A DNA stretch of 36,746 bases, taken from NCBI RefSeq assembly GCF_000743755.1, contig NW_014569438.1, positions 1 through 36,746 of the forward strand. Reading direction: 5' to 3'. Origin of the DNA: Blastocystis sp. subtype 4 (taxonomy: Eukaryota). This document shows positions 1 through 36,746 of the stretch, in pieces. A program made the position numbers and the translations under genes. A model generated the notes under the pieces. It was not told where the DNA came from. It ran no database searches and saw only the letters and a list, made by a program, of their open reading frames with translations. Position 1 is the first letter of the stretch, and each line of letters starts with the position of its first letter.

Positions 1-79
1 GATGGATGAGGATGAGTTCCGAGCTCAGTTGAAGAGAGATCGGGAGAGAAACGAGGGAGACGATGAGGATGAACTGTAA
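1..79 (+). CDS. 3' end of a gene running in from the left edge; acidic C-terminus ending in -DEDEL, probably an ER-luminal protein
   Basis: Frame from nt 2 reads MDEDEFRAQLKRDRERNEGDDEDEL*, a KDEL/HDEL-like retention signal. It is followed by TGTTTGTT at 103-110. Confidence 0.6.
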   Translation, partial: MDEDEFRAQLKRDRERNEGDDEDEL

Positions 80-102
80 TTGTTATGTGGTTAAGTGTGG
101 AA

Positions 103-110
103 TGTTTGTT
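103..110 (+). terminator. TGTTTGTT cleavage/polyadenylation element
   Basis: Exact motif 23 nt after the stop of the first gene. Confidence 0.7.
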
Positions 111-164
111 GAATCAATTGTTGAGAACATACAGACCAGGTAAGTCGAGTAAGAAGCAATACAC

Positions 165-1058
165 TTAGATACGCTGCAACAAACCGCAGGTCAAACAAGG
201 AGTGGAGAAGGGAGAATGACATAAGTGAAGAGCAATCGTTTTGGGGTATAAGAACTCTTCGTAGATGCTGATAGAAAATGTCAAGTCGACTCGATTAATG
301 ATTGCATGTCTCAGTTGGGCACAATATCCTTGTTTACAATGAAAGCCTAACTTCGAAGCAAGCTCTACAAAGTCTTTTTCGTCCATTTCGTAGTCGTTGC
401 CAAGCATCATCGACATGTGAAGAAGTCCCAAAACGAGTTCTCTGCGCTCATTAGCCAAAAAATAGGTATTTACCGCATGTTGTTCCGAATTGAGCAACAC
501 GTATTACATCGAATATCCAAAACCACGTTACCATTACAATGAGCACATGGAATAGACAAATAACTAGTGGAAAATGCTCTTTCTAAGAGATATGCAACAT
601 ATATGAGTGTTGAAGCTGTTATGTGTCCAGGAAGAAAATCGACAATTGTTTTGAGAAGCTCTCTAATGCTCTATTAAAATCTGCAATCGGTACGAGTAAT
701 AGCTGTGGAGAAAAGCCGATTGTTGGAGGAGTACGACGCTCATTGAGCCAGGCTTATCCACCTTATGGTCATAGAATGCAAGGTCAATCTGCAAAGGTCC
801 CGTTGTTGAAGAGGCAAGACCCGCCGTGGCTTTGAACATACTCATGATCGACTGAACAAGTATATCTAATTATGAGAATGACCTACAATGATGAGTACCT
901 GCTGCAGAAACTTGGAAAACAGCTATGTCAGTAAGGAAGCGATACAATTCCTTCTTCTGTCTATTTGTTCCTCGGTTAATTACATGCAGTGCTAGTCGAT
1001 CTGACGAGATCAGACTCAGTTGTTTCTGATTCACTGTTGATCGCTTGATGCCCAGCAT
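165..1058 (-). CDS. Divergent cyclin-fold protein (PHO80/cyclin P-U-like), 3 introns
   Basis: Spliced by hand with GT-AG introns of 33, 31 and 32 nt. Reads ...ELLKTIVDFLPGHITASTLIYVAYLLERAF...MRELVLGLLHMSMMLGNDYEMDEKDFVELASKLG...LRHAIINRVDLTFSISIYEEF, resembling the PHO80-type cyclin box. Confidence 0.5.
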
Positions 1059-1386
1059 GATATCTTCGTTTCGCGGCCAAGTACCTTATTCTCTTGCTAA
1101 ATATCACAGGCAATACTCTGCGATAAAAACAATTTAGAGATGACCGTCATGTGACCTTGTCAAACTGATTGGAAACGACCCCTGAAACCCCCTGCGTACG
1201 AAATTGATACGGTATCTTACAAGAATTGATATTTGAAAAGGTAGTATTGTGCGAAGACAGGTTTGTTTGATGTGTTTTGCTAATGTATGTGGTAGCCTAT
1301 CCAAAGACAGATATAGTATGGAAATTGGGATTTTCAGATAATCTAAAACTAGTTTATGTCATTTAGACGTAGATATGGTGAACAGA

Positions 1387-4300
1387 ATGATGTTGCAACG
1401 AGTGCTTTCTTGGTCTAGAAGATCAAGACACTCTCTGCAATGTTTTTCTACGACTGCTATTGGTACAGAAGCAGGGAATAAGGTAATAGTTAGGTCAATC
1501 GAAATTGTTGTTGAAAGGGAAACTAGGAAGTGGTCTTAAACTGACTGTTGATGAGTATTATTGATTCATGATATGTAGGCCATTTCACGTTTTCTAACGC
1601 TTTTGGAAGATGGTATTAATCCTTCATCTATTCTCGTCTTAACATATCCATAGAAGGAGAGTGCAAATCCTTTGATTCCTTTACTGGACACAAATCGTGA
1701 GAATGAACGACTTCAGTTGCAAGAAATCGTGGAAATGTAAATATGATATTGGGAACTGATTTGAGTAGGTTAGCTCCGTTATCATCCATTGAGACAGAGA
1801 TTGGCGGGATCAACTCGTTTGTTCGAAATATTTGCAAAACGTATCCTGATCTCTATGGAGGAGAGGATGTACATCTCATTAATCATCGCGAAGCGTTAGT
1901 GACCTTTGAATCAAACCGTCATCTCTTTCTCCCCAATGGTTCCCTTTTCTCTTCCAATGCCCAGACGACTAGACTCTTATTAAAGAACATCAGTTTGCTC
2001 AAATCTCGTGGCATTTCTCCTTCGTCCTTCTCCTCCCAACTGTCTTCTTTATATCAGTCAAAGGATAAAGACATTTACTATCAAAAGTATTCTGCCCTCG
2101 CAACTGTGTATTCTCTATTTGATCAATGGCTTCAGGACCATGGTCTTATCACTGAAAGTGATGTACTTCAACGAGTTTTGAATGATCAAGTGATTCTTGA
2201 TTCTATTGCTAAGCAATACTCTCATCTCTTTGTTCTTAGTATTGAGACATTGTCTCCTATTCAGAATCAGTTCTTTGCATCTCTTCTATCTCTTTCTCCT
2301 GTTCAATCTGCTCTTCTAACACAACACATGTCTCTCACTTCTTCAGATCTCATTGACCCTTCATCCTATTATCCTTCAGTCTCATCTCTAACTCTTCCAT
2401 CATCTTGTTTTGCTTCATCTTACATCGATCTTTTGAATCGTCGTTATGGTGCTGCTTCTGGAGAATTCACAAAGAAACAGATCGATGAATGGAAAGAGGC
2501 AGGAAAACCACAAATGGAGCGAATGAAGGTTATTACATGGGATCAAACTTCTTCTTCGAATTGTGTCCATGTGAGTGATTTCTATTCTGGAGTGGATGAA
2601 CAAGAAGCTATTGTGGAGAAACTCAAGTCCTTGTTTGCTACACCTCTTTCCCGAGAATTACCTTCAATTCCCGCGGGTCTCGCTTCGGAATCATCAATCC
2701 AGCAAATCAAGCAGTACCTTCAGAACCGAACTGGATGTGTAGCAGGAGTGTTTTTCAAGTCTTCGTAACATTTCATCTGTTTAATGAAATCTAGAAAGGA
2801 AGTCAGTCAATTCTGTCATTTACTGGAACAAGAACATATTTCATATCGTAGTCAATCTGAAACCCAATCTGTACTCATTCTATTGAATTTGTGATGATTA
2901 GTTGTATGAAGGCATCAATGTACTTCGTTTCATTAATGATCCATTCAACTCATCTGCATCAAATCCAATTGATATTCTTCAATTCAAATCACTCCAGCTC
3001 TCTCCAACAACTATCAATACAATTATTCGTATGCTTGATAGATTGTTGTCAATTAGGACGAAGTCACCAACTTAATCAATCCATCTTATCAACTCTTCAA
3101 TCAATCCAAAACGATTCGTTTCTCTCTCCAAATGAAGCTCAATCGATCAAACGACTCATATCCATAACTCTTTCTCTTCACAATGATCTGCTTCTCTCTC
3201 CAGGATCCTATCTTCTCATTCAGTTCTATAAACAGATTCAAGAACTGCCTAATCTCTTAACTGACAGCCAACGTCAAGCTTCCTTACTCTCCTTGTTGAA
3301 TGAACTTATGTATCTCGAAGATGGCCATTCACCATTGCTTCCTCCTACTGAAGATCACTCTGCTTTCAAGAAGCTTCATGAATACATCTCATTATTGCAG
3401 TTTTTGCCTCTTTTCCCGTCAGGATCATTAATTGAACGATTACAGCATCAACAAGGTCATCCCTTGATGAAACTCCTTCTTGAAACTGAAGGAATCAATT
3501 CTGTTATTGATGAGACATCCAGTGATAGTGACCCTAATGTTGTAGTTGTGGGTACATATAATGATATCAGTCCCAATTACTATGATGTAAGGATTTGCCA
3601 TTGTGTTCATTCTAGTATCTCTTTCTCCCTCAACTCAATTCTTCTCGTATTCCTTCTCATCGTGTTTCTACAAGCAGTATTATCCCCGCAGGAATCATTC
3701 AGCATTCATCTCTCACATCTCCTGTGAATTTTATTTCTCTTTCTCATTCTTAGTACATACCGATCTCTCCAGATCTCTCTCTCTTCGCACAGAAACTCTC
3801 TCAATCACTCTCATCTCCTTATCTTTCATTCACTTCTTTCACTCAGAATGTCACCAACTCGAATCTTCGATTATCAAAGCCATCTCCCTTCCTCTCTATT
3901 CTCTTTCATCATAAGCCATCACTCAAATCATCACCTCCTCCTTCTCTTCCTTCTGTAACTCTCTCCTTGTCTGATGTTGATATCTCTGAGTTACAGAAGT
4001 TGGATCATGGAGTGAAACAGTGGCTAGTGAGTGCGAGTCGATTGACGAAGTACCAACAATGTAAATATTCCTTTTATCTCGATTATGTCAATTTTATCCC
4101 CTTTTTTTGATCAGTAGATTCAACATGCAGCGAAACTCCCTTCCTTGTATCTAAGTTATGGGATTGCTCTCCATAGTTGTGTTGAGGATTTGACACCAGT
4201 AAATGAGTTGATAGTTGTGAGATCTAGCTTATTTGGAAGGCTGGGCATTTACGTGAACGTGTTTCCCATCCTCCTACGGATCACAATATAATGGCTGTGC

Positions 4301-5000
4301 TAGATAGTGTGGCATCCGGTACTGAGACAGATGTGCTACGACATATACTGCGAGCCCATTGGAACCCTGATGAATACCAGCCAGCTACTCTGGAGAAGAC
4401 AATGAAACTGCGCTATTATAACGGTGTGTTGAATTTCGTGCGAAGAGAGTTAGAACGTGTATTTGAAGAGAAAGAAAGATTGCAGCCGATGCATATAGAA
4501 TCCGAGTTTGAGATTCCGGGAGAGGTTATGGTTGGCAATTCAACAGAGAAATATCTGTTACGAGGTGTGTTTGATCGAATTGAGGGGTAGAAATGGAGAT
4601 TGAGGTTGATTCATAGGAAGAATGGGGATGAAGCTGTAATTGTGGATTATAAATCGAATCCATCCAATAAGGAGATGAATGAAAAGTCTTTTGCGTTGTC
4701 CGTGAAGACATATTATGGATTACAGACGGCGTGCTATTGGATGGCATTCCAAACCCTATATGGAAAAGAACCCCAATCAGTAGGAGAAAGTAAACAGTTG
4801 ATACGTAGATGCGGTTTGAGAACATCGAAAGTGGAGTCCAATATTCACCTGAGCTGAAAAGTGTAGACACAAACAAAGTGAATGACTCGGTTAAACGGTA
4901 CATTCAGGGAATCAAAGAAGGGGACTTTACCCCTTGTGGGAATGAATTTCAATGCAGTCGCTGTGAATTTAGAAATACATGCAAATATCGGACAGCTTAG
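1387..5000 (+). CDS. AddB/AdnA-like protein: organellar presequence + degenerate UvrD/SF1 helicase + Fe-S PD-(D/E)XK nuclease; about 12 introns
   Basis: N-terminus MMLQRVLSWSRRSRHSLQCFSTTA. UvrD-like segments: LLLKGKLGSGLK, RFLTLLEDGINPSSILVLT, GGINSFVRNI, KQYSHLFVLSIETLSPIQ, LRFINDP, KPSPFL. Nuclease motifs: SASRLTKYQQCKY, YGIALH, LRGVFDRIE, IVDYKS, QTACY, CSRCEFRNTC. Confidence 0.85.
1644..1691 (+). other. U12-type AT-AC intron, 48 nt
   Basis: 5' ATATCCAT, branch-like TTCCTTTAC, 3' CAC. It contains an in-frame TAG (1651-1653). Removal keeps frame and yields ILVLT-NRENERL. Confidence 0.75.
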
Positions 5001-5082
5001 ACCCATTTGTATTTGTTCAACAAGAAACACATCTAATAACCACACAGATTCACCCATACGATAAGTCAATCATACACTATCT

Positions 5083-5320
5083 TTAGGCACCAATAAGAAT
5101 GTTATTGATGGGAATGTGAATCAACTTTACGAAATAGCCGACAAGTCCCATAACAACAAAGCCAACAGCAGTGGCCGTAGCGGTCTGAGTGAATTCTATC
5201 CTTCAATGACAATTCGGAAAACATACCCTTCTTATCAGGCTTAGTGCAACGGTTGACCAAAAACTTGCTGTCTCTGATGAAGTCCTTTACAGGCTGGATG
5301 ATTTCGGTCTCAATAGTCAT
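5083..5320 (-). CDS. SEC61G: Sec61 translocon gamma subunit (SecE/Sss1), 1 intron
   Basis: [68 protein letters not shown]. Confidence 0.97.
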
Positions 5321-5433
5321 GATTCGATAAGCGTTTACAGAAATGTGACAAGTGGAACCTAATTAATTGGGACTATGAGTTTCATTCATGGATGTCCCTA
5401 TTGCTATCATTCCAGTTTTATTTCCTGCTTATT

Positions 5434-8400
5434 TCACTCATTTAGATACCTTTTCTGTTTCTTCCAACAAAGACATAATTCATTCTCTATTCCTTTTGCA
5501 TCATTTGTTCTTCTAAATAGAGCCTGATATATTTCCACGAACAAACCTTTCTTGGTGGCATCCATGAACAAAGATTCCACTTCTTCAGGTTTCTCCATGG
5601 CAGTGTAGCACAAATACTTCACGTACGTCAGCAGCAAGGTTTTCCAGTCTTCCTCCTCCATCCTCTTCTCTACTTCAGCAAGGAACTTCAAGGCAAACTA
5701 GAGCTCAAAAGAGTCAACTAGAACTCACACTATAGTTCTTAGATTGATAACATACCAAAGCCAATTCAATGTTGAAGCGGAAAACAAGATCCGAATTAGT
5801 ACCAGCACTCTTAATCATATTCTTATATTGATTAAGCAAGTCCTTCACATTCTTAATGTCATGAAGTCCTTCTCCCAGTGTTCTTTCTTGATTGAAGATC
5901 TCTGATTCATTGATTATAAGCGAAAGGAATGAATCCTTCTTCAAATCATCTGATGAAGCAATAATCGTCTTTAACTCTTCTGTTGATACTGTGGAACAGA
6001 TCAAATCATTACTATCATAAATACAACAGTCAGTACCTACTAAAGCGAGAACACTATGTAATTGTAACTTTCTTTGGCTTCCTGATTCACAACATAAGTA
6101 AAAAGTCGCTTCAGATTATTCCTCTTCACCTTCACATTCTCTTCCGATTCAGATACATCAGAATGGATCTAGTATTCATTTCACTCTTCAGAATTACGTA
6201 ATCATATAGCGATTTCATAGCAAACACTTCCCAATTCCGTATATCTGAAGCATCGAGATGAACAGCATTAAGAGCAGCTGACGAACAGTTCGTGTCAATA
6301 GCACCATTCTGAAGCGATATTAGTGTTTGAAGACGATATGACGATGTCAGCATGGCATTGTGATTTCCAGTTTCAGAGAAGAGTTCATTATATTGCTATT
6401 CATGAGGAAACATGACAACTGTCACATCAAAACTCTGAATCAGATTCGAAATCAGCAGTTGACCATAATCATAAGCAATTTGATAACTGACATTCCCGCG
6501 GGAATTTAAATAATCATCAACCATAGTGGAATAATAGAGATACTGATACTGGACATTATACTGATCAAGATGAAGAAGCTACACTTAAGAAACAATCAGA
6601 ATCTTACTTTCAGCGCCTTTATCAAGTGATCATTGTGATCATTGATGATGATATGTAATTCTTGTTGTTCCTTCTCTCGCTCAGTCTTTAGCTGAATGAC
6701 TTCTGTCTCATCACCTTGTAAGTATGCAGCCAGACTACCTTCTCGTTTTATGAAGGAGTGAGTGGTGTCTACCACTGTGTGAGTGTGTTTGCAACGACAC
6801 TGAATGAACTCCTGCAGGAGTTTCGCCGTAGCGCATGTAGCTGAGTCATCTACAGCCTCGTTGAGAATGGTATCACAGGTAGCAGAAGCCTGTGTGAAGA
6901 GATGCAAACGAATGAAGGTACGAGCAGCGAGGAGATGAAGACGAGGATTGGCAGATTGAAGGAGGAAGTTAGCAGATTGAAGGAGAAGTGACTGTGTTCG
7001 CGATGAGAGTGGACCTGTACTAGGAATGAGAGAAGAAAAGGAGAATGACGATAGCAAGGTGAAGAGAGTGTGACTCTCCAGAGAGAAGGCAGTGAGACAA
7101 CATGTTTCAGCAAGTTGAAGAGAAAGAGAAGGATTTGAATCATAGGTATAGTGATAAAGACTCTCAAGGAAGAGGAGATCAGCATTACTAGAAGACTGAC
7201 TACGACCTCGTTTGATAATCTCAACAGCCTTCTCAGGTTGGTTCTCTTGGAGTAAACTAAGAATGATGATGATATGAAGAGGATACAGAATGGCATACAA
7301 AGCATACACAAGACCTGGGTCAGTTCGAATCTGATCACGATACATTCGCTGTAAGGAGATGCACTCAATAAGGGCTTGCTCTTTAATTACACGACGAGGA
7401 TCAAGTTGCGACAAACATAGCCACAAACGAGCCAATTCATCAACATAAGTATCAGCACTATCAGTGTTCTCAATCAGAGAATGAATCAAATGATGAACAG
7501 AATGAAGGAGGATCTGATTGTTAAGAACACGTTGAACAATACTTCTTCATTCAGAGTGATCCTAATGGGAGTTTCATTAGTATTGGATTCACTCTCCTTG
7601 CTCTCATCAATGCTTGATACTGTGAAGCTCTTTGATGATGATTCCAGCATCATCACTTCATCACACATCAAATCCGTCCTATTATTGGAATTCCAAAAAT
7701 ATCTATACCAAATTGACATATTCGCAGGATCCAGGAATAGTCGACGTTGATTCAAGAGATGACGTTCACGGTTATATCGCTTATCTGGGAGAACTACATC
7801 AAATCCTCATTATTCCCCATACCTTGCAGATCACAAGTGATTGCCTGTAGTTGTCTCAAAACATTCAATTTCAGTTGAAGTAGTGAATCTGAAACTCCCA
7901 ACATCTTGAATTCAATTGATCCTCATATCCTCACTTCAATACCCTTATCAACATGATTCAGAGCATTCTTCAGACATTCCTGACTGTATCCAATACAACC
8001 CTGGGATGCTTGTTCCATTCCCAGGTAGTAATAACAACGACTCCAATGAAACTCCTGAACAGATCCCAAAAAAGGAGTTTCAGTTGGCAGAAGAGAATGA
8101 GTGAGAAATACAAGTTCCTCTGTGAAGAGAAGCGAACGACACATAATCTGCAGTTTGATTGGAATAACAACAATACCTCCGATTTTAACAATATACACTC
8201 AAGCCAGAATTTCTCAATTTCATTACTTTCTGTGGTTACAATAGGCGTTTCATTCACACCACACTTCTGTTCTAACATTTCCAGAGTCATATCGACCGTC
8301 CTCAGAGAAGCTCCTAATCGATTGAGAGCGAAGTAACATTCACTCTGACTCTTGCTGTAATGAGCCACAGTCAGCCAATGTTGTGTGTCCTGTGCCTGAG

Positions 8401-10615
8401 CCGAAGCGAGAGTGATTAGTTTCTGATAGATCATTGTGGCGTTCGCATAGTCTTGAATATGATAATAGACAGGGGCAAGATATGAAGTGAGTAAGAGAGC
8501 AAAGGAATCTGAAAGAGTTGTGCTGAGGAGGGAAGATCCACTTGGTATAAGAGAGAGACTATTTGTGTACGTGGCAATTATAGCATCCCATGCATGAAGA
8601 TGCTGACAACATGATAAGTATCCCTTCATGGCTTCTTCATGTTTCTTCTGCTTCTCTAATATCTTCTTATAAATTCTATCCATTAGATGTTCAGTGATTA
8701 TTTACTTTGATCCTCGATCATAATCATGAACACATGTCTCATAAATAGATGCCAGAAATAGGAGGGTTTTTGAGTATGTTAGTTCATTACGGATTTGTCG
8801 GATAACAGTTTCTAAGCTATCCTGATCGGATTCCTGTTGAGTCAGTTGTTGTAAAGCAAGTGTCAGTGGTTCCAACAGAGGAGTGATACTCTCTCCTTCA
8901 GACCACTGCTGGCGTCGCTTATAACATGAGTACAATAAGCTAACAGGAGACTGTGACTCAGAGAGACGTGAATGAATTTTCTCAGCCATCGCATGATCAT
9001 TCTATGCATAATCATCACGTTCTAGGTCAATACAGCATAGATTGAACACAACAAGGCTGACTCCAAAAGGGATGTATCCTCTGTTTCCAACAACTAGAGA
9101 TAAACTGATTCAACGAGTATAACAGGCTCAAATATTCGCATTCCTTCCAGACTCTGACCGTCTGCTGTCAATGCCACTCCCTTCAACTCATCAATCATCG
9201 TATTTGAAGTTGTTGTTGGATACAATTGAATCAATTCATTAGTACTAGATAAGAAGCAACTAACTCAGAATACACAACCGTAATTCGAGACGAATCATTA
9301 GAACGAATTCGAAAAAGTAACTCCAGTTCCTTCAAATATCTTCGTTCACGGGAATATTCCGGTTTTAATGTATTGTAGGCACGTTCCAAATATTGCTGTT
9401 CTGCTTCCATATTCAAATCATTCTTAGAAGCCAATCCTACAGATAAACGAACAATAACGCAAGTTACCAAGATTTATGTACACACAACTTGCTTCCACAT
9501 TATTTGCTATCAGTAAAGTATTCATAACCGAGTAGTAATTCTAACAGATGAAAATCAGGGAAATTTCATACAATGCCTTTTGTCTCCATTTCTCGTTTCG
9601 CATATTCCATGCTATAAAGACGAATATAGGGAGTAATTTTGGCGTCTTGAAGAATCAAGAAGCCTTTATCTGCTAACGATTGGCGTTCAGAAAGAGAGAG
9701 ATAATGATCATCCGTATGAGCGAAGGAAAGACGTGTTTCGATGAATGCTGCTTGTAGTGAAGTACCTTCAAGAAGAGCTGATAACTCGGAAATCTCTTTG
9801 GACTAGAGATCAAAGTGATAGTTCGGTCTAACATTGTTTGACGTTGCAAAAAGGAAAGCTGAAAGTTTGTTTACGAATGTCGCAGTAGAAGAGGAGGAAA
9901 GATGACGAACTGATTTCTGGAACATAAGTTGAAGAATCTCCAATCCTAATTCTACATCTCTTTGTGTCGAAATTGAGAGGAAATCCTGTTCATGAACTCA
10001 GTTCCGAGTGATTACTAGATACTCCGAATACTTGAGTAAAGCACCGTCTCGATTCTCATGCGACAAATCAGGAATGAAGAGAATCTCCTGGAGAATTGCT
10101 ACCACCTCTTTACTATTTCCTTCCTAACTATGAACCCTACCTCTAGTCCATACCGAATCATAGACTTTAAGCAACTTTTTGTAATCTCGGACGAGATCAG
10201 GAGACTGATCTCTCTTTTCCTTAGCAATGATCTTGCTCAAATACAATTTTGTCAGCTTTGAATCATCCATTCGGATTCCAATTTCTGATAAATACCGAAG
10301 CGAATTCATATGTTCAGCATCATAGTTCAATGCACTCTCAAAAGCAGTTTTGGCTTTCGCATACTAATATTTATTGTCAATAATACAGAAATGTACATTT
10401 TCAAGAGAAAAATATGCAACTCCCGTTGAATAAGCCACAAACAAACTATTTTTTCCCTTCATTCTCTCCTATGCATAAAAATAGTCATTTACAATAACGA
10501 TATCACAAGTATCTACTACTTCCTTGTATTTCTTGGCTTTCAGTAAAGCAGTAATCTTCTGATAGTGATCAATGGGGTACAAAAGAATTACTTTCTTCAC
10601 TTCAGCATTACTCAT
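5434..10615 (-). CDS. Large multi-exon TPR/alpha-solenoid protein, SKI3/TTC37-like; 3' end may instead be at 5478
   Basis: N-terminus MSNAEVKKKITALLKAKKYKEVVDTCDIVI...GVAYFSLEN...AKTAFESALNYD resembles the SKI3/TTC37 start. Helical TPR-like exons join in frame through ~30-nt GT-AG introns at the junctions checked (not all were traced). Confidence 0.6.
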
Positions 10616-10778
10616 AGTTCCTCGATAAGTATTAGCGAGATATTGAAAGCAGCAACAAAATTGGGCCTTTTTCTGTCAGCTCATTTTTCTCTTGATTGAG
10701 AAGATTGTTAATGTTGATTCCTTCGTGACCGAACTGGTACAGTTTATATTACTTTCACTGATCACTCGATAGTCATTC

Positions 10779-12437
10779 ATGTTTGTTGTATGCCAGGAAG
10801 TCTCTCCATGTATAAAACCATCGCTTTACAACATGGCAATTGCATGTCAGGAATCTAAGATTGGTTACATTGGAATGACTGATGCTTTTCATATGTTACA
10901 GTTGGAAGATGGAAAGGAAATACGCGCTATTGAGGGTTCTATTGCTGTGGATACAAGTGAGGATGGAGTTGTGATTGCCAGAGTATCCACTTCTTCAGTA
11001 GATTTGTTGATACGAAGGGAAGGAAATTTGTGTTCATCAACAGATTCAGTGGATTTGTTTGCAGATCGTGAGACAGTATCGTTTCCACGTCCCATAGATG
11101 TCTCTTCTATTCGCATATTCCATTTAGATCATGAATGTTTGGCATAGTTGCGTTTCTTGATTGGTAGCATATCTTGTTGTGTTGTATGGTGGAATTACTC
11201 TGTCTGTTGGTTTCTTTAATTCTCTCAGTCACGCATTCATGATCCAACCCATTAATACCACTGTTCGCTGTAGTCTTGTTGACTATTCTCCCAAAGGTCC
11301 TTTGCTTTGTACTGCTATGTTGGGTAGTAAATATAGGTTGTTGTAATCATAGATGGCTCGATTAGTCAATGGAAAGTGGTTTCTTCTTGTCGGTTAGAAT
11401 ACTGTGGAATCATATCGATTTCGACACTCCGGATCACTGGAATGACGATCCAGGATTATCCCAACATAGCAATCAGTATGGATGGTTGATTCGTTACATA
11501 TAGCAACCTGGGAAGGAGATATCTATTACGGCAATGTCAAGAGTGGATTGGAGCAGAAACATTTCCCAGTTTCTTTAAAGGAGGGAAATGTCTCTGGTTA
11601 GAATTCAATCTCTTGTTGATTGGTAGATTACTGTGGTTCATTTATTCAGTATTGTTCAGAAAAACAAGTCTATATCGTTTCACGAGCAGTGGGAAAGGAA
11701 TTATTGATATTCGACAGAACAATGGGTGACACATTTCAGTCCTTTTTTAGTCAATAGAAATCATGCTATCACATTTCATATTTGATGATTTCTTCCGCGG
11801 AATAGCTGTAGTTGCTTCTCATTCTCTTCTCTCATTCTATGGACTCACAAATCGGTTCTTGTATAAGTTTCAAGTGTTCATCGAGAATGAACATCAATCA
11901 GCTGTTCATCACCTCAGTCGAAAGAATGCAGTACCAAAACTGCCATGGCTCATTTGTTCGCATCCTACCTATTCACATACATTGTATCATCTTATTGAAT
12001 GTATCATTTGTAGAATCAGAGGATCACACAGCATTTTTGTATCTGAGCCTATTATAGCTACTTGTGAGATCCAAAAAACATTTTTAGTGTTCACATCTTG
12101 TCGTTTCCTTGTTTTCACCGATTCTTTCCAGTTTCAGCAGAATCACTCCTTTTCTGGAGTTAAAGAAGCTTCCATTTTTGCAGTGTCCTGTTGCGAATTT
12201 CTGTTAATAGGGAATGAACTTGATGCCAATGGAAGTGTTTCTGGATTCTATATGAAAGGAGAACTTCGATTGAATAGTCTTCTGATTGGTCCACTGACTC
12301 GTTTGTCTCCACTTTGTGGGGATGTGTTTACCATTTCCAATGTAACTCAAACCGAGATTTATTTTCATGTATGTCATTTTGTTATGAATTCATAGGAAGG
12401 GAATCAAACACAATTCAACAGAGACCGTTCCATTTAG
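10779..12437 (+). CDS. Uncharacterised multi-exon protein, beta-strand rich (possible beta-propeller); start uncertain
   Basis: ORFs 10779, 11161 and 11763 are linked by ~30-nt GT-AG introns. The last exon ends EGNQTQFNRDRSI*, followed by TGTTTGCT. Confidence 0.55.
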
Positions 12438-12443
12438 TTATAT

Positions 12444-12459
12444 TGTTTGCTAATAAACA
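12444..12459. terminator. Abutting convergent poly(A) elements, TGTTTGCT (+) and TGTTTATT (-)
   Basis: tgtttgct-aataaaca between two convergent stops at 12437 and 12462. Confidence 0.65.
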
Positions 12460-12461
12460 CA

Positions 12462-13238
12462 TCAACTATAAATATGCACCAATTGCTATATCTAAACCCA
12501 ACTCTCAATACTCACTTGCTGACATTCACTCGCCAATGCTTCTACTAAAGGTCTCAATATATGATCCTAGAGATAAGATGCAAATAGAAACGTCAAACAA
12601 TCAAAGATCGAATCGCTTTATCTTGAATCTTCAGAGCCTCTACTGAAAGTGATTCTCGATCCTTCTGCAAAGCAGAAAGGACTTCACGAAGAGTATCACA
12701 TGCTGCACATGCAACAATCCGTGTGCTCAACTCAAATCGCTACTCATCAACAACAAGTTCGACAATTACAGCACAACGAGGTTTATAATAGACATAGCGG
12801 ACCTGACCAAAGAGTTTATATAAATGTGGATCTACCAAACTGGTCTTGATAGCTTTCTTGGAAGGAAGTGTTTTCCACTCGACAAATTCACTCTGAATCA
12901 AATGCTACAATCAACAATACTTCATACAACCGTTGAGCAGATACTGGATAAGAATCATAATCCGCTTCATACAACAACTGTTGCAAAAAATTGATTCGAC
13001 TAAATGGGCTTTCACTAAATGGGAACTGGCCAAGAGAAGACACAGTATCAAACAGGGATGACAAACTATCCTTCAGAAACTCCATATACATGTACATAGG
13101 TTGTTTTTCTGTTGGGAATAGACAATCAATGCTTTCTGGAGACAACTTCATCATCTCAAAAACAAGACAGTCTGGATCCGAATAACAAGCATGAACATAT
13201 GATAACCGATCAAGAATAGCGTTAATATCAGTTGTCAT
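12462..13238 (-). CDS. Uncharacterised helical protein; 5' end unresolved (may extend towards ~13500)
   Basis: ORF 12888-13238 continues through four 28-32 nt GT-AG introns to ...QQLVHIYS*, followed by TGTTTATT. Confidence 0.55.
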
Positions 13239-13539
13239 GTTCGCTTATCAAACATATGACAATTCTTTGGATTTTGAGTATCAAATGGTTTTTGGTTGAC
13301 TCTCCATTTCTGACCTCAAATCTGAAAGATATCATCACTTCACTGCATCCATCAAAATCTTCATTACTTCATGTTCTACATCTAATTTTCGTCCGATATC
13401 CGGATCTGAAGAGTAGAGACAGCAATCTAAAGAAATGTCATGAATCACGGGAATTCACAAATCCTTACGTCCCAAGATTTTGGTTGATAACCAAGTCCAT
13501 TTTGAGGGGTTTATCCCTTGTGCAATGCCGGTATCAGAC

Positions 13540-15338
13540 ATGGATGAGTCAGAATCGAAGGATGAAGCTCCCTCAACAGAGAACAGTCTAAACATGGATG
13601 TTTCAACTCTTCCGGAGCAAACAGTGATCGTAACTTAGTATTTGATGAATGTAATGACGAAGGAACGGAGCGAGAATCCAACAACTCCAAGGTCCACTTT
13701 TTTACGTGAACGTGACATTTTGGATCCTGCTCCGAATTCTATGTTTTCGGATCGCTATATTAGTGGAATTGAGAAATTTCAGTAAGAGAACTAGTTCCAA
13801 ATCACTCTTAGAGAGCAAGATTCGCCTTTTTTTGTTTCGGATTCCCTGCGCACAGGTGCTACCCCTCGGCTGTCATATCCATTAACACTTTCTCCGCCTT
13901 TGAAGCACTCTCCTACAGATATGGATTGTTCCCGATCTCCGTTTGTGTTTCATGACGTATACCATTTTATTTATCCATTCTGTATAGGTTTCAATAAATA
14001 ACTCACGTGCTGGTTATCGAATTAGTCATGAACAACAACCTGATGTATTGTTCCCTCCTTCGACATCCAATACAAGTGATCGGTCAATGATGGAAGGTGA
14101 CTCTTATTCACGTCCTTTGCCTGATCCTCATACTCCTCGTCTCTCCTCAGGTGCTAATCAACCTTTATTCGATAAATACTATTATTCACCAATTGCATCT
14201 TCTCGCATCGAACGTCCTCTGTTGAATTCGATTTCTTTGGTAATGTGTAGCTTCACAAACCATACAGACGATTCGATTTTATCAGTTCCTCTTTTCCTCC
14301 AAACCCCTCCTGTGGATAGTGACATCGATTTCGATAGTATGAGTCTTGATACACAGATGCGATGGCTACAACCTCCCAAGCTAGAATTGTCAGACGAATC
14401 TCAAAAGAAGGCTCATTATACGATGTATCGATTCAGTTCAGAACATGAAGAAGGAGCAGATACAACCAATACAGAACCTGAGACGACCGTAAAAGACTCT
14501 CCTAAGGGTAGAAGAAATAATCTGTATGAATGGTAGAAACACGTCCACGTCGGGATACGGACGATAGTTTTAGTGAGAACTACGAAGAAGAATCGATTGA
14601 AGAAGAGGAATTGCTGATTTCTTCCAGATCAGAGAGTTCGAATCATTCTCATCGTTCTCTTTCTTCTCGGCAGTCTTCTCGTTACCGTACAGATCACACA
14701 CGAAAAACTCATAATCAATCAGATTCGATCGTGAAGAAATCATTGAAGCGAAGTGGGACTGAACTCAGTAACTCATTATCAGGTGTCTCAACTTCAGCTG
14801 GAGAGCATTCTGCTACTCCAGATCCCTCATCAAAGGTAACAGAGGAGGGTGAATCTCAGTATTTTCCTGTGACTATTGCAGTAGGGATGGATGAAAAGAG
14901 TGAAATACAGGCACATCCTTGCAATTGCAAGAAATCACGATGTCTGAAATTGTATTGTGAGTGTTTCTCTGCTGATATGTATTGTAATGGGTGTAATTGT
15001 ACCTCGTGCTTAAACAATCCAGTACATTTGAAGAGAGAATGTGATCATCAGGCCCATCAGAAAGAACGGGAAGAAGCAAAACAGCTTCTTTTATCACGGA
15101 ATACGAATGCATTTAAACCACGTGTTGTTGCTGATGCTCAATTGAATCGGATCAATCTCAAAGGTTGTAACTGTCGTAAAACTGGCTGTCTAAAGAAGTA
15201 TTGTGAGTGTTATCAATCTGGAATTCCTTGTGGCCAGAATTGTAGATGTCAAGTAAGTATTAAGATAGGGCTTCATGATAGGATTGTCGAAATACAGGTG
15301 ATAGCGCCGTAATGGGGTCTAAACGTCCTGCGAAGTAA
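13540..15338 (+). CDS. Tesmin/TSO1-like CXC (CRC) domain protein, LIN54-like
   Basis: Two CXC motifs (CNCKKSRCLKLYCECF...C..C.C..C.N and GCNCRKTGCLKKYCECY...C...C.C.DC.N) joined by an RNTNAFKP linker. Long S/P/E-rich N-terminus. Confidence 0.9.
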
Positions 15339-15357
15339 CCATTTTCATGTTTTCTTA

Positions 15358-15365
15358 TGTTTGTT
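15358..15365 (+). terminator. TGTTTGTT poly(A) element of the CXC gene
   Basis: Exact motif 19 nt after TAA. Confidence 0.7.
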
Positions 15366-15442
15366 CCAAGATAACACTTGAGACTATTTATGGAACAGGC
15401 AATTACGATCTTTCCAATTATAAGGACAGGAATAAGATCGAA

Positions 15443-15450
15443 AACAAACA
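15443..15450 (-). terminator. TGTTTGTT poly(A) element of the DHHC gene
   Basis: Exact motif (aacaaaca on +) downstream of the stop. Confidence 0.65.
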
Positions 15451-15502
15451 ATACTCAAAGATTCTCACTACAGTCGTGGATAACGCATAACTCATTTTAT
15501 CA

Positions 15503-16300
15503 TCATGGAAACAGAGGGATTATCGTAGAAGAAAGAAAAGAGACAACAATACAAAATAAAGAGAGTTTGAAAAATGGAAGTGTATTTCGTCCAATACACT
15601 TTCCCATCCACATACAGTGATGATCCAGTTGATAACAGCAAACACCACAATCGAAGCAATGATGGACCTGGAAGCAGCTGCGACTAAAGTGACACTCCAC
15701 TAATCATTAACCAAGCAATAACAGGATGTACAGCAGCGACATTTGCTCTTCTCATCAATATCTTGGGTTCCTCGGAAAACGATCCCAGGATTACTCATCG
15801 TGGTCATAAGAATACATAGTTCGGAGATAACAAAAATGACCAGACTTACAATCACACCCCATTGTTTCCATGCATGATAGAAATACATCGAGCCAAGAGA
15901 TCCACAGAACAAGATAAACGGAACAAGAAGAGTCACAGGCATGAACTTCCAATCAGGTCCTACAATTGCTACGAATGGAAAGTAGTCATGTTTCAATTCG
16001 TTTCCCCAGAGAAGATAACAATTGCCAAGTCGACCTCCTTCCATTCATCCAGAATAGTATACGTACCTGTTTTTGGATACGAGAAGTGTTGATTCACGGG
16101 TTTAGGGTTGTATTCTTCAATCGATTGTTGCCAGTTGAAAGTAGATGCTGTATCTGGATATTCTAAAAGTAACTAGAATACGACGTGATACAACTATATG
16201 GAAACAGAATCTGTTCAATAGTTTTCTTGTCAGTCTGTGGAATAGGAATACCATTGTTGTTTTCAGTATTGCTAGGAGAAGTCTTCTGATCGTCTGTCAT
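15503..16300 (-). CDS. DHHC palmitoyl S-acyltransferase, 3 introns
   Basis: VGPDW, two TM segments, SNPGIV, HHCFDCGVCCYQLDHHCMWMGKCIGRNTLPFF. Confidence 0.9.
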
Positions 16301-16315
16301 CAAAATAGGAAAGAG

Positions 16316-16323
16316 AACAAACA
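16316..16323 (-). terminator. TGTTTGTT poly(A) element of PSD
   Basis: Exact motif separated from TAA by 4 nt. Confidence 0.75.
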
Positions 16324-16327
16324 ATGA

Positions 16328-17998
16328 TTACCAGAAATCATCCTCCTTTCTTCCTCTCGTTACTCCCCATTTATCAACAACTCTCTCCTTCACAGTTTCT
16401 TCTGTTACTTGTTCCGAGAAATCGGGTTCAAGGTTCACCATACCAACAGGTGCAGTTATAGATACCTCTTCTGATGTAATCTCTACTGGTTCCATTATTT
16501 CGTTAATCTCCTTGTCATCACTGACTTCATCAATCCCACTCTCCTTTTCATATTCAAATTCATCCTTCTCGTCCACAGCAACTTCTACTTCACTCTTATC
16601 CTGATCCAACTGATCAAGTTCCATCATTCTCTTCTTCAGCTCCTCATACTCATTTCGTATCATCTCGACATCCTCTTCATCACCCACATATCCAATCGGT
16701 TGACCCATCTTCACCTTCTCACCTGGTTCAACCAACCAATGAATGCGAGGGGCCTCAAATGCCATCACCACTGTCGAACCCAGAGCAAACGTACCCACAC
16801 GTTCACCAACAGAAGCTGGCCATATTGAATCATAATGCTTGTGATGATGATGATTGGAGTAGATGAGCTCATGAGGCTGGTTTGTCACAATCGGGTCTGA
16901 GAGATTGCTCAATTTGATGCTGCCAACATTATAAGCACCAACCATTCCGAGAGCGAAGAATCCTTCTTTCCAAGTGCCTGACAAAACAACCCTCTCATTC
17001 AGTGTAAAGAGTCCTTTGACCTTAGTTGCATATGATTCCTTCACAGGAAGCAATTTTCCAGGGACATGCACTCGATCAGTCACATTAAACCCGACAGGAC
17101 TGTGAATGTGATGATAGTTTGATGGAGAAAGATAGATTACAATACTGTAGAGATTGTTGGAGGAGTCTACAATAAGACAAAAGGAGAATGCTAACTATCA
17201 AGAGAAGGATGGGATCCTAAAAATTCTCGCAATGAATATGTGACTCCCTTAACTTGGTGCAGCTGAATATTTTTGTCACCTCCAAAATGCTACATGTTAT
17301 CTCATTACCAAACATCTACCTCATCCATAATACTAATGGTTCCATCCACTGGAGATACAATAGTTTTGGGATTCTGGAAAATAGGACGGGAACTGGGACG
17401 CAGGTCACGAGTAAAGAATGAATTAGGAGTTGGATAGTCTTCGAAGGCTCCCCTAGATGAGAATTCATGACAAAGGATACTGAAATTCAGAAACATCAAT
17501 TCCCACCACACGAGAGACATATGAATAAACGGGCTTTCTCCAACTCACAGGTCTAAAAGGAACAAACCAACTTATTCACATACAACCGAATATTCATCAC
17601 TTTCCCTATAAGTCGGCTTCCGGTACGATTCAATAGAAATGTATGTGCTGCAACCTATGAATAATAGACATCATGATAAAACAAACCTGCTTAGGAGTAA
17701 GGGTTTCTAACTCATAAGCCGTAGGATTGTTTAAAGACTGAATATACGCTTCCTTATCGTATGGAAATGCATATCCATACCATAGCAAACCTCCCACAGC
17801 TGCAAGACCTTAAAATGACAGATCAACCTGGATTACCTACCAACAGTGGTTGGATTAATCAATTTGCGATAAAATGGCTTGGTATCTACAAAGAATCAAA
17901 AAGTAAGAGAGAATAGTCATACTCTTGACTGTAGCAAACGACCGAAGAGAGGAAATCCTCTTTGAGGTAAGTCTCACAGAATTCGAGACAGAAAACAT
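16328..17998 (-). CDS. PISD: Phosphatidylserine decarboxylase, mitochondrial PSD1/PISD type, with acidic C-terminal extension
   Basis: Presequence MFSVSNSVRLTSKRISSLRSFAT; motifs FFTRDL, IVSPVDG, YLSPSNYHHIHSP, NERVVL, VGAYNVGSI, and the autocleavage motif FALGSTVV. Confidence 0.93.
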
Positions 17999-18029
17999 GT
18001 TTCTGAATAAGCCAAGAAACCAAATGATC

Positions 18030-18037
18030 AACAAACA
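18030..18037 (-). terminator. TGTTTGTT poly(A) element of the 73-aa gene
   Basis: Exact motif downstream of the TAG at 18123. Confidence 0.65.
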
Positions 18038-18122
18038 CTCACAAGAAATACTATTGTTTTAACAATACTAAGAGAATTGGTTTTTCGATATCAAACTCCA
18101 ATGAACGAATCAAACGGATACT

Positions 18123-18473
18123 CTAGGTCTTGTTTGGATCATCTTTGTGAATCTAGAGACATTAGGCTAGATACTAACCATGTACGTTCTGTTCATATAC
18201 AGATGACTGGAAAGGCAATGTGAGAACACCCTATATTATACTAAATTTGATTCAACATACGAAGCAATGCTCCAATCTACGCATACTCTGGTTCAACTCA
18301 CTAATACGAGCATTCATCTTTTGAATAATCTCGTTCATCTAAAAATCAAGTTCTAAGTGGATTTCAAATACATCTCGTAAAGATGAGGCCATTTGAGCCA
18401 ACTCCTGAATGATGAGGATCTATTCGTCAAAACTGCACTTCAAACACCCCACAGAGTCGTTATCGTTATTCAT
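18123..18473 (-). CDS. Small 73-aa coiled-coil protein, 5 exons; absent from the ORF track
   Basis: Four GT-AG introns (33, 33, 30, 33 nt), all phase 0, give MNNDNDSILIIQELAQMASSLRDMNEIIQKMNARISELNQSMRRLEHCFGVLTLPFQSSVYEQNIHKDDPNKT*. TGTTTGTT lies downstream at 18030-18037. Confidence 0.75.
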
Positions 18474-18499
18474 CAACAAAAAGGATGAAAATAGAGAGA

Positions 18500-19897
18500 T
18501 TAGTAACTGTCCTCAATGATCCGACCCACCACTTCCGGTGTAATTCGCTTATTTTCTCCAAGGACGATCTTCTTATCAGTAAATCTATGGATCATGGCTC
18601 CTCCTAATCAGTACTTCTTCACCACATCCTCAATCCACTTTTTATCGTCACTGACCTTATACTGACAAATGTGAGTTGGTGTAGCCATCGTATTCTCATA
18701 AAACTCTTCAATCAGCTCAATTGTTCGCATGGCCATCTGAGGAATATTTCCAACTACATCAAACAATTCAGGTATATGTACCTTCGAGTCCAAACACACG
18801 ATGTCCCATCTGAGCTAGTTTCTGCATCTTCGCATCAAATTGGAAGCGAAGTACACGAGGCTACCCATGAGATAGAATATCCATTTCTACTTGAATACAA
18901 GCAAGCGTACAAGCATGATCCATTCCAAGATATGCTGTCAATTCATGTCCGATCATGTGTGTTGCCCAATCTTGAATCACACCTTGAGCAATCCATTTAT
19001 TCAGTGCCTGAGTTGCTGCCCACATCACATTACTCCTAGCAATATAACTGTGTGGATTTGACATCACCAGCTTTCCCTACCAGTGAGTAAAAACAACGAA
19101 ACAAACATTATCAATAAGAACTTGAAGTAAAGCCTCTGAATAACGATCCTGAACATCCGCATCTATTCATCAATCACATGAATGGAGATTACGCATGCAC
19201 ACGGTAAGATACTGTTCACAGACATGGACAAATGAATCTACAACACCGTTTGCTGTTTGACGGGTTGGAAGAGACATGGTGGTTTCAGGATCAAGAATGG
19301 AGAATTGAGGGAATACATGAGAAGAATTAAAAGCACACTTCATCTATACATTAGGTCCAAAAACAAATATAACATTTAGCTTCCGACGAGACAGAACAGC
19401 ACCATTATTGCTTTCAGATCCCGTCTACATATAAAACAGCAAGTTAAACGATATACAGCAGGAAGAGTCATCACACAGCCAAGAGGAACAGCCGATTGAA
19501 TTCCCTTTCCTCCTGACAGAACCATATTCCATGGATCCGGTGTCTCCGTATACTTTGAAGCAGCAGCAATGAATTTAGTTGCATCAGCAACAGAACCACC
19601 ACCCACAGCAAGAAGGAATGTATTATCAACACCCATAGACTTGACAATATCGGTAGCCTTTACAGCTGTATCAAAATCTGGATTTGCTTCGATTCCGCCG
19701 AATTCATTAACGGAGTATCCTTTCAATGCATCCATAACTTGGTTGTAAACTCCATTTCGTTTAATGCTCCCTCCACCATAGACAACAAGAACTTTCTTGT
19801 CTTTAGGAATCAACGAAGGTAACTTGGCGATTTGACCCTTACCAAAAACAATACGCGTAATATTCGCGTAGTTGAAGTTTTTCATCCCAGACAACAT
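18500..19897 (-). CDS. yqhD: Iron-containing NADPH-dependent alcohol/aldehyde reductase, YqhD/butanol dehydrogenase type; 7 introns
   Basis: TRIVFGKGQI, VYGGGSIKRNGVY, FGGIEANP, LAVGGGSV, TLPATGSE, PQFSILDP, QDWATHMIGHELTA, DHACTLA. Confidence 0.93.
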
Positions 19898-19960
19898 GAC
19901 AATCGAAGGTGTATTTGAATAATCAACACATTTCTTTTGTATTCAAGGGTGAAATTTTTC

Positions 19961-21025
19961 ATGGTGATTCAGAAGAAAGGAGAGATCAAATCCAAGAAGG
20001 TGAGAGGTAATAAAGATGACCAACCTGCCATCAAGCATAAGAAGCAAAAGGGATATGTTCGCCGTGCCTTGAAGAACATGGAGCCCAAATTGATTGAGAA
20101 TCCAAAGGGAGCGATGTTCATTCGTTCAACCACAGCCAGTCAGAAGGTGATGGATGTGATGCGAGATTTGGTAAGATGAACCTTTGTTGGTGATAATGTG
20201 ATTAGCTCCGATTGAAAAAGCCCTTTTGCAAACTATTGTCGAAAAAGAACAACATTCGTCCCTTTGACGATGTCAATACGCTTGAGTTTTTCTCACAGAA
20301 GAATGACTGCAGTTTGTTTCTGGTGGGAAGCCACTCCAAGAAGCGACCTCAGAATCTCATCATGGGACGTTTGTTCAACTACCAACTTTTAGACATGGTC
20401 GAGTTTGGTGTTCTTGATTACAAATCAACAGACTCCTTCAAGTCATTGAAGGTGGGTTTTTGGGTTACGCACTGAGAAATAGAGCCAAGTTGGCCAGAAG
20501 CCTATGTTCCTCTTCCAGAGCGATTTATGGCAATATTCGGAGAAGCACATCTTAGCGAAGAATCTTCTTCTGGATTTCTTCCGAGGTCAGGAAGTGGAAT
20601 CAATAAATCTTGCAGGTCTCAGTCACGTCATTAGTGTGACTGCAGTTGGAAGTGAGACTGATGAGAAACCTCGAATCTACTTCCGTGTTTATGGTACAAT
20701 TGCACAAGTAAAATGAACTCTAGCTACAAACTACAAGCGAGTCGGAGGAGTGGTTCCTCGAGTGGATTTGGAATTGATGGGTCCTTCGTTGGATTTGGAG
20801 ATTCGACGTATCCATGAGAATGTAACCGATCTAAAGAAACAGAGTCTGCGTGTACCTCATGGAGTCAAGGCAGTGAAGGTAAAGAATGTTTCTCATAATG
20901 TGTTTGGTGAGAAGTTGGGTCGTATGCATATGACAAGACAAGAGGTAGATAAGATGCAGTTGAGGAAGATCAAAGCATTAAAGATTCTTCGAAAGGAACG
21001 ACTTCATAAAGAGAAGAAGGAATAA
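19961..21025 (+). CDS. RPF2: Ribosome production factor 2 (Brix domain)
   Basis: EPKLIENPK, KKNNIRPFDD, LEFFSQKNDCSLFLVGSHSKKRP, GRLFNYQLLDM, PRVDLELMGPSLDL. Confidence 0.95.
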
Positions 21026-21043
21026 TCTTGTTGTTTAGTGAAG

Positions 21044-21060
21044 TGTTTGTGAAAGAAACA
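21044..21060. terminator. Convergent poly(A) elements, TGTTTGTG (+, RPF2) and TGTTTCTT (-, aminopeptidase)
   Basis: tgtttgtg-a-aagaaaca, 1 nt apart. Confidence 0.6.
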
Positions 21061-21066
21061 ATCACC

Positions 21067-23972
21067 TTAGTTAGTAAAGTACTCTTTCAGGTACTTTGAC
21101 ATGAATTGCTTCTTCGAGATATTCATTAGAATATTCTGCTCAGCGATACTGATTGACTGAGATACTTCTTTCAGATTGTTCTCTTCCTTCGCAAAGAATG
21201 CTTGGAATTCAGTTAATTCTGAAGGAGTATCCAACACAGAACCACCTGCCTCAACGAAATAGCCAAGCATATTGAAAGAACCTCTCAGACTGTCCTTCAA
21301 CTTGCCCAAATTCTCCGCTAAGTATTCCCAACACATCTTATGATATTGACGATTGCGTACAACACTAGCAAAGCATGTATACGTATCCTGCTTACGAACT
21401 GTTCCATCCAGAGTGAAACCTAAAATACGACGTACCAGATTCGGGAAACGGGCCTGACCTACTGCTGCTATAATACGTCGCTTCTCAGCACCTGTTGTCG
21501 TCTCGTACTTCTCCATCAGCTGACTGATTGTTCGAGATACAGTCAATTCGTCTCCTTCCTTTACACCTTCACGCATACACAACAAACGGATCTCAGTATG
21601 GCAGACCGTTTCGTCGTTGTGCTTCATTAGTTCATTAAATCGACGAAGTGCTTCTGCACGTACAGTCTCATCCTCACAAATAGTACACAACGCTCTAGTC
21701 CATAAATCCAATCCCCATCTCTCACCCAAGAATCAAAGGACGTGCTGAAGTCTCATAAACATTCTCACCTTCAATTGGATCCCAACCACACACTTCATAT
21801 CCATGATACAACAACTGACGAGTGTATTCTTGATAAGGTACTTTTAGAGACTCATCAACATCTTCATAGAGCGAATTCAGTAATGATACTTCAAATTCAA
21901 GCACAGACCAATCATTCTCCTGTTTATAAGCCTCCATAAATGAAAGAAGATCCGATGGTTTCACTCTCTGGGCGTTACACAGGCGTTTCATATCCAGAAG
22001 AAGTTGAATTCGATCTAATGAAGAGATTTCTTGATCAGCAACAGCCTGTTTCAAAGCTGAAAGCATTGAAGCAGGATACTGAACAAGACAGAGAGTATAC
22101 TGATTGATCTTCAACCACTTATTTTCCTTCATCAATCGAGCGATCAATGTATCAAATTCTTCCTTCTTCTCATTCTCATATAACACCTGTTGTACTCCTG
22201 AAGGAGTAACAATAGCCAACGGAATCTTCCACTCACTACAATCAATTCTCGATCTCAGTTCTACCTTTCCTTCACAGGTTCTGCTGGGTTACTGAAAAAG
22301 ACTTGTTGATGTGACTCGATACGACCATCCTTCTCATCGAGTACGAGCAAAGGATATCCAGGTTCTTGGGTCCAACTACATATGAATCAGAAATTCCATA
22401 AAAACTTCTTCATAATGGCTTCACAGTCAAATCCACTTCCTTCACTCAAAGCTCTCCATAGATCTTCTGTGCAAGTATTCGAATACTTGTGACGATTCAA
22501 GTATATTTGCATTCCTTTTCTGAAAGCTTCTTTTCCAATGAAACTGACAAGCATATGAATGACTGAAGAACCCTTGTTGTAGCTTATTCCATCAAATATC
22601 TGATCAATCTCTTCAGGATACTTGACAGGTACTTCAATAGGATGAGTAGAAGTGAATGAGTCATCATAGAATGCAGTGCAGAAACTATCACTGTAAAACT
22701 CGGTGAACATGTTCCATTGAGGGAACAGATCATCAACACACACATATTCCATGTATGAAGCAAAGCCTTCATTCAACCACAAATGAGTCCACCACTCCAT
22801 TGTCACCAAGTCTCCAAACCACTACTTCTGAAGTGTATCCATTTGACTTACCATATGAGCAATCTCGTGAGAGACCACAAGAGAAACTCTCTTTTTGTTG
22901 GCAATACTCGCCGTCTTCTCATCAATCAGAACATCAACTTCGCGGAATGTCACACAACCCCAGTTCTCCATAGCCCCAGCAGCAAAATCTGGAATTGGAA
23001 GCAAATCCAGTTTCTTCAGTGGATAAGGAATATGGAAGAAGTCCTTTGCATTATCACACTCCATTTGTTTATACTGCATAGAAAGCAATAGCATGAAGAC
23101 CCACTTGCAGAGCAAAGTTACCCCATTCACTCTTACCTAGAGGAGTATAACTAGAGATTAGAAATGTGTCTTACTCGAACCAGTTCACCTGAACTCCATT
23201 CTTGCTGAAACCACTGATCATATCAAATTCACCAACAACAAAAGCAAGAAGGTATGTGGACATGATGGGAGTTTCGTCAAATTCAAAGATCTAGAGTGAA
23301 AAAGGAATAGGATGAAATACATTCTTCATCCCATGATCGTTAACAGTCAATTTCTTAACCACAGGCATATTACTCACAGCAGTGTAACCAACTGGAGTTG
23401 TTAGCCATACTCGGAAACGAGCCTTTAAAGCAGGTTCATCCCAACAAGGGAAGGCCATTCTAGCATCTGTTGACTCGAATTGAGTTGTGGCCATGTACTT
23501 TTCAACTCCATCCACAGAGTACTTGCTACGGTAGAAACCTTGCATGTAGTCATTGAGGATTCCACTGAAAACAACATGAAGCATGGCAGTCCCTTGTTTC
23601 AGAGGATGATCCAGCTTAAAGACCACACGTTGTTGTTTCTTGAGAACAAGAATTCTAGAGCTAAATCGTCCTTTATGTCCATACTGGTCAATCTTTGTTT
23701 CCACGTCCGCTACAGTTAGAGATGCAGACTACATGAATAACAAAACTAGGAGACGTATCGTACGTGAATTGCGAGTTCCTTCGCATTGAGCATAACAAAA
23801 TCAGTTTCTTCCTTGACATTTAGCTCAATGTCAACATATCCAGAGAACGTCCATTTCGTTAAATCAATATCTTCATAGTGAAGTGCATACCTAAGGTTCA
23901 CAATGAACTCATTGCCTACTTCACAGGTACAACATTCTTAGGTAATCTCACTTCTTCAATAGCAGCTTCCAT
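21067..23972 (-). CDS. M1 family zinc aminopeptidase, puromycin-sensitive type
   Basis: RLPKNVVP, GFYRSKY, TQFESTDARMAFPCWDEP, GAMENWG, HEIAHMWFGDLVTMEWW..LWLNEGFA, YNKGSSV, and an ERAP1-like C-terminal domain. Confidence 0.95.
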
Positions 23973-24134
23973 ACTTTTCTTTTGACAAATAGAATCATTG
24001 TCAAAAGAATCGAAAAACCGTTCTTCCCGCCTTGAAAAAACTATAGGATGGGAAGGCTTGAAATGTATAGTTCACTGAACATCACAAAACATGAATAGGA
24101 AAACAGCGTAAATCGTTGGTATTTCGACAAACTA

Positions 24135-27100
24135 ATGTTTGAAAGACTACGTAAAGCTGGAGCCAATCTGACCAAGTTTGAAAATCTTGGATTGCCAAAG
24201 ATGACGGCTCCTCCTCCTCAGGAGAAGGAAACTCCTCTCTGTGGAGTGATCAGACGTGAAACAATCCTTCCAGATGAATTGAACACAACAGATTTCACTC
24301 GAGAACAACGGAAGAAGCGAACGGACGTATGGCGCAGATTTGAGTGATTAAGATATAGGCTTTGAAAGCGCAGCAGGAGATGGATGAGCAAGTGCTTAGT
24401 GTCCAGCTAGATCCTGCACGAATGGAGGAAAACTTTGATCCTGTCCCTGAAGTCATTGTAATAGATATACTTTGGTTTATAATTGGTTTAGAAAGATTAT
24501 CCAAATGATGAAGACATGAACGAGTTTTGGATGATTAAAACGGAAGGTCTGTTGAAATCTCAAATGGAAATTGTCGATGACCATCTCAATCGTGCTGTTT
24601 CTGCCAATTACAATGATTTCTTGACAGGCATTAAGCTCATTCAGGAGATTGATTTGGATCTGAGTCGTTCTGATATTTTCGTACAGAACACTCGTCGAAT
24701 GCTGGAAGCTTCCAAGAAACAGATTACAATCATATCCTTTGTTATGAATGTGTTGTGATGCCTTCACAGTACCCTGGATTATCTGTTGCTCATCAGAGAC
24801 GTCGTGAGATTCGTCTTCGTCAAGTCCAGAGTATCATTGAATCAATTCAGGCCTTGTCTCAAGTGGAATCCACACTTCATAAGGTCATTGAAGGTGGAGA
24901 TATCATCAAAGGTGTAGAGATCGCTTCCGAGTTGGAATCTATGATCATGTCAGAGGCATTGATGCAGTATACATGTCTGGATTCTATGCGTGCTCGAATT
25001 GAAGATTTATGGCCTCAGCTGAAGGAGAAATTGGTTCAGAATATTCGTGAACAACTCATCGAATTTGATCCCTTCATCTATAGCAACGTCTTCCGTACAT
25101 ACAGTGTTTTAGATGCTCATCTCACTGCTATGCAAGCTCAGAAACTTAAGAAACAAGCATTAGCAGAGAGTGCTAGTAATCGGAGTTTGGTTGGCAAAGA
25201 CGGTGGCTCGGCTCAAGGAAAGTCATCCAGTGCAAGTTCGTTGAAATTACTTCCAGCCAAGAAACCTGCAAAGCGTGATAGTTATGTTGATGTCCTTCAG
25301 AAGTGAGAATAACAGGAAGAATTGATTGATAGATGTGCTTGTGGTCTGATCACGGAGAAGAGTGAAGCTGTTCTGAAAGAATTCCTGATGCAACGCAAAG
25401 AGATGGCTCTACCTCGTGATCTGGTTCAGCAAATGGGATTCACACAGTTATGTACCTCCTTGAAGTATCCTGAAGTGAGAGATTGGAACGATTTGTGAGT
25501 AATAGTATCCGAAGAGTCTACGTGTTGTGATGGAGAGTGTTCTCGAAGTTCTTCATAGTTTCTACTTGATTTGTCAATGGCATCGCAAGCCTTTTGAAGA
25601 AGAGAGTTATGACTTGGATCAGTTGCATCAGAAGAATGTCATGGAGAATGAAGAAGAAGAAATTGGAAAGGAGAATGAGAAAGACTTGACTTCTTTTGCA
25701 ATGGCAGATAAAGAGGGTGTTTCTGGTACTACTCTCTTGATGGTTCGTCGTCAATTGCGTGTATCACGTCGTGTAAGGATGAATAAGTTGATTGATCTTA
25801 AGTCTATTTGGCAGCATTCACAGAGACTCGTTAATGACTTCATCAACTGTAGCAAGCTTGATAATAGTAACACTCATCTCGTGAAACAAATCCTTGTGAA
25901 TGATCTTTGCATGTATTTCATGAAAGTCTGATCACTGAACATCTCTTATACATAGCTTGGTGAAGTATTCTGTGGAAGTACTTCAGAGGAATTGAAGAGC
26001 AAGTTGGCAGCTAAGCAATGCAAATATATTGAGCACATCCACAGTAATACACTGGAAGTCTTAAAGAATTCATTAGAGACAGAAATGTGGCAAGTAGGAA
26101 TTCCAGAAATCAAATCATTTTTAGCCATTCCCAATGAAGCTTGCTGAAATGAATGGTTTCCCAGGATTGCTTCAGAGTACGCTCTCAATTCCTGAAGAAG
26201 AGAATATGTTTTTGTGGAGTAGTTCAAGTAATGTGGAGTCTGTGTTTATGAATTGGAAACATGACGGTAACTGCTTTGAAGAAGGGAAGAAGTTACAATT
26301 GGTTGTGGGACGATATCCTGAAGTGAAGAACAGTATAGATAATGCTCTGATTCTAACAGGAGTTGGGATTAATGCGTTTATCAAAAGTGTTAGCAAATAT
26401 ATGGATTTGATGCTTCATCTTCCATTATGTGCAGACTTAGTGTTTGCAGAATTATTGAATCTGGTTGATTACTATGTATATGGAGTAACTACTTTGTTTG
26501 CTCCTGAAGCACTATTGAATACTTTGTTTGTTGTCACGGATGGAAGTGAAATCTATCCATATATTGTACCATTCATTCGTCAATGTCAGCATATCTTATT
26601 CCCTAAAGAAATTGAAGAGAATGAGGAACAAGAAAGTGTGACAGAATTAGTTGAGAAATTAACGCCTTTATCTCAAGAACGAGATGATAATGAGGATCAT
26701 GAAGTAAGTTTTATACCATTCTCGTAAACTCTAGCTTCCACAACCAATTCTAACAGTCGATCCTTCTCTGTTGGAAGAGAATCGAGAGATCCGTCGTGTG
26801 GTGGCAGCAGAGAGTACTCGTTTGTTCTCGGCATTGTTCGATGCCATTCATGATCGGGTGAAGGCTCTCTCTCCGATGGTCTCAAGTGATCGTGTGAAGC
26901 AATACATATCAGAGTTACCTGAGATCACACAAGACTTGTGTAAGATGTTCTATCGCTGTTCTTCTCACAACATCCTTCAAGTATGAATTGTTGTTTCCAA
27001 TCATCATTAGCGTCTTGATGAATATAAACCACTGATCATCAAACAGAAATGGGATATTCGTACAGCGAAGAATCGTGATAGTGATTATATCACTATGATT

Positions 27101-27571
27101 GAGGATGACTTGAAGGAGACATGGGACGTATTGAACACAGCTCTCACAGAAGGTCGTCTAACTGTGTTATGTGTCTCTCGGTTCTGGCGTGTGCTGATGG
27201 GTTGTATATTGGAAGAGCTTCTCTTGTCTTATATTGCTGTTAAGAAGTGCTCACAAGAGGGTAGAGAGCAGATGGCAATGGATACAACAGCAATATACAA
27301 CTATGCAACTAGTCTCTGTGACATTCAGCCAGCAGACGATGCTAAGGACTTGAAGTATGTGTTGGACTATGTGACATGTTGTAAGTTGGATGAGCCTTCG
27401 GATGTGATTGCATGGGTGGAGAAGCATCATAATGATTATGGAACAGATGTGATTGATTCTATATTGAACTTTGCAATGGCCAAGAAGTTGAGTAAGCAAA
27501 AATTCAAGGAGTTGAAGGAAGCAATTCAAAGTATGTTTGCAGAAGGAGGAGAAGAGGTAAAGGAAGAATGA
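24135..27571 (+). CDS. VPS50: VPS50/syndetin-like (EARP complex; Vps54/Vps50 family)
   Basis: Vps54_N-like segment (QMEIVDDHLNRAVSANYNDFLTGIKLIQEI), LETEMWQ, and C-terminal KKCSQEGREQMAMD...YVLDYV. Confidence 0.8.
24732..24772 (+). other. U12-type AT-AC intron, 41 nt
   Basis: Perfect 5' ATATCCTTT, branch-like GCCTTCAC, 3' TAC. Removal joins ORF 24516 to ORF 24755 in frame (KKQITI|PGLSVAHQRRR). Confidence 0.88.
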
Positions 27572-27580
27572 TTGTGAGAA

Positions 27581-27588
27581 TGTTTGTT
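27581..27588 (+). terminator. TGTTTGTT poly(A) element of VPS50
   Basis: Exact motif 9 nt after TGA. Confidence 0.75.
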
Positions 27589-27628
27589 GCTCAAGTAGTT
27601 ATTCAAAGAAACATTCAACATATACATA

Positions 27629-28464
27629 TTACTTGCAACATCCTTTTTGTTCTGTAGGTGGCTGAGGCGTGACTATGGGAGTAGTAGGAACATTTGGAGG
27701 AGGTGCATGAGTTCTTGGTAAATGTCGAGCTATCGTCTCGAATACTAGATCAATGTTCTCTTTGGTTTTCGCCTATCCTCAATTCCAATCGATATTCCTA
27801 CAGATACTTCAAAAAAGATAATATTTGCTTCTTTTGCATATTCCTCAGCAAGCTCTTTCGGTACTTCCCTCTATTTGTCAATTAAACTTCTCAAATAATC
27901 TACATTCTCTACAAGATCACACTTATTGCCAGCCAAAGCAATGACCAGCTCCGGATTGTTGGCTACAGATAAATTCAATCCAATATTCTTACAGTTTTGC
28001 TTGAGTTCTGTAACCCAATCCTTTGCACGAGCAAAGGTGACCTAACAATGAACAACAGTGATGAAACTTACTCGACTGGTGATGTCATAAATCACAATCG
28101 CACCCTTTGCACCTCTGTAGTACATTGGAGCAAGAGAATGATAACTACAGATCAATTCAAACGAAATCATCTACCGTTCCTGACCTGCAGTATCCCAAAT
28201 ATCAAATTTTACAATATCATTGTCGATCTTAATCGTCTGACTCAGAAAGGCAGCTATTCCTTTAGTATAACAAAGAAGCCCGTACCACCGATAGTACTCT
28301 CTTGATTCTCCAAGAATTGGTCTCTAACATATCTTTGGACAATACTTGACTTTCCAACAGCTGTTTCTCCTAGAAGAACCTAGAATCAGAATACTTCATG
28401 AAAAACAGTCTACAATCTTATATTTGAAGAGTTGAGTTCCATTCATATCTTGAGCCAAAGACAT
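27629..28464 (-). CDS. RAB5: Rab5-family small GTPase, 7 introns
   Basis: [60 protein letters not shown]-terminal GCCK. Confidence 0.93.
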
Positions 28465-28703
28465 TTCCGAAGACAAGTAAGAATGAGAGAATAATGCAAA
28501 TTGAAACACAATCACGGTTATCTGTTGTTGTTACTGGAGACACAATGGTTTATTTGTTTTAATAGGAAGTCCTTCGACAATACACTGTTAGTGAAATCGA
28601 TAGAATGTTCGAAAGGAGTCACGTTTTTGAACAACAGAATTCATTCTTCTTTGCTATCGGAGTCCATTTGTTAACATAGCTTTTGTTTGAAATCGCATAA
28701 GGA

Positions 28704-30493
28704 ATGGATCTCTCCAAGGTGTTTAAGGGTTCTCTTGTAAAAGTGATTGCAGAGCTTCGTTCTCTAGTTCCAAAAGGTATTTTGTTGAAGAAAAGGCATC
28801 ATTCGCAGAAGAGTTTGATGCTGCAGTAAAGAAGATCATACCTGAAGGATTGGATGGAATTGAGAATTTTAAATATGAACAGATAAAAAGGGATGGAAAT
28901 GGTTGTTTCTACTGCGATGTCGGTTATTTTTAGAGAAAGTTTCTAAAGAATCCAAAAAACAGAGAGTATTTGATATCACAAAGTATCGAAGGCGACATAT
29001 TGCCCTTCGAGTGGGTTTTGGTGGTTTGCTGTGAGAATAGATCTTCTACGATGGGTCCAAAATGGGAGGATTTGCACAACATGACAGTTGCTCTCTATTA
29101 GAAGGAATGGCTGATGACAATTCGATTGAGACTTCCATTTTCGCTGCTTTAAAACGTGTGAACCTGATTGACGATATCACAAAGTGTCGATATCATCGAT
29201 GTGGACGAACGGATGCTGGCGTGAGTGCATTCAATCAAGTGATCTCTTTATACCTTCGATCGAATCTGCGTTCCGGAGTCGAATTTGCGGATGAATATGA
29301 TCCTACCATTATCTACAACCCTCCTGAGGAGAAACTCCAGACGAAACCTGCTGTTGAGTTTGATTACCCGGCTGTAGTTCTGGCACATCATATCAATTAT
29401 AGGTTCTCAATAAGGTTCTTCCTCCGAATATTCGGGTTACTGGATGGTGTCCAGTGGATCGTGATTTCAGCGCTCGTTTCTCATGTTGTGGTAGATATAC
29501 TGAGGGATGTTGATGTGTAGGACGTGTCTATCGATATTATTTCTTGCGTCGAGAATATGATGTGGACATTCTTCGACAAGCTGTGAAATTGTTAGAAGGA
29601 GAGCATGATTTCCGTAATTTCTGTCGTATTGATGCCGTAAATGTATGTGATTTCACAAGAACCATCTTTCAGGGTGATGTGGTCCTTGTGAAGAAAGGGT
29701 AGACAATAGAGAATTTAGTAATGTTTAGTGTTGACAATAGTCATGATGTGATGGCTGTGGAGATTATTGGACGGGCCTTTCTCTGGCATCAAGTAGGAAT
29801 GAAAGTATGTATTCAGAAATGTAGATTCGATGTATTATGAGTATTCTATTTCTCGTAGGAAGCAAAAAAGAGGATCTTTCGGTGATTCCTGATTTACTTG
29901 ATGTGACGAAATCTCCTCAGAAACCACAATATCTGATGGCTGATCCAGAGCCTCTTATATTGTACGATTGTGTGTTCAATCCAGGAGACAATGCAAAGGA
30001 TTCTCGTTCGAAACGTTATTATGATATCATTCATTCTCATCCTCTTTTCCAGCCAATTGTGGATAGCAACGAAACAAGTAAATATAATTGCAATCCGTGT
30101 TGTTTTGATGATTCGTTGTCTCCAACTGCCTTGAGAGATTTAATTGGCTATGGAGAGGGTCAGCTATATGATTGTGAGGTAACAATGGCTCGCTATCAAC
30201 AGATGCTTGATGGAGTGTATGCTGAGTATGAAGATCGTGTGAAGGATCTCCCACCGAAGAAGAGTGATTTTAGGGAGTTGATGAATTATAACTATATACC
30301 CTTAGAACGAAGATCCAGAGCCCGTGAGATATAATCCCATTTATGATTTGTAGCATCGTATGAGGACCGGATTCGATCAATGGGCAATACTTCGCTTCTT
30401 AAGCTGCAAAACCGATATCAGAATGTTGATTTGGACAAGAATGAGTTCATTCCGGATGTGATTAAAGAGAAGTTAGGACAATCACGTCAGTAG
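28704..30493 (+). CDS. PUS3: tRNA pseudouridine(38/39) synthase, TruA family
   Basis: FDITKYRRRHIALRIFYDG, RCGRTDAGVSAFNQVISLYLRS, FSARFSC, GEHDFRNFC, GRAFLWHQIRCIM, KPQYLMADPEPLILYDC. Confidence 0.93.
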
Positions 30494-30495
30494 TC

Positions 30496-30503
30496 TGTTT
30501 GTT
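30496..30503 (+). terminator. TGTTTGTT poly(A) element of PUS3
   Basis: Exact motif 2 nt after TAG. Confidence 0.75.
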
Positions 30504-30584
30504 GAACGAATGAATAGTGGAACTCGTTGAACCGTTTTTGGGCATTTCTCGGTTTCCCCATTATTTGTTTCTCTGTATTCTTGT

Positions 30585-31040
30585 ATGCGTGCTTCTCTTC
30601 CAGTTTCCAAGGAAAAGACACGGAGATGTAGACAGTGCTTTGTTGTAAAGGCTTTGTCTTGCTATCTGAATCAAACCAAAACTGGTTTCTGTGTTGTCTG
30701 TGACAGATGTAGAAAATCCCAGAGACGTCGATACCATTGTAGTTCTTTTTGGTTGTCTTGATGGTAGTGAAGCGAGCCAAGAAGCTTCAACAAATGGCTA
30801 AACTGATTGCGTCAGAATTAGAAGCATCTTCTGATTCAAATTCTTCACCTATGTGTTCTATTTATAGTGATGAGGTTCTTGAGCCTCCTCGAGCTATTAT
30901 TCCATGCCCGACATGGTGTTGTGTAAATCCGCAAGACATTTTCTCTAATGCGTTTGACCAACCTGTTCGAGCTAAGTTACTATATCATGCTACTGTAAAG
31001 ACAGCTGTTTCTCTGTCTTAACTAGGATCTTGAAACGTAA
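30585..31040 (+). CDS. Small (~130 aa) zinc-finger protein: CxxC...CxxC plus basic helix; 2 introns
   Basis: MRASLPVSKEKTRRCRQCFVVKALSCYLNQTKTGFCVVCDRCRKSQRRRYH joins ORF 30749 through a 29-nt intron. The last exon is DLET*. Confidence 0.65.
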
Positions 31041-31081
31041 TCTGTGGAGTTGTAATTCACTTCTCTTATGATTACTATTTC

Positions 31082-31097
31082 TGTTTATTCACAAACA
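31082..31097. terminator. Abutting convergent poly(A) elements, TGTTTATT (+) and TGTTTGTG (-)
   Basis: tgtttatt-cacaaaca between the zinc-finger gene and THOC7. Confidence 0.65.
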
Positions 31098-31843
31098 TGA
31101 GATTCTTCCACTTCCATTTGTTCGTCTTCATCTAGAGATTCTTGTATTTGAATGCCCAGGATTTCGTTTTTCACCTTTACAAAGGCTTCAAAGATGGAAT
31201 GAAGTTTTGTACTATCTTCTTCCATCTTTTTCCTTAACTTAGATATTTCTGTTTCAATGCGAAGGATGTGATTATGTGTCTTTTCAATATCGCTATCAGT
31301 TAATTGAAATCTGAAATATCACGTTTGAAGTTCTTCTTTCTTTGGAAAAGCATTCACTTCAATAGAACGTCGTTCAATTTCATTCATCTCTTTTAGCTTT
31401 TGTAGTGAAGCCTGAACTTCCTTCTCTAACTGTAGTTTCTCTTCATTGAGCGATCGTATTAGACTATCTATCCATGAGAAGAATATATTATTCAAACCAG
31501 ATTCGTTAATAATTGACGTAAATGTGATGAGATCTGTATCCAAACACTCCTTTAACTCTGGAATCCGCTGCATTAGAAAACGCATCAAATCCAACGATGA
31601 GAGGGCCTTATATCGTTTAATCTCTCTGCATTTCAAGTCAGTTTTATCTCTACTTGTTTCCAGAATCCGAATTGTAAGCATTGAAGAAGCGCAAACAGTC
31701 ATTTAAACATATTGAAACAGAAGGAATCGATGGATTGATTACAGACTCGTGCTCATTAAGACGCTTTCGAATAATCAGGTCATCTACACATCAATACGTT
31801 CTCTTATTTCTATCATACCATTCAAATATGGAGTCTTCGCCAT
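31085..31843 (-). CDS. THOC7: THO complex subunit 7-like; functional stop probably made at 31102 by polyadenylation
   Basis: N-terminal DDLIIRKRL, then YKALSSLDLMRFLMQR, a coiled coil and VNAFPKKEELQ, matching the THOC7/Mft1 layout. Confidence 0.7.
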
Positions 31844-31947
31844 TTTCCTTTTCGTGCTTGAGAAAATGACAAATGAAGAGAATCTCCTTCTTTCTGGATT
31901 CCGAAAAGAGTCCCTCTTTTCTATATCATTTGAACCTATAGCAACGA

Positions 31948-34342
<2,395 letters not shown>

Positions 34343-34411
34343 TAGTAATGTATGGACTATTTACCTATTATGCAATTATCTATCCAATTTGAGACATGCA
34401 AGATTCATTCT

Positions 34412-34419
34412 CACAAACA
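34412..34419 (-). terminator. TGTTTGTG poly(A) element of RPL23A
   Basis: One-mismatch motif downstream of TAA. Confidence 0.6.
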
Positions 34420-34457
34420 CAAAACTCTTGATCAAAGCTAAACCACGGACCATCGCT

Positions 34458-34954
34458 TTAGAAGATACCAATCTTGTTGGCAACGTCCATAGCCTCAGAG
34501 TCTCCAGAGAGACGCACGAAAGCCTTCTTGAAACCGAGAGCAGTGATCACAGTGTTAACCTTCTGGCACTTCACTCCATAGAGCTTGTTGATGGCATTAC
34601 GGATCTGCTTCTTGTTAGCACGGAGATCGACAAAGAAGGAGAGGATGTTCTCAGACTACACAATTAGAATGCTCAATTTACATGATTACCTCAATCTTCT
34701 TCATAGCAGACTCAGTGACAACAGGCTTCTTGATGATGGCGTAAATATCCATCTTGTTCTCCTTAGCCACAGACTTACGCTCATACTTGGGCTTACGAGC
34801 GAGCTCAAGAGTATGAGGGCGGAAGAAGTGGGTCTTGGTGTGAATCTGACCTACTCTCTTCTTTTGAACACGCTGAACCTTCTTAGCAGCAGCAGCAGCT
34901 AGACCGATTAGACCATTCCAAAAATCAAATCAAACCCTGAGTAGCCTTGACCAT
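34458..34954 (-). CDS. RPL23A: 60S ribosomal protein L23a (uL23), 2 introns
   Basis: [60 protein letters not shown]. Confidence 0.97.
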
Positions 34955-35193
34955 TGGTATTCTATTTGCCAAGAAAGGACAATCGACTAGATCCAGGGGG
35001 TCAATTAGACTTATAGAGGAATTCGTAGGATTATCTGATTTACCCTAGACAATTCATGATTGTTGATTATTGAATTATCGAGAGATTAGAAACTCTTTCC
35101 GATTACTAATATACGTAAATTGCTCCGAGAAGGAATTTGAAAGAGAATTACAATTACGATGGCTGTATCAACCAACTGCTTGTAAAGAGTCTG

Positions 35194-35201
35194 AACAAAC
35201 A
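35194..35201 (-). terminator. TGTTTGTT poly(A) element of NOC2
   Basis: Exact motif downstream of the TAA at 35261. Confidence 0.65.
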
Positions 35202-35260
35202 AGATATAGGAATAAATAGTCACTAATTATACGAAGGAGTGAATTGAAAGATAAAAACAA

Positions 35261-36354
35261 TTAGGCACTATCACCTAGTGACCCAGTAATCGCTTCACGG
35301 GCTCGAATCATACTTTCAATCTGTTTCTCCAGTTTCTGTGAAAGTGCACGTGTAGCACTGCTCCACTGACTTACACGGCATTTCTTTGCATATGCCTTCA
35401 ACGACCGGGCTACTGGATAGGCTACTTCAGGGAATGCCACTTCTTTCTCCAGAAGCTTCATATAATCAGCCAGCAAGGCTACTGCACGCGATACAATAGT
35501 ATCCTGAACGGCCCGAGAGCCCACAAACGTCTTTGATACTTTGATGGCAAAGTTCACATCAGGAGGTTTGGCTGTCACTGGAGCCGGCTTCTCCATAAAC
35601 TTCTCGTTCTACTCATTATATGGACATTATTTACAAACTTCGATCACCTCCAGAAGGAGAGGAGGAACAGGAATATACACACCAGTTGCTGCTGTGATCT
35701 GGATGAACAGATCCACACAATGAAGGCGAACTGGATAGTAACGAACAGTAGGAATCAGATTCACTGTGCTTTCGATCACTTGAATCAGAGGATAAACCAG
35801 AGGTTGGAAGGCTTCCTTCAGAGATGGTTCTATCACCATATATGTCCACAGACGCAGACAATTCACAAATTGCCAACTATACACTGAATGAATACTACAA
35901 ATCAATCGCATTCAAATCTATCACTCAACAGCATTCATAGATGTCATTGCCTTACGAACATGAATGGCCAACTGACGGAGATAAACAAAAGCATGCTGAT
36001 ATCCGCTCACGGGATCCATCGAATACAGTTCCGTCACACAGTTTCGCATAACCACAAACCGTTCATGAGTGAGAGAAGTGTAGTTCTTCGAAGCCTTCAC
36101 AAAACTCAAATACATCATCTATATATTGTCTTCAACCCGAACTAATCATACTTTCATGGCAGACTCCATAAGGAAGGAATTCTTTGAAACTAACTTTCGC
36201 AACGTCAAAAACGCATTCAACCGATCCTTCTATTCATTACAATCCATACATAGTCACTGACTTCATTCTCTGAGGAACTCCATTCTTTCACAAGGAAAAC
36301 GAGATATTTCTTTGCCTCCTTCTTTGACATCTCCTTAGAATTCTCTTCTTCCAT
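35261..36354 (-). CDS. NOC2: NOC2-domain protein (nucleolar complex protein 2), lacking the usual N-terminal half; alternative start at 36471
   Basis: YQHAFVYLRQLAIHVRKA, VYSWQFVNCLRLW, PLVYPLIQV, PTVRYYPVRLH, TGVYIP, AFPEVAYP. Confidence 0.85.
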
Positions 36355-36506
36355 TGTCAACGGTCCCAAGTGGGTAGATGTCTCAGAAATACGACTTGAA
36401 GTGAACACCAAAATAATGGGTGTTTTAGGATTGAAAATGGTGAATAATTGTGGATCTCTCTGGATTAGCATGTGCTTTTCGATTCAATAGAAGAGCTGTG
36501 AATAAA

Positions 36507-36746
36507 ATGAGTTATCAAACTCAGCCGCCTATTCAAATGGTAGTCGTTTTGTTTTGAAGTGACCTGTCTAGCCTGGAGTTCCTACTCCATCGTATCCTTC
36601 CAATCAAATTGACAGAGAGCGGTAGAATGCATATGAATTCAAATGAAGTTTTAGGGAGCGTTCTTCAAGAAGAAGGGATCGTAGTCACAGCAGACATCAC
36701 AGTCATCGACATCGAAGCAGAAGTCGAAGTGACAGCCGAGATAGAC
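36507..36746 (+). CDS. 5' part of an RS-rich (Arg/Ser) protein, probably a splicing factor; runs off the window
   Basis: MSYQTQPPIQM|PGVPTPSYPSNQIDRER|ERSSRRRDRSHSRHHSHRHRSRSRSDSRDR, via 32- and 33-nt GT-AG introns. Confidence 0.7.

Follow-up and report, generated by a model that had tools for sequence, protein, structure and literature searches.

A Blastocystis gene coding for an intact Fe-S-type nuclease with an eroded UvrD-type motor and a predicted organelle presequence

Does a eukaryote with a mitochondrion-related organelle employ a bacterial-style helicase-nuclease to process the ends of its organellar DNA? The question is raised by one locus in a stretch of 36,746 nucleotides from Blastocystis sp. 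subtype 4 (contig NW_014569438.1), hereafter the window. An earlier note, made from the letters alone, had read in it a single spliced protein with a presequence-like leader, a dead SF1 motor and an intact RecB-type nuclease, and had likened it to AddB and AdnA, with a partner helicase expected elsewhere.

The gene is expressed, nuclear and yields a single product. An RNA contig of 3,336 nt from run X1 spans positions 1264-4990 with 0 mismatches and lacks all 13 introns, while run X2 gave three short RNA pieces only and runs X3 and X4 none at the gene. Once the introns are removed, 1375-5000 reads as a single 1,071-aa frame free of internal stops. The single spliced protein announced in the earlier note therefore stands, and every motif quoted there is present in it; its size, given as about 1,080 aa, becomes 1,067 aa from the ATG at 1387 or 1,071 aa from 1375. 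Helicase and nuclease as two separate genes are ruled out, as one RNA contig covers both halves. Twelve of the introns are of the GT-AG type and measure 28-32 nt. The thirteenth, within motif Ia, combines all the features of a U12-type intron, namely AT-AC ends, ATATCC, a branch-point motif near the 3' end and splicing in RNA. It contains an apparent in-frame TAG at 1650, and because this TAG sits in a spliced intron, a premature stop and the pseudogene reading are ruled out. Just past the gene, TATTTGTT resembles the downstream poly(A) motif defined for Blastocystis (PMC4159000), from which polyadenylation near 5005 is predicted (Table 1).

Table 1. Positions in the window of the gene, its exons and the main features of its product.
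Feature	Position	Strand	Basis or remark
Gene, 14 coding exons, 1,071 aa	1375..5000	+	spliced RNA contig, translation
Exons 1-7	1375-1462, 1494-1546, 1579-1643, 1692-1736, 1769-2764, 2795-2870, 2902-3028	+	
Exons 8-14	3057-3586, 3616-3723, 3754-4086, 4118-4198, 4228-4586, 4617-4779, 4809-5000	+	
Predicted organelle presequence, aa 1-24	1375..1446	+	Arg-rich, acid-free, amphipathic
Eroded Walker A (motif I), aa 38-45	1517..1540	+	alignment
U12-type AT-AC intron, 48 nt, 5' ATATCC, branch-point-like TTCCTTTAC	1644..1691	+	spliced in RNA
Exon 5: 1A/1B and start of 2A, dead motor	1769..2764	+	alignment, fold
Eroded Walker B	2229-2255	+	in exon 5
Motif III	2295-2336	+	in exon 5
Motif IV	2394-2414	+	in exon 5
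2B and 2A parts, dead motor	2902..3900	+	alignment
Eroded motif V	3548-3583	+	in 2B/2A region
Motif VI	3769-3810	+	in 2B/2A region
PD-(D/E)XK (PF12705-type) nuclease with Fe-S staple	4021..4997	+	alignment
Nuclease residues C799; D964-x-K966; C1057/C1060/C1066	4060-4062; 4645-4653; 4953-4982	+	
TATTTGTT, 1 change from the Blastocystis downstream poly(A) motif	5010..5017	+	sequence

Alignment with 33 bacterial relatives confirmed that the SF1 motor is dead, with every ATPase motif eroded. The invariant or near-invariant residues of the Q motif and of motifs I, Ia, Ib, II, III, IV, V and VI are gone, among them the Walker A Lys (kept in 33/33 relatives), the Walker B Asp-Glu (33/33) and the motif VI Arg (32-33/33). 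The nuclease is intact by its sequence, as had been proposed: H826, E925, D950, D964-x-K966 and Q990/Y994 are all retained, together with four Cys in the 1+3 pattern of an Fe-S staple, from which a cluster is predicted. The fold of exon 5 reached a pLDDT of 36.5 from the single sequence and 73.7 with a 41-row alignment. The latter structure matches PcrA/UvrD first (E ~2e-4), then AddB (2.7e-3) and AdnA (2.3e-2), matches that are partly circular because 33 of the 41 rows are UvrD-Cas4-like fusions. Sequence searches of solved structures with three exons gave no meaningful match.

About seven further lineages supplied exon-sized orthologous fragments, 34-77% identical. In each of the three fragments that include the site, Walker B is dead. 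The conservation of the motor subdomains, compared over three fragments with inferred boundaries, appears inverted with respect to active bacterial enzymes. In the latter, the 1A core (61-64%) is better conserved than 1B (44%) and 2B (26%), whereas the distant orthologues retain more of 1B (58% and 54%) than of the C-terminal part of 1A (28% and 45%), and more of 2B (49%) than of the N-terminal part of 2A (37%); one close orthologue lacks the 1B/1A contrast (80% vs 73%).

The closest relatives by score are single-chain bacterial enzymes, the UvrD-Cas4-like fusions (UvrD-helicase + UvrD_C + PF12705) described by Hudaiberdiev et al. 2017 (PMC5704561). Class profiles gave 143.7 bits for the fusions, 91.9 for AdnA, 57.1 for AdnB, 23.8 for AddA and 17.8-26.5 for three context-defined AddB profiles, scores that favour slowly evolving families and include a fusion class gathered from a top-hit seed. 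As 20 shuffled controls reach at most 0.9 bits against any of seven profiles, the fusion match is not due to chance. Ranked by phmmer, the first 22 of 84 bacterial proteins are without exception fusions, AddB reaching at most 20.5 bits and AdnA at most 14.1; the protein is colinear with the fusions along its whole length. Single orthologue fragments score best with AdnA or short AddB in 4 of 12 cases, and one matched nothing. The AdnA-like architecture formerly proposed, a motor-like domain and an Fe-S nuclease in one chain, is borne out, and AddB as the family is not (18-27 bits, vs 144 for the stand-alone fusions and 92 for AdnA).

That the protein is nevertheless an orthologue of AddB, strongly diverged and perhaps handed down by the alphaproteobacterial endosymbiont, is accordingly very improbable. 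Such a reading would agree with the atlas features of exon 5, where ADDB_N clusters stand at 0.94-0.95, and with a weak Pfam ADDB_N match (12.8 bits for a cut-off of 26.6, E=0.069), but ADDB_N is not diagnostic since the active fusion L025 matches it too. The motor half alone obtains at most 8.7 bits with the AddB profiles vs 37.2 with that of the fusions, and the NCBIfam AddB models TIGR02773/02774/02786 have no match on the 8 exon pieces scanned. Pfam Exo5 matches only the last Cys cluster, under its cut-off (E=0.15). In an LG+G4 tree the protein groups with AddB (97), but it and the AddB rows alike have long branches, and a site-mixture model splits them, placing the protein on the AdnA/AdnB/fusion side (SH-aLRT 94).

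The nuclease-only tree gives no clear placement, and in none of the trees is the protein nested inside the fusion clade. AU tests reject neither the fusions (p=0.27, two fusion constraints being identical in value) nor AdnA (p=0.31) as sister; they cover these two sisterhoods only, because the free tree already held the AddB grouping. A bacterial origin, as the earlier note had it, is likely, although the trees do not single out a donor. Descent from the endosymbiont is unsupported: the short-AddB class, with alphaproteobacterial rows, scores 26.5 bits, and 151 alphaproteobacterial genomes yielded no fusion at E<=1e-100.

The arrival of the gene may be old. Its 14 exons, and a minor intron that seems to recur in a lineage of just 47% identity, imply a long residence, which would suit a fast-evolving Blastocystis member of an older and wider eukaryotic family. 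Such an origin would be compatible with the mechanism favoured below and we hold it unlikely. An exhaustive search of 1.84 billion representatives with one 331-aa exon as query returned 13 hits, none of them a full-length eukaryotic protein, a search too weak to pick up even the relatives from bacteria. Longer homologues were also sought by shared words, starting from exon 5, exon 12 and alignment A1, and none came up, which is weak evidence. A metagenome scan recovered the window twice, in near-identical form, together with a single locus that is unrelated; no match came from viral contigs or plasmids, nor from PADLOC on 4 exon pieces. A match to P0013 (NRPS, E=4.6e-4) was discarded as spurious.

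Where the protein acts depends on its N-terminus. The leader noted earlier is presequence-like in its composition, and import into the mitochondrion-related organelle is predicted. Five Arg lie within the first 30 aa, and acidic residues begin at position 57, so that none precedes Walker A, vs at least one in 33/33 bacterial relatives (mean 3.5); the helical moment of the leader ranks among the highest 2% of all windows of the protein. Acid-free stretches with at least four basic residues also make up 23 of 1,015 internal 26-aa windows. Standing where helicases have their Q motif, and in register with it, the leader has an alternative start at 1387 and exceeds typical bacterial N-termini by only about 6-10 aa, with no long extension. 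This short excess would fit the same dead-motor nuclease working in the nucleus or cytosol, in flap and fork processing or the removal of foreign DNA, its acid-free N-terminus being a decayed Q-motif segment. The repair list of PMC5608401 (S6 Data) marks KU70/KU80/LIG4 in no subtype and DNA2 as absent in ST7, so nuclear gaps exist, and bacterial UvrD-Cas4 fusions frequently occur in defence contexts according to PMC5704561. On the other hand, the five Arg, the 56 acid-free residues and the helical moment fit a matrix presequence, and EXO1, FEN1 and MRE11 are listed as present and available for nuclear resection (PMC5608401 S6 Data). We consider a nuclear or cytosolic site quite unlikely.

Within the organelle, the protein could be the passive subunit, comparable to AdnA or AddB, of a heterodimeric resection machine whose active 3'-5' UvrD-type motor is encoded by a second nuclear gene. 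A co-transferred adnAB-like pair or the duplication of a single-chain gene would supply the two halves, which would make 3' tails for an organellar RecA. We see this as possible, if on the unlikely side. The division of labour would be that of AdnA and AddB, AdnA ranks second among the profiles and withstands the AU test as sister, and the conservation of 1B and 2B could mark a subunit interface. Furthermore, recA and MSH1 are listed in ST1, ST4 and ST7 (PMC5608401 S6 Data, where the location of recA is not given). Against it, the best-scoring relatives stand alone: the fusion is the sole PDDEXK_1 frame longer than 700 aa in 40/40 draft genomes checked, hence a second subunit is not implied and the partner that 'should' exist does not follow. 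AdnA and AddB moreover keep Walker A according to PMC13000450 and PMC3321194, which the Blastocystis protein does not, and the 20 neighbouring ORFs scanned within the window include no helicase partner. The ST1 organelle list (PMC5608401 S3 Data) names two helicases, Twinkle and Pif1, and no UvrD or nuclease; it is incomplete for DNA enzymes, as DNA polymerase and RecA are missing too. UvrD was not found in the other supplements searched either. It is somewhat more doubtful that Blastocystis runs an AdnAB-like organellar machine of its own, with this gene as the nuclease half and an unrecognised active UvrD-type paralogue as the motor, jointly loading RecA.

We favour, with a probability of roughly 40%, a candidate role as a nuclease that acts on 5' strands without ATP, at the ends, forks and flaps of organelle DNA, the dead motor serving as a clamp. 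A Blastocystis ancestor would have gained a single-chain UvrD-Cas4-like (or AdnA-like) gene, and the Q-motif segment, useless after ATP binding was lost, would have turned into a cleavable presequence. The motor may have been retained for its grip, with subdomains 1B and 2B holding duplex DNA or a protein. By analogy with AdnA and AddB, the Fe-S staple would sit at the duplex junction while the 5' strand is fed into the nuclease. Unwinding would be supplied elsewhere, by strand displacement, Pif1 or Twinkle, and the job would therefore be that of MGME1, Exo5 or Dna2, that is, flap or primer removal and the processing of broken ends.

The maintenance of the Blastocystis organelle genome is barely described, and this conserved and expressed gene is a candidate for its missing end- or flap-processing step. 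We found no description of the gene, or of such a mitochondrial enzyme, in the open-licence full-text literature. If the protein acts alone, it would represent a new route to a mitochondrial structure-specific nuclease, a bacterial helicase-nuclease with its motor switched off. If a motor partner exists, a bacterial-style resection machine of the RecBCD/AddAB/AdnAB class would operate in the organelle of a eukaryote and may have arisen independently, through duplication of a single-chain bacterial enzyme. Under either reading, the origin of the dead-motor subunits AddB, RecC and AdnA from an active single-chain ancestor becomes testable. The gene also draws attention to the unstudied single-chain enzymes of Patescibacteria.

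Among known systems, the UvrD-Cas4-like fusions are the most similar, with the best profile and pairwise scores and a single chain of about 1,000 aa in which a PcrA-like body precedes a 1+3-Cys PD-(D/E)XK nuclease; the set analysed here is equated with the PMC5704561 clade by architecture only. They differ in being prokaryotic, in having no presequence and in their intact motor motifs (Walker A 24/25, Walker B 25/25), all of which are eroded in the Blastocystis protein. AdnA of the actinobacterial AdnAB is alike in its length (one chain of about 1,000-1,200 aa) and in joining a motor-like domain without demonstrated motor activity to a 5'-strand Fe-S nuclease, which cuts the 5' strand of blunt ends without ATP (PMC13000450). 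In the same source, AdnA keeps its ATP binding and phosphohydrolase motifs and is paired with AdnB, whereas Walker A and B are gone in the Blastocystis protein; the AdnA rows that we analysed vary (Walker A 9/17, Walker B 3/17).

AddB of AddAB likewise combines an inactivated SF1 scaffold with an Fe-S-staple 5' nuclease, and its mode of action would be broadly similar. It differs by its obligate partner AddA and its low sequence scores, and the Bacillus enzyme keeps Walker A and scans for Chi (PMC3321194), while the Walker A Lys-Thr is absent in Blastocystis; in the short AddB rows, Walker A is found in 0/26. In AddB, RecC and AdnA, as described in PMC13000450 and PMC3321194, the SF1 motor that does not work makes up one half of a larger assembly. 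Exo5, MGME1 and mitochondrial Dna2 resemble the protein in being nucleases of the PD-(D/E)XK type that act on DNA of the organelle; Dna2 has the same Fe-S staple. MGME1 and Exo5, the latter with an Fe-S cluster, remove flaps and primers and process broken ends in mitochondria, and neither is known to have a helicase body. In Dna2, the nuclease lies N-terminal to a different SF1 helicase. The mitochondrial role of Dna2 is described in PMC3378879.

Transcription and splicing of the window gene are directly supported by RNA. A single contig from the RNA run X1 covers 1264-4990 with zero mismatches and skips 13 introns, and the spliced frame starting at 1375 encodes 1,071 aa without internal stops, as the one-protein splicing proposed in the earlier note had anticipated. 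Both 1375 and 1387 are possible start codons, and the first 110 bases of the contig carry five upstream ATGs, each stopping early or out of frame. A broken gene, suggested by an in-frame TAG at 1650, was ruled out, the TAG lying inside the spliced 48-nt AT-AC intron. A protein fragment from a lineage 47% identical (P0035) appears to read through the same intron, which interrupts the same Thr codon and, back-translated, measures 43 nt (as judged from the protein sequence only). Since the gene is probably of bacterial origin, the AT-AC intron would have been gained after transfer.

The surroundings are eukaryotic, rich in introns and of ~39% GC. The motif TGTTTGTT occurs 12 times in the window against 2.5 expected. 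Upstream of one copy a poly(A) tail stops at a distance of four bases, the spacing described for Blastocystis (PMC4159000). Introns of ~30 nt and AT-AC minor introns are likewise known from Blastocystis (PMC5608401 section 8; PMC10639083), consistent with the window. From the short introns, the AT-AC minor introns, the motif excess and the poly(A) spacing together, we infer that the host is Blastocystis. Six neighbours are ordinary eukaryotic genes by Pfam, and the alcohol dehydrogenase gene is a possible further transfer.

Features of the window, with the evidence for each
Feature	Coordinates	Strand	Remarks
Head-to-head neighbour	138-about 1070	minus	Expressed, spliced, roughly 290 aa, several Cys/His clusters; two exon ORFs without Pfam match
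U12-type AT-AC intron	1644-1691	plus	48 nt, RNA-confirmed
Small spliced gene	5039-5333	minus	Convergent with the window gene, about 40 nt apart; product presumably resembles Sec61 gamma; unspliced ORF without Pfam match at E<=0.01
Tesmin/TSO1 CXC protein	14530-15312		Pfam; ordinary eukaryotic gene
Phosphatidylserine decarboxylase	16328-17194		Pfam; ordinary eukaryotic gene
Iron-containing alcohol dehydrogenase	19376-19942	minus	PF00465; bacterial-looking
M1-type aminopeptidase (ERAP1_C)	21067-23728		Pfam; ordinary eukaryotic gene
Syndetin	27011-27571		Pfam; ordinary eukaryotic gene
MCM subunit	32308-33964		Pfam; ordinary eukaryotic gene
Noc2	35261-35608		Pfam; ordinary eukaryotic gene

By Pfam, PDDEXK_1 pieces are present in each of the four ORFs that bear the nuclease (best E=1.9e-5), and exon 5 shows a weak match to ADDB_N; Atlas features likewise mark exon 5 as ADDB_N, and an orthologue of the following part as UvrD_C. 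The spliced protein was compared with 957 ORFs from 120 of ~3,700 genome stretches with a matching nuclease motif. The nine best (31-55 bits, 930-1,040 aa) match both its halves, and the five scanned combine UvrD-helicase, UvrD_C and PDDEXK_1 domains in a single chain, for which PcrA is the nearest solved structure. The alignment to these relatives is colinear from Walker A through the last cysteine. In a comparison with 33 proteins of this type, the residues they conserve in the Q motif and motifs I-VI are missing from the window protein, which retains every nuclease residue and the 1+3 cysteines, bearing out the eroded SF1 motor and intact four-Cys nuclease of the earlier note. On established SF1 chemistry the protein can almost certainly not hydrolyse ATP, and it is probably an active Fe-S nuclease.

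Seven class profiles, with classes set by gene context or seeded search and three redundant or truncated fusion rows left out, gave the clearest family assignment. The single-chain fusions scored 143.7 bits (25 rows), ahead of AdnA (91.9; 17 rows), AdnB (57.1; 17 rows), AddA (23.8; 35 rows) and three AddB classes (20.4, 26.5 and 17.8; 10, 26 and 14 rows); the shuffled protein reached at most 0.9 bits. Among 84 pairwise scores, the 22 highest all belong to fusions. By sequence, the protein is not an AddB, and that half of its earlier AddB/AdnA-like label falls (17.8-26.5 against 143.7 bits). Trees are weaker evidence than the profiles. Under LG+G4 (41 full-length rows) the protein lies between AddB and the AdnA/AdnB/fusion group, with AddB-side support of 97; a site-mixture model (26 rows) places it within the AdnA/AdnB/fusion side (support 94) with no resolved sister, and a nuclease-only tree gives its placement no resolution. 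AU tests reject neither the fusion nor AdnA as sister.

The fusion architecture is that of UvrD-Cas4, described in PMC5704561 as monophyletic and either stand-alone or in defence contexts. Fusions occur in 28 of 61 genomes in the phylum of genome G003, 24 of 41 in that of G002 and 4 of 31 in the class of G005; none was found among 151 genomes of the alphaproteobacterial class of G176, where divergent fusions above 1e-100, such as that of G178, would escape the search. In Patescibacteria and the phylum of G002, the single-chain PcrA plus Fe-S nuclease is predicted to be fully active and is often the sole long PD-(D/E)XK protein (fetched loci L044:5374-8340 and L020:2491-5403, plus 38 other genomes). 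It was the sole PDDEXK_1 frame >700 aa in 40 of 40 rechecked carriers, all draft genomes, in which no AddAB, AdnAB or RecB was found. Such an enzyme is a candidate one-gene resection enzyme and a model for the AdnAB ancestor. Separately, some frames at the adnB position (L148:333-6059 and G011:C64) measure 1,900-2,300 aa between their flanking stop codons, probably through open-frame overlap in GC-rich DNA.

Searched exhaustively, exon 5 matched 13 proteins, 12 of them exon-sized fragments of the motor part at 32-99% identity; the other, an NRPS, was dropped as spurious. Because several fragments end at positions of window introns, they appear to be orthologues from other Blastocystis lineages. 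Seven span 1B (mutual identity 33-60%), and Walker B is dead in all three that cover it. Active bacterial enzymes conserve their ATPase cores more strongly than 1B and 2B; the distant fragments show the opposite pattern. This inversion and the shared Walker B loss argue that the dead motor is old and selected for something besides ATP hydrolysis. A near-identical metagenome copy (L002) is missing 14 bases at window 4629-4642, in a nuclease exon, where a frame shift is expected; the gap may reflect misassembly or mark a null allele.

The N-terminus has no acidic residue ahead of position 57; five of its first 30 residues are Arg, and its helical moment is strong. All 33 bacterial relatives carry acids ahead of Walker A. 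Against import, the leader is short and stands in place of the Q motif, and 23 of 1,015 internal windows of the same protein resemble it. On balance, import into the organelle is likely. The window gene is real, expressed, conserved and unusual; its organelle location is predicted and a partner hypothetical. No earlier description of the enzyme was found in the open-licence texts searched.

Known systems suggest how a dead motor could serve a nuclease. In AdnAB, the 5' strand threads through the Fe-S nuclease of AdnA, whose motor-like domain possibly serves as a passive conduit; nicking of a blunt end does not require ATP (PMC13000450). For AddB, PMC3378879 and PMC3321194 respectively describe an Fe-S staple required for end binding and a dead helicase that scans Chi. 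By analogy, the window protein would attach to DNA at a junction and cleave the 5' strand there. On the favoured reading it would do so as a solitary clamp-nuclease, unwinding being supplied by Pif1, Twinkle or strand displacement. We give this a probability of about 0.4 and favour it because the relatives are single-gene and a term search of the published organelle list found no UvrD. Pairing with a dedicated motor subunit, as the earlier note proposed, is only somewhat less probable: it has the precedent of known systems, an AdnA link that survives the AU tests and the presence of recA (PMC5608401 S6 Data) in its favour. The functional side of the AddB/AdnA-like label stands: in outline, the window protein would work as AdnA or AddB does.
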